Positions 1-64,000 of a DNA stretch of 64,000 nt are shown here, one piece after another. Position 1 is the first letter of the stretch; each line of letters begins with the position of its first letter. The translations under genes and the position numbers were made by a program. The stretch spans positions 407,536 through 471,535 of the forward strand of contig JAHPZH010000001.1 of NCBI GenBank assembly GCA_019058315.1, read 5' to 3'. A model generated the notes under the pieces. It was not told where the DNA came from. It saw only the letters and a list, made by a program, of their open reading frames with translations, and ran no database searches. The stretch comes from Candidatus Helarchaeota archaeon (GTDB lineage Archaea > Asgardarchaeota > Lokiarchaeia > Helarchaeales > RDOG01).

Positions 1-252
1 GATGATAAACCTGTAGTCATTGATGTGAATAGTAAGGCAGGAAGTCTAGGAGAAGTCCAAGAAAAAATTAATTCAAATGAACATAATCCATTTGAATACT
101 TTTTAAATAAATGTCAAAGATATTCTAAAAAGGAATATGAAGCACAAATGAAATATTTAGAAAAATTTAATACTGAAAATCTAAAAATCAGAACTTTAGA
201 TGGAATTTTTACAGTCAAAGATAAAAAAATTGAGAATCTGATAGCTAACTAA
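1..252 (+). CDS. C-terminal fragment of a probable ATP-grasp-fold protein (5' end outside window)
   Basis: Frame is open from base 1 (DDKPVVIDVNSKAG...). PVVIDVN resembles the ATP-grasp C-terminal 'P.v(I/L)(E/D)vN' strand. Confidence 0.4.
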   Translation, partial: DDKPVVIDVNSKAGSLGEVQEKINSNEHNPFEYFLNKCQRYSKKEYEAQMKYLEKFNTENLKIRTLDGIFTVKDKKIENLIAN

Positions 253-358
253 GAAAGTAAAAATATATACGATTTATCCACATTCTTGTTCTATACTGCT
301 ATATTCACAAAAAATCTGATAGGAATAAAAAAAAAAATTCAATATTTGAGGTTTTAAA

Positions 359-667
359 TTGGGTAGAAAAAAGATATTTGAAGGGTTACTTGAAGGCACG
401 ATATCTGGAGAGCCAATAACGAGAGTTGCAGGTGATCAACGTAGTACATCGAGCACGACTTATTTTTCTATGAGATTGAACGGAAAGATAGAGGGAATTC
501 CAGAAGAATTCGTAGTGGTCGCCACTAGACGCCGATTCGCCTACGTGAGAAAGGGTGATGAAGTTGCCATTGAAGGGAATTTATTTAAACTGATAGAAAA
601 CGATTTGGAATATTATGGGATGGAATTAGTAGCAATTTATAATAAGACGCTCAAAACTGGGACCTAG
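359..667 (+). CDS. Hypothetical protein, possibly OB-fold
   Basis: 102 aa, TTG start after GAGGT. Beta-rich, with VRKGDEVAIEG typical of OB folds. Confidence 0.5.
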   Translation: MGRKKIFEGLLEGTISGEPITRVAGDQRSTSSTTYFSMRLNGKIEGIPEEFVVVATRRRFAYVRKGDEVAIEGNLFKLIENDLEYYGMELVAIYNKTLKTGT

Positions 668-1036
668 AGTCTAAAGAATTTAAATAAGGGTGGCAATTTA
701 AAGTAATTTAGATATCGCCCTTATACTTCCATTTTTCTCCAGTTCAAAAAAAGTAAATACGGTATTTTAAAGAAATAATCTTATCTAACAATCTTTAAAT
801 AGTCGAAATATCTCCTGGTTACTTCTAATTTTAAAAAATTCATTGGTACAAAACAAAATCTTTATAAATTGACATTTTCCTCTACAATTTTTTTGTACAC
901 ACATATTTTTTTTATGCAAAGATAGTAAATTTTTAAATTTTTATTCCTTGCAATAAAAAAATTGATATAAAGCCCTAACCAAAAAATTTATATGTATCCG
1001 AGTACAACAATAATACATAAAACAAAGTGATCAAAA

Positions 1037-1783
1037 ATGGATATAATTGAAGATAAAAATAAAAAAATCTTAGATTTAGCAGAAAGAAAGTATCTAGAAA
1101 ATAAAAGAATAGAAAATAGATCTCAGAATGTAAAATTATTATTATATGATCAACCTCAAGCAACAGAGTCAAAAGTTTATTATTCTCCCGAGTCCTTTTG
1201 TTACCAACAATGTACAGAGCTTTTAAATTCTTCAAATAACTCTGAAACTCAAGAAGGGAATATTATTTCTGATGTAACAAATACAAAGCCAAATCAAGCT
1301 GATAATCAACAATTTTGGAAAGGAAAGTTAGAATTATTACAAGTGGAAAAAGGGTACAAAATAAGATTTAGCTTTAGTAGTGAGTTTCTTTTCTACAATC
1401 CTGAAAATGGTCTCAAGGAAATTATAAAAAATTATATGAGCTTCTTAGATGATTCTTGGATAGAATTTACAAACAATGCTGCAAAAGAATTTCAATCAAA
1501 AAATTTTAAGGAAAATGATAACCGGAAAGAACCAGAAGACAAAATATGCGAAAATTGTCAGACTGTCAATAAACATAACTTTACATATTGCATTTATTGT
1601 GGTTTATCCCTCACGGGATGTTCTGTCTGTCTATCAAAAATTGAATCTAGTGAAGATATTCTTAAATGTCCATATTGTGAGGCTATAGCTCATAAAAGTC
1701 ATTTATTAGAATGGTTGAAGCTTAAAGGTGTATGTCCCGTTTGTAAATATCCATTAAAATGGAAAAATAATGAATTAACATGA
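1037..1783 (+). CDS. Zinc-ribbon + C-terminal RING-type finger protein (putative E3-like)
   Basis: CENC..CIYC ribbon, then CSVC-x12-CPYC-x4-HKSH-LLEW-x6-CPVC. Confidence 0.75.
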   Translation: MDIIEDKNKKILDLAERKYLENKRIENRSQNVKLLLYDQPQATESKVYYSPESFCYQQCTELLNSSNNSETQEGNIISDVTNTKPNQADNQQFWKGKLELLQVEKGYKIRFSFSSEFLFYNPENGLKEIIKNYMSFLDDSWIEFTNNAAKEFQSKNFKENDNRKEPEDKICENCQTVNKHNFTYCIYCGLSLTGCSVCLSKIESSEDILKCPYCEAIAHKSHLLEWLKLKGVCPVCKYPLKWKNNELT

Positions 1784-1859
1784 TGTAGGGGATGGGGGAC
1801 CAATTTCTAAAATGAAAAAAATCATTAAAAAACTAGAAAATTTTAGTTAGGGGAAGTAG

Positions 1860-2450
1860 ATGAAGATACGTTCAGTTTCTAGACGCAGAATAATTAAAGA
1901 AATATTCGAAAGTTTAAATGATAATAAAAAAAAGCGGAAATTACCAAATTTAGTAAAGATTTTTATAGTAATTACAATAGCTTCAATCATTTTTGGGAGT
2001 ACCTTTGGAATCCTCGTTAGGAATAATATGAAAGTAAAAGAAGATATATTTAATTTTTTATTTCTTCTAGTAAGATTACCTGCTAACTTTAGATTCCAAG
2101 TAACTTCCAGTTCTGATTGGAGGGGGGCATTTGGAGAAGGGTGTGATTATTGTACTGAAATAAATAAACCAGCAGGTTCATATAATATAACAATTACAGG
2201 TGATAACGCATGGGGCTATTTTCATAAAAAATCTACAACTGGTTATATTGAAGTGGCCCTTTATGTAAATAATGAATTAGTTGACTATGAAATTACATAT
2301 TCATCAAATTATGAAATACATATGGATGAGGATAAACCCCTAACAATAATCGATATGTTAGTCTTATTTATTGCTATGGATACTGAAGGAAAATTGGGAA
2401 ATACTTTCAAGTGGGGGTGTTGGTTATATTATACAAAACCTCCATTATAA
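1860..2450 (+). CDS. Membrane-anchored hypothetical protein
   Basis: Basic N-terminus, hydrophobic helix IFIVITIASIIFGSTFGIL, then a small beta-rich domain. Confidence 0.55.
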   Translation: MKIRSVSRRRIIKEIFESLNDNKKKRKLPNLVKIFIVITIASIIFGSTFGILVRNNMKVKEDIFNFLFLLVRLPANFRFQVTSSSDWRGAFGEGCDYCTEINKPAGSYNITITGDNAWGYFHKKSTTGYIEVALYVNNELVDYEITYSSNYEIHMDEDKPLTIIDMLVLFIAMDTEGKLGNTFKWGCWLYYTKPPL

Positions 2451-2764
2451 CTTTTTTAGTTATTAGAAAATAGGTTGTAGAAAGTATGAATAAATTTAAT
2501 GTTTTTCCATTAATATTAAGCGCAATTCTATTATCACTAGTTATAGATTTACATTTTCTATTTAAAAAGCATTTAAATAAATTTAAAATTTATCAAAAAA
2601 ATTACATGTTTTAATTAAAAAGGGTTTATAAGATCGCACAAAACTGTCCCTCCTCTATTTAAATATTTATAAACAATGATTTTAACAAAATTATTGAGGA
2701 ATTTTTGCATTCTTAACATAAAAATTCCGATTTAAAATGTTAGGGAATAAATTTAATAATAAAA

Positions 2765-5740
2765 ATGGGCGTTAAAATGCAAAAGATTAAAAGATACATA
2801 ATATTTTTAACATGTATACTATATTTTGGCACTACATTTTATTTTTCATTCTCAACAAACCAATCCCTTCTTAATACAAATTTATCTGATGAAGAAAATT
2901 TGAATTTAAACGAGCAAATATCACTCTCTTCTGAATCAAAATCAAAAAAATCAATTCTTATTGATTCTTTAATTCAAAAATACAATTTTATACCACCACA
3001 ATTTAATTACTCTAATATTTATGATTGGAAAAAAACAACATTCAAAGCAGATAGAGATTTTGATGGCTTGAATGATCAACTCGCAAAGAGATTAGAAGTA
3101 ATGTTAGAACCAAATATAGTTATTGATAGTAATGGAAATAATTTTTTATCTAAAGATGATATTATTGGCGGATTCTTTGGTAATGAGAAAAAGAATTCCG
3201 AACACTTGTCTTATAATCATGTTCCTGTTATTATTAATTTTCCTGATGGTGAAATAAATTCAATTTTTCCTCTTTTCGAATCTTTAGGTGGTGAAATTAA
3301 ATCAAAATATTCTACTTCTATTAATGGATTCGCAGGGACCATTAATTATAATGGATTAAATCTATTTTGTAATATATTGAATGATCAAGAAGTGCCTTTT
3401 ATTGTTGAAGAAGATAGTACAAGTTCACTACGAAATTACATTATGACTACTGGTGGATTTTATTGGATAGATGCTACATATGGATATCGCTGTAGTCTAA
3501 GTGGAGCTGACGATTCTGCTCAAACTTTAAGTCTACCTTTTACATTTCCCTTTTATGATAACTCATTTGATACTATCTATGTTTGCACAAATGGTTTTGT
3601 GAGTTTTACTCGTTATACTAATTATTACAATATTGCCTTTCCTACAACTTCTTATTACAATATGATTGCTCCATTTTGGGATGATTTAGTAGCTGCTAGT
3701 CCCTGTAATATATATTATCGATCCTTGTCAAATCCAAATCGATTTGTTATTGAATGGAAAGATATCTATAGTTATGGAGGATCCAGGGTGGGTACATTCG
3801 AAGTTATTTTGTATGAAACAGGAGATATAATATTCAGTTATGATTATTTAGATTATGTTAATACTTATACCTCTGGATTAAATTATGGGTATGATCTCGG
3901 TTATTATAATCAATATACTGGTTTATCTTCTTATACAAATGATTTTTCTATACATTTTGAATATGTAGGAGATTCTCCCCCAGAAGATCCACCAGATCCT
4001 GATGATCCTATCCCTGATCCCGTCCCTGATCCTGTCCCCAATTTAGACCCCGCAATACTTTCAAAGTTACCTCAATTTGGACCTAATTCATCTGCTTATT
4101 CTATAGCTGCTATATTTATAGTATTTCTAGTTATAATCGCGGGTGTAACAATCAGCAAAGTCTATAATAAAAGAGAAGTAATAGAACCTACTATTATAGA
4201 TCCTAGTATAAGGAAAGAGGATGTAGTATCTCATAAAAAAATGAGAAGTGTCAGAGATGAGAATACTAATTCATGGAGTCCAATAAAAAATGAAAATAGG
4301 AAGAGAGCTATAATTCTAAAAAAAGTTGGAAATCGATATAGAGCATCTAAAAATTATGAAAATGCTATTAATTCTTATGAAAGGGCACTTAAACTAAATC
4401 CAAATGATAAAGAGACTAAATTATTACTAATGCAATGCAAGACTGAATTAGTATCTATAAACAGATCCAAAGTAATTATTGCACCACCACCTAATGTTCT
4501 TATAACCCCTCCTCCTGAACAGATCCATAAAAATTGGTATAGTTTGGGCTTAAAATCTCTTAAAGAAGGAAGCTATGAGGATGCCATCCGCTATTTCAAA
4601 AAAGAAATCGAACTCAACCCAAGTTTTAGAGATGCTTGGAGTAAAATGGGTATAACTTATGGTAGATTAAAAAACTTTCAAAAAATGACAGAATGTTATA
4701 AGAAAGTAATTGAAATTGATCAAACAATTAAAGATTCTCCTGAATCAGAACCAATCACAACAAGTAAAGAAATATCTCGCCAATCTATTTTATTGACAGT
4801 GGAAGAACCAGAAAGAAGAAAAAAATCCGCTAAAGATTGTTATATTATGGGTTATGAATTCTCATTATTAAAGAATTATAATAAAGCCATTAATTATTTT
4901 AAAAGAGCTATCAAAATCGAACCTAAATTTAAAGAAGCATGGTTTGAATTAGGGAAGTGTTACTCAAAGACTGGCGTTATTGATAATGTTATTAAATGTA
5001 ACTTAAAATCAATTGTTATCAATCCAAAATTAATAAAAGCATGGGAATTTTTAGCTATTGCATATTTAACATCGGGTGATTATCAAAAAGCTATTAAATG
5101 TTATGAAAAAATAGTTGAAATTGATCCAAAATCAAAAAGGACTTTGAAAATTTTAGGATTATTCTATTATAACATTGAAAATTATCAAAAAGCAATTGAA
5201 TTCTATAAGAAAGTCCTAGATATTGAATTATATGACAAAAAAACTTGGATTAATCTAGTAAAGTGTTATAGCAAATTGGAAAATCACCAAAAAGTGATTG
5301 ATTGTTGTGAAGAAATTGTTAAGATGGATCCATTGGATAAAAAAGGATGGTATAACTTAGGTGTTGCTTATTCACACTTAAAAGATCATAATAAATCATT
5401 CGATTGTTTTATGAATGCTAACAAAATCGATCCTCTTGATGAAAAGATATTAAGAATTTTAAATTCATTAAGAAATAAAGAATCAAAAATTGAAGATAAT
5501 AAAAACCGTAAAAATGACCAGAAACATATAATTACTGAAGAAATGCTAGATGACGAAGCTGAAAAATGGTATAAGATGGGAAATCTATTTTTCCATCTTC
5601 AACATTATAAAAAAGCAATCGAATTTTATGTAAAAGTAGTTGCAAAATTCCCTCAGTTCAAAGATGCCTGGCATAAAATGGGTATTTCCTTTGGGAGATT
5701 AGGAAACTTACAAAAATTAATCGAATATTCAAAAAAGTAA
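2765..5740 (+). CDS. Single-pass membrane protein: signal, I9-like propeptide, NIDO-like domain, Pro/Asp linker, TM, cytoplasmic TPR array
   Basis: LGGEIKSKYSTSINGFAGTI (propeptide-like); LPFTFPFY..TNGFVSF..IAPFWDDL..FEVILYETGDI (NIDO-like); TM IAAIFIVFLVIIAGVTI; >10 TPRs (W..LG......Y.KAI..Y.K.I..DP). Confidence 0.8.
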   Translation: MGVKMQKIKRYIIFLTCILYFGTTFYFSFSTNQSLLNTNLSDEENLNLNEQISLSSESKSKKSILIDSLIQKYNFIPPQFNYSNIYDWKKTTFKADRDFDGLNDQLAKRLEVMLEPNIVIDSNGNNFLSKDDIIGGFFGNEKKNSEHLSYNHVPVIINFPDGEINSIFPLFESLGGEIKSKYSTSINGFAGTINYNGLNLFCNILNDQEVPFIVEEDSTSSLRNYIMTTGGFYWIDATYGYRCSLSGADDSAQTLSLPFTFPFYDNSFDTIYVCTNGFVSFTRYTNYYNIAFPTTSYYNMIAPFWDDLVAASPCNIYYRSLSNPNRFVIEWKDIYSYGGSRVGTFEVILYETGDIIFSYDYLDYVNTYTSGLNYGYDLGYYNQYTGLSSYTNDFSIHFEYVGDSPPEDPPDPDDPIPDPVPDPVPNLDPAILSKLPQFGPNSSAYSIAAIFIVFLVIIAGVTISKVYNKREVIEPTIIDPSIRKEDVVSHKKMRSVRDENTNSWSPIKNENRKRAIILKKVGNRYRASKNYENAINSYERALKLNPNDKETKLLLMQCKTELVSINRSKVIIAPPPNVLITPPPEQIHKNWYSLGLKSLKEGSYEDAIRYFKKEIELNPSFRDAWSKMGITYGRLKNFQKMTECYKKVIEIDQTIKDSPESEPITTSKEISRQSILLTVEEPERRKKSAKDCYIMGYEFSLLKNYNKAINYFKRAIKIEPKFKEAWFELGKCYSKTGVIDNVIKCNLKSIVINPKLIKAWEFLAIAYLTSGDYQKAIKCYEKIVEIDPKSKRTLKILGLFYYNIENYQKAIEFYKKVLDIELYDKKTWINLVKCYSKLENHQKVIDCCEEIVKMDPLDKKGWYNLGVAYSHLKDHNKSFDCFMNANKIDPLDEKILRILNSLRNKESKIEDNKNRKNDQKHIITEEMLDDEAEKWYKMGNLFFHLQHYKKAIEFYVKVVAKFPQFKDAWHKMGISFGRLGNLQKLIEYSKK
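3976..4050 (+). repeat. Imperfect 12-bp coding tandem repeat (PDPV/PDPI linker)
   Basis: Units resembling cctgatcc(c/t)gtc encode PPEDPPDPDDPIPDPVPDPVP. Confidence 0.7.
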
Positions 5741-5778
5741 AACATATCGCTGATTAAAATAATTTATAAATTTTTTAT

Positions 5779-6699
5779 TTAATCTAAATTCTCTTTAACC
5801 GCTTTTAAAACCTTTTCAATAAATTCTGATGATAATTTATCATTTTCGTCTAATAAATTGGCATAAGAAAACCCCGATCTATCAAAATGACCTCCACCAC
5901 CAAATTCCTCTGCTATTTTTTTAGCATTTATATCATGACTTTTTATGCTTACTAACTGAAAACGAGGATTGACGCCAAATACAATATCTGCATCGAAATT
6001 TTTTAGTAAATAACGAGTTTGTTTGCCTGTAGCAAAAAATGGTGAAAAGGAAATAACAACTTTTACTCTATCTATTTTAAATTCTTTAGCTCTTTCTTCA
6101 AGCTTCTTATATTCAATTTTTTCTTCTTTTAAGTAAATATCATATTGTTCTTGAATCCATTTATGCTCAAATTCCCCCTTAGAAAGTAAAAATACAATTT
6201 TTTGAATATTTTCCTGATTTTTTTGGTTTATTTCTATTATTGCTTGTAAACGATCAGATTCAAAATTTTCTATTGTATTGTCCCTATAATGTGACAATAA
6301 TGCAATTTTTTTAGCAATTTCATCATCAGGAAGGAACATTTGTTGTGTTAATTCCGCAGCAACAGTTTTATCTGCTGCATGAATAAAATCATTTATATAT
6401 TTTTTTAACTCTGCCTTATCTGGTTCCGATATCAAGTGATGATCAATCCAACACACATTCTTTATTTTTCCTAGGAGCTCGTAAACTGTTCTATAGGATT
6501 CATTAAATCCAATATCTGTAATATACAAAATATCTGGATTTAAATCAATAATCTTTTTAATAAATTCATTAAATTCACTATAAAAAGTTTGAAAGCACAC
6601 AAGATCAGGGAATTTTCTTAATAATATTGCTTGTGCTCCAATACCGTCAACATCTTCGATATGTGTTAAACTAATTCTATGCTTTCTTGTTATATTCAA
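5779..6699 (-). CDS. DHH/DHHA1 phosphoesterase (NrnA-like)
   Basis: HIEDVDG, ITDIG, WIDHH and C-terminal GGGGH motifs. Confidence 0.85.
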   Translation of the reverse strand: MNITRKHRISLTHIEDVDGIGAQAILLRKFPDLVCFQTFYSEFNEFIKKIIDLNPDILYITDIGFNESYRTVYELLGKIKNVCWIDHHLISEPDKAELKKYINDFIHAADKTVAAELTQQMFLPDDEIAKKIALLSHYRDNTIENFESDRLQAIIEINQKNQENIQKIVFLLSKGEFEHKWIQEQYDIYLKEEKIEYKKLEERAKEFKIDRVKVVISFSPFFATGKQTRYLLKNFDADIVFGVNPRFQLVSIKSHDINAKKIAEEFGGGGHFDRSGFSYANLLDENDKLSSEFIEKVLKAVKENLD

Positions 6700-6702
6700 A
6701 AT

Positions 6703-7497
6703 TTATAACCCTGTATAGTTTTTTTCTTCTATTATGTATTTCTTTGCAAATTTTTTAAATCGCATAGTACCTTGTCCCTCAATTAATATCTTTGTAACCT
6801 TATTCACATCAATAAATTTCATGCCCCCAATGATATCCACTCCGGCTTTAAATAAAGTGTCCGGAAGCATTCCTACTGTGGGCCCTATTATTGCCTTCCT
6901 TGAATTTTCAGCCAATTTGAGTATATCGTCAATAGTATTATTAATAAGTGTTGTACCGGTTATGATTGCAACATCTATATTCTCCAATACAGATGTGTCA
7001 GTTGTTATTTCTACCCCTTGAATGTTACTTATTTTTTCTGGATCGTTTTCAATAATTACCAAGTTCTTCACTTTTGAAACAATTTTTGGGATCATAGGTC
7101 TAAATAATCCTACCATCCCCACCTTATCGGTTTTTTGTAATTGCAATTTATCAAGTACATCATTTTTAAAATTAAATTTGAATGAATTTTCATCAAAGAT
7201 ATGCTGTGAATAAGCATTAATAGCGGAAATTCCTAAAACTCTGTCTATTATTCGATTTGATTCACAAAAATCTATTAATCTCGATAAAGAATAAGATGTT
7301 AAATCTCCCCATTTATTAGTTAAAAAGCAGTCTTTTGAGTAGAAATTAACTAAAGAATGACTAACACCAATTTGATCATTATCTAATCTAACACATGAAT
7401 AGATTAATCCAAGAATTACCTGTTTAACTTTAGGAGGATTAATGCTACTATATTTCTCCCTAATAAATTTAAGAAGTTCATTTAGAATTTTCGACAG
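6703..7497 (-). CDS. DUF364/DUF4213 Rossmann-like protein, 264 aa (probable CTG start; ORF track gives only 6703..7146)
   Basis: Frame stays open 117 codons upstream of 7146 (VILGLIYSCVRL..LGISAINAYSQ) to CTG at 7497-7495, preceded by GAGGAG. C-terminal VGMVGLF.P, ITGTTLINNT and GPT motifs. Confidence 0.8.
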   Translation of the reverse strand: MSKILNELLKFIREKYSSINPPKVKQVILGLIYSCVRLDNDQIGVSHSLVNFYSKDCFLTNKWGDLTSYSLSRLIDFCESNRIIDRVLGISAINAYSQHIFDENSFKFNFKNDVLDKLQLQKTDKVGMVGLFRPMIPKIVSKVKNLVIIENDPEKISNIQGVEITTDTSVLENIDVAIITGTTLINNTIDDILKLAENSRKAIIGPTVGMLPDTLFKAGVDIIGGMKFIDVNKVTKILIEGQGTMRFKKFAKKYIIEEKNYTGL

Positions 7498-7516
7498 TTT
7501 ATTCTCCTCTTTTCAT

Positions 7517-8842
7517 TTATTTGAATTGGTTTAAAAGATTTAACATTTGATTATAAACATAAATTCCTGCAACTGGAGAAAAAGATACGATTCCAGTTTC
7601 ATAGCCTCCTATGAAATATTCTTCTGGTGGATAAAGATATCCAATCCAATCATTTCCCAGTTCAATAATAAACGTCTTCTTTATTGGTGATTTAGATATT
7701 AATTTTTTTCCTAAATCAACAAATAATTCTCCAGGAATGCTTAAAATTAAAATATCATTTATCTTAATGGCTTGTAATTCAGTCTGGAAATACCAGTTCC
7801 CTCCTATTTTAATAAAACTGACGTACGACATATTTGAACGATTATAATTCAAGAGAGTTGTGATCAACAGTTTTTTGAATTTAAAAGAAATATGTCTCAT
7901 TATAGATTTCCTGGAATTATCCTCCATCATATCTTTAAGTGGAACATTGATAATTTCTGAGACTACTTTAATATCATCTATTTTAGAACACTTTATCATT
8001 TTCGCGATTTCTAAAGCACCTTCCCCTAATGAATATCCAATTCTCATTGTAGTTTTATAATTCCCTAATCGATTGAACTCGCCATAACTTGACTTACTAA
8101 TTCTTTCTTTCGTGATTAAATGAAATGGTTCATTTTCTGGATATAGATTAGGATTAAGATCACCACAAGGACCATTAGTATACATTGAAAAGACTTTATT
8201 ATTCGTTAATTGCTTAATTCTTCGAACTAAATAACCTGGAAATTCACCAGTTAGTAACGTATTATCCCTTGGTAGAGTAGTTGCATGACAAGCGTAATTA
8301 GTTAGTAAGCCTCGCATTTCACCATTATCAGAGTTGACTCTTAATACGCTTAAGTCAAATTTCGTATCTTTCTGTGGATCTCTTCGATTTAACATGACCC
8401 TTTTTTCAAATTGTTGTTTTTCTAGACCAATTTTTCCGGGTTCTGCGTTCTTTTTAGCCAAAATGGCGGATCTCACTATTTTTAATTCAATTTGAGTCAT
8501 CATTTCTAAGTTAAATGTAGGAGTGAAGAACCCCTTAATGTCAAAAAGTCCTAAAGTGTCTGGTCCACTATGGTTATGATGTGCAGAAATTAAAATATTT
8601 TTAGGTTTCACACCAGTTTGTTTGGAGATTTTCCTCCTCATTCTCTGAACGAACTTATAAAAAATACACACAACTTCAACAGAAATTATAATAATTTCTT
8701 CAGTTCCATTAGAAAAGTATATTGCTCTTGCATATAAGTCATCATGGACACCTGTAGAATATCTTGTTGGTGCATAACCTCCCATTGGGACGCTTTCAAT
8801 ATTTGGAGTAAATTTAACTTCAGAAAATCCAATATATGACAT
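7517..8842 (-). CDS. Neutral/alkaline ceramidase-family amidohydrolase
   Basis: MGGY..R.STGVHDDLYARA, SAHHNHSGP, NYACHAT, GPCGDLNP, PGELF, GYE. Confidence 0.85.
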   Translation of the reverse strand: MSYIGFSEVKFTPNIESVPMGGYAPTRYSTGVHDDLYARAIYFSNGTEEIIIISVEVVCIFYKFVQRMRRKISKQTGVKPKNILISAHHNHSGPDTLGLFDIKGFFTPTFNLEMMTQIELKIVRSAILAKKNAEPGKIGLEKQQFEKRVMLNRRDPQKDTKFDLSVLRVNSDNGEMRGLLTNYACHATTLPRDNTLLTGEFPGYLVRRIKQLTNNKVFSMYTNGPCGDLNPNLYPENEPFHLITKERISKSSYGEFNRLGNYKTTMRIGYSLGEGALEIAKMIKCSKIDDIKVVSEIINVPLKDMMEDNSRKSIMRHISFKFKKLLITTLLNYNRSNMSYVSFIKIGGNWYFQTELQAIKINDILILSIPGELFVDLGKKLISKSPIKKTFIIELGNDWIGYLYPPEEYFIGGYETGIVSFSPVAGIYVYNQMLNLLNQFK

Positions 8843-9245
8843 TTTTTAATTACTCGAAATGATTTTAATTTGAATTTTGGTTTTTTAGATAATTATATTT
8901 ATTAATAAAACTAGATTAATTTATTATTTTAATCCTTTATTTCGATAAATTTTTTGAATTTTAACTTGAAAATACTATAAAAACAATTATTTATTTATTT
9001 CAATTACGAGGAAATTTAATTTTAAAGGAATATTTTTCTGATTCTTCAAGTTATAACTAATTATTATCATTATATTATTTAATTCTTCTAATATTTCCCT
9101 TAGAATATTTTTAGGAATCTAGTCTATGCTACAAGTAATAGTAATATGAAATCCAAAACAGCTTTATAAAGTAGTTTTCCAATAAATATAATTGTTATAT
9201 ATATGATATAACAAAAACTAATTTTAAAAAAAATGGTGAAAGTTA

Positions 9246-11516
9246 ATGGGAAAAAAAGCGGCTGTCGGCCTTATTATAATAATAGGCGTAGCTGGTGGTA
9301 TAGCTGGATGGTATTTCTTTCTACGACCAAAAGGTGCTGACTATTCCGGACTTTTACTCTTACCTCTCCTTCTCCCAGAGCTTCCAACACCCCCGGTAAA
9401 AGTAGATAGTTCTATCGTCGCAGACCTAAAGCATGGAGTTGGTATATTTGTTGGCGATTATACTTTAAAAAACTTCGATAGTAGTATTGTTCCTACTTTT
9501 CCTGATTTTGAAATTCCTTTATTAGGTACACTTAAGGTTCAAAATACAACTTTAGTAACTAATCCAATTTCTGTTACTGGAAGTTTCACATATATAAATC
9601 TGTTTGAAGATGCTTCACTCACAATGACGAATGTTAGTTACCCAAACTTAGAAATCAATTGTTTCGGCGATTCCGTACTGTTAGTCGACAATTGTACTAT
9701 TGGTGCAATCTATGCTCGAGAAAACTCCAAAGTGACTGTTAAGAATTCTACAGTGGGAGCTATTTACGATGCTGATCTTACCACTTTAACAGTTTATGAA
9801 GTACTAGATGTAGAATTTGAAGGAATTACCAGTAAAATAAAAATTTTAAATAATACAATGGTGTCTACTGTTATAATAAAAGCTGGAGCAGATGCTGAAA
9901 TAGATAGTAGTATAATTGGATATATGCTTGCTGAAAGTCCCGAATCTGATAAACCAGCGATCTTAAACATCACAGGCTCAACAATCGGATCTAACATTAC
10001 CTTAGGTGCATCTACAGATGCAACACTTAACGCTGTAGTTGTTGCTCAAACACTAAGATTAGAAGCTGATGCTATAGGAAGAGTAACTTCTCTAACTGCT
10101 ACATTAGTTGAGGTTGTTCAAGGAGCACAATGCCTTTTAATTAATTCTGTAGTTGGAACATTAAATTATGGTATTGTATGTGCTGCACTAACAACAACTG
10201 TTAATGCTTTTGTTGCTACGGGTGCTGGCTACCAAAATAATACGGTGTTAGCGGGTACTACTACAATTCCAGAGATAAATAAACATCTTGTTTCTGTTTT
10301 AGCAATAAACAATGCAATTGCAAATATTATTAATTGTCCAGGCCTTGATAGCGTAATGGCTGCTAATTTCGGAAACGTGTCAATGAGTTATTCACTCGCA
10401 ATATACGTTATCGGTAAAGATTCATCCATCTTTAATATTCAATTATCATCTATAATAACTCTAGTTACATTTGATCAATCTAATGTGACAATGGATCAAG
10501 TCACTGTTATAGGAACGACGATAAGTGTTAGTATTGGAGGTACTAGTATAGGTTTTCCAGTAGGAATAATAACATCAGATAATTCAATAGTGAATATGCA
10601 AAATTCGACTGCTTATGCTCTAACTGGTGGTGATTCGTCACAATTATACTTGGATAATATTACAATAAATCTACTTTTAGATATTGAAACGACAGGAATT
10701 GTCCAAGTAACAAATACATTAGGTGGCAATACAATTCTAGCTTTAGAAGTAGGTATAGGAACTCAAGGTGGTCCCGTTGGTAATGTGTTAATCCAAGGTG
10801 CAAAGATTGCACAAGCAACAGTAAAAGGATCAGCAGTCACCAGTTTTGTAACATGTGACTTTTCAACAGGAATATTATTAGAAGGAATCATAGTTTCATC
10901 AGGTACAGTCTTATTAACCGCTGGAGTCCAAACAAGTGGTACAAGTTCAAATTATACAACACTTGATGGTGCTACAAAAGCATCTTTAATTACAGGATTA
11001 AATAGGTTTATAGGTTACGTAGAAGTAAACAATTCAGCAATATTGAATATGGTTAATTATCAGTGGTCTACTCCAATAGGAATATCTGCAGTTAATGTTT
11101 CAATAGATATGTATCATAATTCACAAGCCAATCTACAAAATGCATCATTGGGTTTAGTATTTATGTTTAACAGCTCCTCAGCTAATATGGCTAATTGTAC
11201 AATTCAACCTCCTATCACTGCTTTATATGCCTTAGTAGTTGTTCATGAAGCCTCAGTTCAATGTTCTCTAGGGACAATAATTACATTATTCCTTGTTGGT
11301 AGGGAAAATGCTCAATCAGCATATTCTATTACCTGTTCAAACTCAATTCTTGGTTTAGGCTTTGTGGTTGGGTATGCTAAAATTCAATGTACTACTTGTT
11401 CTGTTGGTATTGTGGAATGTGTCGCAGGAGCAGATACTCTTGCTTATGCTGTAGAATTACTTGCCGGAACTCAAGCATCCCAAGTAAATGCAAGAAGTTG
11501 GGGACCTCTAGCTTAA
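9246..11516 (+). CDS. Membrane-anchored extracellular beta-solenoid (parallel beta-helix-like) protein
   Basis: N-terminal TM, recurring '.s.v.i.ns.i..i' coils, many N-x-S/T sequons, very few charged residues. Confidence 0.65.
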   Translation: MGKKAAVGLIIIIGVAGGIAGWYFFLRPKGADYSGLLLLPLLLPELPTPPVKVDSSIVADLKHGVGIFVGDYTLKNFDSSIVPTFPDFEIPLLGTLKVQNTTLVTNPISVTGSFTYINLFEDASLTMTNVSYPNLEINCFGDSVLLVDNCTIGAIYARENSKVTVKNSTVGAIYDADLTTLTVYEVLDVEFEGITSKIKILNNTMVSTVIIKAGADAEIDSSIIGYMLAESPESDKPAILNITGSTIGSNITLGASTDATLNAVVVAQTLRLEADAIGRVTSLTATLVEVVQGAQCLLINSVVGTLNYGIVCAALTTTVNAFVATGAGYQNNTVLAGTTTIPEINKHLVSVLAINNAIANIINCPGLDSVMAANFGNVSMSYSLAIYVIGKDSSIFNIQLSSIITLVTFDQSNVTMDQVTVIGTTISVSIGGTSIGFPVGIITSDNSIVNMQNSTAYALTGGDSSQLYLDNITINLLLDIETTGIVQVTNTLGGNTILALEVGIGTQGGPVGNVLIQGAKIAQATVKGSAVTSFVTCDFSTGILLEGIIVSSGTVLLTAGVQTSGTSSNYTTLDGATKASLITGLNRFIGYVEVNNSAILNMVNYQWSTPIGISAVNVSIDMYHNSQANLQNASLGLVFMFNSSSANMANCTIQPPITALYALVVVHEASVQCSLGTIITLFLVGRENAQSAYSITCSNSILGLGFVVGYAKIQCTTCSVGIVECVAGADTLAYAVELLAGTQASQVNARSWGPLA

Positions 11517-11519
11517 TAC

Positions 11520-11539
11520 TTTTTTTTATTTTTTTTTTT
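11520..11539 (+). terminator. Oligo-T tract, probable archaeal terminator
   Basis: T8-A-T11 immediately after the stop at 11516. Confidence 0.55.
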
Positions 11540-11614
11540 AATAAGCATAATATAACTTTTTTAATTAAAGCCATATTTTCGTTGTAGCCATATGTCGTTG
11601 TGAATTATTCTATG

Positions 11615-12634
11615 TCAAGATTTAGCAATAATATAACTAAATAATGTAATACTTGAAAAAATTCCAATTGCATAAGCAATATTAAACGAAGGTATCACGA
11701 TATTTACATTTACAAATAGAAATATTATCGTAGCAATGATTAAAATTACAATTAGAGATAATAACAACAATAATCGCTCTATAGTCGTATATGGTTTATT
11801 ATCTGCTGAGAAGACTCTTAACCATAAAATGAATATAATTCCCATGAGAGGAAGAAATAAAATTAGAATGAAAGTAAAGGGGAATAATAATATTCCACTT
11901 AATTGATCCCTTACATCTTCAACATCTGTTTTATAACGTTCATATTCTGCAGCATAGACAGTTCCGTAATTTTTTCGGATCCTTGTTTGATAACTTTTCC
12001 AAAGGGAGTATTTGAAGTTTCCAAACTTTCCTTTTATTTTCTCCCATAAGCATTCTTCATCAAGAGGACAATATTGACTTCGAATAATAGGAATTAAGTA
12101 CACTTGAATAATTAAGGACCATAAACCGAACAATAAACCAGCTAATTCTTCAAGGAATCTAAAAATATCCGAAAAAAAAGTTGATTGTCCGAAAATAATC
12201 TGTATTATGCGAGTTAATTCCTCAAAAAATCTTATTAATTGGTCAAAAAATGTTATTGGTTGATAAGTTATTCCAACAAAAAGATTATATATTCCATATC
12301 CACAAATAGCAGCTGCAAAAATAATCAGAATAATTTTAAGAATACTAACTCTTTTTTTATGCCCTTTAATTGTATTTGAAAAAATCTTAAAAAAGAATAC
12401 ACAGATGGTTCCAAAAGTTATACTTATGCCCAAACCCGCTATAACTTTCATTGTTATTCCTGATACTATTATTAAGATCATTATGAATGATTCTTCAAAT
12501 AATGCTCTCAAACTCCAGTTGCTTAATCCCAAAATTAATAAAAATAAGCCCGAACCAACTGATAAGCTAATAATATAACTTAATAATAAATTATCTGCTA
12601 TTTTTTTGCTAAATTTTTGAATATAAGTATACAT
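11615..12634 (-). CDS. Polytopic membrane protein of unknown function
   Basis: About 7 hydrophobic segments, 339 aa. Confidence 0.7.
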   Translation of the reverse strand: MYTYIQKFSKKIADNLLLSYIISLSVGSGLFLLILGLSNWSLRALFEESFIMILIIVSGITMKVIAGLGISITFGTICVFFFKIFSNTIKGHKKRVSILKIILIIFAAAICGYGIYNLFVGITYQPITFFDQLIRFFEELTRIIQIIFGQSTFFSDIFRFLEELAGLLFGLWSLIIQVYLIPIIRSQYCPLDEECLWEKIKGKFGNFKYSLWKSYQTRIRKNYGTVYAAEYERYKTDVEDVRDQLSGILLFPFTFILILFLPLMGIIFILWLRVFSADNKPYTTIERLLLLLSLIVILIIATIIFLFVNVNIVIPSFNIAYAIGIFSSITLFSYIIAKS

Positions 12635-12746
12635 ATTTAACCCAAATTTTATATTTTAATAATTAATTAAACAGTTGAAATTACATTAAATATCAGAAAT
12701 TATAAAAAGTTTTTAATAAACTTACCAAAATGAGCTGAATTCAAAT

Positions 12747-13637
12747 TTGCCAGAATTTAACTTTTCACAGTTAGAATTTGCTGATAATATTGAATTTGTT
12801 ATCCTTGGTATACCTCTCGATTGTACTTCTGCAAAACCAACGGATAGTAGAAATGCTCCAAATAAAATTCGCGAAGTTTCTAATCAATTTGCAGATTATT
12901 CTGAGCTAGAATTTGATTTAAATGAAGCTTTGATTTATGATGCAGGTGATATCGAACTTACAAATAAGAAAATAGATTTGGATTTAGATTTAAAAGAGAT
13001 CGATAAAAAACTCAATTCATTTAAAAATGCAAAAAATATTTGTTTTGTAAATCTAGGTGGAGATCATTTTATTACTTATCCTGTTATACAAAACTTGGCA
13101 AAAATACATAAAAATTTGGGATTAATTTCCTTTGATGCTCATTTAGATTTGTATAATAAATGGAATGAATCCTCTTTTTCAAATGCAACAGTAATAAGAA
13201 GAATATGCGAATTACCAAATTTTGATTTAATAAATTTGATTTTTGTAGGAGTTCGAGATATAGATCTAGAAGAGCTTGACTTTGCTAAAGAAAAACAACT
13301 TAAAATGATAAAATCACATGAAATTAACCAATTAAATTTAATCTCGATATTAAGTGAAAAAATTGAAAATATGAAAAATAATAATATTAAGGATCTTTAT
13401 GTATCGATTGATATAGATGTATTAGATCTTCCATATGCTCCAGGAACGGGTTATAAAATTCCAGGGGGATTAAATTATCGTTCAGTTTGGGAAGGTTTAA
13501 AAATTATTGCAGAAAATTTCAATATTGTTGGATTTGACTTGGTAGAAGTTGCGCCTAGCTTGGATATTGGAAACTTAACCTCTATTCATGCTTCTAGACT
13601 AATTTTAGAATTCATTGGAATGATAAAAAATTATTAG
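12747..13637 (+). CDS. speB: Agmatinase / ureohydrolase
   Basis: GGDHFIT, DAHLD, SIDIDVLD..APGTG..PGG, DLVEVAP. Confidence 0.85.
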   Translation: MPEFNFSQLEFADNIEFVILGIPLDCTSAKPTDSRNAPNKIREVSNQFADYSELEFDLNEALIYDAGDIELTNKKIDLDLDLKEIDKKLNSFKNAKNICFVNLGGDHFITYPVIQNLAKIHKNLGLISFDAHLDLYNKWNESSFSNATVIRRICELPNFDLINLIFVGVRDIDLEELDFAKEKQLKMIKSHEINQLNLISILSEKIENMKNNNIKDLYVSIDIDVLDLPYAPGTGYKIPGGLNYRSVWEGLKIIAENFNIVGFDLVEVAPSLDIGNLTSIHASRLILEFIGMIKNY

Positions 13638-13660
13638 TTTTAAATGAAGTCCTTTGTTTT

Positions 13661-14392
13661 CTATTCCCATCCAATAGCATTTTTGTACCAGTCTGGCATA
13701 GTAATACTAATATACATTATAATTGCATAGATGAGAAATCCTAAACGCACAAATAGTGATATAATATCAAAAAATCCTAAAAGTTCAAAAATAAATGAAA
13801 TTGTAATAATAATTTGGGCAATTCCCATGGTTGCAATACGCAATGCACCTGGTCGTGCTTTATTAATGTTCCTATTTGAATAAATTAGGAATACTAATAT
13901 AGGAATGGCTATTAATGGGAGTAAAAATGGCATTGCAATTAAAAAAACATAATCTGGATAAACAAGATCTCCATTTATTACAGGACTTGGTTGATTAATT
14001 AAAAACCATATGGATAAGAAAATTAAATCTAGAATTACTATAAAAGTAAGCTTTTTAACTTCATCTGGGTATGTCATTTCAAATGAAAACATGTCGAATA
14101 ATGCAACAACTACAAAACTGAAAATTATAGCCATGTTATTAAATAAAAATCTTGTAAATTGATTGTTAGAAGTAAACAATACTATACGATTAGAACCCAA
14201 AAATACTAAAGCAGTACCTAGAAAAATAAAGATTAAGACAAATAGCAGAATACTTCTTTCTTTATTCTCTTTATATTTAAAAGATACTTTTATTGTTAAA
14301 ATAAAAGAAAATAATGCAGCGACAAAAATTTCAATAATACTGATTAATTCAACTGGATTAAATTGAATTATTTGAATAGTAGGTAGAACCAT
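13661..14392 (-). CDS. Seven-TM membrane protein of unknown function
   Basis: Seven hydrophobic helices, ends MPDWYKNAIGWE. Confidence 0.7.
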   Translation of the reverse strand: MVLPTIQIIQFNPVELISIIEIFVAALFSFILTIKVSFKYKENKERSILLFVLIFIFLGTALVFLGSNRIVLFTSNNQFTRFLFNNMAIIFSFVVVALFDMFSFEMTYPDEVKKLTFIVILDLIFLSIWFLINQPSPVINGDLVYPDYVFLIAMPFLLPLIAIPILVFLIYSNRNINKARPGALRIATMGIAQIIITISFIFELLGFFDIISLFVRLGFLIYAIIMYISITMPDWYKNAIGWE

Positions 14393-14657
14393 TTTAACAC
14401 CTAGAAAAAATTCATTTAATTACTATTACATCAAATTTTTTAATGGTATTATATTTACCATTTTTGTTTTATAAGTTTGTGTAACTGGAATAATTTTGGC
14501 TTGTTTAAATTTCAGATCTTTAAATTTTTACTTCTCATAAAGACATACCAATCTTATAAAATAAATTAATATACTAGTATTAAAATCCAATCATTTCCGA
14601 CAAAATTAACTAATTTTTAAGAATGTTTTCAGTATTAAGGATATTTGGTGATAAATT

Positions 14658-15821
14658 TTGGGTAGTTTTTCTAAATTGGCAATATTAGGAGCACAATCAA
14701 AATATGATGTATCTAATTCCGCATTTTCAAATGTTTCTAATACATTAAATAATATGGAAAGGTTACCCCCGGGATGTTGCAAACTATTATTACCAAATGG
14801 GGGGTTTATTAGTGTTCTAAAAGTTCTTTTTTCTAATAAATGTATTCATGATTGCAAATATTGCTTTAATTCTACCCAAAGTTTTCAAAAAAAGCTATGT
14901 TTTGAAAGTCAAGAGCTAGCTAAAGTATTCATGAATTTACATATGAGAAAATATGTCAAAGGTTTATTCTTAAGTTCCGCAGTTGTTAGAAATGCAGAAA
15001 AAACAATGGAACAGATGATTGAAACTGTAGAGATATTGAGAAGCCCCAAATATAATTTTGGGGGATATATTCATTTAAAAGTCTTACCCGGAACTCCCTA
15101 TGATCTAGTAAAACGCGGAGCGGTGGTCGTAGATAGAATGAGTGTAAATTTGGAAGCTCCTAATAAATCTCGATTTTTGGAGCTAAGTTCTACAAAAAAT
15201 TATAAGTCTGATATTCTTACAAGATTGAGATGGCTTGGTGAATTAAAGAATGAAAAAGGGTTCATCCGTTCTGGTCATACAACCCAATTTGTAGTTGGAG
15301 CAAGTGATGAATCCGATAAAGAGCTTTTAAGAACTTCAAATATGTTATATACTAAATTTAATTTAAATCGTGCTTATTATTCCGCTTTTGAACCTATTAG
15401 GGATACTGCACTCGAAAATCATCCACCTACGCCAACAATTCGCCAGCACCGACTTTATCAAACTGACTGGCTTCTTCGAATTTATGGTTTTAATTTCAAG
15501 GAGATTAATTTGGCATTTGAAGATGATGAAAATTTGCCTTTGGATAAAGATCCCAAAATTCTAATTGCAAGACAAAATAAGGAATTATTTCCATTAGAAA
15601 TAAATGAGGCATCTTATGAAGACCTTCTTCGAGTTCCTGGAATAGGACCAAATACAGCTAGAAAAATTGTTACATACCGAAATTCTGTAAAAAAATTCAA
15701 AAAATTAAATCAACTAAAAAGAACTGGCGTCATTTTAAAAAGAGCCTTACCCTATATTAAAATTCAAGGGAAATTTCAAAAAAATTTAAAGGATTTTATT
15801 AATAATACTGCAAGATTTTAA
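14658..15821 (+). CDS. Putative DNA modification/repair radical SAM protein with HhH domain (TIGR03916-like)
   Basis: CIHDCKYC, GLFLSS, GYIHLK, TQFVVGA, RLYQTDWLLRIYGF, LLRVPGIG. Confidence 0.9.
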   Translation: MGSFSKLAILGAQSKYDVSNSAFSNVSNTLNNMERLPPGCCKLLLPNGGFISVLKVLFSNKCIHDCKYCFNSTQSFQKKLCFESQELAKVFMNLHMRKYVKGLFLSSAVVRNAEKTMEQMIETVEILRSPKYNFGGYIHLKVLPGTPYDLVKRGAVVVDRMSVNLEAPNKSRFLELSSTKNYKSDILTRLRWLGELKNEKGFIRSGHTTQFVVGASDESDKELLRTSNMLYTKFNLNRAYYSAFEPIRDTALENHPPTPTIRQHRLYQTDWLLRIYGFNFKEINLAFEDDENLPLDKDPKILIARQNKELFPLEINEASYEDLLRVPGIGPNTARKIVTYRNSVKKFKKLNQLKRTGVILKRALPYIKIQGKFQKNLKDFINNTARF

Positions 15822-15864
15822 AACTATTTTCGAATTTTAATATTTATAAAAAGAAGAAATCAAT

Positions 15865-16407
15865 TTATTCTTTTTGTTTTGCTTCTTCTTGTGCAATCAA
15901 CACATTAGATAACGCCTTGAATGCCTCTTCAACATTTTGCCCAGTCAAAGCCGAAGTTTCTAAAAAACGAAATGCGCTTACCCGTCCTCCGAGCTCATTT
16001 CCTTCATATGAATCTACACGTTTGAGATTTGCAGGCATATCATTTTTATTTGCAACTAAAATCACGGGAACTTTTTCTTCTTTACAAAAATTCTTAAAGT
16101 CAGGGAACCAATAATCTTCAATATGTTTAAAGGTAATAGGTCTTGAAACATCGTAAACCATAATACAACCAGAAGAACCTTGATAATAAACATGGCGCAT
16201 ATCTGTCCATCTTTCCTGACCGGCAATATCCCAAAGTGTTAAATTTATTTTATTTTTCGCTAACTTAACTGTCTTACGCAATATATTCGTCCCTATGGTC
16301 TCCTTATAATCTGCTTCAAAGGTGTCTTGAATAAATCTGTTTATTAAACTGGTCTTACCTACGGCAGGATCGCCTATAACGATAATCTTAAAAACATATT
16401 CAGACAT
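15865..16407 (-). CDS. Rab-like small GTPase (Ras superfamily)
   Basis: G1 GDPAVGKT, G2 TIG, G3 WDIAGQE, G4 NKND, G5 ETSAL. No C-terminal prenylation Cys. Confidence 0.95.
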   Translation of the reverse strand: MSEYVFKIIVIGDPAVGKTSLINRFIQDTFEADYKETIGTNILRKTVKLAKNKINLTLWDIAGQERWTDMRHVYYQGSSGCIMVYDVSRPITFKHIEDYWFPDFKNFCKEEKVPVILVANKNDMPANLKRVDSYEGNELGGRVSAFRFLETSALTGQNVEEAFKALSNVLIAQEEAKQKE

Positions 16408-16648
16408 TTTCCACTTTCTCCTTCAAATTTTCCTCAATTCTTTGAAAATGGTTGAAATTTTTATTTTAAAGTATTTTCTCAATTAATAGATATGATATAT
16501 TATTAGACATTTCTCAGTCTTTATTAAATTAGTGGTATTGTTGAGAGTAAGTTAATGTATCAAATTTGTAATAATTTTGATTTATGAAAGGTTTAATTTA
16601 ATTTTAAATCTTAAATTAAAATATTTTTATAGGAATGGGCGATTTTTA

Positions 16649-17527
16649 ATGATTCTTATAATTGGTTATCCAACAACTTATGAATCCATGAGATTAAAGG
16701 AAGAATTGACAAAAAAAAATCTTAATTTTAAAATGATTCGCTGGCAAGACATAGTATTGCCCTTTAAGGAAATACCAGAACTATGTTTGATACGTGGATC
16801 CGTAGATTTAGATATTCATTTCGCAGTTCCTTACATGGAAACTATAATAGAAGAATTAGAACGAATGGGTTGTATAACTATTCCCCCAATCAAAATGATT
16901 ACAAAATGTGATAAAGCCACGACTTATCTTTTATGGAAAAAATATCTAAAAAATGTAATCAAAATGCCAGAATCAATTATTACTGTTAATATTGAAAAAG
17001 GAATTCAATTTCTTGAAAATAAAAAAATCGTCGTGTTCAAACCCATGGTTGGAGGGTTGGGGAGAGGTGTAGAATTAATAAAAGAAGATGAGATAGAAAA
17101 ATTAGAGAATCTTGTTAAAAAATTTGGAATCATCTTTCTGCAAGAGTTTATCCCAAATAGGGACTATGATATTAGAACGGTTTTTATTGGAGACGAATTT
17201 ATTTCTCAATATATCAGGTATAATCCATCTGATTTCCGCAATAATATTCATCTTGGGGGATTAGGAAAAACAATTGAACAAATGGAAGAAAAAGATCCAG
17301 AAATCATACATTTTTGCGAGAAATCGGAGGAACTTGCATATTATTTGAAAGCCGTAGTTAAATTCAATATGTTTGGAATTGATACAATCCCCTCCAAGGA
17401 TGGTGAGTTGTATTTTCTTGAAATAAATCCCTTTTTCGGATTCCAAGGGATGGATAACACAAATAATACAGATGTAGCCAAAATTATGGTCGAATTTATA
17501 ATACGAACACTTAATAATTCTCATTAA
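16649..17527 (+). CDS. RimK/LysX-family ATP-grasp ligase
   Basis: CDK..T, VFKPMVGGLGRGV, LQEFIP..DYDIR, FRNNIHLGG, LEINP..GF. ATG at 16649 preferred over TTG at 16577. Confidence 0.85.
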   Translation: MILIIGYPTTYESMRLKEELTKKNLNFKMIRWQDIVLPFKEIPELCLIRGSVDLDIHFAVPYMETIIEELERMGCITIPPIKMITKCDKATTYLLWKKYLKNVIKMPESIITVNIEKGIQFLENKKIVVFKPMVGGLGRGVELIKEDEIEKLENLVKKFGIIFLQEFIPNRDYDIRTVFIGDEFISQYIRYNPSDFRNNIHLGGLGKTIEQMEEKDPEIIHFCEKSEELAYYLKAVVKFNMFGIDTIPSKDGELYFLEINPFFGFQGMDNTNNTDVAKIMVEFIIRTLNNSH

Positions 17528-17540
17528 TTGGAGGGATTTC

Positions 17541-18425
17541 TTGAAAAAAATCGCAATTCTATGTAACTCAAAATTGTATTCAAATTATTCAAATAAAATT
17601 AAATCCGCTTTAGAGGCTAAAAACGTTCAAGTTGAGATATTCTATAGTGATTCATTAGATATAAATAATGAAAAATTTTTTGAATTTGACTTAATTTATT
17701 CCAGACTGAGCGGTTTAAAGTGGACCTATGAAATAATGTCTCAAATTGGAATTAATGGTCTAGATCTTATTCCTAATTTAGAATATTATAGAATATCGCA
17801 GAATAAATATATATCCACTGTAATCACTCAAAAATTTGGGATAAAGACCCCAAAAACCCATTTGATTTCTACTAATCCAAAATTTTTAGATGAGAATTTT
17901 GAAATTGCAAAAAAAATAGGTTTTCCAGTTGTAATCAAACCTCTTTATAGTTCATTAGGTGGAAAACTATGTTTCAAGATTGAAGACAAAAACGACTTAA
18001 GGAGTGGTTTGGTAAGTTTATTTAAATGCTACCAAGAAGGGAGCGATCTAATCGGGACATACGATTATGGTATTATTCAAAAATTTATCAATTATGATAA
18101 ATTAGTAAGATCCGTTGTTATTGATGGAAATACAGTTGTCTGTGGTTACGATACTCCTAAGAACAATTGGAAATGTTCAGTTTGTTTAAATCCTAATATC
18201 CAAAAATGTGAAACAGAAATGATTTCTGAATTGAAACAATTTAATAAGGCAATTTTTAATGCCTTTAAAGGGGAAATAATGATCGTCGATGTATTTGAAA
18301 CTGTTAAAGGGTTTATATTTAATGAATCTAATACTGCATGCGGTCTATTCAATCTTGAACAAGTTTCAGGAGTAAACTGTGCAGAAATTATAGCAAAATT
18401 TCTAATTAAAAAATTAATAAAATAA
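17541..18425 (+). CDS. Second RimK-family ATP-grasp ligase
   Basis: NK, GIKTPKT, GFPVVIKP...GG, IIQKFI, VDVFE, FNESN. Confidence 0.8.
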   Translation: MKKIAILCNSKLYSNYSNKIKSALEAKNVQVEIFYSDSLDINNEKFFEFDLIYSRLSGLKWTYEIMSQIGINGLDLIPNLEYYRISQNKYISTVITQKFGIKTPKTHLISTNPKFLDENFEIAKKIGFPVVIKPLYSSLGGKLCFKIEDKNDLRSGLVSLFKCYQEGSDLIGTYDYGIIQKFINYDKLVRSVVIDGNTVVCGYDTPKNNWKCSVCLNPNIQKCETEMISELKQFNKAIFNAFKGEIMIVDVFETVKGFIFNESNTACGLFNLEQVSGVNCAEIIAKFLIKKLIK

Positions 18426-18488
18426 TTTAGTTATTAATTATCTTAAAAATATAGAATTATTTTCAAGCTACTTTATGGTGTTTAAATT

Positions 18489-19349
18489 ATGGTCACTTTT
18501 CATATTTTGGAGGAAGATTTCGAATTTTACAAAACTAGTGGTCTGAGTTTAACGAGTATTGTAATTATTTCTTGGTTTGTTTATGCTTTATTTAGTGAAA
18601 ATTACATAGGACATCAATTTTTTAATAATTTAGGTTATATTTTTGTCCCAGTTCTTCGTCCTGACTTTATTATATATTTAGCTGTAGTTCCGATAATGAC
18701 AACGTTTTGGAATATTATTTTTCAATCCAGATATCGGATAAAATATGTGGTCAAATCATACCCAATAATGTACATGATGACTCCATTTTTCCTTGATAAT
18801 TTCTATTTTTTATTAAATCACGTTCCTCCTGAGTCATTTATTGAGATACAATTTGTATTTATTTCCAATCCAACAGTATTCACATATCAACTTCTTACAG
18901 TTTTTTATTTACTTATGGGTTTTATCGTTTTATTTTGGGCGAGTGAAATCTGGCATGTTCTACTTGCGATGGCGTTCGCAATTGGTGAATTTAGTAGCTT
19001 ACTAATAGCTCCAATATTAGAATCTCAAATTATGGGGACTGTGATATTGATATATTCAACAAAACCCATTATTGGATTTTTATTGGGAAATCAATTAAAA
19101 AATTGGTATATTTCGTTTGAAAGAAATTCGGGACTCTATCTTACAGTCTATTTCATGTTGGTTTTAATTGTATCGATAATGATGGTTTATTTTAAATATA
19201 AATTAGGCTCAAACTGGTGGCAGAAAAGACCAATAGACGTTTCTTCTTCTAAACTTATAAGATTTATCAAAATTGTTGAAGTCCCGATGCCAGAAGAGAG
19301 AAATTATAAGATATTTCAAAAAGAAAAAGGTAAAACATCTAAAAAATAA
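18489..19349 (+). CDS. Polytopic membrane protein of unknown function
   Basis: Multiple hydrophobic segments. Confidence 0.65.
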   Translation: MVTFHILEEDFEFYKTSGLSLTSIVIISWFVYALFSENYIGHQFFNNLGYIFVPVLRPDFIIYLAVVPIMTTFWNIIFQSRYRIKYVVKSYPIMYMMTPFFLDNFYFLLNHVPPESFIEIQFVFISNPTVFTYQLLTVFYLLMGFIVLFWASEIWHVLLAMAFAIGEFSSLLIAPILESQIMGTVILIYSTKPIIGFLLGNQLKNWYISFERNSGLYLTVYFMLVLIVSIMMVYFKYKLGSNWWQKRPIDVSSSKLIRFIKIVEVPMPEERNYKIFQKEKGKTSKK

Positions 19350-19387
19350 GACGAAAAGGTATACTTTGTGTAAATAAATATGTAGGC

Positions 19388-19822
19388 TTGATGAACATGA
19401 CATCAGTAATTAAAAGCATGGTGATTGTTCGATATTACCGGGATGACCGCCCTTGGGATTTAAAACTTGTGAAGAACCCAAAATGGGAAGATGTGGAATC
19501 GGCAATTCGGCAGATGGATAACTACTGTTTTCCGATTGTCTTGCTCAGCCTTCTAGAATTCGATAATGGCGAGGATGTATTTGGGGATGATGACGCCTTC
19601 AATATAATTGGAGCTGCCGACAAATGTGCGTTGTTTCACATGATACATGATTGGAGATACGAAGATCCAGATGGTGATACTTCAGAGGTACGCCTTTGGG
19701 AGAGTGATCAAGGGTACTACTGTCAAGAGCGACATGTCCTCCGGGATATCGAGAAAGCACTCCGAATAATCAAGGCGTTTTACGATACTGGTTCCTACGA
19801 AGATCTTGACTCCATTAAATAA
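19388..19822 (+). CDS. Acidic hypothetical protein, Imm1-like immunity protein candidate
   Basis: NPKWEDVESAIRQMD and C-terminal LRDIEKALRIIKAFYDTG resemble Imm1. DNA visibly GC-richer than flanks. Confidence 0.5.
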   Translation: MMNMTSVIKSMVIVRYYRDDRPWDLKLVKNPKWEDVESAIRQMDNYCFPIVLLSLLEFDNGEDVFGDDDAFNIIGAADKCALFHMIHDWRYEDPDGDTSEVRLWESDQGYYCQERHVLRDIEKALRIIKAFYDTGSYEDLDSIK

Positions 19823-19878
19823 GAAAGTTGAGTGTTGCCTCAAAAAGATAAAAGCAAAACTCCCAAAAAATAAGTTAA

Positions 19879-20607
19879 TTAACCAGCATTATTAATTCCA
19901 AGTCGTTTTACAAAATTATCTAATTTACCTCCTTTTTCAAAAAGTGCTGGTCTAATTTTTTTCAATACTTTAATAAGTGGTATTAAATGATTCACAGTTG
20001 CAGCTTCAGCTACACCTGCTCTATTCAACACATAAGAAACTGGTTCTCGACATTCTTGTCGAACTGTCAAAGCAAATTGATTTAATGCTTCTTCGCTTAT
20101 TTCTTTACCTATTAAAACTTTTATTGACTCTTTTGTAGATCCGCAAGGACTTTGTGTAATAAGGTTTATTTCTTCTATAAAATCACTATTTTCTCGCATT
20201 TTCACTTCATATACGGGCATCCCAAACTTCTTGGCAAATTTGTTAAAAATTTCATTTTCCTGATCAGCTGATAGGTGACACATTGAGGACGGCATTATAA
20301 CATCCGCATTTAACTCTCGTCTTATTTGTTTTAAAAATCCCTCTCCATTATATATCGCTTGAATAACAGGTTTTTCATAAGAACAAATTTCATATGAAAT
20401 ATCTGGATGTCTATGATAAGTTATTAATAGATCTGCTAAATTTATTTTTTCAATAGTTTCAGGGTCCAGCTCTACTTCATCAATTATTTCATTTACATCG
20501 TATTCTGGGAGTATTATTAACTCTGTATTTGGGAATTTATCTTTAATGTTTACTACTGCCCTATCACCATATTTTCCATCGCTAATTATCAAAATTTTCA
20601 TTTTCAA
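19879..20607 (-). CDS. DUF166-family protein
   Basis: SDGKYGDRA, ADLLITY..HPD, SMC.L, FGMP, SPCGST. Confidence 0.75.
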   Translation of the reverse strand: MKMKILIISDGKYGDRAVVNIKDKFPNTELIILPEYDVNEIIDEVELDPETIEKINLADLLITYHRHPDISYEICSYEKPVIQAIYNGEGFLKQIRRELNADVIMPSSMCHLSADQENEIFNKFAKKFGMPVYEVKMRENSDFIEEINLITQSPCGSTKESIKVLIGKEISEEALNQFALTVRQECREPVSYVLNRAGVAEAATVNHLIPLIKVLKKIRPALFEKGGKLDNFVKRLGINNAG

Positions 20608-20875
20608 ACAGCTTTTTTGAAATTATTTGATTATAAATTCAAAAACTAAGCACATTAATCGATAATTTTTCAAAGTAACGATATATATTTCTGATTTAAT
20701 ATTAACCCATGCAAATTAAGCATGTTTAGTTTCAAAGATAAGAATTGGAAACCGAAATTACGGTTAATGAGTAATTTACAATTCCGATAACATTTTAATC
20801 TGAATTTGCATTGCATAATATAGCATTTTTTTTCTAATATTTAATATCTTAATTTTAAATTTTGGAAGTCAGAGT

Positions 20876-21244
20876 ATGTCCGAAGAAGAAGCTGTAAAAA
20901 AATTTGCTGAAGAGTATATTAAGGCTCGAGAGAAAGGAGACAATAAATGGCATTTAGAAAATGCAGATACCAAAGCAATGTGGGAGCATAATGTAAAAGC
21001 ACATAAAGAGATGGGGTGGGAATATAACGAAACGCTTGAAGAATTTCAAAAAAATTTTAAAACAGGCTTAGGTCTATTAAAAGTGGATAAAAATTCACTT
21101 ACAATTAAATCGATTAAGGTTGAAGGGGACACTGCTGAGGTTGAAATTGATCTAAAAGGAGCTAGTTCAATAGGTTCTCCATTACAATTAAGCAAAAAGA
21201 CAGGAAAATGGATGTATGTAATGGGTTGTACATGGTTCTTCTAA
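20876..21244 (+). CDS. Small NTF2-like/DUF4878-like protein (paralog 1)
   Basis: KFAEEYIKA..KGD; IKVEGDTAEVEI; LSKKTGKW. Confidence 0.6.
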   Translation: MSEEEAVKKFAEEYIKAREKGDNKWHLENADTKAMWEHNVKAHKEMGWEYNETLEEFQKNFKTGLGLLKVDKNSLTIKSIKVEGDTAEVEIDLKGASSIGSPLQLSKKTGKWMYVMGCTWFF

Positions 21245-21427
21245 ATCATAAAAATTCCATAATATTATAAAATGGTATCCATTCTTTCTTTTTTTTTATT
21301 AATTGCCCCAAAATAAGAAAAAAAATTATTTTTTGGAGTATTTTACCTTAATCTTATCGGATGTGACTATTTTTTTACTCACGAAGGATAAATTAAAAAA
21401 AAATTACGTTTTAATGCATAGAACTAC

Positions 21428-21889
21428 TTATACTTTAGAGTACTTTACATTAATATATGCATATTTAATGGTGACTTTATTAACTGCCGATATATAGTTT
21501 TGACGGTTAAGATCTTCTTGTTTTCCAGAAAATACACCAATTCCTTCTAATTTTTCAACATTAAGGGCATTAATATAAAACCTTAATTCTTGTTCGCCTT
21601 GTGATGGACAAGGACCTGTATAGCCTTTCCAACCGAAATCATTCAAAAGCAATTTACCTGGAATCGGACCATTTTGAGGAATTTCTCGAACATCTTTAGG
21701 TATATCACAAATTAGCCAAAGTTTATGTCCAGAACCTGGTCCCCGTTGGCATTCAAGTCGAATAGCAAAACTCTTTGTTTCTTCTGGAACATCTGACCAT
21801 TCAAGTTGAGGTGAAATATTTTCCCCATCACAAGTAAATTTTACTGACAATATATCCCCATCTTTAAAATCTTTACTAGTAAGATTCAT
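21428..21889 (-). CDS. YbhB/YbcL (PEBP/RKIP-like) protein, degenerate
   Basis: LTSKDFKDG..KFTCDGENISPQLEWSDVPEETKSFA; NDFG..GY.GPCP. Confidence 0.85.
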   Translation of the reverse strand: MNLTSKDFKDGDILSVKFTCDGENISPQLEWSDVPEETKSFAIRLECQRGPGSGHKLWLICDIPKDVREIPQNGPIPGKLLLNDFGWKGYTGPCPSQGEQELRFYINALNVEKLEGIGVFSGKQEDLNRQNYISAVNKVTIKYAYINVKYSKV

Positions 21890-21913
21890 CTATTTATCAA
21901 CTCCTAAATTATA

Positions 21914-22288
21914 TCAAAAATTCCACGTAGGTATTAAGATTATCTTCCACTTTCCAGTTTTTTTGCTTAAGATCAATGCCGTCGCGATATAATTGGCTCC
22001 CTCTGCATCTATTATTACTGCAGCTTTATCTTTGGACATTTGAATGCTTCTAATTGAGAATTCTTTATCCCATTTCTTAACTGTCCATCTCAAACCACTT
22101 TTTGCCTCTTCTTCATATTCTTTTTGAGATTTTTTCTTTGCTTGACTCCATTCTCCGTAGAATTCCTTATCATATTCATAAGCTTCTTTAAAATCAAAAT
22201 TCTTTTCTACAAATTTTGCATCGCCTTTTTTAAGTGCTTTAATATACTCATCAGCAAATTTTCTAACTTTTTTTGATTCATTTCCCAT
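21914..22288 (-). CDS. Small NTF2-like/DUF4878-like protein (paralog 2)
   Basis: KFADEYIKALKKGD and LSKKTGKW shared with 20876..21244. Confidence 0.6.
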   Translation of the reverse strand: MGNESKKVRKFADEYIKALKKGDAKFVEKNFDFKEAYEYDKEFYGEWSQAKKKSQKEYEEEAKSGLRWTVKKWDKEFSIRSIQMSKDKAAVIIDAEGANYIATALILSKKTGKWKIILIPTWNF

Positions 22289-22483
22289 TTTTTTTTCTCC
22301 AAGAAGTTTTTTTTCTTATGAAATAAAAACTAAAGTAAATAATATTTGAAATTAAATCTTCTTATATACTTTATTTTAAATTAAGAATAGTACGATATTT
22401 CATATAGAAATAAGAAATAATAGTTAAAATTAATTCAAATCAAGATATGTGAATTTTGAGAAAAATTAATTGAGGTGTTTTTA

Positions 22484-23752
22484 ATGAAAGAACAACAAAG
22501 GGTTTTTATAGCTGGCGGTGCAACAACTCCTTTCGATTATCCTTTGAATATCCAAATTGAAGAAATGGCAGCAAATTGTATTAATGAACTTTATGAAGAT
22601 GTCCCAAGTTTCGACCTAAAGGATATTAGAGATCATGGTATGGTAATATATTCACATTTTTCAGTTCACTTTAGCCATCAATTGACTGCATATTGGATTT
22701 TACATGACCATCTGGGGCTAGTAGGAGTCCCACATCTTCGAATTGACAATGGTGGAAATACTGGTGGATCGGCATTATATACCGCTTATGCCTATGTTCG
22801 ATCTGGACTCGTAGATGTAGTTTTAATAATTGGTTATGAGTTAATGGCAAGTGTATCTCAATCAAAAGGATCTGAATTCATTGCAATAGCCTCTGATACA
22901 CGTTATGAGGCAATGCTTGGCGCAAATTATACAAATTATTATGCAGGACTTGCAATGGCATTTATGAAAAAATACGGCCTTACTGAAGAAGATTTCGCTG
23001 AGATTGCAGTTAAAAATAAAAATAATGCAATAGCAACTGGTGAAAAAGCACAACATTTTCGCCTAGTTGGAAAAAAAATCGACGTTGATCATGTTATGAA
23101 TTCACGGTTAATTTCATATCCTTTGAAAAAAGATGATTGCTGTTTTATGTCCGAAGGTGGTGCTTGTATTCTGGTGTGCAATGAAAAATTTGCTAAACAA
23201 TATTCTCCAGATAAATATGTTGAAATAGCTGGATTAGGTTTATCTTCGTGTACAATTAGAGCTGGGGATAGAATTGCATTCCCTGGTTGGACTCAAAGAT
23301 ACGGTGAAGGGTATCCTGGACTGGCGGAGTTTGCCGCTTGCCGACATGCTGGAGAACAAGCATATAAAATGGCTGGAATCGAATGGAAAGACGCGTATAA
23401 GCAGATAGATGTTGCGGAAATTCATGATGCTTTTTCAACTTCAGAAGCACAAATCTATAAAGCACTCGGATGGTGTGAAACAATAGAACCAAAACAATTT
23501 ATTAGAGATAAATTTCCAATGATGGAAGGTGAAATCCCCACAAATCCTGGCGGTGGTCTAATTGGGTATGGTCACCCTGTCGGAGCAACTGGTTTAATGA
23601 GCACGATTGAGTGTTACTATCAACTCGCAGGTATGATCCCAAAAAAGCATAGAACAACTGAAAATGAAGTAAAAGATGCAGAAGTTGGGCTTGTAAATAG
23701 CCATGCTGGTACGGGAACTAGCATATCAAATTTTATTTTAAAGAAAGTATGA
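22484..23752 (+). CDS. Thiolase-fold protein (SCP2/archaeal type) lacking the nucleophilic Cys
   Basis: AVKNK.NA, DCC..SEGGAC, AEIHDAFS, NPGGGLIG.GHPVGATG. GAGGTG SD precedes ATG 22484. Confidence 0.9.
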   Translation: MKEQQRVFIAGGATTPFDYPLNIQIEEMAANCINELYEDVPSFDLKDIRDHGMVIYSHFSVHFSHQLTAYWILHDHLGLVGVPHLRIDNGGNTGGSALYTAYAYVRSGLVDVVLIIGYELMASVSQSKGSEFIAIASDTRYEAMLGANYTNYYAGLAMAFMKKYGLTEEDFAEIAVKNKNNAIATGEKAQHFRLVGKKIDVDHVMNSRLISYPLKKDDCCFMSEGGACILVCNEKFAKQYSPDKYVEIAGLGLSSCTIRAGDRIAFPGWTQRYGEGYPGLAEFAACRHAGEQAYKMAGIEWKDAYKQIDVAEIHDAFSTSEAQIYKALGWCETIEPKQFIRDKFPMMEGEIPTNPGGGLIGYGHPVGATGLMSTIECYYQLAGMIPKKHRTTENEVKDAEVGLVNSHAGTGTSISNFILKKV

Positions 23753-23765
23753 GGTGAAATGTGAA

Positions 23766-24422
23766 ATGGCAAAAAATAAACATATTACTCCGCTAAATAA
23801 AGAATTCAAATGGGATAATTGGAAGAAAGTAGGAGAGAAGGTTGAGGAAAAAGCTTGGACATGGCAAAATATTAGAAAAGGTAGTGCTGGAGGTACCGAT
23901 TGGGTGGAACAACAAATATATTACGATATGCTTTATACATTCCGGTTAGGGGCACTTAGTCCATATTCAAAGGCTCTATTGGAAGGAAAATTACTGGGAA
24001 CTAAATGTCCAAAATGTGGTGATATCACTTTTCCCCCAAGAGTCAATTGTTGGAATCTTGATTGTAGATTACAAAAAACAGAGTGGGTTGAAATCCCGAA
24101 GAAAGGGAAAATCGATGCTTGGACTGTATGTGGATTTGCAGCCAAGAGTGCATTGAAAAAATTACCATTTGTATTAGCTTATGTTCGTCTAGGTGAAAGT
24201 AAAACTGCTGTTGCCAATATATTGAAGATAGATGAGCCATGGCAGACTGAAATTGGGATGCCAATTGTTGTAAAGATGGCTCCTAAAGATAAAAGAGTAG
24301 GGAATCTAATTGATTTTTGGTTTGAACCTGATAAATCTTGGAAACCTAGTCCAATGACGCCTGAAAAAGAACGAATTAAGAAATTATGCCAACCCGTAAT
24401 TGAATGGGTCAAAACTCTATAA
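23766..24422 (+). CDS. DUF35 Zn-ribbon/OB-fold protein (thiolase partner)
   Basis: GTKCPKCG...FPPR.NC...C, G.I.AWT, PFVLAYV.L. Directly follows the thiolase. Confidence 0.9.
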   Translation: MAKNKHITPLNKEFKWDNWKKVGEKVEEKAWTWQNIRKGSAGGTDWVEQQIYYDMLYTFRLGALSPYSKALLEGKLLGTKCPKCGDITFPPRVNCWNLDCRLQKTEWVEIPKKGKIDAWTVCGFAAKSALKKLPFVLAYVRLGESKTAVANILKIDEPWQTEIGMPIVVKMAPKDKRVGNLIDFWFEPDKSWKPSPMTPEKERIKKLCQPVIEWVKTL

Positions 24423-24546
24423 TTCTTTTTTATTTTTTAATAAATTCTTTAAATTAGAAGGCAAATTATCGAAATAGAAAAAATTAAAGGAAAAAAATCA
24501 GGTTATTGACTAATGAAATTGAATATATCTATGAGTTTGAGCTTAT

Positions 24547-25317
24547 ATGGATAAATTTATAGAAATTGTGTATAAAAATATACGAATTGCTGACGTAATA
24601 TTAGAGGTTTTAGATGCAAGGGATCCTTTAGGGACTAGAAATAAAAAAATTGAAAATTTTATTGTAGAAAATAAAAAAAATCTAATTTTGGTAATTAATA
24701 AAGTGGATTTAGTTCCAAAATCAGTAATTTTAAAATGGAAAAAAATATTTGATAAAGAATTTCCAACTATTTTTACTAGTAAAAAGAAAAAATATGACAT
24801 TTCTATTAAAATATTAAAAAAAGAAATCAAAAAATTATGTAAAAAATCTGAAATTAAAATCTTAATAATTGGTTATCCAAATGTAGGGAAAAGTACATTG
24901 ATCAATGCAATAAAGGGGAGACCAACTGTTGGAACCTCCCCTAATGCTGGGTTCACTAGGGGAAAACAATTTATCAGGTTGACTGAAAATATTCTCCTAA
25001 TTGATACTCCTGGAGTAATTCCATTTGACGACTTGGACGAGACTAATTTAGTTCTGAAAAATGCCTTACGGATTGAGAAAGTAAGAGATCCTTATTTAAT
25101 AATGGAGGAAATCATGAAAAAAATCGATAAACAAATACTTGAAAATACATATGGAATCGTTTTTTCGGATTTGGATGATTTATTAGAGAAATTTGCACGA
25201 AAAAGAGGAAAATTGTTACCTGGAAACGAACCAAATGTTGAGGAAGCAGCAAGGATTATAATTAGGGATTGGCAAAGAGGGAAAATTTCCTATTATTTTT
25301 TACCTAATATCGAATAA
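24547..25317 (+). CDS. Circularly permuted YlqF/RbgA-family ribosome-biogenesis GTPase
   Basis: DARDP, NKVD before GYPNVGKST, then DTPG; IIRDWQRGKI. Confidence 0.92.
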   Translation: MDKFIEIVYKNIRIADVILEVLDARDPLGTRNKKIENFIVENKKNLILVINKVDLVPKSVILKWKKIFDKEFPTIFTSKKKKYDISIKILKKEIKKLCKKSEIKILIIGYPNVGKSTLINAIKGRPTVGTSPNAGFTRGKQFIRLTENILLIDTPGVIPFDDLDETNLVLKNALRIEKVRDPYLIMEEIMKKIDKQILENTYGIVFSDLDDLLEKFARKRGKLLPGNEPNVEEAARIIIRDWQRGKISYYFLPNIE

Positions 25318-25396
25318 ATTGAATTCAAATAACTTAAATGAAATGCCATTTTAATATATAAGAAATTAATGAAATGTTTAATTAAAGGTTGTTTAA

Positions 25397-25819
25397 ATGG
25401 AAAATAAAAAATGGGTGTTAATATGCATAATTGGCGGAATTCTGATGATTCTTGCAGGTACAATAGGAAACATTGGATTTTATAGAACAGTTTTTAACCA
25501 ATTATCTATATGGTATCCCCAAATTGCACCAGTTTTGAAATTAGTTTTGCAGATTTTTAGTTGGATAGCATTGGGTGGTGGTATTTCAGTCATTGTTGGT
25601 GCTATTATATGTGGTAGGGGCAGTTTAACTCTTGGAAAATTTATTATTGGTCTTGGTACAGGAATGGGTTTGATTGGTTTAATTATATTCTTAATTACGG
25701 GAATATATAGTGGTACTTTAGTTTCAGATTTAAATGCGATATATACGGATATACTTAATGGCAGTTATGGATTCATCGGTGTTCTTTTAACTATCCTCGC
25801 CAGAATGAGAATGAAATGA
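25397..25819 (+). CDS. Small Gly-rich membrane protein
   Basis: Four hydrophobic Gly-rich helices. Confidence 0.7.
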   Translation: MENKKWVLICIIGGILMILAGTIGNIGFYRTVFNQLSIWYPQIAPVLKLVLQIFSWIALGGGISVIVGAIICGRGSLTLGKFIIGLGTGMGLIGLIIFLITGIYSGTLVSDLNAIYTDILNGSYGFIGVLLTILARMRMK

Positions 25820-26066
25820 GTTTAATCACTAAGTACTGGAATTTTTCATTACCTTTTTTTCTAAAATTTCTTTATCGCTTCTAAAGACTCAATAACTCCC
25901 CTTTTTAATAATTTCTAAATAACAATTTCAAATTAATCTCATAATATATTATTAGTAACAAATATTGGAAAAATCTAATATTTCATTTAAAATAATTGGT
26001 GTCAATAAATAAAATTAATAAATTCTTTTTACTTTGTTTGCAAAGATAGAAAATAGGGTTTTGAAA

Positions 26067-27779
26067 ATGGCTAATCTCGTAATAAAAAATGGTATTGTTT
26101 ATGATCCTTTAAATAATATAAATGGCGAAAAGAAAGATATTGCTATAAAAAATGGTATAATTGCAGAAAAAGGAAATGGTGGTAAAGTTATTGACGCTTC
26201 TGGAATGATTATTATGCCAGGAGGAGTAGATATTCACTCCCATATCGCTGGCTCTAAAGTAAACTCTGGTCGTTTTCTGAGACCCGAAGATCATCGAAAA
26301 GAGGGTATTAAGAAAACCAAAATTACTCGTTCCGGAACTGGCTACTCGGTCCCTTCGACCTGGGTAACTGGTTACAAATATGCTGTTATGGGGTGGACTA
26401 CAGTGGCTGAACCGGCTACACCTCCGTTAAAAACTAGACATACTCATGAAGAATTTAATGATATACCAATTATTGATAAATGTTGCTTTCCTGTTTTTGG
26501 TAATAATTGGTTTGTTCTTGATTACATAAGTGAAGGTGATATGGATAAATTAGCGGCATATATTGCTTGGCTCTTACGTGCTTGTAAAGGTTATGCTGTA
26601 AAATTAGTTAACCCTGGAGGAGTTGAAAATTGGGGTTGGGGTAAAAATGTAGATTCATTGGATGATATGGTTCTACATTTTGAAGTTACACCACGTCAAA
26701 TAATTAATTCTTTAGGAGAAGCTAATGAGAGGTTAGGACTCCCTCACACAATACATGTTCATGGAAATAACCTTGGCCATCCTGGCGTTTATAAGATTAC
26801 TAAAGAAACTTTCAAAGCAGTACAAGGAATGAAATCTCACAAAAGTAGGAAGACATTTATGCATTTCACACATCTTCATTTCAATGCTTATGGTGGAACT
26901 GGTTGGAAGGACTTTGGTTCTGAGGCTGCAGAATTGGCGGATTATCTTAACCAACATGACAATATATCATTTGACGTAGGGCAAGCAATATACGGTGATA
27001 CGACTACAATGACGGGTGACGGACCTTGGGAATACGCTTTGCAAGGGATCGTCTCTGCCATGGGTTGGGGCACTAAAGGTGGCTTTAAATGGATTAATGG
27101 ACAAGTTGAAGCGGAATGTGGCTCTGGTGTGGTTCCATATATCTTTTCACCAAAGAACCCTGTAAATGCTGTTCAATGGGCAATAGGCCTTGAATTAATG
27201 CTTCATTTTAAAGATCCATGGAGATCATTTCTTACAAGTGATCACCCTAATGGTGGTCCATTTGTCAATTATCCAAATGTAATCTCATGGTTAATGAGCA
27301 AAGAAGCACGAAAAGAACTTCTTGGGAAGTCTCATAAAAACGCTACTCAAAAAACAACTTTAGGAGATCTTGATCGTGAATATACTCTTAATGAAATCTG
27401 TATTATTACACGTGCAGGTACTGCAAAATGCCTTGGGATGACAAATAAAGGACACTTGGGAGTTGGTGCAACTGGAGATATTGCAATTTATAATCTAACT
27501 CCAGAAGAGAAAGATCCGAAAAAAATTGCGAAAGCTTTTTCTCAAGCTGCCTATACAATAAAAGACGGAGTAATTGTCGCAAAAGATGGGGAAATTATTG
27601 TAGCTCCTATGGGCCAAATTATCTGGAATGATGTTAAACTACCCAAAAATATAGAAAACGCATTGATGGAAGATTTAAAAAAGAAATGGAGTGCATATTA
27701 TTCTGTAAATCTAGCTAATTATCCCATTGAAGAACATGAATTAATCAATTCAGCTCCAATAACTATTAATGCGAAATAA
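26067..27779 (+). CDS. fwdA: Formylmethanofuran dehydrogenase subunit A
   Basis: GGVDIHSHIAG.KVN.GR..RPEDH, KLVNPGG, HVHGNNLG.PG, TSDHPNGGPF. Confidence 0.95.
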   Translation: MANLVIKNGIVYDPLNNINGEKKDIAIKNGIIAEKGNGGKVIDASGMIIMPGGVDIHSHIAGSKVNSGRFLRPEDHRKEGIKKTKITRSGTGYSVPSTWVTGYKYAVMGWTTVAEPATPPLKTRHTHEEFNDIPIIDKCCFPVFGNNWFVLDYISEGDMDKLAAYIAWLLRACKGYAVKLVNPGGVENWGWGKNVDSLDDMVLHFEVTPRQIINSLGEANERLGLPHTIHVHGNNLGHPGVYKITKETFKAVQGMKSHKSRKTFMHFTHLHFNAYGGTGWKDFGSEAAELADYLNQHDNISFDVGQAIYGDTTTMTGDGPWEYALQGIVSAMGWGTKGGFKWINGQVEAECGSGVVPYIFSPKNPVNAVQWAIGLELMLHFKDPWRSFLTSDHPNGGPFVNYPNVISWLMSKEARKELLGKSHKNATQKTTLGDLDREYTLNEICIITRAGTAKCLGMTNKGHLGVGATGDIAIYNLTPEEKDPKKIAKAFSQAAYTIKDGVIVAKDGEIIVAPMGQIIWNDVKLPKNIENALMEDLKKKWSAYYSVNLANYPIEEHELINSAPITINAK

Positions 27780-27948
27780 TTAATCAAACGACTCGATTTC
27801 CAATAGTATGATAATTTTTATTTTCTCTTTTTCCGAAATTATTTTTGAATAGAGAGTGTCCTCGTCTAAAGATATTTATATATCTAAAACAAATAAAGAA
27901 AAGTATCCAATTATCATTTAATTTAAAAATATATTTGAGGACTCAAGT

Positions 27949-30900
27949 ATGAAAAGACGGAATTTTATGCTCTTTTTAGTTTTATTAGTATCAATTTTAT
28001 TTATCAGTACACCATTCAATTCAATAATTTCAGAAAATAATTTTAAATCACCCATATGGTTTAATAATCCAAAAAATTCGGAAAAGGCACAAAAACCTCC
28101 AGAAATTGAACCTATAACAGATAATAAAGGTTTATTGGAATCCAAAGGTAATCAAGAATCAGGTGACGTACCAGATCAACCAAATGAGTTTACAGGACAA
28201 AATGCTACAAATGCAATAATTGAATTTAATAATTCTTTTTCAAGCTACCAGACTGATCCTTATGCATTATTTACTGATCTTGGAGATATTAATATTCCAA
28301 CAAATGGATTTAATATCACATATTCTAATCTGACATTTTTCAATATAATAACTCAAGGATATTACCAAGATGTAGAAACTGAATCAGGAGCTGGAGGGGC
28401 TCTAGGTGGAGGACAATTGCCATATATAAATCCCGCAAACGGGACAATAACCGGCGATCCTTACGTGATGTCTCTCGAGATAGAACATGGATTTATTTCA
28501 TATATTGCTGGTTTAGAACTAAACCTTAGATGCCCTAATATTGGGGCCCTAATTTTTTGTATTGTTCTAAATTCAACATTTAATCCTTTATCTCTTCAGA
28601 TAGAACCTCATTCACTGGCCGAAGGAGCGTTTTTTGGTTACTACTCTGGAATAGGTTGGCATTGGGTGGTTTTTAGTGGCTCTGGATTTTTAAATACTTA
28701 TGATACTTTTAATAATACTTTCTTCATTATGCCTGGAGTCGTAGATGAAACTCATACTACTAAAGTATATTGGGACTATGTTTACGACTCAGCAGTTACG
28801 GATGGAGATGGAGATGATGAAGGTTTAGCTTATCAGTATAATCTAGGATTGTGGAACCTTCTTCCTATCGATTTCTGTGTGAGAAAAGTTAATATCACTG
28901 GATGTGTACCTCCACCTGAACAAATAGATATGCGAATAAATGGAACACCGTTAACTAATGGTCCTATATTATATGGTAATGTTACAGAAGATATAGAAAT
29001 CTTTGCATTTTCGACCAATTATTTCAATAATACATTTTTAAATGGTGCATCTGGAGAGATTTTTTATGATATAACAACTAATTGGTCTTCTTATGGTAGA
29101 TCTTCCTACATAGTTTTTATGTTAAATGCGACTGGTGGATTTGAAAATCAAACTCACGCTATCACAAGATGTCATGCCACTGCAGGAAATCCGATCGTTA
29201 ATTGGAATGCCACTTTACAGGGAACATACTTCCCTAAAGGTGCTTATGATAAAAAGATTAATGTAACAATCCCGCAATCATGGAATGTTAGTGAGGTTTA
29301 TGAAAATAGTACTAGTATAAATTCTACAATTATTACTAAAGCCCCCTATAAATTTGTAAATATCAACGCAACTGCAAATGGTACTTGGAACATTATATGT
29401 AATGGAACTAATTTTGCGGGAGATGTTCATGTATATAATAACACACCACCTTTCTTAGAGGCTTATAGTTATTTTCTAAATGATACTATAAAAGTAAATG
29501 GGTCAATCTATACTAATTCACCTGTCAAAGCAGAATTAACTGTTTTTAATCCTAATAATCACACGGTACATACTGATCAAGCAGATTTAATTAATGAGGT
29601 TGCAAGTTTTACCCCCTGGTGGATATTTGACAACTCAACCAATAATGGTACTCATCTTCTTAGGGTAGTATGGTTTAATGGAACTGAAGTTGGAATTAAT
29701 ATAGCAAATATTACTTGTATTAATGAACCTACAAATTTAACAGTGACAAATGGACCAGATCCTGAAATAGTTATTCAAGGTGACATAGTTACTGCTCGGA
29801 TATTTTATAACGATACATATGATGATAGAGGAATTTCTGGAGCGATTATTAAAAGTAACTGGAGTTATTCACCTTTAAATCCGATTGATTGGTTAAATGG
29901 TTCATATAATATAACATTCATAACCGGATTTGCTCCTAAAGGCAATTATACAATCATAATTAATACCACAAAAAACGGTTATGACACTGCTACAACTATA
30001 ATTAAATTTAATGTGACTTTATTGGTAGTTTTAGAACCTACCGAACTGAAAATTGTGAGGAGTATTCCATTCACTCTTGAAGATATGTATGTCAATGATA
30101 CAGGCAAATATGCAATAGTAAATTATACTTTTCTAGTAAATGGAAGTGGTATTAAAGGTGCAGATATTATGACCGACCCGGATTGGACGGAACCATATTT
30201 TCAATATGAAGACTTATCATTGGGGAACACCTCACTAAAGGGTCTATATAAAATTTGGCTCGATACTACAGGTACTCATGCAAATGAATTTCATAATATT
30301 AGATTTTTTGCAACAAAACCTGGATTTGAACCAAGTGAAGTTATTTCTTCATTATTTCAAATTCACCCAATCCCAACTGATATTGATGTTACGGGATATG
30401 AAAATATTACAAAATTTGAAGGTGAAATAGTGGACTTAGCAGCTTGTTATAAGGATAATTATCATGCTGGAAAGCCTGCTATAATAAATGCGAATGTAAA
30501 TTGGACGATTAATACTTCAACTCCTGAAAGTGGGGATATGGAATTGGTTATTTTAATATATCAAGGAACGATTAATTTACCCGAACTCGAGGTGCTTCCA
30601 GGAGTCTATAATGTAACTATCAAAGCAGAAGCTCCAGATTTTAAACCATATTCAAAAAATATTACTCTTAATGTATTGTCAAAGTGGAGTTCGCTTATTA
30701 TAATCACTAATTATTCCTCATACTCTCAAACCGAAATTAGAGTGGGTAAAGATGTCACAATAGAAGCAGAAATTGAATTCGGTAACACCTCAATCGAACG
30801 TGAAGGGCGAAAATTGAATTATGAAATAGAATATTCCAATGGGTTTCATATTGAAGATACTAGGAATACTAATGAAAATGGAACAACATTTTTCTTAATA

Positions 30901-33117
30901 AATCCAATTCCAAATATTAGATGGATAAATGTAACCGTTTCTTATGATGGAACTCCACAAATCAACGCAACATCCTCTAATCTACTTATAATTGTTTTAG
31001 GGAAATTTGAGACTAATCTAACTATAAATGATTTGGGAATGGCATCCTACTTTATTAGCAGTGAAGAGTTTTCTATTAATGCAACGTTAGAATATAATAA
31101 ATCTAATATATGGACTCCTATGCGGGGTGCAACTATTGAATTTATCATAGATTATAAAGATTATCAAGATGAAAACTTCATAACCACAACAAATGATGAC
31201 GGTATAGCTATTCTCGAGCACAATCCTCACGAAGGAGCATCCTCAATCATAATTAGAGCAAAATATCTTGGTAATATTTCCTTTTTCAGTACCAACGATA
31301 ATACAACTTCCTTCAAGATTACCAAATATAATGTCACTCTTCAAATCTTCGATATAAATCCAATCGAATTAATGATAGGCAATCCAATGATTTTATCATG
31401 TAAATTAAAATATTCAGAGACTGGAATTCCAATCTCAAATGCAACAGTTACATTTTTTGTGTATCTGGGTGATTCAAATCTAAGAATATTTGAGCAAAGT
31501 GCAGTTACAGATAAAGATGGAGTGGCTTTCACTGCATTAATATTACTTCAACCATTCGAAGCTCTTCCTCTTATTACAGTTGGAGTAGAATATGAAGGAG
31601 ATGAAAGTACGTTTAGTTCTACTACCACGTCTCCACTACCTACAATTCCAATGACTACTGCGAAATATTTCACTAATTATATAAATGAGAACTGGTGGTG
31701 GATGGCAATTATTATTGGAGCAGTTATTGCCATTTCTCTCGCATATAGATATGGAGTGAAATTGCCCCGTCGCCGTCGTGAAATAGCATTACAAAAGAAG
31801 ATTGCTAATAAAGTCAAGGATGCGCAAAATCTTAAACATTGCATTATCCTCGAGAAAAATTCAGGAGCGTCAATCTTTGATCAAGGGTTTGGGGATATAG
31901 ATTTGGACTCAGATCTAATTTCTGGCTTTTTAACAGCGATTTCCGCATTTCAGACCGAGATAGCTATTAAAGGGAAGAAAAAAGATGAAGCTACAGGCGG
32001 TTTTGAATTAAATTATGCAGATTTTAAAATATTATTAACAGATGGTGAGTTATCACGTTTTGCATTTATATTACAAGATAAACCAAGCGATAGTTTCCGT
32101 AGCGTTGCACAAGAGACTGTGAATCAATTTGAGGGTGATTATCGTTCCTACCTTATAGATTGGGATGGTGCTGTAAAACCTTTTGGAACTGCAAATCGTC
32201 TACTGGCAAGTAAATTTGAAATAGGGTTAAGTCAAGCTTTGAGAGTAAAAAAATTAAGTGAAAAAGAAATGAAACATCTTTCGGATTTATCAGCTGCTTT
32301 AGTCAGAATCGCAAAAAGTCAGCAACAACAAAAAAGCGGTAAATTTTTCGTTAATGACATAATGCAAATAGCTGTACAAGCTAGAAAAGAACCTGATTAC
32401 GAAATTTATTATGAAATTTACAATCTTTATAAGAATAGGATTCTAATACCAACTTCTAGAAAGGAGGCGTTGGTGGCTGCTAAAGAAATTATAACTCAAT
32501 TTCCTCCTCCTGAAGAAAAAAAGGTTAAAGAAGATACAATTAAGAAGGAATCAAAGTTAATAAAAGGAATTTATGTATCCGACTTAATTGATGAAGAATA
32601 TGAGAGATTAAGGCAAGAGATGGAATCTATGAGTCCAGCATACCAAAAAATATTTCAGAACGAAATTATGTTTTCTCCAGACGACAAAAGGACTGAAACC
32701 GTAAAAAAAATGTTAAGTAAAAGAGAAAAACTACAAAAAAAATTGAACAATAATCTCTTGGACATAGAAAATCTATCAAACAAAGAAACTCCATCCTATT
32801 CCGAGATATTTCAAAAAATGGAGGATAACAAAAGAATTTATGAGGATCTTGGAAACGAAGAAAAAGCTTTAATCACAGCTATGGAAATTCAAAAAGTTTT
32901 AGAAAAATTTGAGAGTGTAAATGAAATTAAAAGCTTGAGAGTTGACTTATCTAATATTACATCACAAGCGAAAGAGGCAAATGAAAACCAAGAATTCCTA
33001 AAAGCCGCAATATTATATAGGAAAGCTGCAAGGATATATGTTGAATTCGGAAATTTTGAAGATGCCGAAAAATTAGGTGAAATAGCAAGCTATACCGAAC
33101 AAAAATTTACGAATTAA
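27949..33117 (+). CDS. 1722-aa single-pass surface protein: Ig-like ectodomain, TM, cytoplasmic longin-like domain, helical C-terminal domain
   Basis: Signal peptide; ~1200 aa beta-rich with many N-x-S/T sequons; TM WWWMAIIIGAVIAISLAY then RRRR; IILEKNSGASIF..DSDLISGFLTAISAF..ELNYADFKILL.DG. Confidence 0.85.
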   Translation: MKRRNFMLFLVLLVSILFISTPFNSIISENNFKSPIWFNNPKNSEKAQKPPEIEPITDNKGLLESKGNQESGDVPDQPNEFTGQNATNAIIEFNNSFSSYQTDPYALFTDLGDINIPTNGFNITYSNLTFFNIITQGYYQDVETESGAGGALGGGQLPYINPANGTITGDPYVMSLEIEHGFISYIAGLELNLRCPNIGALIFCIVLNSTFNPLSLQIEPHSLAEGAFFGYYSGIGWHWVVFSGSGFLNTYDTFNNTFFIMPGVVDETHTTKVYWDYVYDSAVTDGDGDDEGLAYQYNLGLWNLLPIDFCVRKVNITGCVPPPEQIDMRINGTPLTNGPILYGNVTEDIEIFAFSTNYFNNTFLNGASGEIFYDITTNWSSYGRSSYIVFMLNATGGFENQTHAITRCHATAGNPIVNWNATLQGTYFPKGAYDKKINVTIPQSWNVSEVYENSTSINSTIITKAPYKFVNINATANGTWNIICNGTNFAGDVHVYNNTPPFLEAYSYFLNDTIKVNGSIYTNSPVKAELTVFNPNNHTVHTDQADLINEVASFTPWWIFDNSTNNGTHLLRVVWFNGTEVGINIANITCINEPTNLTVTNGPDPEIVIQGDIVTARIFYNDTYDDRGISGAIIKSNWSYSPLNPIDWLNGSYNITFITGFAPKGNYTIIINTTKNGYDTATTIIKFNVTLLVVLEPTELKIVRSIPFTLEDMYVNDTGKYAIVNYTFLVNGSGIKGADIMTDPDWTEPYFQYEDLSLGNTSLKGLYKIWLDTTGTHANEFHNIRFFATKPGFEPSEVISSLFQIHPIPTDIDVTGYENITKFEGEIVDLAACYKDNYHAGKPAIINANVNWTINTSTPESGDMELVILIYQGTINLPELEVLPGVYNVTIKAEAPDFKPYSKNITLNVLSKWSSLIIITNYSSYSQTEIRVGKDVTIEAEIEFGNTSIEREGRKLNYEIEYSNGFHIEDTRNTNENGTTFFLINPIPNIRWINVTVSYDGTPQINATSSNLLIIVLGKFETNLTINDLGMASYFISSEEFSINATLEYNKSNIWTPMRGATIEFIIDYKDYQDENFITTTNDDGIAILEHNPHEGASSIIIRAKYLGNISFFSTNDNTTSFKITKYNVTLQIFDINPIELMIGNPMILSCKLKYSETGIPISNATVTFFVYLGDSNLRIFEQSAVTDKDGVAFTALILLQPFEALPLITVGVEYEGDESTFSSTTTSPLPTIPMTTAKYFTNYINENWWWMAIIIGAVIAISLAYRYGVKLPRRRREIALQKKIANKVKDAQNLKHCIILEKNSGASIFDQGFGDIDLDSDLISGFLTAISAFQTEIAIKGKKKDEATGGFELNYADFKILLTDGELSRFAFILQDKPSDSFRSVAQETVNQFEGDYRSYLIDWDGAVKPFGTANRLLASKFEIGLSQALRVKKLSEKEMKHLSDLSAALVRIAKSQQQQKSGKFFVNDIMQIAVQARKEPDYEIYYEIYNLYKNRILIPTSRKEALVAAKEIITQFPPPEEKKVKEDTIKKESKLIKGIYVSDLIDEEYERLRQEMESMSPAYQKIFQNEIMFSPDDKRTETVKKMLSKREKLQKKLNNNLLDIENLSNKETPSYSEIFQKMEDNKRIYEDLGNEEKALITAMEIQKVLEKFESVNEIKSLRVDLSNITSQAKEANENQEFLKAAILYRKAARIYVEFGNFEDAEKLGEIASYTEQKFTN

Positions 33118-33137
33118 CTTGACTTTTATGAAATTCC

Positions 33138-33148
33138 TTTTTTTTTTT
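33138..33148 (+). terminator. Oligo-T tract, probable terminator
   Basis: T11 about 20 nt after the stop at 33117. Confidence 0.5.
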
Positions 33149-33288
33149 AATCAAAATTAATTATTTTCATGTAAATTTTTTAAAAGAATTAGAGGAAAAT
33201 AATATTATTCTAAATTTTTTAAATTATTTGAAACTATATTTTATAGTAGAAAATATAATATAAATTAATTAAATAAAATATAATTGGG

Positions 33289-34740
33289 ATGATAATGGAG
33301 AATATTAGAGATCCAAATGAAAAAAATGTAATTAGTAATTTAACGAAATATTTTGAATTAGAAACAACAGATTTTGAGGTTAATGAGAACGGAAACGTAG
33401 TCATACTCGATTTACATTGCGCAGATTTAGAAGATATTCCAAAAATAATTAGTGATCTTCCTCATTTAGAGGTAATACATTTACATGGAACAAAAATCAA
33501 GACGATAGAGGGATTAGATAAATTTCCAAATTTGGAAGAATTACATATATATGGTAATCAAATCAAAAAAATCAAGGGATTGGAGAATCTCTCTCAATTA
33601 AAAATAATAAATTTAGCGTATAATCAAATTAATAAGATAGAGGGGCTAGATAATCTCTCTCAATTACAGAAATTATTTTTAGAAGGCAATGAAATTAGTA
33701 AAATTGAGAATTTAGAACCCCTAGCTCAATTAAAAGTATTACGACTTGAAGCTAACAAAATTAAGAAAATTGAAGGAATAGGATCTCTTGCTTTACTACA
33801 AGAATTAGATCTATCTGACAATAAAATCGGGAAAATCGAAGGTCTAGAAAATGTTCCTTTACTTAGAACATTAAATCTTAGATTAAATGAGATTCAGAAA
33901 ATTGAAGGATTAGAACATCTGTCTCAATTAAAAACCTTGGACTTAAGAGTAAATTCGATTAAAAAGATAGAAGGCTTAGAAAAACTCACTCAATTAAAGA
34001 CATTGGATCTTAGACTTAATAAAATCACTAAATTAGAAGGATTAGATAATTGTACCCAATTAAAAAATTTAAGATTAGACAAAGAAAATTTAAGTGTGGC
34101 AGATCAAGTTTCATATGAAAAAGGAATAGCTGAAGCAACTGGACAAGTTCAACAAGGAGTAGCTGGAGTCGCTGGTCAAGTAACAGAGGAAATTCCAGCA
34201 GAAATCCATATTCCTAAACTAAAATTTGAGGAAGAAGATTTATTTAAAAAAGCATTACAATCAATGAGTGCAACCAACCAAAACCTATTGAAAAAAGAAA
34301 TTTTAGCAACACCAGATAATAAACGTGCATCTATAGTGAGAACTCTACTTAAGAGTAGAAAAAAATTAGATAAAGCACTTGAAACTAATGTTTCTGAAAT
34401 CGAAAAACTATTAAAAAAGAAAAAACCTCCATTAGAACAAATATTTCAAAAAATGGAAGCTTCAAAATCAATTTATGAAGAACTTGGAAATGAAGATAAA
34501 GCACAATCAACAGCTATGGAAATTGAAAAAATATTGAACAAATTCGATTCTATTTTAATAAAGAAAGAATTGAGTCGCGATGCAGCATTCAAAATAAAGG
34601 AAGCTAAAGCTGCGCTAAGCCGTAAAGATAATATAAAAGCAGCATTACTTTACAGAGATGCAGCCCGCTTATTTTTAGAAATAGGAAATCATGAACAAGC
34701 TGAGTTACTGAGACAAGATAGTATTAATTGTGAAGGTTGA
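33289..34740 (+). CDS. SDS22-type leucine-rich-repeat protein with C-terminal helical domain
   Basis: About ten 22-aa repeats L..L.L..N.I.KIEGLE.L.Q. C-terminus homologous to that of the upstream gene. Confidence 0.9.
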   Translation: MIMENIRDPNEKNVISNLTKYFELETTDFEVNENGNVVILDLHCADLEDIPKIISDLPHLEVIHLHGTKIKTIEGLDKFPNLEELHIYGNQIKKIKGLENLSQLKIINLAYNQINKIEGLDNLSQLQKLFLEGNEISKIENLEPLAQLKVLRLEANKIKKIEGIGSLALLQELDLSDNKIGKIEGLENVPLLRTLNLRLNEIQKIEGLEHLSQLKTLDLRVNSIKKIEGLEKLTQLKTLDLRLNKITKLEGLDNCTQLKNLRLDKENLSVADQVSYEKGIAEATGQVQQGVAGVAGQVTEEIPAEIHIPKLKFEEEDLFKKALQSMSATNQNLLKKEILATPDNKRASIVRTLLKSRKKLDKALETNVSEIEKLLKKKKPPLEQIFQKMEASKSIYEELGNEDKAQSTAMEIEKILNKFDSILIKKELSRDAAFKIKEAKAALSRKDNIKAALLYRDAARLFLEIGNHEQAELLRQDSINCEG

Positions 34741-34759
34741 GTTGTTTAATAAACATAGC

Positions 34760-34775
34760 TTTTTTTTATTTTTTT
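34760..34775 (+). terminator. Oligo-T tract, probable terminator
   Basis: T8-A-T7 after the stop at 34740. Confidence 0.5.
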
Positions 34776-34830
34776 CACTTATCTAAGTATAATACAATTA
34801 TATATTATTAATAATTAGATAGTTTTTTTA

Positions 34831-36804
34831 ATGCCTTTCAAACTTTACGCTAATTATAAACCAACAGGAGATCAGCCCGATGCTATTCAAGGGTTGATCG
34901 AGGGTTTAAATAAAAATTATAAATACCAAACATTATTGGGAGTTACAGGAAGCGGAAAAACTTTTACTATGGCAAATATTATAGAGAAAATGCAACGCCC
35001 CACCATAGTTATTTCTCATAATAAAACTTTAGCGGCACAATTATATAGAGAGTTTAAAGAATACTTTCCAAAAAATGCTGTGGAGTATTTCGTTTCTTAT
35101 TATAGTTATTTTCAGCCAGAAGCATACATTCCAAGAACTGATACTTATATTGAAAAAGATTCTTCTATTAATGAAGAAATTGACAAAATGAGACTTTCAG
35201 CGACTGTTGCCCTTTCTACCAGAAGGGATGTTATCATTGTCGCTTCCGTCAGCTGCATATATGGTTTGGGATCTCCGGAGAACTATGGGAAACTCACCCT
35301 TAATTTAACTAAAGGTGAAGAAAAAGAAAGAAGCTTTTTAATAAAACAATTAGTAGAAATACAATATGATAGAAATGATATAGCATTTGAAAGGGGCAAA
35401 TTTAGAGTTCGTGGTGACACTATTGATATATTTCCCTCCTATTATGGAAACAAAGCAATAAGAGTAGAATTTTTTGGAGATGAGATTGAACAAATTTCTG
35501 AGATAGATGTATTGAAGGGAGAAATAATAACTAAATTAGACAAAGCCATTATTTTTCCAGCACGTCATTATGTTATCCCTAATGAAAATGTTGATGATGC
35601 AATTAAAGGAATTGAAAAAGAATTAGAAATTCGTTTAAAAGAACTCAAAAGTAATAATAAATTGCTGGAAGCTCAAAGATTAGAGCAAAGAACAAAATTT
35701 GACCTCGAAATGATTAAAGAAACTGGGTTCTGCTCTGGTGTGGAGAATTATTCTCTCTATTTCAGTAATAGAAAACCAGGATCACCTCCATATACATTAT
35801 TGGACTTTTTTCCAAATGATTATTTAATGTTTATAGATGAAAGTCATGTATCAATTCCTCAAATTCGTGGAATGTACTTCGGGGACAAATCTCGTAAAGA
35901 TAGTTTAATTGAATATGGATTTAGGTTGCCTTCTGCATGGGACAACCGTCCTCTTAAGTTTGACGAATTTGTTGAACACGTTAATCAAGTAATCTTCGTT
36001 TCAGCAACTCCTGCCGATTTCGAATTGAATAAAAGTCAACAAATTGCTGAATTAATAGTTCGTCCAACCGGTTTAATAGAGCCAGAAGTAATCGTTAGAC
36101 CTATAAAGGGACAGATTGATGATGTTGTTTCTGAAATCAAGAAAAGGGTTGAAAAGAACGAAAGGGTTTTAGTTACAACCCTAACTAAGAGGATGGCAGA
36201 GGAACTTACTGATTATATTAGAGACCTAAAAATTAATGCTAGATATTTGCATTCTGAAATTGACACAATTGAAAGAACGGAAATTCTTCGAGGTTTGCGT
36301 TTAGGGACTAAACAAGGAGGATTCGATGCTTTAATAGGTATTAATTTATTGAGAGAAGGTCTTGATCTGCCCGAAGTATCTCTCGTTTGTATTTTAGATG
36401 CGGATAAACCTGGTTATCTAAGGTCTGAAATGGCGTTAATACAGACTGCGGGACGTGCTTCTCGTAATCTTAATGGACAAGTTATTATGTATGCTGATGA
36501 TATATCAAGTGCTATGGAAGCAGCAATAAACGAAATAACTAGAAGAAGACAAAAACAGATAGATTATAATAAAAAGTATGACATAAAACCGAGAACCATT
36601 GTTAAACCAATCCAAGATATCCTCTATTCTGTTCCTAAAGTAGAACGATTTAAACCTCAAAAAATGTCTCCACAAGAAATTCTGAAGACCGTATCCCAAT
36701 TAGAAACAGATATGAGATATTATGCTGATAATTTAGAATTTGAGAAAGCTGCACTTATCCGGGATAAGATTATTCAATTGAAAGATCATTTAAAAAGAAA
36801 ATAA
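34831..36804 (+). CDS. uvrB: Excinuclease ABC subunit B
   Basis: [40 protein letters not shown]-terminal UVR motif. Confidence 0.98.
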
Positions 36805-36886
36805 GTTCAATCTATTGACAGATTTTTTACTACAAAATTATTTTTATAGAATTAGAAAATCATAGTTATAAAAGTAATGATTCTAT

Positions 36887-37162
36887 TTGGTGAATTTTTT
36901 GGTAAATCACTATAAATTGCACGGTTTGAACATCCCTAAAGAAGTTATAGATAAAGTAAAATGTCCTAAATGCGGATTTTTATTCTCAAAAATGCATTCT
37001 AGAGCAATCTCTTGCATGGGATGCAAGAAGAGTGTAATTGGAGATTGTGGGTTTATTAGATGCCCTAGATGTGACCATGAAATTCCAGGAATAATAAATA
37101 AAAATTTTACAATAAAATTAAAGAGTTATTATGACCAGTTTGGCTGGTCATATAAGAGATAG
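36887..37162 (+). CDS. Small Cys-rich zinc-finger protein
   Basis: CPKC, CMGC, C, CPRC in 91 aa. Confidence 0.7.
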   Translation: MVNFLVNHYKLHGLNIPKEVIDKVKCPKCGFLFSKMHSRAISCMGCKKSVIGDCGFIRCPRCDHEIPGIINKNFTIKLKSYYDQFGWSYKR

Positions 37163-37195
37163 GACTCAATTTTATTATTTTAAGGTTGAAAAGCT

Positions 37196-37831
37196 ATGGA
37201 AAAGACTATTTTTGAAAAAATACAAGATTTCCTTGTAAGTTTAAAAATGGAAGAGTGCCTTACTTTAATTAAAAAAGGTATTAAAGAAAAGATCCCTGCT
37301 TATGAAATGATAATGAAAGGTATTTACGAAGCTATGAAGCAGATTGGTGAAAAATTTGAAAAAAGAGAATATTTTTTAGCAGAATTAATGTTTGCATCAA
37401 AAATAACGAACGAAGCAATCGAGTTATTAAAACCTCACTTAAATACTGCATTAGAAACATCAGGGAAAATACTGATTGGAACTGTTAGTGGAGATATGCA
37501 TGATATTGGGAAAAATATTGTTGGTACTTTATTAAAAACGAGTGGTATAGAAGTATATGACATTGGTGTAGATGTGCCAATTGAAGTTTGGATAGAAAAA
37601 ATTAAGGAAATAAAACCAAATATAGTTGGACTTTCTGGTTTGATGGCTGCTAGCGTTTCAAGCATGAGAAACACAATTCAGGCAATAGAAAAAAATCAAT
37701 TACGAGATAAAGTTAAAATTGTAATTGGTGGGGGAACTGTTTCACAAACAGTTGCTGATCAAATAGGGGCAGATGCATACGCGTATGATGCGATGGAGGG
37801 GTTAAAAATTATTAGAAAACTTTTAGATTGA
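37196..37831 (+). CDS. Corrinoid (cobalamin-binding) protein, MtaC/MtbC/MtsB-like
   Basis: Helical cap, DMHDIG, VGLSGL, VIGGG, GADAY. Confidence 0.92.
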   Translation: MEKTIFEKIQDFLVSLKMEECLTLIKKGIKEKIPAYEMIMKGIYEAMKQIGEKFEKREYFLAELMFASKITNEAIELLKPHLNTALETSGKILIGTVSGDMHDIGKNIVGTLLKTSGIEVYDIGVDVPIEVWIEKIKEIKPNIVGLSGLMAASVSSMRNTIQAIEKNQLRDKVKIVIGGGTVSQTVADQIGADAYAYDAMEGLKIIRKLLD

Positions 37832-37844
37832 GTGGTGAATATGA

Positions 37845-38912
37845 ATGTATGATTGGAAATCAAGAATAGAAAGAGTTTCAAATTCACTTTTAGGTGCAGA
37901 AGTCGATAGACCTCCATTTTTAATTATGGCAGCTGAACAAATGATAAGCCGTGTAATGGGTTGTACAATTCATGATTTATATAATGATGGGAAATATTGG
38001 GCAAAGGCTACTATTAAAACACAAGAATTTTTTGGTTCTGATGTTCCTTACGTATGTCTCGATCCCGCTTTACTCACTGCAGAAGCATTTGGAGCTAAAT
38101 TTATTCATCGAAAATATCTAACTTCGACTGCAACTCCCGAAGATAGATTGATTAAAACTCCAGAAGATGTAGACAAACTCGAAATTCCGGATTATAGTAA
38201 ATCAGGTTTATATCCAGAATTAGTTAAAGCCTTTAAATATTTGAAAGAATATACCCATAGCCCTGTAATCGATGGTTTCTTTTTTTCAGATTTAACTTGG
38301 GGTCCCATACAACAATTGAGAGGAGATCAAGCATGGATGGATTTTTATATGAATCCCGACCTACTTCCGAAGCTTGCAGAAAAAATTTATGAAGGAAATC
38401 TAGCCTTATTAGAATATTGGAGAAAAGAATTATGGCGTCCAATGATTGATTTAAACATTGCATATTTGGGAAATAAAGATATGGCTTCATACAAGGATTT
38501 TTGGGAGATTGAAGGAAAATGGATAAAAAAATTTAGACAAAAAACAGGTATGGGGGTAGTTCTTCATAATTGCGGGAGGCAGCCATACTGGGAAGGTATG
38601 ATAAAAGATATCAAGTTACTTGGAGTTCAAGCGACTTTTGATGAATTTGGTAATTCAGATGTAAATTATTGGAAGGAAATGAAGAAAAAACATAATATTT
38701 ATGTAATTGGAACTCTGAATCAAACAGGACCTACATTAACGGGTACTCCAGAGGATGTTGAAAAGGAAGTTATTGAAAATTTGGAAGCTTTAACTCCAGG
38801 TGGAAAGTTTATGTTATCCCATGGATGTGAAGTTGGCTGGGGAATACCTCTAGAAAATATAATGGCTGTTAAAACTGGTGTAGAAAAATTTTCAAAAATG
38901 GGTAACAAATAA
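37845..38912 (+). CDS. MtaA/CmuA (URO-D fold) methylcobamide:thiol methyltransferase
   Basis: VDRPP, AEAFGA, QLRG, Zn motif LHNCG...SHGCE, GTPEDV, PLENI.A. Confidence 0.85.
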   Translation: MYDWKSRIERVSNSLLGAEVDRPPFLIMAAEQMISRVMGCTIHDLYNDGKYWAKATIKTQEFFGSDVPYVCLDPALLTAEAFGAKFIHRKYLTSTATPEDRLIKTPEDVDKLEIPDYSKSGLYPELVKAFKYLKEYTHSPVIDGFFFSDLTWGPIQQLRGDQAWMDFYMNPDLLPKLAEKIYEGNLALLEYWRKELWRPMIDLNIAYLGNKDMASYKDFWEIEGKWIKKFRQKTGMGVVLHNCGRQPYWEGMIKDIKLLGVQATFDEFGNSDVNYWKEMKKKHNIYVIGTLNQTGPTLTGTPEDVEKEVIENLEALTPGGKFMLSHGCEVGWGIPLENIMAVKTGVEKFSKMGNK

Positions 38913-38981
38913 TTTACAGCAATTTGAGTATTAAATAAAATATAAATACGCAAACTTCTTTCTACTTTTAACTTACTTATA

Positions 38982-39566
38982 ATGCCGGTGACATTTTTGG
39001 AAGAATTGGAAGTAAAAGAAATACAATTTAAAATGAGCAGAGGTATGAGTCCATCTGGTAAACGTTACGAGTATAACACATTATTAATTTTCCAAGTAGA
39101 TAACAATGAACTCGAAATGGGTGTTGGACCAAAGAATTATCTGAGATTAAAAAGATTATGTGGTCAAGAGCTTGATTCTCTTGAAAAAGTTATGGAAAGT
39201 TCCATTATTGAAACTGATACAAAAAATAATCTATTTACATTTTTCAGCCATAAATTCATTCAGCCTAAATTAGAAATTTTATTTTCTGAAATTGAAAAAG
39301 TTATTATTGATAATATCACCGTAAGATTTGCCGTTTTAGGATATTATTTGCAAGCTTCCATTTATTTGATAAATAAACACGTAATAAATAATTTTGATTG
39401 CGGTGAAGCTGCAGTTATGGCTAAAGTCGCAAATAAAAAGATTTTCGTCCTTGAAGATGTATTGAAAAAGAGAGATAAATTTGAAAAAGAAAAAGAAAGA
39501 TATCAAAGAAAAATTATAAGAGAAAAAGAAAAAAGAGAAGAATTAAAACGTAGAATATATGGTTAA
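38982..39566 (+). CDS. Hypothetical protein, weakly DUF151 (bifunctional nuclease)-like
   Basis: IEKVIIDN...Y.QASIYL...GEAAVMAKVANKKIFVLEDVL resembles the DUF151 C-terminus; charged helical tail. Confidence 0.45.
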   Translation: MPVTFLEELEVKEIQFKMSRGMSPSGKRYEYNTLLIFQVDNNELEMGVGPKNYLRLKRLCGQELDSLEKVMESSIIETDTKNNLFTFFSHKFIQPKLEILFSEIEKVIIDNITVRFAVLGYYLQASIYLINKHVINNFDCGEAAVMAKVANKKIFVLEDVLKKRDKFEKEKERYQRKIIREKEKREELKRRIYG

Positions 39567-39704
39567 ATGATTCCATAAACATTATAAACTTAAAAAACTA
39601 CTCTATATTTGATTTTATTTATAATATTTCATTTATTTCATAAACCCTTTTTTATTTAAACTAACTTTCAAATTGTATTATTAACATTTTAATTTGGTAT
39701 TTTA

Positions 39705-42527
39705 ATGACTAAAAATATCTTTGTGAAAGGTGCTAGAGAACATAATCTAAAAAATATCGACGTGGAAATACCTCGCAATAAATTAGTTGTTATTACAGGT
39801 ATTTCAGGTTCAGGAAAGTCTTCTTTAGCATTTGATACTATCTATGCAGAAGGGCAGAGAAGATATGTGGAAAGTCTTTCTGCATATGCTCGCCAATTTC
39901 TTGGAAAAATGATGAAACCAGATGTTGAGTATATCGAAGGGCTATCTCCTGCGATAGCAATCCAACAACGCCCACTTTCACACAATCCCAGAAGTACAGT
40001 GGGTACAGTAACCGAAATATTTGATTATTTAAGGTTACTTTTTGCAAGAATAGGAATCCCCCATTGTCATAATTGTGGTAAACCAATTAAACGACAAACA
40101 GTTCAAGAAATTGTTGATCAAATTTTAAATCTACCCGAACAAACTAAAATTATGGTTCTTGCCCCAGTAATTCGTGGACGAAAAGGTACTTATCAGAAAT
40201 TATTTACTGATTTAAAGAAAAAAGGTTTTGTTCGAGTTAAAGTTGATGATTCAATTTATAATTTGGATGAAAATATACCCCTAGATAAATACAAAAAACA
40301 CAATATTGACGTGATTGTCGATAGATTGGCTATCAAGTCTAAAATTAAGAAAATATTGACTGATTCAATTGAAACTGCTTTAAATTTGGCAGATAAAATT
40401 GTTAAAATCGAAGTAATAGATGAAAAATCCTCAAAAGAATTAATGTTCAGTCAACATTTTGCATGTTTAAATTGTAATCTTTCATTCGAAGAGTTAGAAC
40501 CGAGAAATTTTTCGTTTAACAGTCCATTTGGAAGTTGTCCTGTTTGTGAGGGACTTGGTAGTAGAATGGAAATTGATGCAGGTTTATTAATTCCAGATAA
40601 ATCCCTTTCAGTATATGATGGTGCTATAGCGGCTATAGGAGAATATCGAGATAATTATTATTTTCAAATGCTCGATTGTGTTGCAAATCATTATAATTTT
40701 AGCTTGGATACACCATTCCAAGAATTAGATGAGAAATTTCAAAAAATTATCCTATATGGTTCAAAAGATTCTATCAATTTCAAATTAGAAGGAAACATGA
40801 CTCATGAATATCGTAGAAGATTTGAAGGTATAATTAATGGCATGGAAAGAAGATATCGTGAAACAAAATCAGATTGGAGCAGAGCATATCATATGAAATT
40901 CATGACAAATCGGATTTGTCCTGAATGTAATGGTAAAAGGTTAAAACCTGAATCTTTAGCGGTCTTAATCAATAATAAATCAATTATGGATGTTTGCGAA
41001 TTATCTTGCACTCAGCTTCTAGAGTTTATTGAGAATCTAAAATTAACTGAACGAGAAAAAATTATCTCAAAAGAAGTTCTCAAAGAAATAAAACAAAGAT
41101 TAGAATTCTTGAAAAATGTTGGTTTAACATATTTAACTTTAGACAGAGAAGCAGGAACTCTTTCTGCTGGAGAATCTCAAAGAATTCATTTAGCAACTCA
41201 AATTGGTTCGAATCTAGTTGGAGTCCTTTATGTACTCGATGAACCAAGTATAGGTTTACATCAAAGAGATAATAAAAGATTATTAGAAACTTTAATTAAA
41301 TTACGAGATTTGGGAAATACTATTCTTGTTGTTGAACATGATCATGAAACTATTCTTACTGCAGATCATGTAATCGATCTTGGACCAGGAGCTGGAGAAC
41401 ATGGAGGTACTATAGTTGCATCGGGACCACCTGAAGTAATTATGGAAAATAAGAATTCATTAACTGGAAAATATTTAAGCGGAAAAGAAAAAATCGAGGT
41501 ACCAAAGGCACGACGGGAACCAAAAGGATGGCTTGAAATTAAAGGTGCCCAAGAACACAATCTAAAAAATATTGATGTAAAAATACCTCTTGGAACCTTT
41601 ACATGTATTACTGGAGTTAGTGGTGCCGGTAAAAGTACTCTTGTAAATGATATTCTATATAAAGTATTGGCAAAAAAAATTAATAGATCATCAGTTAAAC
41701 CCGGAAAACATTCTAAAATAACAGGAATCGAACAAATTGATAAAATTAATTTATGTGATCAATCTCCAATAGGTCGAACTCCGAGGTCTAACCCCGGAAC
41801 TTATACCAAAGTATTTGATGACATTCGAGCTTTATTTGCAAAAACCCCTGAGGCAAAAGCGAGAAGTTATAAACCTGGACGATTCAGTTTTAATGTTCGA
41901 GGAGGTAGATGTGAAGCTTGTCAAGGTTATGGCTTGGTAAGAATTGATATGTTTTTTCTTCCTCCTGTATATGTTCCCTGTGAAATCTGTAAAGGTGCTC
42001 GTTTTAATAGACAAACTTTAGAAATAAAATATAAAGGAAAGACGATAGAAGAGGTTCTAAATATGTCTGTAGAAGAAGGTCTAAAATTTTTTGAGAATAT
42101 CCCCAAAATTAAACGTAAACTCAAAATGTTATTTGATGTTGGGCTTGGATATATTAAAATTGGCCAATCCTCACCTACACTTAGTGGAGGAGAAGCACAA
42201 AGAATAAAGTTGGCTAGAGAATTAAGTAAGAAATCCACTGGTAATACTTTCTATATTCTTGATGAACCCACCACTGGTCTCTCTACGTATGATATTAAAA
42301 AACTTTTGAGTGTTTTACAAAGATTAATAGAAAAAGGAGAATGTAATTCTGTTCTGATTATTGAACATAATATGGATGTTATCAAATGTGCTGACTATAT
42401 AATTGATCTTGGACCTGAAGGTGGCGAAAATGGGGGAGAAATTGTTGCTGAGGGATCTCCAGAAAAAATTATTAAAAATGGAGAATCATATACTGGAGAA
42501 TTTCTAAAAGAGTATTTGAATAATTAG
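39705..42527 (+). CDS. uvrA: Excinuclease ABC subunit A
   Basis: [33 protein letters not shown], two ABC modules, Zn fingers, LSGGEAQR. Confidence 0.98.
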
Positions 42528-42533
42528 ACCAAC

Positions 42534-42559
42534 TTTAGAAGATTTCCCAGCAAATCTTC
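42534..42559. repeat. 26-bp imperfect direct repeat, copy 1 (perfect 8-bp hairpin gaagattt/aaatcttc)
   Basis: tttagaagatttcccagcaaatcttc; 22/26 match to 43363..43388. Confidence 0.6.
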
Positions 42560-42674
42560 GCGCCAGAGTTATCTAATCTCAAAAAAGTGAAATTTGTGCA
42601 TTTTAAACAATAAAATATTAAAATAAATTAGAACATATTATAAACAATATATTTGAATTATTGGAGAATTCTCT

Positions 42675-43367
42675 TTGACTATCGAAATTAGGTTATCTGG
42701 CTTTCTCTATCTGGTTATCTTGGTTTTACAAATTGTAATGGCAGAGTTTGGTTATATATTAGAACCAAAGCCAAAGCATTATGACTCAGACGCTCAGTTA
42801 CCAAAGATTAATAAAAATCCAAAAAAATTTAAAATAAGCATCATATTAGCGCTTATAGAACATTTTAGCGTCATTATATTAGCTATAATGTTGTTTATTA
42901 CTTTTAATCCTTATAATATAATACTTGGAATCGTTTGGACCATCTTTCGATTAGCAGAAGGTTCGATCCAAGTCTATATTGAAAAGGACTACTGGGGAGT
43001 TCTCAATATAGCTAGACAATACCGAGTTGCTAGTGGTACGGAAAAAGATTCATTGAGTGATTCATATCGCAACATTCTTCAAACAAAAAGCTCTAGATTC
43101 GCATTTGGAATGATCTGTTGGGGCATTGGTACACTTGCATATTCAATCATGCTTGTTACCTATGAAGTAGTACCCCTAATTATAGGATGGTTAGGAATTG
43201 TTGCCAGCATTCCCATTGGCTTGGTTAATGGGATAAAACTTATAAAATCTAACTTTAAAGGCTATGAAGTTCTATCTTCCATCAGTGGTCTATTGGCAAT
43301 TATATTTGAAATAATCATCGGAGTATGGTTATTATTTTTTCAAAGGACTCAAAACCTATTTTTTTAG
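42675..43367 (+). CDS. DUF4386-family membrane protein
   Basis: R.SGFLYL, FR.AEG, VP..IGWLG..AS, FE.IIG.WL. Confidence 0.8.
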   Translation: MTIEIRLSGFLYLVILVLQIVMAEFGYILEPKPKHYDSDAQLPKINKNPKKFKISIILALIEHFSVIILAIMLFITFNPYNIILGIVWTIFRLAEGSIQVYIEKDYWGVLNIARQYRVASGTEKDSLSDSYRNILQTKSSRFAFGMICWGIGTLAYSIMLVTYEVVPLIIGWLGIVASIPIGLVNGIKLIKSNFKGYEVLSSISGLLAIIFEIIIGVWLLFFQRTQNLFF

Positions 43368-43388
43368 AAGATTTTCCAAGAAATTTTC
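43363..43388. repeat. 26-bp imperfect direct repeat, copy 2
   Basis: tttagaagattttccaagaaattttc; overlaps the DUF4386 stop codon. Confidence 0.6.
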
Positions 43389-43419
43389 AAAATAAATAAG
43401 CCTGGCAGATTTATATAAT

Positions 43420-43779
43420 TTAAATCTCACCAATAGTTCCAATATTCAATTTATTTTTCCTAAAATATTTTTCTATTTTTCTTGCGAGTTTTTTATATGT
43501 TTTTCCACGATATTTTATCTCATAACTATGTACTTCATAATTAAAGAGTATCATGATACCATATGTCTTATTTAACGGGTCTTTATATTTAATTAAGATT
43601 TCATTTTGCCCAACTTTTACCATCCGCTTAATTTTAGTCCTAGCTTGAGAGATTACAACCCCAAATTCTCCCTTATATAATGCGTCAACAAAATTTTTAA
43701 CAAATTCTTCCAATTGTGTCAACTGCGATAATATTGATAATATTGAAAACGTTTTATTGAAATAAATATCATAAGTCAA
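43420..43779 (-). CDS. Hypothetical protein
   Basis: 119-aa ORF filling the gap between two + strand genes. Confidence 0.55.
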   Translation of the reverse strand: MTYDIYFNKTFSILSILSQLTQLEEFVKNFVDALYKGEFGVVISQARTKIKRMVKVGQNEILIKYKDPLNKTYGIMILFNYEVHSYEIKYRGKTYKKLARKIEKYFRKNKLNIGTIGEI

Positions 43780-43882
43780 ATATCGATTTTAGACTTATTA
43801 TTTTAAAACCTTTAATGGTGTTTATTTATCAGTTAACGATTAGATTTAATTTAATTCACTCCGCTTTTTGGAAGTTTAATTT

Positions 43883-45133
43883 TTGGGAATCTACAAATTA
43901 AAATGTTTATCTTGTAATCGAATTCTAGAAGATGATTATACTCTTAAATGTAATAGTTGTGATGCATTAATAAGGACAGAATATGAAAAAAAACAATTAG
44001 AATTAAGAAATGATCTCCCAGGTATATGGAAATATATAGATTGGCTTCCGGTAAGTGACTATTTCGAAACTGATTCTTCGATAAAAACATATAAGAGCGA
44101 AGCATTAGCAAAAGAACTTGGTTTATCCAATTTATATATTTCATGTGCTGGATACTTTCCTGAGATTGGCGTTAAAAACAAAGCTTGCTCATTTAAAGAA
44201 CTAGAGTCAGTTCCTACTTATCAACGGATGAAAGAAAAAAAGAAAAAAGGTGTTATTTTAGCCTCTGCTGGAAATACTGGCATTAGTTTTGCCTATATGT
44301 CTAAAATAACAAAAATTCCGGCTATAATTGTAATTCCTGAATCCGCCAAACTTTTAGTTCCTTATCCTGAAATAGATACTGTTGTATTAATAGCAGTTAA
44401 AGGTAATGATTATTTTAATGCTATTCATTTAGCATCAAGGATTAATAAAGAAGGATTTGTTCCTGAGGGTGGTGCAAGAAACATAGCTCGAAGGGATGGA
44501 ATGGCATTGGTTATGATAGATGCTGCGTTTACTTTAAAAACACTTCCAGACCATTATTTCCAAGCTGTTGGAAGCGGTACTGGAGCTGTCAGCGTCTGGG
44601 AAGCCACTCTACGTCTTCTTGATGATGGAAGGTTTGGAAAGAAAAAAATCAAACTACATGTATCACAAAACCATCCCTTCAATCCGATCCATAATGCTTG
44701 GGCCAGAAAAGCAAAAGAAATAGATATAGATAAAGATATGTTGAATGCTTTTGAAAATATAAGTAAGGTTAAAGCTACGATGTTGACTAATAGAAAGCCT
44801 CCTTATTCTATTGTAGGTGGAGTATATGATGCTTTAATTGATACCAATGGGGAAACTTATGCAGTTACCAATAAAGAGATAGATTCTGCTGCTAAACTAT
44901 TTTATGAATTAGAAGGTATTGATATTCCAGCCGAGCCTGCAGTTGCAGTAGGGTCTTTAATACAAGCAATTGAGCAAAAAAAGGTTAATCTTTCCGATAA
45001 AATTCTACTTAATTTAACCGCTGCTGGATTTGAGAGACTTAAAAAAGATCATGGTTTATACCCATTAAAACCAACATATGTAGCAAAAAATGAGCATATT
45101 CCAATTGAAGAACTACCTCTAAATGATTTATAG
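43883..45133 (+). CDS. Cysteate synthase (PLP, threonine-synthase family)
   Basis: CSFKELE, ASAGNTG, EGGARNIARRDGM, DHYFQAVGSGTG, LTNRKPPY. Adjacent to comDE. Confidence 0.9.
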   Translation: MGIYKLKCLSCNRILEDDYTLKCNSCDALIRTEYEKKQLELRNDLPGIWKYIDWLPVSDYFETDSSIKTYKSEALAKELGLSNLYISCAGYFPEIGVKNKACSFKELESVPTYQRMKEKKKKGVILASAGNTGISFAYMSKITKIPAIIVIPESAKLLVPYPEIDTVVLIAVKGNDYFNAIHLASRINKEGFVPEGGARNIARRDGMALVMIDAAFTLKTLPDHYFQAVGSGTGAVSVWEATLRLLDDGRFGKKKIKLHVSQNHPFNPIHNAWARKAKEIDIDKDMLNAFENISKVKATMLTNRKPPYSIVGGVYDALIDTNGETYAVTNKEIDSAAKLFYELEGIDIPAEPAVAVGSLIQAIEQKKVNLSDKILLNLTAAGFERLKKDHGLYPLKPTYVAKNEHIPIEELPLNDL

Positions 45134-45145
45134 GATTTTAAAAAT

Positions 45146-46279
45146 ATGGAACCAGAATTGGAAATTATTGAAATATTAAAGAAAAACCAAATAGATCTCG
45201 CTCTTTCTGTTCCTTGTGCAAAAATAAAAAATTTACTCATTTTAATATCCAAAGAATTTAAGCATATCCCACTAACCAGGGAAGAAGAGGGGGTTGGAAC
45301 TGCTGCTGGTGCTTATTTAGCTGGTCTAAAACCTGTATTATTAATTCAATCTGGAGGAATTGGTAATTCTATAAATGCACTTATGTCATTATCCAAAGCT
45401 TATAGTCTACCCTTACCTATTATAATATCTTGGAGAGGAATACATAAAGAAAAAATTGAAGCACAAAAACCTATGGGTCAACATCTAATTAGAATATTAG
45501 AAGGTTGTGAAATACCTTATCTAAAAGTGGAAACCCCTAAAGATATAGAGAAAATAGATCAAGCAATTAAAGATAGTTTTAAAATTGAAACTCCTTATGC
45601 AATATTATTATCTCCAAGAATTTGGGAATCTAGCAAATTAAAACCTCAGACCATTGAATATCCGAAAAGAACTTCTGCTCTCTCTCTCACTTATAATAAA
45701 ATCTTAAGACCACCGACTTTAACTCGATATGAGGCTATTCAAACTCTCGTGCCTTATCTAAAGGATAAAATTATAATTTCAAATATTGGAATCCCAAGCA
45801 AAGAATTATATCATCTTCTCGAACAACCCTCAAACTTTTATATGCTCGGAAGTCTTGGTATGGCATCATCAATTGGTCTCGGTGTAGCATTAGGAACCTC
45901 GAAAAAAGAAATAATTGTTCTTGATGGTGATGGAAGTCTGTTATATAATCCAAATGCTTTATGTATGATTGGAAATTTAAGTCCCAAAAATCTTACAATA
46001 ATAGCCTTGGATAATGGTACGCATGGTTCAACTGGTGATCAAATTACTGCTGCATATAATCAAGTAGATTTAGAATTACTAGCAAGAAGTTTTGGAATAA
46101 AAAATACTGCAAAAGTCTATATTAAAGATGAAATAACAATTATGATCGAAACATTACAACTAGGTCCTCGATTTATTCATGCCATCCTAAAACCAGGAAG
46201 AATGGATGTAAAAAATATTCCTTTATCACCTGAGACTATTAAAAAAAGATTTATGGACTATTTACGGATGCATGGTTAA
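45146..46279 (+). CDS. comDE: Fused sulfopyruvate decarboxylase alpha/beta
   Basis: SVPC, LTREEEGVG..AGAYL, GIGNSINAL, SWRG..E.I.AQ.PMG; NIG.PSKEL, NFYMLGS.G, DGDGS, DNG.HGSTG.Q. Confidence 0.93.
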   Translation: MEPELEIIEILKKNQIDLALSVPCAKIKNLLILISKEFKHIPLTREEEGVGTAAGAYLAGLKPVLLIQSGGIGNSINALMSLSKAYSLPLPIIISWRGIHKEKIEAQKPMGQHLIRILEGCEIPYLKVETPKDIEKIDQAIKDSFKIETPYAILLSPRIWESSKLKPQTIEYPKRTSALSLTYNKILRPPTLTRYEAIQTLVPYLKDKIIISNIGIPSKELYHLLEQPSNFYMLGSLGMASSIGLGVALGTSKKEIIVLDGDGSLLYNPNALCMIGNLSPKNLTIIALDNGTHGSTGDQITAAYNQVDLELLARSFGIKNTAKVYIKDEITIMIETLQLGPRFIHAILKPGRMDVKNIPLSPETIKKRFMDYLRMHG

Positions 46280-46282
46280 AAG

Positions 46283-46909
46283 ATGGAAAAAGAAAAAATT
46301 AAAAAAAATGATTTTATTAAAGAAATATTTAAAGACCCTCGAATTCCGGAAGAATTGGGCATAAATAGATGTATACAATGCGGAAATTGTTCAGCTTCAT
46401 GTCCTGCAGCTAGACATTCATCATATAGACCTAGAAAGATTATGCAAGAAATCCTTCTTGGAGCAAGGAATAATTTACTTGAAAATGAAGATATTTGGTT
46501 ATGTTATTCTTGTTTTTCATGTAATCTAAGATGCCCTAGAAATAATAATCCTGGCGTTATAATTCATGTTCTTAGACAATTAGCCTTAAAAGAAGGCCAT
46601 GGTTGGGAAAAAGTCGTTAAATTTAAATTTTATTTAGAAAGTCTACGAGATTCAGGTATAGGATGGTCTACCAAAGCTCAAACTATCGAATATTTTAAAG
46701 AATTAGAAAATGATTGGGTCGAAATCATAAAAAATATGCCTGAAGTTTTAAAAGAATTAAGTATGAATCCAAATAGTCCACGCGAATTGCCAAAAGAAGC
46801 AAGAGATCAAATAAAGAAAATTTTAGAATTAGCAAATATCAATGAGGATATTTCGGAATTTGAGGAGAAAGAAGAGAAAATTCAAAAACAGAAAAATGAA
46901 GAAAAATAG
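46283..46909 (+). CDS. hdrC: Heterodisulfide reductase subunit C
   Basis: CIQCGNCSASCP and WLCYSCFSCNLRCPR. Confidence 0.9.
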   Translation: MEKEKIKKNDFIKEIFKDPRIPEELGINRCIQCGNCSASCPAARHSSYRPRKIMQEILLGARNNLLENEDIWLCYSCFSCNLRCPRNNNPGVIIHVLRQLALKEGHGWEKVVKFKFYLESLRDSGIGWSTKAQTIEYFKELENDWVEIIKNMPEVLKELSMNPNSPRELPKEARDQIKKILELANINEDISEFEEKEEKIQKQKNEEK

Positions 46910-46918
46910 GTATATAAA

Positions 46919-47857
46919 ATGGAAAAATTAATTCCCGATAAAGGTTACTATTTATTTAAAAGTTGTATGTTAGGATTAGAATATCCGGGGGCAGAAGAAT
47001 CTGTAAGATTCATTTATAAAAAATTAAATCTTGATTTTTTCGATGATCCCAGACAAAGTTGTTGTAGTGGTATGGGTATTAATCTCGATTTAGTATCTCC
47101 TTTAATAACAACTGTTTTAGCGGCGAGAAATTTTACATTGGCAAATCAATCAAATCATCCTTATATGACTACACTATGTTCTACTTGTTATGGAGTACTA
47201 AAAGAATCCTGTGAATGGATAGAAAAAGATATAAAATTAAAGAATAAGGTTGAGGAGATATTACAAAAAGCTAATTTGAATTTTAGAATGGAATATATGA
47301 AGCCTGAGAATGTATTTCACGCAATCGAAATATTTTATAAGTGGCGAGACAAAATTTCAGAACTTGTTAAATTAGATTTTAGTGGTATTAAAATTGCTAC
47401 ACATCATGGCTGTCATTTTTTCAAATTATTTCCTGATCAAGTAAAAGGAGATCCAGAAAATCTAACAATTATGGATGAATTGGTAAAATCTGTTGGTGCT
47501 GATTTAATAGTTTGGTATCCTGAAAAAAATTCATGTTGTGGTTCTGGCTTTCGCCACCGAATTATGAAAACCGAACTTGCTAATAATGCAGGTTTTGATA
47601 AATTAAAATCTGTAAAAAATGCAGGCGCAGAGATCTTGGTTAATATGTGTCCAATGTGCCACTTTCAATTTGATAGATATGAAAAAATCTATGAACAATT
47701 AAAAAATAAGGAATTGGGATTAATTCATTTGAATATTGCACAACTTATAGCTCTTGCATTAGGAGCAGATCCATATAAAATTGTTGGAATCCAAACACAT
47801 TCTATAAAGGTTGAACCTTTATTAAAAAAACTCGATATATTAATTAAGAATAAATGA
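46919..47857 (+). CDS. hdrB: Heterodisulfide reductase subunit B
   Basis: Two CCG domains: SC..CCSG..CSTC and HHGCH..CCGSG..CPMCHFQFD. Confidence 0.93.
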   Translation: MEKLIPDKGYYLFKSCMLGLEYPGAEESVRFIYKKLNLDFFDDPRQSCCSGMGINLDLVSPLITTVLAARNFTLANQSNHPYMTTLCSTCYGVLKESCEWIEKDIKLKNKVEEILQKANLNFRMEYMKPENVFHAIEIFYKWRDKISELVKLDFSGIKIATHHGCHFFKLFPDQVKGDPENLTIMDELVKSVGADLIVWYPEKNSCCGSGFRHRIMKTELANNAGFDKLKSVKNAGAEILVNMCPMCHFQFDRYEKIYEQLKNKELGLIHLNIAQLIALALGADPYKIVGIQTHSIKVEPLLKKLDILIKNK

Positions 47858-47873
47858 TTAGAAAGTTATTACC

Positions 47874-50222
47874 ATGTTTGAAATTTCCCCTCGTGTTGGT
47901 GTTTTCATTTGTAGATGTGGTCGAAACATAGCTGAAATTATTAATTTAGATGAGGTTATTCAGGAAATTAAGAAAGTTAAAGATGTAGTTTGTGTTGAGA
48001 CCAATACATTTATGTGTTCACTTCCTGGTCAAAGTCTTTTACAGAAAAAAATAATGGAATTAAGTTTAAATAGAATAGTGATTGCTGCTTGTAGTCTAAA
48101 AGTTCATAAAACTATGTTTGAAACCGTTCTAGAAAATGCACGTTTAAATCCTTATTTACTTGAAATCGCAAATATTCGTGAACAAGATTCGTGGGTGCAT
48201 CAAACAAACTCGAAAGAAGCAACTCAAAAAGCTATCTCCTTGATAAAAGGTGCTATTCATAAAGCAAGATATCTACAAAGTTTAGAAAATATACGGCAAC
48301 CAGTAAAGAAAAATGTGTTAGTCGTAGGTGGTGGGATTGCAGGGATATCTGCTTCAATATCATTAGCAAGAAGCGGGTATAATGTCTTTTTAGTAGAAAA
48401 AGATGTTACGATAGGTGGTAATATGGTAAAGTTAGTTAAGACTTACCCAGATGAAGAATGTGCGATGTGTACAATTTCTCCCTTGATGACAGAAATAGCT
48501 CAAAATCCCAATATAACACTCTATACAGGAGCTGAATTAAAAGAATGGACAGGTTCTGTGGGCAATTTTAATGTAATAATTCAACATAATCCAAGATATG
48601 TAGATATAAATAAGTGTCTTGCATGTGGAAATTGTGAAGTAGTTTGTCCAACAACAGTCACAGATGAATGGAATTGTAATTTAGGTACCAGAAAAGCTAT
48701 TTATAGAAGTTTCCCAGAAGCAGTTCCAAATGCATTTGCTATTGATGAAAAAAATTGTTTATTTTTAAAAAGTTCGAGAGAATCTAAAGTTTGTCAAAAA
48801 TGTGTTGATGTTTGTTCTGGTCATGCAATTAATTTTAATGAAAAACCAACGACGACAACTCTTGAAGTGGGATCCATTATTGTAACTACAGGACATAAAG
48901 ATTATGATCCCAGTTTAAAACCAAATTTAGGATATAACCGATACAAAGATGTAATAACTATAATGCAATGTGCTCGATTATTAGATATTAATGGACCTAC
49001 AAAGGGAATATTTAAACGCCCTTCAGATAATCAAATACCTAAAAGAGTAGTTTTTCTTCAATGTGTAGGTTCTCGAGATGAAAAACCATCTGGACATAAA
49101 TATTGTTCCAAAATTTGTTGTATGTCCGCTTTAAAGTATGCGAGTATGATTAAAAAAGGCTATAATACTGATGTTGTAATTAGTTATACCGATATAAGAG
49201 CCACAGGATTTAATGAAAATTATTATAGATATGTTCAGGATTTAGGAGTTCGATTTATAAGAGGTAAAGTTTCGGACGTATATAAAGAGAATGGAAGTTT
49301 GACAGTAAGATTAGAAGACACTTTATCTGGCAAAATGTTGGAATTAGAGACGGATTTGATTGTCTTATCCACAGCATTAGAACCTTCATTAGGCACCGTT
49401 GAAATTGCAAAAAATTTAGGTCTATTAACAACAGAAGACAGTTTTGTTAAAGAAGATCATTTGAAACTACGCCCAATAAATACTAGTATCCAAGGTATTT
49501 TTGCAGCAGGAACTGCTCTGGGACCTAAGGACATAGCAGAATCTGTTTCACAAGCAAGTGGTGCCGCTAGTAAAGTAGAGGAAATCCTAAGAAAAGGTAT
49601 TATTGAAATTCCTCCCGAAATAGCCTTTGTCCACCCTGAAAAATGTACTGGTTGTGGTAGATGTATCGAAATATGTCCCTATCAAGCAATTGAAAAAATA
49701 AATGAAATAATTTATATCAAACCTCTCGTTTGCACTGGTTGTGGTGCATGTGTTCCTGAATGCCCCGAGAACGCTTTAGATCTAACACATTTAACCGAAA
49801 GGCAACTTTTATCTCAAATTGATGGGATTCTATCTGATAATACCATGAAACCAATTATCCTTGCATTTTTAGAAAGTAGCATGGCTTATAGTGCAGCAGA
49901 TAATGCTGGAATAAAAAAAATCCAATATCCTCCTAATATAAGAATAATAGCAGTCCCTTCTACAGCCTATATTAAATTAGAACATATTCTTTATGCATTC
50001 GAAAAAGGAGCGGACGGCATCTTATTAGGCGAAGGTCCTGAAGAAGGACCTGTGGGTAAAGTTATCCCAATTATGGATGAAAGAATTAAAAAATATGCCA
50101 AAAAATTGGAGGAAAAAGGAATAGATCCATTCAAATTATGGTTTAACAAAATATATATAACAGAAGGGGAGAAGCTAGTTGATCTTTTTAAAACCTTTAC
50201 AGATTCATTGGATGAGGATTAA
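47874..50222 (+). CDS. hdrA: Heterodisulfide reductase subunit A with C-terminal MvhD-like domain
   Basis: RVGVFICRCG, NIREQ.SWVH, VVGGGIAG, QCVGSRD..YCSKICC, ferredoxin motifs, YPPNIRII..AFEKGADG. Confidence 0.95.
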   Translation: MFEISPRVGVFICRCGRNIAEIINLDEVIQEIKKVKDVVCVETNTFMCSLPGQSLLQKKIMELSLNRIVIAACSLKVHKTMFETVLENARLNPYLLEIANIREQDSWVHQTNSKEATQKAISLIKGAIHKARYLQSLENIRQPVKKNVLVVGGGIAGISASISLARSGYNVFLVEKDVTIGGNMVKLVKTYPDEECAMCTISPLMTEIAQNPNITLYTGAELKEWTGSVGNFNVIIQHNPRYVDINKCLACGNCEVVCPTTVTDEWNCNLGTRKAIYRSFPEAVPNAFAIDEKNCLFLKSSRESKVCQKCVDVCSGHAINFNEKPTTTTLEVGSIIVTTGHKDYDPSLKPNLGYNRYKDVITIMQCARLLDINGPTKGIFKRPSDNQIPKRVVFLQCVGSRDEKPSGHKYCSKICCMSALKYASMIKKGYNTDVVISYTDIRATGFNENYYRYVQDLGVRFIRGKVSDVYKENGSLTVRLEDTLSGKMLELETDLIVLSTALEPSLGTVEIAKNLGLLTTEDSFVKEDHLKLRPINTSIQGIFAAGTALGPKDIAESVSQASGAASKVEEILRKGIIEIPPEIAFVHPEKCTGCGRCIEICPYQAIEKINEIIYIKPLVCTGCGACVPECPENALDLTHLTERQLLSQIDGILSDNTMKPIILAFLESSMAYSAADNAGIKKIQYPPNIRIIAVPSTAYIKLEHILYAFEKGADGILLGEGPEEGPVGKVIPIMDERIKKYAKKLEEKGIDPFKLWFNKIYITEGEKLVDLFKTFTDSLDED

Positions 50223-50311
50223 ATAATTTTTTAAACTAATTTTTAAACCATAAAAACTTAAGAAGATTGTATTCTAATTATTACCAAATTTTTATTAAAA
50301 TGTGATAAAAG

Positions 50312-51247
50312 ATGGTAAGACCTTTAAAATATCTCTTAATTAAAGAATACGAAGAAACTAAGCCTGAAGAGTTGCCAAACCTTCCACTTGAAGCTATTGA
50401 AGGAATTGTTGAAGAGGATATGATAGGATTTAAAGAAATGGATATTAATAACCTTACTGAGCTTTCCGAAGCAAAATTTTCAAAATTAAAGGGAAAAGAA
50501 CTTAGTGATTATAAGGTTAATAAGGGAATTTCTTATGCGATAGATATAATGATTCAATCAAACGAACCCGGTGTTCATGAAGAAATTATGCCCCTAGATG
50601 AGTTACTAATTAGAGAATACGAACCCACTCCACCGAAAGATTTAGCTGATTTACCTACAGTTGCTATTGAAGGCGTAGCTCCGAGAGGTGAGAAATTATT
50701 AAAAGAAATTGGTATAAAAACAGTCAAAGAATTTGCAGATTCAGATATAAAAAAGATAAAAACATCAAAGCTCTATGATTGGGAAGCAGAGAAATATTTA
50801 GAATATGCAAGATGGATAATAAATTATGCTGATGAGAAAATTAAGAAGCCAGATACGGAAAATATTGAATTTAAAACTAAAGGAGATAATTTGATCCTTA
50901 CATTCGATAAAACAAAAGAATTCGGTCCATCAGCCACGGGTAAAACGATTATTGTTGCCCATTCTCATGGAGGTCAACGAATTAAGGGGACTGATCTGAG
51001 TTTCGGAATGTATGCATATAAATATCCAACGAAAAAGGCAATAAAACAAAAAAAAGTTAAAGAAATGCAAAATATAGCTATAAAAGTTGCTGGTAATATT
51101 GTAACACTAACAGTTAACATGAAAGAAGATTATGGTTCTTCAGCCTCAGGCAAAAGTTCGATAGTCGCATCATCCAGAGGAAATAAGCTAATTGAAGATA
51201 CTGGGGTGTATGTAGGTTTAAATGTTTACAGGCAAGAAAAGAAATAA
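50312..51247 (+). CDS. Hypothetical protein with two internally duplicated domains (A-A-B-B)
   Basis: LLI(K/R)EYE.T.P..L..LP..AIEG twice; NI..K..G....LT.....(F/Y)G.SA(T/S)GK..IVA.S.G twice. Confidence 0.75.
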   Translation: MVRPLKYLLIKEYEETKPEELPNLPLEAIEGIVEEDMIGFKEMDINNLTELSEAKFSKLKGKELSDYKVNKGISYAIDIMIQSNEPGVHEEIMPLDELLIREYEPTPPKDLADLPTVAIEGVAPRGEKLLKEIGIKTVKEFADSDIKKIKTSKLYDWEAEKYLEYARWIINYADEKIKKPDTENIEFKTKGDNLILTFDKTKEFGPSATGKTIIVAHSHGGQRIKGTDLSFGMYAYKYPTKKAIKQKKVKEMQNIAIKVAGNIVTLTVNMKEDYGSSASGKSSIVASSRGNKLIEDTGVYVGLNVYRQEKK

Positions 51248-51474
51248 ATAAAACAGGGAATAACTTTACTATATGAAATTTTTTTCTCTTTTTTTAGAGT
51301 TTTTTATTTTTAATAGAAAATTAAGTTGTTATAGTCATTTTTTAAATTCTTTAACAAGATTTACATTATAAAAAAAAAGAGATAACATTATTATATTTTT
51401 ATAATATTCAGATTTGGAATTAATCTCGTTGGTATAAAATCTTTAAAACCTGTTTAATAGAAGAGTAGTTAATA

Positions 51475-52743
51475 ATGAAGGAACGAAGTGTTGAAGAAAT
51501 TCAAGAAAAAATAAATGAGGGGAAAGCTAATATATTTACTGCACAAGAATTGTGCGATTTAATTAATAAAGGGGAGAAAATCGATTTTGAGGATATAGAT
51601 GTCATAACTACTGCAACGAAAGGTCTAATGAGTGGGACTACTGCAATTGTTTCATTCAGAGTCTCAGAACCTAAGAAATTCCAAAAAGCAAAGAAAATGA
51701 CTCTTAATGGAATTCCTGCTTATGTAGGTCCATGTCCTAATGAATATCTAGGGGTTGTAGATGCTATAATTTTTGGTACAGAGCATAGTTTAGAAAATCC
51801 CAACTATGGTGGGGGTCACCTATTTCGCGATCTTATTGAAAACAAAGAAATAGATGTTATAGTAGAGACAATTGAAAATATGGAAATAAAAAGTAAAGTA
51901 AAGCTTCAAGATATGGGCTATGCTAAAATGCTTGCAATAAGAAATGCATTTAAAAATTATTTAGCATTTGTGAACCCGACTCATAATCCAGTAAAAACTA
52001 TTTTTTCAGCTACTGATTTTAAAGGTCCTCTTTATGAGGCAACTTTTTGCGGTTGTGGGGCATTAAATCCCATTCAAAATGATCCTGAAATGGAAGTATT
52101 TGGAATAGGAACACCCATTTTAATGAATGGTGCCAAAGGATATATCATAGGGGAAGGTACTAGAAGTACTAAAGAAAAACCGAATTTAACAGCAATTGCC
52201 GATATAAAAAACATGAAACCCGAATATGCTGGAGGATTCATGACTTCTGCAGGTCCAGAAGTAATTAATACATGGGCAGTCCCCATACCTATTTTAAATG
52301 AGAAAATTTTAAATAATGTAAAGAAATTAGACAAAGATATTCATTTAACAATAGTGGATGTAGTTGGTAGAGGTCCTCTCGGAGAAACCACATATGGAGA
52401 AGTTTGGAAAAAGGGATATTCAATAGATTTTAAAGAAAATGGCTGTAAAAATTGTCCTAATTTAGAAACATGTAAAATTGATGAAATTTGCCCCACTAAT
52501 GCATTCGTTAAAGATAAAGGAATCGATAAATCTCTTTGTTTTAATTGTGGAACGTGTTTGATTCATTGTGTCCAAGACGCCTTCGAAGGAAATATGAGCA
52601 CAATTAAGCTTGGTAATAAAGAAATTCCAATAGTGTGCCGCCAATCTGATAGAATGGGTGCAATTAAATTAGCTGATGAACTAAAAAACCTTATTTTAAA
52701 AGATAAATTTCCGTTAGTCAAACCTACTGATAAAATTTATTAA
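51475..52743 (+). CDS. comF: Methanogenesis marker 16 metalloprotein / coenzyme M synthase (ComF-like)
   Basis: DVITTATKGLMSGT, GPCPNE.LG.VD, YGGGHLFRDL, GCG.LNP.QNDP, GGF.TSAGPE, ferredoxin CxxC motifs, CRQSDR. Confidence 0.85.
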   Translation: MKERSVEEIQEKINEGKANIFTAQELCDLINKGEKIDFEDIDVITTATKGLMSGTTAIVSFRVSEPKKFQKAKKMTLNGIPAYVGPCPNEYLGVVDAIIFGTEHSLENPNYGGGHLFRDLIENKEIDVIVETIENMEIKSKVKLQDMGYAKMLAIRNAFKNYLAFVNPTHNPVKTIFSATDFKGPLYEATFCGCGALNPIQNDPEMEVFGIGTPILMNGAKGYIIGEGTRSTKEKPNLTAIADIKNMKPEYAGGFMTSAGPEVINTWAVPIPILNEKILNNVKKLDKDIHLTIVDVVGRGPLGETTYGEVWKKGYSIDFKENGCKNCPNLETCKIDEICPTNAFVKDKGIDKSLCFNCGTCLIHCVQDAFEGNMSTIKLGNKEIPIVCRQSDRMGAIKLADELKNLILKDKFPLVKPTDKIY

Positions 52744-52833
52744 ATATGCTTAATTACTCCTAAATATAAACGTTAAGGACTTAAGTGAAGAAAATAGCTC
52801 TAATTATAATAAATTTTATGGAGAAATACAAAT

Positions 52834-53256
52834 TTGCTAACAAATGAAGAATTAAAAAAATATATAAAAAAAATTTCTGATTATATGAAAAATGCTGATG
52901 CCCAACAATCCCAAACTTGTGGTTATTTAAGAGATCTTTCGAATGTTTTTCATTCAATTTCATTTCTTAAACAAAATGGTAATTATGGCATGATGGATTC
53001 AGCAATTTTCCAATTTCAATCAACACTTTCACAAGTACCTCAAGACCTAAAATCTGAAGTTAGCCAAAAACTAAGGGAACTAACCTTAAATTTTTCTCGG
53101 CAATTAGATACAATCGTTGAAAACATTACAGACCTGGAAAATGGAAGCATTGATATTTTTAAAGCTATTGCTAACTTATTCCTATGTGTTGAAAACTTAT
53201 TTAGATTAAAAGATTCAATTGGATCCTATCCAAGACCTGCACCCTTTCCTATGTAA
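52834..53256 (+). CDS. Helical hypothetical protein, tandem paralog 1
   Basis: 140 aa, TTG start after GGAG, ends SYPRPAPFPM. Confidence 0.75.
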   Translation: MLTNEELKKYIKKISDYMKNADAQQSQTCGYLRDLSNVFHSISFLKQNGNYGMMDSAIFQFQSTLSQVPQDLKSEVSQKLRELTLNFSRQLDTIVENITDLENGSIDIFKAIANLFLCVENLFRLKDSIGSYPRPAPFPM

Positions 53257-53316
53257 TTCGTTATTATAATAAGAAGGATAGTTAGAATAATATAAGAAAC
53301 AAAGAGGATTTTTAAT

Positions 53317-53739
53317 TTGCTGACAAATGAAGAATTGAAAGAAAATATGCTAAAAATAGCAGATTATATGAAAAAACCTGATGCACAAAATTCCCAAATA
53401 AGTGTGTATTTAAAAAATCTCTCAAATACTTTTTATGCGTTATTAATTGTTAAAGATAACGGAAATTATGCTATGTTACAAGCTGTGATTATTCAATTTC
53501 AAATGACACTTCAACAAATGCCTCAAGATATAAAATCAGATATTAAACAAAAACTCAGAGAATTATTTCTAAATTTTTCTCGAGAATTAAGTATTATTGC
53601 TGAAAATTTAGCACAGTTAGATAGCGGAAATATGGAAATTTATAAAGCTACTTCTAATTTATATCTTTATGTTAATAAATTGTTTAAATTAAAAGAATTA
53701 ACTGTTTCCTATCAAAGACCTGCACCTTTTCCTATGTAA
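53317..53739 (+). CDS. Helical hypothetical protein, tandem paralog 2
   Basis: 140 aa, TTG start after GAGG, ends SYQRPAPFPM. Confidence 0.75.
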   Translation: MLTNEELKENMLKIADYMKKPDAQNSQISVYLKNLSNTFYALLIVKDNGNYAMLQAVIIQFQMTLQQMPQDIKSDIKQKLRELFLNFSRELSIIAENLAQLDSGNMEIYKATSNLYLYVNKLFKLKELTVSYQRPAPFPM

Positions 53740-53769
53740 TTCCTTTTTTCTAATTAGAGAGCGTTCAAA

Positions 53770-54504
53770 TTGGAATTTTATGAAGAATTTATTGAAAAAT
53801 ATGATAAGTTAGTCTCTTGGGAGAATAGAGTTACAAGAGAATCAAATTTCTATAAAACAGTTTTTTCTAATAATGATGTTAAAACAATATTGGACTGTGC
53901 TTGTGGAACAGGACATCATGTTATTATGTTAAAACAAATGGGATATGATGTCAAAGGGTCTGATATTTCTCCTGCAATGATTCAAAAAGCTAAAAGTAAT
54001 TCTGATAAATTAGGTTTGAAGATTCCATTAAAAATCTCTGATTTTAAAAATATTTCTAAAATATATAGTGAACAATTTGATGCAGTAATTTGTGTTGGCA
54101 ATTCTTTACCACATTTGTTTACAAACAAGGAAATTTTTGAGGCTCTTAGCGAAATATATAAAGTTCTAAGGCAAAATGGTATTTTTATTTTGGAGCAAAG
54201 AAATTATGATAAATTAACTAAGTTCCAAACTCGGTTTTTTCCAGTTACTTTCAGAGAAGACGAGATTTTTTTCTATGTCCTGGATTATTTTCCAAAAAAA
54301 ATTGTTTTTAATGTAATTGATTTAGAAATTAATTCCAAAAAATTTCATGTTTTTACTACAGAATATAATCCAATCAAAAAAGAAAATTTAGTAGAATTAT
54401 TAGAAAAATCTGGATTTAAGAACTTTAAATACCATCAAGATCATGAATTCAGCGAATTTAATATAGAAAAAAGTGATAATTTAATTATAATTTGCAAAAA
54501 GTAG
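53770..54504 (+). CDS. Class I SAM-dependent methyltransferase (glycine/sarcosine N-methyltransferase-like)
   Basis: ILDCACGTG, GSDIS..M, FDAVICVGNSLPHL, QRNYD. Confidence 0.88.
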   Translation: MEFYEEFIEKYDKLVSWENRVTRESNFYKTVFSNNDVKTILDCACGTGHHVIMLKQMGYDVKGSDISPAMIQKAKSNSDKLGLKIPLKISDFKNISKIYSEQFDAVICVGNSLPHLFTNKEIFEALSEIYKVLRQNGIFILEQRNYDKLTKFQTRFFPVTFREDEIFFYVLDYFPKKIVFNVIDLEINSKKFHVFTTEYNPIKKENLVELLEKSGFKNFKYHQDHEFSEFNIEKSDNLIIICKK

Positions 54505-54527
54505 GACTTTCACTAAAAAAATCAATT

Positions 54528-54719
54528 TTAATTAGATTTCTTATCCTTTTTTTGTTCGACAAAGCTTAACAAGTCAGTCTGAGATTTATAATAACATTTT
54601 TCACAAAGCCAAATTTTAGTTACTAATTTAGCTGGGCCATGAAATCCTTTAGCAGGCTTCTTTTTTATAATATAATGAGTGGCTTGAATATTTGGATGAT
54701 TTTTACAATAATGTTTCAT
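54528..54719 (-). CDS. Small zinc-finger protein (B-box-like)
   Basis: CKNHP...LCEKC. Starts 9 nt after the upstream gene's stop. Confidence 0.6.
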   Translation of the reverse strand: MKHYCKNHPNIQATHYIIKKKPAKGFHGPAKLVTKIWLCEKCYYKSQTDLLSFVEQKKDKKSN

Positions 54720-54728
54720 ATTAATCTA

Positions 54729-57236
54729 CTAAATCCATCTAAAAACATTTGAACAAACAGGACATCTTTTATGTTGATCCACATAAGCGATAATACAGTC
54801 CTTATGGAATGGTGTATTACAATTCTCACACTTGGTATATGCATGGGTCTCAATATTTGTATAACATATAGCGCATAGATTTCCACTAATGAGTTGATAT
54901 TCTTCTAATTCTTCATAATTAACTTTCTTTAATGGTATGAATTTGGAATCTGAAATCTCTCCTTTTATAATTCCTCTATCAAGGAGTTCTCTAAGCCAAG
55001 ATTCCATTTCACGTAAATTAATCTCAAATTTATTTGCCAGTTCTTTGAGTCTTATTTCATCAATTGAACTGAGAAAAATTTGTATTTTTCTTATATCAAG
55101 AGCCCTTATTTTATCTAATTCGTCAAGACTTCTCAACCTATCCAAATTTCCAATATTTGCTATTGTGTCTTGAATATAATAATCATTTGAAATATAACCT
55201 TTTATTTCTTCGTTAAGTATTAACTCTTCTAATATATTTTCCAATTCACTAACTGGATATCTGCATTTTTCAGCTAATTTGCTTAAATGTATGCTTTTAT
55301 ATATTTTAGAATATTTTTTCAATTTACTTTTTACTAATTCTACATCTTGAGTTTCCGCAATAAATTCATTTCCTCTCAATACTTCCTCTTCTTCACTAAA
55401 TTCCTGAATAGATTGAGGAATTTCAAAAACATCAGAAAATAAATTCTCAAATTTATCTTGCACTTTAACCAAAGCTGATATTGCTACACGATTATTGGGA
55501 TCAATTTCAATAATCTTATTTAAAGCATTCATCGCTTTCGGATAATCTTTTATAAAAATTCCATAAGTTTTTGCTTTTTCAAACCAGATATCAGTATTTT
55601 GAGGATTGATTTCAAGTGCTTGGTCCAATATTTCAATCGATTTTTGTGGATCATTTAATTTTTTATAAACCGAACTTAATTTTATCCAAGAATTAACATA
55701 TTTAGGGTCTATCTCAAGAACTTTTTCAAAATATTTAATAGCATCTTCAAAGTTTTTAAATTCTATCTCTTTTTCCCCAATTTTATGCCAAAATGAAGTT
55801 ATAGGTAATTTTATACTTTTTAGTCTTTCTTTAGATGTTGTAATGGCGGAATCAGAAGGATTTCCACGAATAAAAATATTTTTCTGACTTAATAAGTAAT
55901 TTAATACCACATTTTCATAACCTAATTCATTTAATGTTTCAAAGCATTCAAAGGTCTCTCTATAATCTTTTAAATAAAAATAAGCAATTCCCATACTTAA
56001 CCATGCTTCAATATTTCTCTCGTCCATTTTAATGATTTTTCTAAATAAAAGAATTGCTTTTTTGTAATATTTTAATTCCAAATAAGCAGATGCCTTATTA
56101 AACCAAAAAAATATCATTTCTGAACTAACTTTCAACAATCTAACTCTTCTTCTATCAAGTCCTTTTACTCTAAATGAATCTTCTATATGCCGTATAACTT
56201 CTAAATCTCTTAATTTAATTAATTTTGTTGCAGCTGAATGCCTAACTGCATAATCTTTGTCTTTTAAAGCTATAAACAAAAAAAATAATACTCTTAAATT
56301 AATTAATGCTGCCAAACTTTCTACAATTGCTTTCCTAATTTCACTATCTTCATCATTTAATAATTTAATTAATGGTCTTATTGCCCCTTTATCGCCTATC
56401 TCCCCCAAAGCTTTTATAGCAGCATATTTCAAATCTCTATCTTTATCTTCTAAAGTTTCAATTAAAGGTTCTACGGCTTTTATATAACCAAGCTTTCCTA
56501 AGCTAAAAGCTGCACTACATCTAACAGTTACGTCACTATCTTTTAAAGCTTCAATTAAAGGATCCACAGCCCTCTCATCATTAAGTTTACCCAAACTTTC
56601 TGCTACAACATACCGAATCTCTGATCTTTCATCCTTCAAACACTCGATCAAAGGTAAAGTTGCTGATAAATCGCCAAAATTGCCTAAACTTCTAGCAATA
56701 AGAAATCTTATCGACCAATCATCATCTTTTAATCCTTTTATAAAAGCTTCAATTATTATATCCTTTTTTAAATTTGCTAGACTTTGAGCAGCTACCCACC
56801 TAACCCCTTCATACTCATCATGCAACAAAGCATCAATTAATGGTTCAATCACCCTCGGGCTATCAAATTTAGACAATTTCTTTGCCGCAGAAAATCTAAC
56901 AAAATGATTTTCACCCTTTAATGCATCAATTAAAGGGGTAATTAGCTGTTTATCATTATATTCGGCTAACCAATTTGCTAAAAACCACTTTAACGCACCA
57001 GTATCTTCTTTAAATAAAGGTAACAATTTTTCGGCTGCATTTGAATCCCCTAAAATACTCAAGCTTTTAGCTGCATTAGAACGAACTAAATAATCATTAT
57101 CTTTCAAAGCTTTAATTAAAGGTTTTACTGCCTTAAAATCACCGAGTTTACCTAGCTTTTTTGCTGCCTTTCGGCGTTTAACCTCATCAGCATTATTTAA
57201 TCTTTCTATTAAAGAACTTAATTCCTCTTCCGACAT
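54729..57236 (-). CDS. HEAT(PBS-lyase)-repeat + TPR + tandem PCI-like winged helix + RING protein
   Basis: ~11 repeats PLI.AL.D....VR..AA..LG; TPRs; IHLSKLAEK..ELENILEELIL.EEIKGYI twice; CAIC-x12-CENC-x4-HKDC-x10-CPVC. Confidence 0.85.
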   Translation of the reverse strand: MSEEELSSLIERLNNADEVKRRKAAKKLGKLGDFKAVKPLIKALKDNDYLVRSNAAKSLSILGDSNAAEKLLPLFKEDTGALKWFLANWLAEYNDKQLITPLIDALKGENHFVRFSAAKKLSKFDSPRVIEPLIDALLHDEYEGVRWVAAQSLANLKKDIIIEAFIKGLKDDDWSIRFLIARSLGNFGDLSATLPLIECLKDERSEIRYVVAESLGKLNDERAVDPLIEALKDSDVTVRCSAAFSLGKLGYIKAVEPLIETLEDKDRDLKYAAIKALGEIGDKGAIRPLIKLLNDEDSEIRKAIVESLAALINLRVLFFLFIALKDKDYAVRHSAATKLIKLRDLEVIRHIEDSFRVKGLDRRRVRLLKVSSEMIFFWFNKASAYLELKYYKKAILLFRKIIKMDERNIEAWLSMGIAYFYLKDYRETFECFETLNELGYENVVLNYLLSQKNIFIRGNPSDSAITTSKERLKSIKLPITSFWHKIGEKEIEFKNFEDAIKYFEKVLEIDPKYVNSWIKLSSVYKKLNDPQKSIEILDQALEINPQNTDIWFEKAKTYGIFIKDYPKAMNALNKIIEIDPNNRVAISALVKVQDKFENLFSDVFEIPQSIQEFSEEEEVLRGNEFIAETQDVELVKSKLKKYSKIYKSIHLSKLAEKCRYPVSELENILEELILNEEIKGYISNDYYIQDTIANIGNLDRLRSLDELDKIRALDIRKIQIFLSSIDEIRLKELANKFEINLREMESWLRELLDRGIIKGEISDSKFIPLKKVNYEELEEYQLISGNLCAICYTNIETHAYTKCENCNTPFHKDCIIAYVDQHKRCPVCSNVFRWI

Positions 57237-57453
57237 GATCGATTTTCTTCGTTTATTTTAAATTATTGATGATTCCCAATAATATCCTTATTTTATGATA
57301 TTTATAATATATGAATCGCTAAAAAACTTATAAAATCTTATTAGATTTATCTTAAAATTTAAATAATTTTTCTCAAGTTTACAACCATTAACATTTTTAC
57401 TCCAAAGTTATAACTAGTATATTATGGGATATTTCCTTTAGGAGTTTTACATT

Positions 57454-58722
57454 ATGATTTCCAATCGAATTAAGCTCACAATAATTTTAACCATAGCTTG
57501 GTTCTTTACAGTGTGTGATAGATATGTTACACAATTGCTATTTCCCGTTTTTGAGAGCCTCTTTTATATTGACAATCCATTAGTACTAATTGTGTCTACA
57601 GAAGCTGTGTGGTGGGCAGCTTATTCTACATCTGCTATTATTGGCGGTATATTATCTGATAAATTCTTAAGGAAGAATATGATTTCAATAACTTTGTTAT
57701 TTTACTTTGTAAATACTTTCTTAATTTCTTTTGCCACAAATTTTGTGGTTTTTATCTTTTTTAGGATAATGAGTGGTTTATTTGCTGGTGCTTTTTTCCC
57801 ATTAGCTATTACTATAGTCTCTGATGCATACCCCGAAAAAGATATGAAATCTAAAGCTAATGGTTTATTCGTTTCGGGTGCAGTTTTTGCAAATGCAATA
57901 GCCCCAGGAATTATAGGAGAATTAATTATTGGGACAAATAACTATTTATTCGCCAACGAATGGCTTCCTAAACACTTCACAATTGTTGGAAATTGGGGTC
58001 TTATTTATCAAATCTTTTCTATTCCACTTTTAATTATGGCTTTTATTGTACATATCGGATTTGACGAACATGAAGTAATTCAAGATATAGATAAATCTGA
58101 TAAACCACCAATTCGTTCTCTATTCAATAGAAATGTAAATATTTTAATAATTTTTGTAACTTTAGACCTCTTTGAATTATGGACGCTTCAACAATGGCTT
58201 CCCTACCTCTTTGCAGTTTATTTTCTTACCGGGTTCTCTGGAGCTGGAACAACATCAACAGCTGCTGGAATAATTGGTGCATTTGGAGCAGTTACTTTTG
58301 GATTGATTGGTGGCAGTCAAAGTGCAAAATCAGATAAAAAGAAGGGAAACAAAATAACACTTGTGGTTGCTGTTTGTGGAGATATAATAGGATTGCTTAT
58401 ATTTATATCTTTAGGAACTTTAATACCACGAGGACCCAATAGCGCTATTTTCGCGATGATTGCTATAATGCTTGTAATTTTTGCAGGAACTGGAGAATAT
58501 GCAGCATTATATACACTTATTACTGAAAGTGTTCCTCCTTCTGTAAGTGGTAAAACTATGGGTTTATGTATCGGTATTGCTAATTTCGCAACAGTGGGTG
58601 GCTTAATAATTCAGGGAATTGTAGGTACTAATTCACCAACTATTTTGATAATTTTATGGATACCAATAGCAGCAGCAATTATACAATTACCAATTAGCTA
58701 TTTATATAATCCGACAGATTAA
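57454..58722 (+). CDS. MFS transporter
   Basis: CDRY, GILSDKFLRK (motif A), FRIMSG, ~12 TM helices. Confidence 0.9.
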   Translation: MISNRIKLTIILTIAWFFTVCDRYVTQLLFPVFESLFYIDNPLVLIVSTEAVWWAAYSTSAIIGGILSDKFLRKNMISITLLFYFVNTFLISFATNFVVFIFFRIMSGLFAGAFFPLAITIVSDAYPEKDMKSKANGLFVSGAVFANAIAPGIIGELIIGTNNYLFANEWLPKHFTIVGNWGLIYQIFSIPLLIMAFIVHIGFDEHEVIQDIDKSDKPPIRSLFNRNVNILIIFVTLDLFELWTLQQWLPYLFAVYFLTGFSGAGTTSTAAGIIGAFGAVTFGLIGGSQSAKSDKKKGNKITLVVAVCGDIIGLLIFISLGTLIPRGPNSAIFAMIAIMLVIFAGTGEYAALYTLITESVPPSVSGKTMGLCIGIANFATVGGLIIQGIVGTNSPTILIILWIPIAAAIIQLPISYLYNPTD

Positions 58723-58954
58723 ATTTCAAAGGACCATAATGATTAAAACAAAAAATTCTTTTAAGTTCAATGATATGCAATGAAACTTACGTATAATATC
58801 TAGGGTCTATTTAATTAGTAGGGATTAATAACCTTTCTAGGACTAATTCTAATCATAAGAGGAGAAATTAATCGGAAAAAACAAAAAAAAGAAAGATAGT
58901 ATTATTAAGTCGAAAATTCATTTCTAATTAGAGAAATTTTTGAGAGAGCACCAA

Positions 58955-60391
58955 ATGGACCTTAAGGAAAAGTTAATGACAATTCCGGAGAAACCTGGCT
59001 GTTATTTTTTCAAAAATAATAATGATATCATATATATTGGAAAAGCTATATCATTGAAGAAACGAGTAAATTCTTATTTTAATATTCCACAATCTAGCTC
59101 TCCAAAACTTGAAGCTTTAGTATCAGAAATTACAGATATTGAGTGGAATATTACAAATTCCGAAATCGAAGCCCTTCTATTGGAATCACAATTAATAAAG
59201 CAACATCAACCTAAATATAACAAACGGGCTAAGGATGACAAAAGTTTTCCTTATGTTCATATTACTGATGAACCTTTTCCTAGAATTCTTATAAAAAGAT
59301 TAATTAAAAATGCTGATCGGAAACCTGGAAAATATTTTGGACCTTTTACTGATGTCAAAGCACTCCGTCAGACATTAAGATTTATATTCAAAACATTTCC
59401 CGCAGCAAATTGCTCAAAATCTGTCGATAAACAAAAAAGATTCTGTTTAAAATATCAATATCACTTATGTTCTGCACCATGTGTCAAAAAAATTAGTAAA
59501 AATGAGTATAATAATCGTATTAATCTAATTTGTAAACTCTTATCCGGTCAAAAAGAATCCCTATTAAAAGAATTATATACAGATATGGAAGCTGCTTCAA
59601 AAAATCTAGATTTTGAAAAAGCCGCAGAAATAAGGGATCAAATTTTCGCACTAGAGAAATCTATCAGAAATGTAGCAATTACTAGCACTGAATCAGATCT
59701 TGAAACAATTTCAGAAGGTGTAAAAGAATTAAAAAAATCATTGGATTTAGAAAAAAACCCATATAGAATAGCCGGCTTTGATATTTCTAACATTGGAGGA
59801 ACCCTTGCTACAGGTTCTCTCGTAATTTTCGAAAATGGGTTACCAAAAAAAGAAGATTATCGAAGATTTAGAATTAAACAAACTGGTCCTGATGACGTTG
59901 CTATGATAAAGGAACTGATTGATAGAAGATATAAACGTGTCTTGAATGAAAATCTACAGTTACCAGATCTAATTTTAATAGATGGCGGAAAAGGTCAAGT
60001 AAATGCAGCTTCAAGTATCTTAAAAAAATATGATTTAGAAATACCTGTAATAGGGTTGGCAAAAAAAGATGAATCTATATTTTTTCCTCAAAAATCAGAT
60101 CCACTGAATCTTTCAAGAAACTCAAAGGCATTATTTCTATTAGAACGAGTCAGAGATGAAGCACATAGGTTTGCTATCTCCTATCATAAGAAATTAAGAC
60201 AAAAAACTATTAAAAGATCAATTCTAGAAGATATTCCTGGGATTGGGAAAAAAATAAGTGAAAAATTAATAAATTATTTTGGGTCAGTTGAGAAAATTAA
60301 ACAAGCTTCATTAGAAGAATTAAAAACCGTTCCAAGGTTAAGTGATAAATTAGCAGAAAAAATATATAGTTATTTTCATAATTCTCTCTGA
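58955..60391 (+). CDS. uvrC: Excinuclease ABC subunit C (short form)
   Basis: PEKPGCY..IIYIGKA.SL..RV.SYF (GIY-YIG), FEKAA.IRD, FDISN, IDGGKGQ, RDEAHRFA, HhH. Confidence 0.95.
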   Translation: MDLKEKLMTIPEKPGCYFFKNNNDIIYIGKAISLKKRVNSYFNIPQSSSPKLEALVSEITDIEWNITNSEIEALLLESQLIKQHQPKYNKRAKDDKSFPYVHITDEPFPRILIKRLIKNADRKPGKYFGPFTDVKALRQTLRFIFKTFPAANCSKSVDKQKRFCLKYQYHLCSAPCVKKISKNEYNNRINLICKLLSGQKESLLKELYTDMEAASKNLDFEKAAEIRDQIFALEKSIRNVAITSTESDLETISEGVKELKKSLDLEKNPYRIAGFDISNIGGTLATGSLVIFENGLPKKEDYRRFRIKQTGPDDVAMIKELIDRRYKRVLNENLQLPDLILIDGGKGQVNAASSILKKYDLEIPVIGLAKKDESIFFPQKSDPLNLSRNSKALFLLERVRDEAHRFAISYHKKLRQKTIKRSILEDIPGIGKKISEKLINYFGSVEKIKQASLEELKTVPRLSDKLAEKIYSYFHNSL

Positions 60392-60429
60392 ATAATCTTT
60401 AAAAATTAATTTCAGCTTGGAGAATTTTT

Positions 60430-61218
60430 ATGCTCAACTATTATATGTCACGATATACCACAGATACTATCTATAACTTCGAATTTTTAGTTGTTATCAT
60501 AATATTTTTGGTTTTATTAATATTATGGAAAAAAACTGGAGAAAAAAATTCTCTAAAAGTATATATTTTAACAGGAATACTACATTCAATAATTGAATTA
60601 GTTGGTGAAGGTTCTGGAACCCGCGTAATTTCGACAACATATCTTTTTGGTATAATACAAATAGGATATCCATTTACAGCATTTATTTTAGGATTTTTTG
60701 AAGGTGGACTATTTTGTCTAATGGGATATCATGTTGTTCGAATATTAATGAATAAGGATGGTTTTTCATTAAAATTTACAGCAATTTTATCAATTATATT
60801 TCTCATATTTAGTACATTAGGGGCAATTAATGCAAGAATGTCGTTGAGATCCAATCCCTTTGCTATTATTATTACCAGAAGAGAAATTTTCTCCATTGGG
60901 GCAATAATTCTTTTAATAATCTCCTTCATTGTTTCATTTGGTTATTTTTTTCTAAAAAAGAATATCCCTTCTGGCCATAGAATTAGTCTAATATATTTTT
61001 ACTTAGGAGTGATCTTCTTTACAGCCGTATTAATAGTACCACTTCATGTAGGTGGTGTCCGTTTTATAGAAGTCTATCAAAATTTTGTTTTTATGCATGC
61101 AAGCTTCATCGAACAATTAATTGTCATGTATGGTTATAGTATAGTTCTAGAGGCGGCTGGATTTTTTTTACCGTTCTATGTAATTATCTATCATTTTAAT
61201 CTAATAGAATTAGAATAA
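60430..61218 (+). CDS. Polytopic membrane protein of unknown function
   Basis: About 7 hydrophobic segments. Confidence 0.7.
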   Translation: MLNYYMSRYTTDTIYNFEFLVVIIIFLVLLILWKKTGEKNSLKVYILTGILHSIIELVGEGSGTRVISTTYLFGIIQIGYPFTAFILGFFEGGLFCLMGYHVVRILMNKDGFSLKFTAILSIIFLIFSTLGAINARMSLRSNPFAIIITRREIFSIGAIILLIISFIVSFGYFFLKKNIPSGHRISLIYFYLGVIFFTAVLIVPLHVGGVRFIEVYQNFVFMHASFIEQLIVMYGYSIVLEAAGFFLPFYVIIYHFNLIELE

Positions 61219-61228
61219 TGAAAACAAG

Positions 61229-61864
61229 ATGGACCAAATTAAAAAAGAAATCAGATTCAAAATTCCCTTTTATGAGCAAGGATATAACGAATGTGGTCCA
61301 ATTTGCTTGAAAATGGTTCTTGAATATTTTGGAGAACATCATTCGGTATTGGAATTAAAAAATTTAGTTGAGAGTGATTCAACAGGAACCACATGGGCTA
61401 TTGGACTGGTAAAGGCAGCAGCTTCACTAGGATTTAAAGTGGACTTTTATACGACTTATTTGGGAGTTAATCCTGATAACTATAGCTTGATGTATTATGT
61501 TACACAAACAGATGGTTATAAGGAATCAAAGGTTAAAGTAAAAAAAATTATTGATATTATATCGAGAGATCCGAGAGTTACACTTATAGAAAAAGCTCTA
61601 ACACTTGAAGAAATTTTAAAAAAAATTAATGAGGATTGTACAGTGATTTCAGAAGTCAATTGGTGTTCAGTTATAAGGGAAAACGGATATCTCGGACATT
61701 TTATTGTGATTGTCGGATATGATAAAAAAAATGTTTATATCCATCAAATTCTGCCTGGAAACCCCCAACCTTATTTTCCAATAAAAAGAAATGTTTTTAA
61801 TAAAGCTCGGAATCAACTCGGAACAGATCAGAATTTAATTTTTATTTATAGAAAAGAAAAATGA
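61229..61864 (+). CDS. C39-like papain-fold cysteine peptidase, GUCD1-like
   Basis: Q...ECGPICLKMVL, GHFIVIVGYD, C-terminal F.KAR...GTD..LIFIY. Confidence 0.8.
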   Translation: MDQIKKEIRFKIPFYEQGYNECGPICLKMVLEYFGEHHSVLELKNLVESDSTGTTWAIGLVKAAASLGFKVDFYTTYLGVNPDNYSLMYYVTQTDGYKESKVKVKKIIDIISRDPRVTLIEKALTLEEILKKINEDCTVISEVNWCSVIRENGYLGHFIVIVGYDKKNVYIHQILPGNPQPYFPIKRNVFNKARNQLGTDQNLIFIYRKEK

Positions 61865-61890
61865 GTTACAGAAGATCTTGGTTTAAATAA

Positions 61891-62352
61891 TTAAATGATT
61901 AAATAATTATGTATTAGATCTTCAACTAATTTTTCTTCATAGTTTATACCAAAGTTAAATAAAAGAGCTAAACCTATTGCTATTAATATAAGAACAAATC
62001 CAGCCATTAAATCAATAATTCTATGCGTAGTATGTTCTATACCAATTATAAAAAATGCAATACTCATTAATAATAAGAAAATAGGTATTAAAATCTGTAA
62101 AGTTTTATACATAGAAGTTATCATCTTAATATAAATCGTTGTTTCCCCATTCCCTTCAAAACTGATGATTCCAGTTCTTTTAGCAGGAATTAAGGCTGGG
62201 TGTATATATAAATTCTTGTAAAAATTCTCAATTAAAAATTCAATTTGAGATTCACTCTCTTCCAATATGTAGAAATCTGAATTTTGGTCAAATAATTGAA
62301 TAATTTTTTCTTTACAATTTCTTACAGGTAATTCTATTTTTTTAGAACGCAA
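61891..62352 (-). CDS. Two-TM hypothetical protein, tandem paralog 1
   Basis: CKEKIIQLF, LIP.KRTG.ISFEG.GET, EEKL.ED.I shared with the neighbour. Confidence 0.7.
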   Translation of the reverse strand: MRSKKIELPVRNCKEKIIQLFDQNSDFYILEESESQIEFLIENFYKNLYIHPALIPAKRTGIISFEGNGETTIYIKMITSMYKTLQILIPIFLLLMSIAFFIIGIEHTTHRIIDLMAGFVLILIAIGLALLFNFGINYEEKLVEDLIHNYLII

Positions 62353-62401
62353 AATAATTTAACCTTTATTAATTATTAATCATTTTAAATTCTTCTTTTA
62401 A

Positions 62402-62890
62402 CTAATGTTCTGCTGTTAAAAAATCAAAAATTATATCCTCAATTAATTTCTCTTCACGTCTTATACCCCAGCTGAAGAAATAATAAAAACCTATTGCGGT
62501 TAATATAAATATCAACCCAGGAATTAAATTATGAAGAGCATGCATTTTATATTTTACAAGAGTAAAGATATATAAAAATATACCAAAACCACTCATTATT
62601 AAAAAGTTAATAGGAATTACTAACCTTAAAATATTATACATTGTGCTTTTTATTTTTATTTTAATTTGGGTTTCTCCATCCCCTTCAAAACTGATGGTTC
62701 CAGTTCTTTTAACAGGTATTAGTCCATAGGCTCGTTCTACATTTTTGATAAAATCCTTAATTAAAATTTTAAATTGAAAATTATTTTCTTCTGATATGTG
62801 AAAACCTGCTCTTTGGTTAAATAATTGAATAATTTTTTCCTTACAAATTTTTAATGGTAAAGATATTCTTATAGAACCCAAATAATTCAC
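62402..62890 (-). CDS. Two-TM hypothetical protein, tandem paralog 2
   Basis: Same motifs as 61891..62352. Confidence 0.7.
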   Translation of the reverse strand: MNYLGSIRISLPLKICKEKIIQLFNQRAGFHISEENNFQFKILIKDFIKNVERAYGLIPVKRTGTISFEGDGETQIKIKIKSTMYNILRLVIPINFLIMSGFGIFLYIFTLVKYKMHALHNLIPGLIFILTAIGFYYFFSWGIRREEKLIEDIIFDFLTAEH

Positions 62891-62903
62891 CCCTTATTAA
62901 TAA

Positions 62904-64000
62904 TTAGAATCCTCTTTCACGATATGCTTCTCTTTGGATAAGATAAAGCATAACGTTCCGAGTTCCACCACCAATTTCTAATAGAGGGGCATCTCTGGCA
63001 AAACGTTCCATAGGGTGTTCTTTGGTATATCCGATTCCACCCATTAATTGAATTCCTTCTTTAGCAATCCAATTTGCAGAGTGACAAGCATAATATTTCG
63101 CCATTGAAGCAATTTTTGTTGCTCGAATATTACTTATCCTATCAAGGGTTCTCGCAGCTTGGATTGTAAGTGCACGTGCTGCTTCTATTCTGGTAGCCAT
63201 ATCTGCAATTATAAAACTAACCCCTTCAAAGCCTCTTATTTCCCGGTCGAACTGAATTCTCTCTGTGCTATAACGTAATGCTGTTTCAAATGCGGCTTTA
63301 GCAACTCCCACTCCTTGTCCCGCAATAGCGACACGTTCAGAATTAAGTTCATCCATTAAGACTTTAAATCCATAATTTTCATCTGCAATCCTATTTTCAG
63401 CTGGTACAGCAACATTTTTAAATCGAAGATGGGAAATTCGGGTTCCATTTAATCCCATCAATTCATAATCTTTCTCAACAGTAAATCCTTTCATTCCTTT
63501 TTCTACAATAAAAGCTGTCATTCCAGTTTTTGGACGAGTTATTGGTAAGGGCGTCGTAATAGCGAATAAACAAATATAATCAGCCTGACTACCATTTGTA
63601 ATGAATCTTTTTTCACCATTAATAATATAATAATCTCCCTCTCTATGTGCTCTGGTCTTCATGCCCGCAGCATCTGAACCTACATCAGGTTCCGTAATTC
63701 CTATCGCCCCAATTTTCTCGCCTTTTATTAAGGGTGTAAGAAATTTTTCTTTCTGTTCATGCGTTCCAAATCGATTTAAAGGCATACCACAAAGATGAAC
63801 AGAAGCTAATCGAGATAGATCCAAAGCAAAATTTATTGCACTAAGTTCCTCGGCAATAATAGTATCCCCGATGACTCCAAATTCGGAACCTCCATATTCT
63901 TTCGGATGCAAGACCCGAAGAAAACCACGTTTTCCTAACTCACGGATAATATTTCTTATAGTATCATAAGATTTTGATTTCTCAATTTCGTTTACTTTAG
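62904..64000 (-). CDS. Acyl-CoA dehydrogenase (5' end outside window)
   Basis: ITEPDVGSD, INGEKRFITNG, ERIQF, Q.MGGIGY..E..MER..RD, IGGGT. Frame stays open from 63911 to the window edge. Confidence 0.93.
   Translation of the reverse strand, partial: KVNEIEKSKSYDTIRNIIRELGKRGFLRVLHPKEYGGSEFGVIGDTIIAEELSAINFALDLSRLASVHLCGMPLNRFGTHEQKEKFLTPLIKGEKIGAIGITEPDVGSDAAGMKTRAHREGDYYIINGEKRFITNGSQADYICLFAITTPLPITRPKTGMTAFIVEKGMKGFTVEKDYELMGLNGTRISHLRFKNVAVPAENRIADENYGFKVLMDELNSERVAIAGQGVGVAKAAFETALRYSTERIQFDREIRGFEGVSFIIADMATRIEAARALTIQAARTLDRISNIRATKIASMAKYYACHSANWIAKEGIQLMGGIGYTKEHPMERFARDAPLLEIGGGTRNVMLYLIQREAYRERGF

Follow-up and report, generated by a model that had tools for sequence, protein, structure and literature searches.

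The window, a 64,000-nucleotide stretch of DNA from a Candidatus Helarchaeota archaeon, contains a gene for a giant type-I surface protein followed by a gene for a cytosolic SDS22-like LRR protein (Table 1). LRR proteins and longin-bearing membrane proteins have both undergone large expansions in Asgard genomes that lack an explanation, and the function of the Asgard LRR proteins was stated to be unresolved in a 2026 preprint (10.64898/2026.10.28.762692). An initial annotation of this DNA had described the first protein as an ectodomain, a transmembrane helix and a longin domain and the second as cytosolic SDS22-type repeats, and had proposed that both end in one unrecognised domain. Both open reading frames are present as it had described them, and the analyses below confirm its observations and support its interpretation in part.

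Features of the giant gene and its LRR neighbour

The giant protein runs from a signal-like N-terminus through a sequon-rich ectodomain (3.5 N-x-S/T sequons per 100 aa) and a single transmembrane helix to a cytoplasmic longin, winged helix, linker and tail. Using a Kyte-Doolittle scan, we found hydrophobic segments at aa 4-22 and aa 1252-1270; orthologues are 1336-1720 aa long. In the AF2 model, the juxtamembrane domain has the topology b-b-a-b-b-b-a and Foldseek matched it to LAMTOR2/3, AP sigma, MglB and Sec22b (probability 1.0, E ~1e-3, target TM 0.5-0.69), which gives it, in the model, a longin/roadblock fold. Modelled together, the whole cytoplasmic module, in which the tail comes after a disordered linker, reached a pTM of 0.48, which argues against a fixed packing of its domains.

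Table 1. Features of the two genes, numbered from the first nucleotide of the window (WH, winged helix).
Feature	Position	Strand	Basis
Giant type-I surface protein gene, 1722 aa	27949..33117	+	ORF, translation
TM helix of giant, aa 1252-1270, then KLPRRRRE stop-transfer stretch	31702..31758	+	Kyte-Doolittle scan, sequence
Predicted longin/roadblock-fold domain of giant, aa 1295-1403	31831..32157	+	AF2 topology, Foldseek
Winged-helix-like region of giant, aa 1446-1501, end of longin-WH module	32284..32451	+	AF2 secondary structure
Disordered linker tethering giant's tail, aa 1518-1537	32500..32559	+	AF2 pLDDT <50
Tail domain of giant, aa 1541-1722: two-helix cap and two three-helix units	32569..33114	+	BLASTP, profile match, dN/dS
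Last three helices of giant's tail, aa 1655-1718, generic TPR/MIT-like unit	32911..33102	+	'last3' profile hmmsearch; VIA
T11 tract, probable archaeal oligo-T terminator	33138..33148	+	21 nt 3' of giant's stop
Gene for cytosolic SDS22-like LRR protein with captured tail, 483 aa	33289..34740	+	ORF, Pfam
LRR module, aa 1-285	33289..34143	+	Pfam, phmmer envelope
Linker of LRR protein, aa 271-305, near-neutral evolution	34099..34203	+	dN/dS
Tail domain of LRR protein, aa 306-483	34204..34737	+	BLASTP, AF2, dN/dS
Last three helices of LRR-protein tail, aa 420-483, generic TPR/MIT-like unit	34546..34737	+	profile search, VIA, hhalign

The giant gene ends in a TAA codon at 33115-33117. Oligo-T termination is established in archaea, and on this basis the T11 tract between the genes is a probable terminator; it is compatible with the separate transcripts that had been suggested from it. 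A T9 tract occupies the equivalent site in a relative (L041). Scanning the intergenic region for sigma-70 promoters and hairpin terminators is uninformative for an archaeon.

The N-terminal part of the 483-aa protein scores above the curated thresholds of the Pfam LRR models (LRR_4, 128 bits against a cut-off of 27, E 8e-38; LRR_8, 92.5 bits; LRR_9, 60.7 bits), and a Kyte-Doolittle scan found no TM-like segment in it. The genome has 43 such LRR paralogues, this one included. The close paralogues carry other C-termini, either Hypoth_Ymh/HEPN (E 9e-30) or CN_hydrolase-like or nuclease-like, and exchange of C-terminal domains is common in this family. Elsewhere in the genome, genes for an LRR protein, for a tandem-MIT protein and for a protein with longin-like plus ubiquitin-like parts stand in one row.

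The shared tail domain

BLASTP aligned giant residues 1541-1709 with LRR-protein residues 306-474 without gaps (75/169 identities, 44%; 65% positives; E 2e-36), in agreement with the 74/170 identities that the initial annotation had counted by hand. The parts N-terminal of the aligned tails show no similarity to each other, as it had also reported. A tail profile matched the giant protein at aa 1536-1718, and 14 positions are invariant across the giant and LRR tail clades and the older giant lineages. The AF2 model of the LRR-protein tail (pLDDT 93.4, pTM 0.87) consists of eight helices without a beta-strand, an all-helical fold with TPR/SNAP-like hairpins of the kind that had been read from the letters. 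A two-helix cap comes first, and behind it lie two diverged copies, in tandem, of a three-helix TPR/MIT-like unit; hhalign recovered the repeat between helices 3-5 and helices 6-8 (probability 70%, E 4e-5). The alignment and the model indicate that the shared region is one homologous all-alpha domain of ~180 residues, predicted to fold independently.

In a Pfam search, no model reached its cut-off on the tails, which agrees with the domain having gone unrecognised. Sub-threshold matches to TPR_12, TPR_8 and TPR_2 were found in 6-7 of 14 tails, on the last hairpin only (best E 0.0014), and TPR-clan scores stayed well short of the curated thresholds (15.1 bits where 30.1 are required, for instance). 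Against solved structures, Foldseek returned a best E of 0.046 at TM <0.4, and the top two VIA matches, BtubC (Z 10.5) and Sec17 (Z 10.2), lie below a noise bar of ~13 for helical proteins. TPR, SNAP, 14-3-3, BtubC and MIT interaction modules head the structural matches, all of them under the score needed to tell one helical bundle from another. In the Protein Data Bank, neither the cytoplasmic region nor the tail profile had a significant sequence match (best E 9e-4, to a coiled-coil stretch of a C-type lectin). The ESM Atlas feature search yielded TPR/SNAP-type leads only (best score 0.87, level 0.9), and the structure search gave TM <=0.51 for TPR-type rows.

The resemblance to TPR/SNAP hairpins (TPR clan; alpha-SNAP/Sec17, BtubC) lies in antiparallel hairpins with the pattern A-x-x-Y-x-x-A-A-x-x-x-x-x-x-G-(D/N)-x-x-x-A and, as in TPR repeats, in the tandem occurrence of the last unit in other proteins of the genome. 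Unlike TPR/SNAP proteins, the tail is built of three-helix rather than two-helix units and its whole-domain TM to solved members is <0.4; unlike TPR, it stays under every Pfam cut-off, and no other place in the genome matches its positions 1-120 (profile search). Using hmmsearch with the 'last3' profile, we found the last three helices in at least 12 further ORFs of the genome besides both tails. Among these are three other giant single-pass surface proteins, which carry the unit in their cytoplasmic tails, and a 953-aa protein that contains at least 7 copies. The last three helices are thus a common unit that recurs in tandem in other proteins, as TPR-like repeats do. The initial annotation had held that a generic TPR-like repeat found across unrelated proteins would speak against it; this is true of the C-terminal third, whereas positions 1-120 are unique in the genome.

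Tandem MIT domains are known from Vta1/LIP5 and calpain-7, and MIT domains bind MIM helices of ESCRT-III proteins. Like the N-terminal domain of Vta1/LIP5 and MIT1-MIT2 of calpain-7, the tail comprises two successive three-helix bundles of ~60 residues each; unlike them, it has no significant match to the MIT model, and its third helix is left unaligned in profile comparison. In its placement, one small domain on the cytoplasmic end of a receptor and on a soluble LRR-containing protein, it recalls the death-fold and TIR adaptors of animal innate immunity. The death-fold adaptor domain is a six-helix bundle of ~90 residues that assembles homotypically, and the TIR domain is an alpha/beta fold with a central parallel beta-sheet. 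Eight helices make up the ~180-residue tail, which is found in a few genomes rather than as a superfamily; its confident model lacks the beta-strands of a TIR fold, and no death-fold or TIR chain is among the structural matches listed for it.

Distribution, origin and selection

A single-sequence phmmer search, run exhaustively over 1.84 billion representatives, returned 10 matches: one was a 94-aa piece, one an LRR orthologue, and the rest were orthologues or fragments of the giant protein. Among 400 Asgard genomes, every match to the full-length tail profile falls in the taxonomic order of the window itself; two soluble tail forms occur in related genomes. The longin-WH module without the tail was found by profile search in 383 of the 400 genomes, and 98 ORFs of the window genome have this longin-like domain. 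Most relatives terminate directly after the winged helix; the tail is a lineage-specific C-terminal addition to a widespread longin-WH module. Many Asgard longin-WH matches contain in-frame TAA codons, for which we considered recoding, but the one case opened is a natural stop directly after the winged helix. No further fusion partner appeared when longer proteins were searched by word index with one tail and with the profile, although a negative from such a search is weak evidence. Since the exhaustive search found the giant family and the LRR fusion only, the tail is not a widely used output domain. The initial proposal of one output module attached to two sensors thus holds for a selected, autonomous module on two unrelated proteins and fails for an output domain in wide use; the other fusion partners for which it had suggested a search did not appear in the phmmer or the word-indexed search.

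In the phylogenetic tree, the LRR tails group as one clade (100/98) that lies within the clade of the nearest giant tails (95/93), which points to a single capture of the 3' end of the giant gene by an LRR gene. Linkage of giant and LRR genes is limited to three close genomes, whose LRR proteins are 77-100% identical, and the order amidohydrolase - giant - LRR - UvrB is preserved in two relatives. A duplication in one genome without conserved linkage had been named as evidence against the pairing. The event was indeed a single partial duplication, and linkage is kept in only the three genomes, which weakens the proposed pairing. No giant gene adjoins a more divergent LRR-tail gene (P0009), and no LRR-tail gene was found in either G128 or G126, both of which have giant tails. 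In GCA_048887025 (L041), one of the three linked genomes, an internal deletion of ~600 nt took the giant's linker and tail, while the tail of the adjoining LRR gene is intact; in this genome, at least, the module is no longer common to the two proteins. The deletion was seen in a single contig, and assembly collapse is unlikely as its source because identity between the tails is no more than 44%. The same figure rules out gene conversion between the giant and LRR copies, which was also considered.

The dN/dS ratio is 0.16-0.21 for the LRR-protein tail and 0.20 for the giant tail, compared with 0.20-0.28 for the LRR module and ~0.75-1.4 for the LRR-protein linker (over 30-35 codons). These sequence-based estimates indicate purifying selection on both tails, as strong as that on the LRR repeats.

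Readings of the shared tail

On balance, we lean towards a lineage-specific tail that was captured once by an LRR gene, was retained by selection and serves as a tethered docking module with a shared partner. In this reading, the tail joined, via a flexible linker, the C-terminal end of the cytoplasmic longin-winged-helix module in a giant single-pass glycoprotein family of one order, which the names of the nearest database proteins mark as Helarchaeales-like. In a sub-lineage of that order, the 3' end of the giant gene was partially tandem-duplicated and fused to a member of the large family of cytosolic SDS22-like LRR proteins, giving the downstream gene; purifying selection has since retained both copies of the tail while the LRR-protein linker drifts. 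The homology, confident fold, single origin, narrow distribution and selection described above are the results on which this reading builds. With the interaction modules among the best structural matches, the recurrence of the last unit in other giant tails and the C-terminal domain exchange of the LRR family, we infer a protein-binding role and a shared partner: the tail would most likely be a tethered docking or scaffold module, and a common tail would let the cytoplasmic end of the giant and the soluble LRR protein converge on one partner or one sub-membrane site. The tails, at 44% identity, may also have diverged to different partners. The fusion and linkage are known from a handful of closely related metagenome-assembled genomes, which, together with the inferred nature of the docking role, limits the reach of these findings. 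A receptor-end domain copied onto an LRR protein nevertheless offers a concrete bait for the contacts of Asgard LRR proteins, in a cheap experiment.

The initial annotation had suggested homotypic docking, whereby the LRR-protein tail, in the manner of death-fold or TIR domains, binds the tail of the neighbouring giant and recruits the LRR protein to the cytoplasmic face of the receptor. The genes adjoin in the same orientation with synteny in two relatives, both tails are under purifying selection and carried by flexible linkers, and the 14 positions are invariant in both clades, all of which would suit such an arrangement. However, tandem duplication itself accounts for the adjacency, giant tails predate the LRR fusion and occur in G128 and G126 without an LRR-tail counterpart, and P0009 is unlinked to a giant gene. 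The loss of the giant's tail in GCA_048887025 with the LRR tail kept speaks against obligate tail-to-tail docking of the neighbours, and we now regard homotypic docking as unlikely. Complex prediction from giant-tail and LRR-tail alignments (score 0.00, verdict 'no answer') is evidence neither way. Alternatively, the sharing may be a historical accident of the duplication, each copy serving its own protein, for example through stability, solubility or a different partner, with no joint pathway implied. A single duplication event in a narrow clade, copies of only 44% identity and a giant copy that is dispensable in one relative are in keeping with such a relic, as is domain shuffling into narrow, lineage-specific architectures, which is usual both among Asgard genomes (bioRxiv 10.1101/2020.10.19.343400) and within this LRR family. 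Against it, each copy is under purifying selection of a strength like that on the LRR repeats, and the invariance of the 14 positions across both clades and the older giant lineages suggests a retained common surface; we regard a relic as unlikely.

A tandem MIT-like reader, whose two units would bind helical MIM-type ESCRT-III motifs and couple the glycoprotein and the LRR protein to Asgard ESCRT/Vps4, strikes us as improbable. The last three helices superpose on calpain-7 MIT (Z 10.1, 1.5 A over 61 residues) and on LIP5, spartin, MITD1 and VPS4 (Z 8.2-9.2), but across these superpositions (rmsd 1.5-3.4 A, 56-64 residues) unrelated three-helix proteins score alike and the Z-scores lie inside helical-bundle noise. 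An hhalign comparison with Asgard Vps4 MIT (probability 35%, E 4e-4; reversed control, 8%) spans helices 1-2 only, a pattern common to TPR and MIT. The two tandem unit copies of the tail, the row of LRR, tandem-MIT and longin-like plus ubiquitin-like genes elsewhere in the genome, and published Asgard-specific proteins that join longin, TPR, Ig-like and HTH domains to ESCRT-derived helical domains (PMC11188069) would all fit a reader of this kind. On the other side, the Pfam MIT model (PF04212) has 29 matches genome-wide at E <= 0.1, none of them at the tails (C3:440086-440640 and C3:441721-442272), the sub-threshold Pfam matches of the tails are to TPR models and the neighbourhood has no ESCRT gene. 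Its fuller version, with the glycoprotein as cargo or receptor and the LRR protein as soluble adaptor, both passed to ESCRT/Vps4 through the tail, is very improbable; if true, this version would amount to a forerunner, in prokaryotes, of receptor-adaptor sorting. Vps28-C is an ESCRT-I-derived helical bundle that is joined to longin in some Asgard proteins. A Vps28-C origin of the tail, a lead taken from PMC11188069, found no support: PF03997 (Vps28 C-terminal) gave two weak matches elsewhere in the genome at E <= 1 and none on the tails, and the giant's cytoplasmic module likewise lacked any Vps28-C or steadiness-box signal.

The giant's cytoplasmic module resembles Asgard multidomain longin/roadblock proteins (asCOG Roadblock/LC7; PMC11188069), which are lineage-specific combinations of a longin fold with HTH/winged-helix, Ig-like and TPR-like parts. 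Unlike those proteins, it is the cytoplasmic part of a 1700-aa single-pass glycoprotein, and a neighbouring LRR gene copied its tail. By its tree and a natural deletion, the case documents Asgard architectures arising via local partial duplication.

A common C-terminal domain in two neighbouring genes

Using BLASTP of the C-terminal parts, we found that residues 1541-1709 of the giant surface protein and residues 306-474 of its LRR neighbour align without gaps at 75/169 identical positions (44%, E 2e-36), with no further alignment beyond this single 169-residue block. The shared C-terminal domain (the tail) reported in the initial annotation is thus borne out, as are its descriptions of the N-terminal parts. 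The giant starts with a hydrophobic N-terminus, its ectodomain is rich in sequons (3.5 N-x-S/T per 100 aa), and it has a single internal TM helix (aa 1252-1270), while the LRR protein carries LRR_4, LRR_8 and LRR_9 repeats far above Pfam thresholds and showed no hydrophobic segment when one was looked for. The T11 tract noted between the genes is also present, 21 nt 3' of the giant's stop codon. The flanking genes encode an Amidohydro_3 protein, which from its sequence we take to be formylmethanofuran dehydrogenase subunit A-like, and UvrB; the pair otherwise lies in housekeeping surroundings.

Comparing the window with relatives (Nei-Gojobori), we obtained dN/dS values for the LRR protein of 0.16-0.21 in the tail, 0.20-0.28 in the repeats and roughly 0.75-1.4 in the linker, and for the giant of 0.20 in the tail, 0.10 in the longin-winged-helix (longin-WH) part and 0.20 in the ectodomain. 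On these ratios, both tails are functional parts and not decaying remnants.

Locations of the genes and features discussed (G000, the window's own genome; C, its contigs; L, loci)
Feature	Location	Strand	Description
Amidohydro_3 gene	window 26034-27779
Giant gene	window 27949-33117		1722 aa; co-oriented with LRR gene
T11 tract	window 33138-33148
LRR protein gene	window 33289-34740		483 aa; co-oriented with giant gene
uvrB	window 34831-36804
Region with the deletion, GCA_048887025	L041:840-1083		orthologous to window 32400-33290
LRR paralogue	G000:C1:12901-14097	-	same N-terminal cap, other C-terminus
LRR paralogue	G000:C3:839957-841924	-	same N-terminal cap, other C-terminus
LRR paralogue	G000:C9:20733-22109	+	same N-terminal cap, other C-terminus
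Other giant	G000:C5:1105353-1112846		2497 aa
Other giant	G000:C5:633464-639565		2033 aa
Other giant	G000:C2:81208-85920		1570 aa
P0019	G000:C1:239637-241010; L033:3141-4511	-	457 aa, soluble
Three-gene row	G000:C10:179505-182237 (L096)
Row gene 1			LRR protein, 381 aa
Row gene 2			253 aa; overlaps gene 1 by ~20 nt
Row gene 3			226 aa

Fold and affinities of the tail

An AlphaFold2 model built from an alignment of 14 tails has eight helices and no strands (pLDDT 93.4, pTM 0.87). Folding the giant's whole cytoplasmic region from its own alignment gave, in order, a longin/roadblock domain (topology b-b-a-b-b-b-a), a helical and winged-helix part and, beyond a disordered linker, the tail. The longin/roadblock fold is borne out by Foldseek, with LAMTOR, AP sigma, MglB and Sec22b matched at probability 1.0. 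The region's overall pTM is only 0.48, which indicates that the tail hangs on a tether and is not packed.

Foldseek against solved structures returned nothing convincing for the tail (best E 0.046, TM < 0.4). An exhaustive VIA search gave Z <= 10.5, below the level at which helical bundles become informative; within this limit, the matches listed are interaction modules, with BtubC and Sec17/SNAP spanning helices 3-8, and TPR units and the MIT domains of calpain-7, LIP5, spartin, MITD1 and VPS4 superposing on the final three helices (1.5-3.4 A). By profile comparison, helices 3-5 match helices 6-8 (hhalign probability 70%, E 4e-5), and the two are diverged copies of a single unit. The last unit matches an Asgard Vps4 MIT alignment at 35% probability, with only helices 1-2 aligned; the reversed control reaches 8%. 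Pfam TPR models give sub-threshold matches on the last hairpin in about half of the members, while the Pfam MIT model has no match on the tails. On the basis of these results, we class the tail as a helical repeat domain of TPR/MIT-like type, consisting of a two-helix cap followed by two three-helix units; the name claims resemblance to MIT domains and not membership of that family.

Distribution and origin

Exhaustive phmmer of the LRR protein's tail against 1.84 billion representative proteins yielded just 10 matches: one LRR orthologue, giants or giant C-terminal fragments, and one 94-aa piece. When 400 Asgard genomes were searched with the profile, full-length matches were confined to the window's own order; those outside it were weaker and spanned the last unit only. 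Two soluble forms also emerged from this search: P0024 (503 aa; longin, winged helix and tail without a membrane part), and P0019 with its orthologue P0020 in a sister genus (G128, L034). P0019, a third, divergent carrier in the window's genome, has an N-terminus rich in lysine and glutamate, the latter half of a longin domain, a winged helix and a tail that has diverged.

Within the window's genome (5.8 Mb, 12 contigs), sub-profile searches placed tail positions 1-120 in the two adjacent genes (E 1e-47 each) and nowhere else, while the last three helices matched 12 further ORFs. What the initial annotation said would refute its reading, a generic TPR-like repeat spread across unrelated proteins, is therefore true of the C-terminal third and not of the whole domain. 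The 12 carriers include a 953-aa protein with seven copies of the three-helix unit, several soluble proteins and three other single-pass, sequon-rich giants, with one to several units in the cytoplasmic tail. The giants suggest that units of this kind share a sub-membrane reader or lattice.

Almost all genomes of the phylum have the longin-WH module without the tail (383/400 Asgard genomes), with several copies per genome that lie mostly in 1100-3000-aa ORFs; the one tail-less relative inspected ends directly past the winged helix. In the paralogous 1570-aa giant, longin-WH is followed by three or four generic-unit copies. The tail is therefore a lineage-specific elaboration of TPR-like units behind a widespread module. 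Longin-like domains occur in 98 ORFs of the window's genome, among them dozens of multi-pass membrane proteins of ~355 aa and a ~1120-aa protein family, in both of which the domain forms the very C-terminal end; membrane-anchored longin domains are very greatly expanded in this genome.

Rooted on lysine-rich paralogues, a maximum-likelihood tree of 16 tails unites the four LRR tails in a single clade (support 100/98) nested within that of the nearest giant tails (95/93), and giants from more distant genomes branch outside. The LRR gene therefore acquired its tail once, from the 3' end of the giant gene, most simply by partial tandem duplication, which also explains the adjacency of the two genes. 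The LRR part is one member of a 43-strong paralogue family in this genome, most of whose members are LRR-only. Close paralogues end instead in Hypoth_Ymh/HEPN (E 9e-30), a CN_hydrolase-like domain also found on an AAA_15 ATPase, or a PD-ExK-like (nuclease-like) domain also found on a 409-aa protein; thus, C-terminal domain swapping is usual in the family. Effectors of these types are characteristic of conflict systems.

GCA_013375355 and GCA_048887025 conserve the gene order amidohydrolase, giant, LRR-tail, UvrB, with both flanking genes in place; compared with the window's LRR tail, theirs show 82% and 77% identity, respectively. The more divergent LRR-tail gene P0009 (tail 54% identical) has an unrelated upstream neighbour, not a giant, and the genes downstream of the giants of G128 and G126 are unrelated.

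Candidate partners of the tail

We predict that the tail acts as a tethered protein-binding module, because it is small, stable and all-helical, because a flexible linker attaches it to a receptor-like protein at the cytoplasmic end, and because its type of unit mediates protein contacts elsewhere. Carrying a copy, the soluble LRR protein would be directed to the same partner or site as the giant. Taken together with the evolutionary account, a third protein as this partner is the reading we prefer, slightly more likely than not. The observation of the initial annotation is confirmed, and its interpretation is supported in part.

Binding of the giant's tail to the LRR tail is unlikely. Obligate docking of the neighbours is opposed by the presence of tails long before the LRR fusion and by GCA_048887025, in which the giant gene stops just past the winged helix: the end of the winged-helix coding sequence is fused to the last ~30 nt of tail coding DNA, a ~600-nt internal deletion that removed linker and tail and created an immediate stop, while the tail of the adjacent LRR gene is intact. 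Known from one metagenomic contig, this deletion may be a variant within the population or an artefact of assembly. An ESCRT-III-type helix as partner is more doubtful still.

Asgard archaea are documented to shuffle longin, TPR, LRR and ESCRT-derived domains extensively and in lineage-specific ways (bioRxiv 10.1101/2020.10.19.343400; PMC11188069), and a preprint describes the role of their LRR proteins as unresolved (bioRxiv 10.64898/2026.10.28.762692). The sharing of the tail is not a new type of system; the tail itself is a newly found, Pfam-less helical-repeat module, predicted to mediate interactions, of well-resolved origin. The value of the case lies in an experimental handle, not in breadth.

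Elsewhere in the genome, an LRR gene is followed by one whose product has two genuine MIT domains (48-53 bits) plus a zinc ribbon, and by one encoding an apparent longin-type domain and a C-terminal ubiquitin-like domain, a weak hint that these types cooperate in the organism.

Follow-up and report, generated by a model that had tools for sequence, protein, structure and literature searches.

What is a heterodisulfide reductase (Hdr) doing among the genes for coenzyme M (CoM) synthesis of an Asgard archaeon? To our knowledge, neither an electron donor nor a sulfur donor is known for the ComF step of archaeal CoM synthesis, and we know of no resolution of the thiolation step in coenzyme B (CoB) synthesis. 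The locus lies in a 64,000-nucleotide stretch of DNA (the window) and contains the following features.

43883..45133, + strand: cs, cysteate synthase, which opens the phosphoserine-dependent (type-2) route to CoM; TIGR03844, 508 bits (cut-off 325)
45146..46279, + strand: fused sulfopyruvate decarboxylase ComDE; TIGR03845, 207 bits (cut-off 148), and TIGR03846, 225 bits (cut-off 221.5)
46283..46909, + strand: HdrC, HdrC1-like, two [4Fe-4S] clusters; best match NF041779
46919..47857, + strand: HdrB of the HdrB1-like subfamily; best match NF041780, clade support 100/99
47874..50222, + strand: HdrA of the HdrA1-like subfamily, from the tree, with FAD motif and cluster cysteines
49857..50213, + strand: MvhD-like domain fused in HdrA (PF02662, residues 662-780)
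50312..51247, + strand: 311-aa ORF of unknown function, no family match
51475..52743, + strand: ComF, or methanogenesis marker 16 (MMP16), CoM synthase, a metalloprotein; TIGR03287, 510 bits (cut-off 364)

The preliminary description had noted the tight spacing of the first five genes and marker 16 downstream on the same strand, and the re-checked coordinates are exact: the gaps in cs–comDE–hdrC–hdrB–hdrA measure exactly 12, 3, 9 and 16 nt, and those flanking the 311-aa ORF measure 89 nt (hdrA side) and 227 nt (comF side). One Logan contig, which may derive from the source sample, covers positions 43000-54000 with zero differences. The arrangement goes beyond chance: by a crude estimate, one of the roughly 14 hdrB-like genes would land no more than 6 kb from the genome's only comF with a probability of 0.03, and the gene order recurs in other loci (below). 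Scanning the cluster for promoters and terminators with a bacterial model gave chance level only. The 311-aa ORF has no match in Pfam, NCBIfam or Atlas, its C-terminal part is 56% identical to a protein on contig C2, and it is missing between hdrA and comF in 7 other loci; judged by these comparisons, it is a lineage insertion outside the conserved module.

The host, represented by a metagenome-assembled genome, is a Helarchaeales archaeon with alkyl-CoM reductases (Acr), on the basis of an actin match (E 4e-134), the labels of named close HdrA and HdrB homologues (mostly Ca. Helarchaeota), three acrABG sets and the cfb genes; the first two exclude an ordinary methanogen, an outcome that the preliminary description had named as refuting its reading. 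Its prediction of an Mcr/Acr-type metabolism was borne out by the genome search. One of the three acrABG sets lies on the window's own contig, three McrG proteins exceed the cut-off, and the AcrA proteins, which fall below the McrA equivalog cut-off, are 56-77% identical to Helarchaeales/Hadarchaeota AcrA. AtwA is present, and among the F430 genes CfbD exceeds its cut-off, with the best CfbB and CfbC matches just below theirs. The window itself holds no mcr gene, a profile search agreeing with the earlier observation. Helarchaeota alkyl-CoM reductases have already been published (PMC6478937), and the com genes of Helarchaeota are tallied in PMC12068725 (Table S1); multiple acrABG sets are a shared property, and cs, comDE and mmp16 occur in several genomes. 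Neither the operon nor a link between Hdr and CoM synthesis was found in their searched passages.

The wider inference that CoM genes imply Mcr holds here, with a cs operon, but fails for comF or comDE alone, as MMP16 exceeds its cut-off in 40 of 54 Lokiarchaeia relatives without McrG. Mcr presence among these relatives was scored by McrG; a McrA scan (PF02249) had missed four genomes, and a negative CfbD result in the relatives is given no weight on the same grounds. McrG was found in all seven genomes of the order Helarchaeales.

By sequence, cs, ComDE and ComF constitute the type-2 CoM route, from which CoM production in vivo is inferred. Both cs and ComDE are single-copy in the genome, and the phosphonopyruvate decarboxylase model scores below its cut-off on the ComDE region. 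The protein at 51475 could in principle have been a homocysteine-forming L-ASST (COG1900a) rather than marker 16 (COG1900d), which would have refuted the earlier assignment. However, it carries the MMP16 motifs (PCP Cys87, and CGCG Cys192/194, the Cys95- and Cys202-equivalents) and the inserted ferredoxin domain, lacks the L-ASST Cys54 motif (GAMCSSG), and falls inside the MMP16 clade, which is split from L-ASST with 100% support. A separate L-ASST gene with the GAMCSSG motif is present at C9:183312-184817. Motif, ferredoxin insert and clade thus rule out the L-ASST identity. Cys95 is invariant in ComF and lies outside the residues targeted by the published mutagenesis. No class V aminotransferase was found in the window; candidates occur elsewhere in the genome (e.g., C5:593336-594481), and a transaminase encoded elsewhere is assumed to perform the second step, cysteate transamination. 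A cysteate synthase profile scan of the genome contigs collection returned only three Thermoplasmatota loci. PMC12068725 describes a type-2 locus in Methanosarcina acetivorans (cs MA3297, comDE MA3298, MMP16/comF MA3299) whose three genes match those here in kind and order, with ComDE fused in both and the transaminase of M. acetivorans unlinked, whereas the window has hdrC-hdrB-hdrA between comDE and comF, in an Asgard host with divergent Acr.

Which Hdr is embedded here? Best matches and trees set it apart from both the canonical and the HdrA2 type, in a separate subfamily typified by Methanosarcina HdrA1B1C1; any ferredoxin:heterodisulfide activity is putative. HdrC scores 153 bits against NF041779 (cut-off 350) versus 93 against canonical TIGR03290 (cut-off 160), HdrB 360 bits against NF041780 (cut-off 450) versus 182 against canonical TIGR03288 (cut-off 345), and HdrA 788 against its model in the curated NF041778-80 set (cut-off 1400), so that all three subunits remain under the NF041778-80 cut-offs, which Methanosarcina-type loci pass. 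In the trees, HdrB shares one clade with the Methanosarcina HdrB1 type (support 100/99), outside the clade of six paralogues from its own genome, and HdrA clusters with Methanosarcina- and Methanobacteriales-type HdrA, separate from three genome paralogues (100%, FastTree). Orthology to the M. acetivorans proteins is indirect, M. acetivorans HdrC sharing a 90% cluster with the hdrC of locus L144.

The cofactor sites of this subfamily vary by group. The eight cluster cysteines of HdrC are invariant. The window HdrB keeps all ten non-cubane ligands (C16, 48, 49, 87, 90; C165, 206, 207, 244, 247), as do 8 of 8 Helarchaeota-type copies, whereas in the non-Helarchaeota members of the subfamily one or more of these ligands is always missing (0/23 outside the subfamily), fused forms lacking N-terminal ligands and Methanosarcina and Methanobacteriales forms a C-terminal one. 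A uniform loss of the CoB-binding cluster across the subfamily was rejected on this pattern. HdrA retains the FAD motif and the cluster cysteines, except for Asp105 at one usually-Cys site. In its MvhD-like domain, each of the five conserved cysteines is replaced (E667, M670, S696, E720, G725), and this tail is Cys-less in 21/21 aligned subfamily HdrA, in contrast to two canonical paralogues. Such a domain should be unable to hold a [2Fe-2S] cluster, and thus the usual hydrogenase/formate-dehydrogenase entry appears lost.

We note the main likenesses to three known systems. HdrA1B1C1 of M. acetivorans (MA3128-3126), named as a ferredoxin:CoB-CoM heterodisulfide reductase, belongs to the same HdrB and HdrA clades, shares the EEC[A/G]MC-type motif and the Cys-less MvhD-like tail, and is co-regulated there with com genes; the window HdrA, however, is 42-43% identical, the gene order is C-B-A rather than A-C-B, the genes lie inside a com operon, and in the C-terminal CC pair, whose first position is Thr in Methanosarcina, the window retains Cys there. 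HdrA2B2C2 of M. acetivorans (PMC5296606) likewise has a fused MvhD-like domain, but that of HdrA2 binds [2Fe-2S], whereas the window domain lacks all five cysteines and the window HdrB scores much higher on NF041780 than on TIGR03288. Canonical HdrABC-MvhAGD (PDB 5ODC) has the HdrA domains and cluster motifs in common with the window, as well as the two CCG motifs of HdrB, whereas the window has no functional MvhD, no hydrogenase genes in the cluster, and scores that do not reach TIGR03288 or TIGR03290.

The distribution of the subfamily bears on its role. The order cs-comDE-hdrC-hdrB-hdrA-comF recurs in eight distinct loci (the window and seven others), all apparently Helarchaeota. Among 400 Asgard genomes, the subfamily HdrB was found only in the three that have cs and comDE, in a phylum-wide search that scored the best five candidates per genome, with full rescoring for four genomes (G001, G002, G004, G005); no copy was found in four of the order's seven genomes with Acr (completeness 82-94%). 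Since all seven have McrG, the subfamily tracks CoM synthesis, not Acr, which counts for a role in that synthesis; against it, single-operon membership explains the co-occurrence within Helarchaeales. An HdrABC has been proposed to regenerate the heterodisulfide in Helarchaeota (PMC6478937), and the three Acr sets would suit a catabolic Hdr serving alkane oxidation in this way. However, this idea, like that of a passenger acquired with the com genes, is very unlikely given the four Acr-bearing genomes in which the subfamily was not found and the methanogen and methanotroph comF genes that it also flanks.

Outside Asgard archaea, comF adjoins the subfamily hdr in 10/19 fused-HdrCB loci, which have no adjacent hdrA, and in 7/42 Methanobacteriales-like loci; the hosts include ANME-1/Methanophagales, Hadarchaeales (Hadarchaeota) and Methanobrevibacter, the linked loci use both the cs and the ComAB routes, and gene orders vary. 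No comF was found near Methanosarcina subfamily loci (0/12), and the com genes stand without an adjacent hdr in G121, a Hadarchaeon with Acr, and at two loci of Methanomassiliicoccus. Adjacency to the final CoM enzyme in several distant archaea suggests that this Hdr probably helps build the cofactor; against this, the two deepest subfamily branches both adjoin comF, so that the link may go back to one ancestral event. This link was not found stated in the literature searched, subscription journals being outside its scope. That only a minority of Methanobacteriales-like loci lie near comF speaks against an obligatory link.

Published work on M. acetivorans provides independent data. During CoM starvation, MA3128/3127/3126 (hdrA1C1B1) rose by log2 4.1-4.3 (~17-fold), cs by log2 4.1 and comDE by log2 3.5 (S4 of PMC12068725). 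A study of the hdrA1B1C1 deletion reported total CoM of 16.7 vs 28.2 nmol/mg (41% lower), a reduced CoM fraction of 92.6 vs 82.3%, unmeasurable CoB, upregulated cs and comDE, and growth rescued by added CoM (PMC12713407). Induction and deletion phenotype fit a biosynthetic role. The loss of a recycling enzyme would instead predict unchanged total CoM and more oxidised CoM, the opposite of what the deletion shows. Of the roles proposed in the preliminary description, that of supplying reductant fits these mutant data better than that of reducing CoM disulfides; its broader suggestion of a tie between Hdr and CoM synthesis has gained comparative and published support, with proof still lacking. 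Release of new CoM from a product disulfide was also considered and dropped, the deletion having less total and less oxidised CoM.

A different reading is pool maintenance: drawing on ferredoxin or F420H2, Hdr would reduce the disulfides CoM-S-S-CoB or CoM-S-S-CoM, and it would cluster with com genes as part of a common response to low free CoM. This is reportedly the view of HdrA1B1C1 taken in the 2010 model of Buan and Metcalf. It is also the interpretation of Chadwick et al. 2025. The co-induction of com and ssu genes with hdr on CoM starvation, the SsuA-like transporter genes near some Methanobacteriales-like copies, and the intact catalytic cysteines, FAD motif and HdrA clusters of the window all agree with it. 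However, the mutant's CoM and CoB values run against it, about a dozen further hdrB-like genes are already in the genome, and the non-Helarchaeota subfamily members each lack a non-cubane ligand; we regard it as rather unlikely, if still a serious contender.

A further possibility is that HdrB acts as DsrK does, on a persulfide or trisulfide, and by reducing such a carrier of sulfane sulfur provides ComF and related enzymes with sulfur. The altered ligand sets just named resemble DsrK (bioRxiv 10.64898/2026.08.25.746951). Methanobacterium-type copies lie among cysS, ThiF/ThiS, metY, cysK-like, cysE-like and nifS genes, and CoM and CoB both drop in the deletion. However, the growth defect of the deletion is no worse when sulfide is withheld (10.7 vs 9.6 h) than when it is given (12.6 vs 10.3 h; PMC12713407), the window HdrB retains both clusters, and the Helarchaeota operon has no sulfur-carrier gene, so that sulfur mobilisation seems distinctly unlikely.

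We favour, at about even chances of being right, the reading that the cluster is a de novo CoM operon of Acr-bearing Helarchaeales in which HdrCBA supplies electrons to the ComF step. The subfamily Hdr would be the anabolic redox partner of this step (2-4 electrons, donor unknown), with HdrC and HdrB as the conserved core. HdrB would most likely oxidise existing thiols (HS-CoM, HS-CoB), the direction of electron flow being inferred, and HdrC would hand the electrons on to ComF at its ferredoxin domain, either in direct contact or by way of free ferredoxin; HdrA1, in loci that have it, would contribute a flavin that connects to ferredoxin or F420. The thiolation couple, at roughly -26 mV, lies downhill from the heterodisulfide couple at roughly -140 mV (rough estimates from formation energies). 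HdrB2C2 by itself can pass electrons to and from ferredoxin (PMC5296606), which together with the ferredoxin insert of ComF counts for this route. Against it, Helarchaeota HdrB keeps all ten cysteines, like canonical HdrB, so that ordinary heterodisulfide chemistry is possible for it. The disulfide formed would be the Acr co-substrate in an alkane oxidiser, and CoB thiolation may use the same electron service. The hdrA1B1C1 deletion needs no CoM supplement for growth, not even when sulfide is absent (PMC12713407), whereas the MMP16 deletion is auxotrophic without sulfide; Hdr would thus be an auxiliary booster, not an obligatory partner. More tentatively, the HdrB1 subfamily might be the missing electron donor for COG1900 thiolations (CoM, probably CoB), a thiol:ComF oxidoreductase acting via HdrC, in which case M. 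acetivorans HdrA1B1C1 would be cofactor-biosynthetic rather than energy-conserving; this remains possible, without being the outcome that we expect. The role of HdrA1B1C1 is listed as unvalidated in PMC6019823.

Two cautions follow for genome annotation: not every hdrABC in an alkane-oxidiser genome can be counted as catabolic, and marker 16 is no sign of Mcr in Lokiarchaeia. The operon joins three questions, namely the donor of ComF, CoB thiolation, and the role of Methanosarcina HdrA1B1C1, which has reportedly been a proposal since 2010. As M. acetivorans deletion strains exist, the idea of a biosynthetic role is directly testable. In Asgard alkane oxidisers, as in ANME-1, Hadarchaeota and Methanobrevibacter, comF is physically linked to the type of Hdr that M. 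acetivorans induces on CoM starvation.

The preliminary description had placed six named genes in this cluster, with gaps of 12, 3, 9 and 16 nt along cs-comDE-hdrC-hdrB-hdrA; all of these positions and gaps were confirmed. The cysteate synthase, both ComDE halves and marker 16 (MMP16) pass the curated NCBIfam cut-offs, and co-transcription of the cluster genes is inferred from spacing only. The 3' end of the cluster reads as follows.

50312-51247, 311-aa ORF, unknown, between hdrA and comF, with flanking gaps of 89 and 227 nt
51475-52743, + strand, comF (marker 16)

The C-terminal 140 residues of the 311-aa protein match the tail of a 672-aa protein encoded on contig C2 of this genome (239159-241177) with 56% identity, and the ORF is also covered by relatives in runs X2 and X3. 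Directly 3' of comF, at 52834-53739, stand two tandem 140-aa paralogues, 56% identical and without a family match.

Grouping of the 51475 protein, i.e., the comF product, with homocysteine-forming sulfurtransferases (L-ASST) would have refuted the earlier reading. It clusters instead with MMP16, and its split from the ten L-ASST sequences compared has 100% support. The protein has Cys87 of the PCP motif, a CGCG motif and a ferredoxin insert but not the L-ASST Cys54 motif, and the genome's own L-ASST gene sits on a different contig.

The window is part of a 1.48 Mb contig in a genome of 5.79 Mb and about 30% GC that encodes actin, and the named close homologues of HdrA and HdrB are mostly labelled Ca. 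Helarchaeota. The Acr metabolism predicted from the CoM genes is borne out here by three mcrA, mcrB, mcrG sets, one of which shares the window's contig and lies some 250 kb away from the CoM cluster. Scores of the alpha subunits stay under the McrA equivalog cut-off, and their identity to the alpha subunits of same-order genomes and of an Acr-bearing Hadarchaeon is 56-77%; the genome also encodes AtwA, CfbD, CfbB/C-like proteins and an Mcr glutamine methyltransferase. A compact cluster at C12:11288-17342 (L182) holds cfbE-like, cfbD, cfbC and cfbB genes with the Mcr glutamine C-methyltransferase (TIGR04014 above cut-off), and ARAGORN calls a tRNA-Sec gene at C5:127141-127232. Acr metabolism in Helarchaeota is already known biology (PMC6478937), and for four Helarchaeales Table S1 of PMC12068725 already counts cs, comDE and mmp16; the paper's text does not mention Asgard or Loki. 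The gene counts of the window genome agree with the row JABXJV01 sp019058315 of that table, which may be the same genome.

However, comF alone does not imply Mcr: of 54 class-level relatives without an McrG match, 40 have an MMP16 that exceeds the cut-off. ComE-type genes occur in 23 of those relatives, and cs was found in none of them. In a quick tree, the MMP16 of McrG-less relatives falls among the copies from Helarchaeota operons, and in most of those examined comF lies beside a VOC protein, a ThDP enzyme and an SDR. At loci L031 and L036-L048 (Mcr-less Lokiarchaeia and the Acr-bearing Helarchaeales genome G001), the ThDP enzyme and SDR stand before or after comF, with a VOC protein usual and a class III aminotransferase occasional; this ThDP enzyme is acetolactate-synthase-like (305 bits against the Xsc model, below cut-off). 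Such neighbourhoods hint that sulfoacetaldehyde or thiols are handled in the absence of Mcr.

The window HdrB scores 360 against NF041780 versus 182 against the canonical model, and a careful tree places it in one clade (100/99) with Methanosarcina, Methanobacteriales, ANME-1-like and Hadarchaeota proteins, with six paralogues of the window genome outside. The Methanosarcina members stand in hdrA-hdrC-hdrB operons and pass NF041778 and NF041780, and one HdrC from these loci falls in the same 90% cluster as a protein of M. acetivorans; by this indirect match we take them to be HdrA1C1B1 (MA3128-3126). An MreA-family regulator lies divergently upstream of Methanosarcina HdrA1-type operons. In the MvhD-like domain fused to the window HdrA, none of the five conserved cysteines is kept, and the tail lacks them in 21 of 21 aligned subfamily HdrA. 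The window HdrA is thus not HdrA2-type and is without the usual hydrogenase entry. Whereas HdrA1 has been described as lacking an MvhD extension (PMC6019823), the Methanosarcina type (L129, L144, L148, L152, L162; 802-810 aa) does possess a degenerate, Cys-less MvhD-like tail. In HdrB, all ten ligands are kept in 23/23 outside sequences and 8/8 Helarchaeota-type copies. One or two non-cubane ligands of the N-terminal motif, described as CoB-binding (bioRxiv 10.64898/2026.08.25.746951), are lost in 21/21 fused HdrCB forms, and the first Cys of the C-terminal CC pair is lost in Methanosarcina, Methanobacteriales and bacterial forms. A second subfamily HdrCB of this genome (L080, C11:75907-77435; NF041780 448 bits, 'TC' motif) has no hdrA; upstream are HGD-D dehydratase-like genes and a BcrAD/BadFG activator, and a CysK-like gene is about 5 kb away.

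The order cs-comDE-hdrC-hdrB-hdrA-comF, without the 311-aa ORF, recurs in the Helarchaeales genomes G003 and G006 and at five further loci. McrG is present in 7/7 genomes of the order. Among 400 Asgard genomes, window-type HdrB was found in just three, namely those with cs and comDE. This HdrB type tracks the CoM pathway, not Acr, although the gain or loss of a single operon as a unit would produce this co-occurrence too. At most Helarchaeota-type loci of the other family (L029, L030, L073, L074, L114), the gene after comF encodes a DUF362 Fe-S-type protein; its homologues in the window genome are unlinked.

Among 80 subfamily loci counted from metagenomes, many of them short, comF was found at 10/19 fused-HdrCB, 2/2 Helarchaeota-type, 7/42 Methanobacteriales-like, 0/12 Methanosarcina and 0/5 high-GC loci. 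Arrangements include hdrCB-comF-comA-comB, hdrCB-comF-cs, hdrCB divergent from comF-cs-comDE-GNAT, and comA-comF-hdrC-hdrB-hdrA facing comED, and the named members beside comF are ANME-1/Methanophagales, Hadarchaeales and Methanobrevibacter. The upstream CoM route and gene order vary while comF remains the neighbour, and fused HdrCB loci have no adjacent hdrA. Counter-examples, with com genes lacking an adjacent hdr, do exist. The hdr-comF link may be ancestral to the subfamily and not repeatedly gained.

Methanobacterium-type copies lie among sulfur-assimilation genes (L111, L117-L120, L124-L126, L143, L145: cysS, GMC oxidoreductase, ThiF, ThiS, metY, cysK-like, cysE-like and an SsuA-like binding protein). 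At high-GC (0.70) loci, whose host is probably bacterial (L151, L155, L157, L160, L164), subfamily hdrB-hdrC stands by cysK-like, cysE-like and cysteine-desulfurase-like genes. Com clusters of Hadarchaeota and one of ComAB type (L085, L087, L099, L171, L172, L184) conserve a 140-aa GNAT acetyltransferase, with 42% identical homologues in the window genome at C5:1144900, near another hdrCB, and C3:346977.

CoM-starved M. acetivorans induces MA3128, MA3127 and MA3126 by log2 4.1-4.3. This response equals that of cs and ranks among the strongest, and the authors read it as heterodisulfide recycling (PMC12068725). Deletion of hdrA1B1C1 lowered total CoM from 28.2 to 16.7 nmol/mg, shifted its reduced share from 82 to 93%, left CoB unmeasurable and upregulated cs and comDE, and growth was rescued by added CoM, not by extra com copies (PMC12713407). 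In that paper, lower CoB biosynthesis is noted in the results, but the discussion concerns oxidative stress. We infer that a block before C-S bond formation, in a step common to CoM and CoB, accounts for this pattern better than a defect in recycling would. Recycling by Hdr remains possible but doubtful. Sulfur mobilisation by Hdr appears unlikely, since the deletion defect is no worse without sulfide. The viability of the deletion strain shows that Hdr is auxiliary; a catabolic or passenger Hdr is given very little credence.

We favour, with moderate confidence and without any mechanistic step having been shown, Hdr as the electron supply for ComF, most simply through thiol oxidation at HdrB relayed via HdrC. 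ComF demands two electrons if its sulfur comes as sulfide and four if it comes as sulfane sulfur, the sulfur species being unclear. The thiolation couple is roughly estimated, from formation energies, to be near -26 mV, and on this estimate thiolation could be driven by CoM/CoB thiols, whose couple is at about -140 mV. These thiols would be oxidised at HdrB, and the electrons would pass via HdrC toward ComF, which has a ferredoxin domain; electron exchange between HdrBC and ferredoxin is possible without HdrA (PMC5296606).

In the literature searched, no statement of the hdr-comF operon, of the subfamily identity with HdrA1B1C1 or of the Cys-less MvhD tail was found. None of the individual parts is new, and Acr and com genes of Helarchaeota have been recorded before; with the operon, two open questions can be put to the test in strains that already exist.
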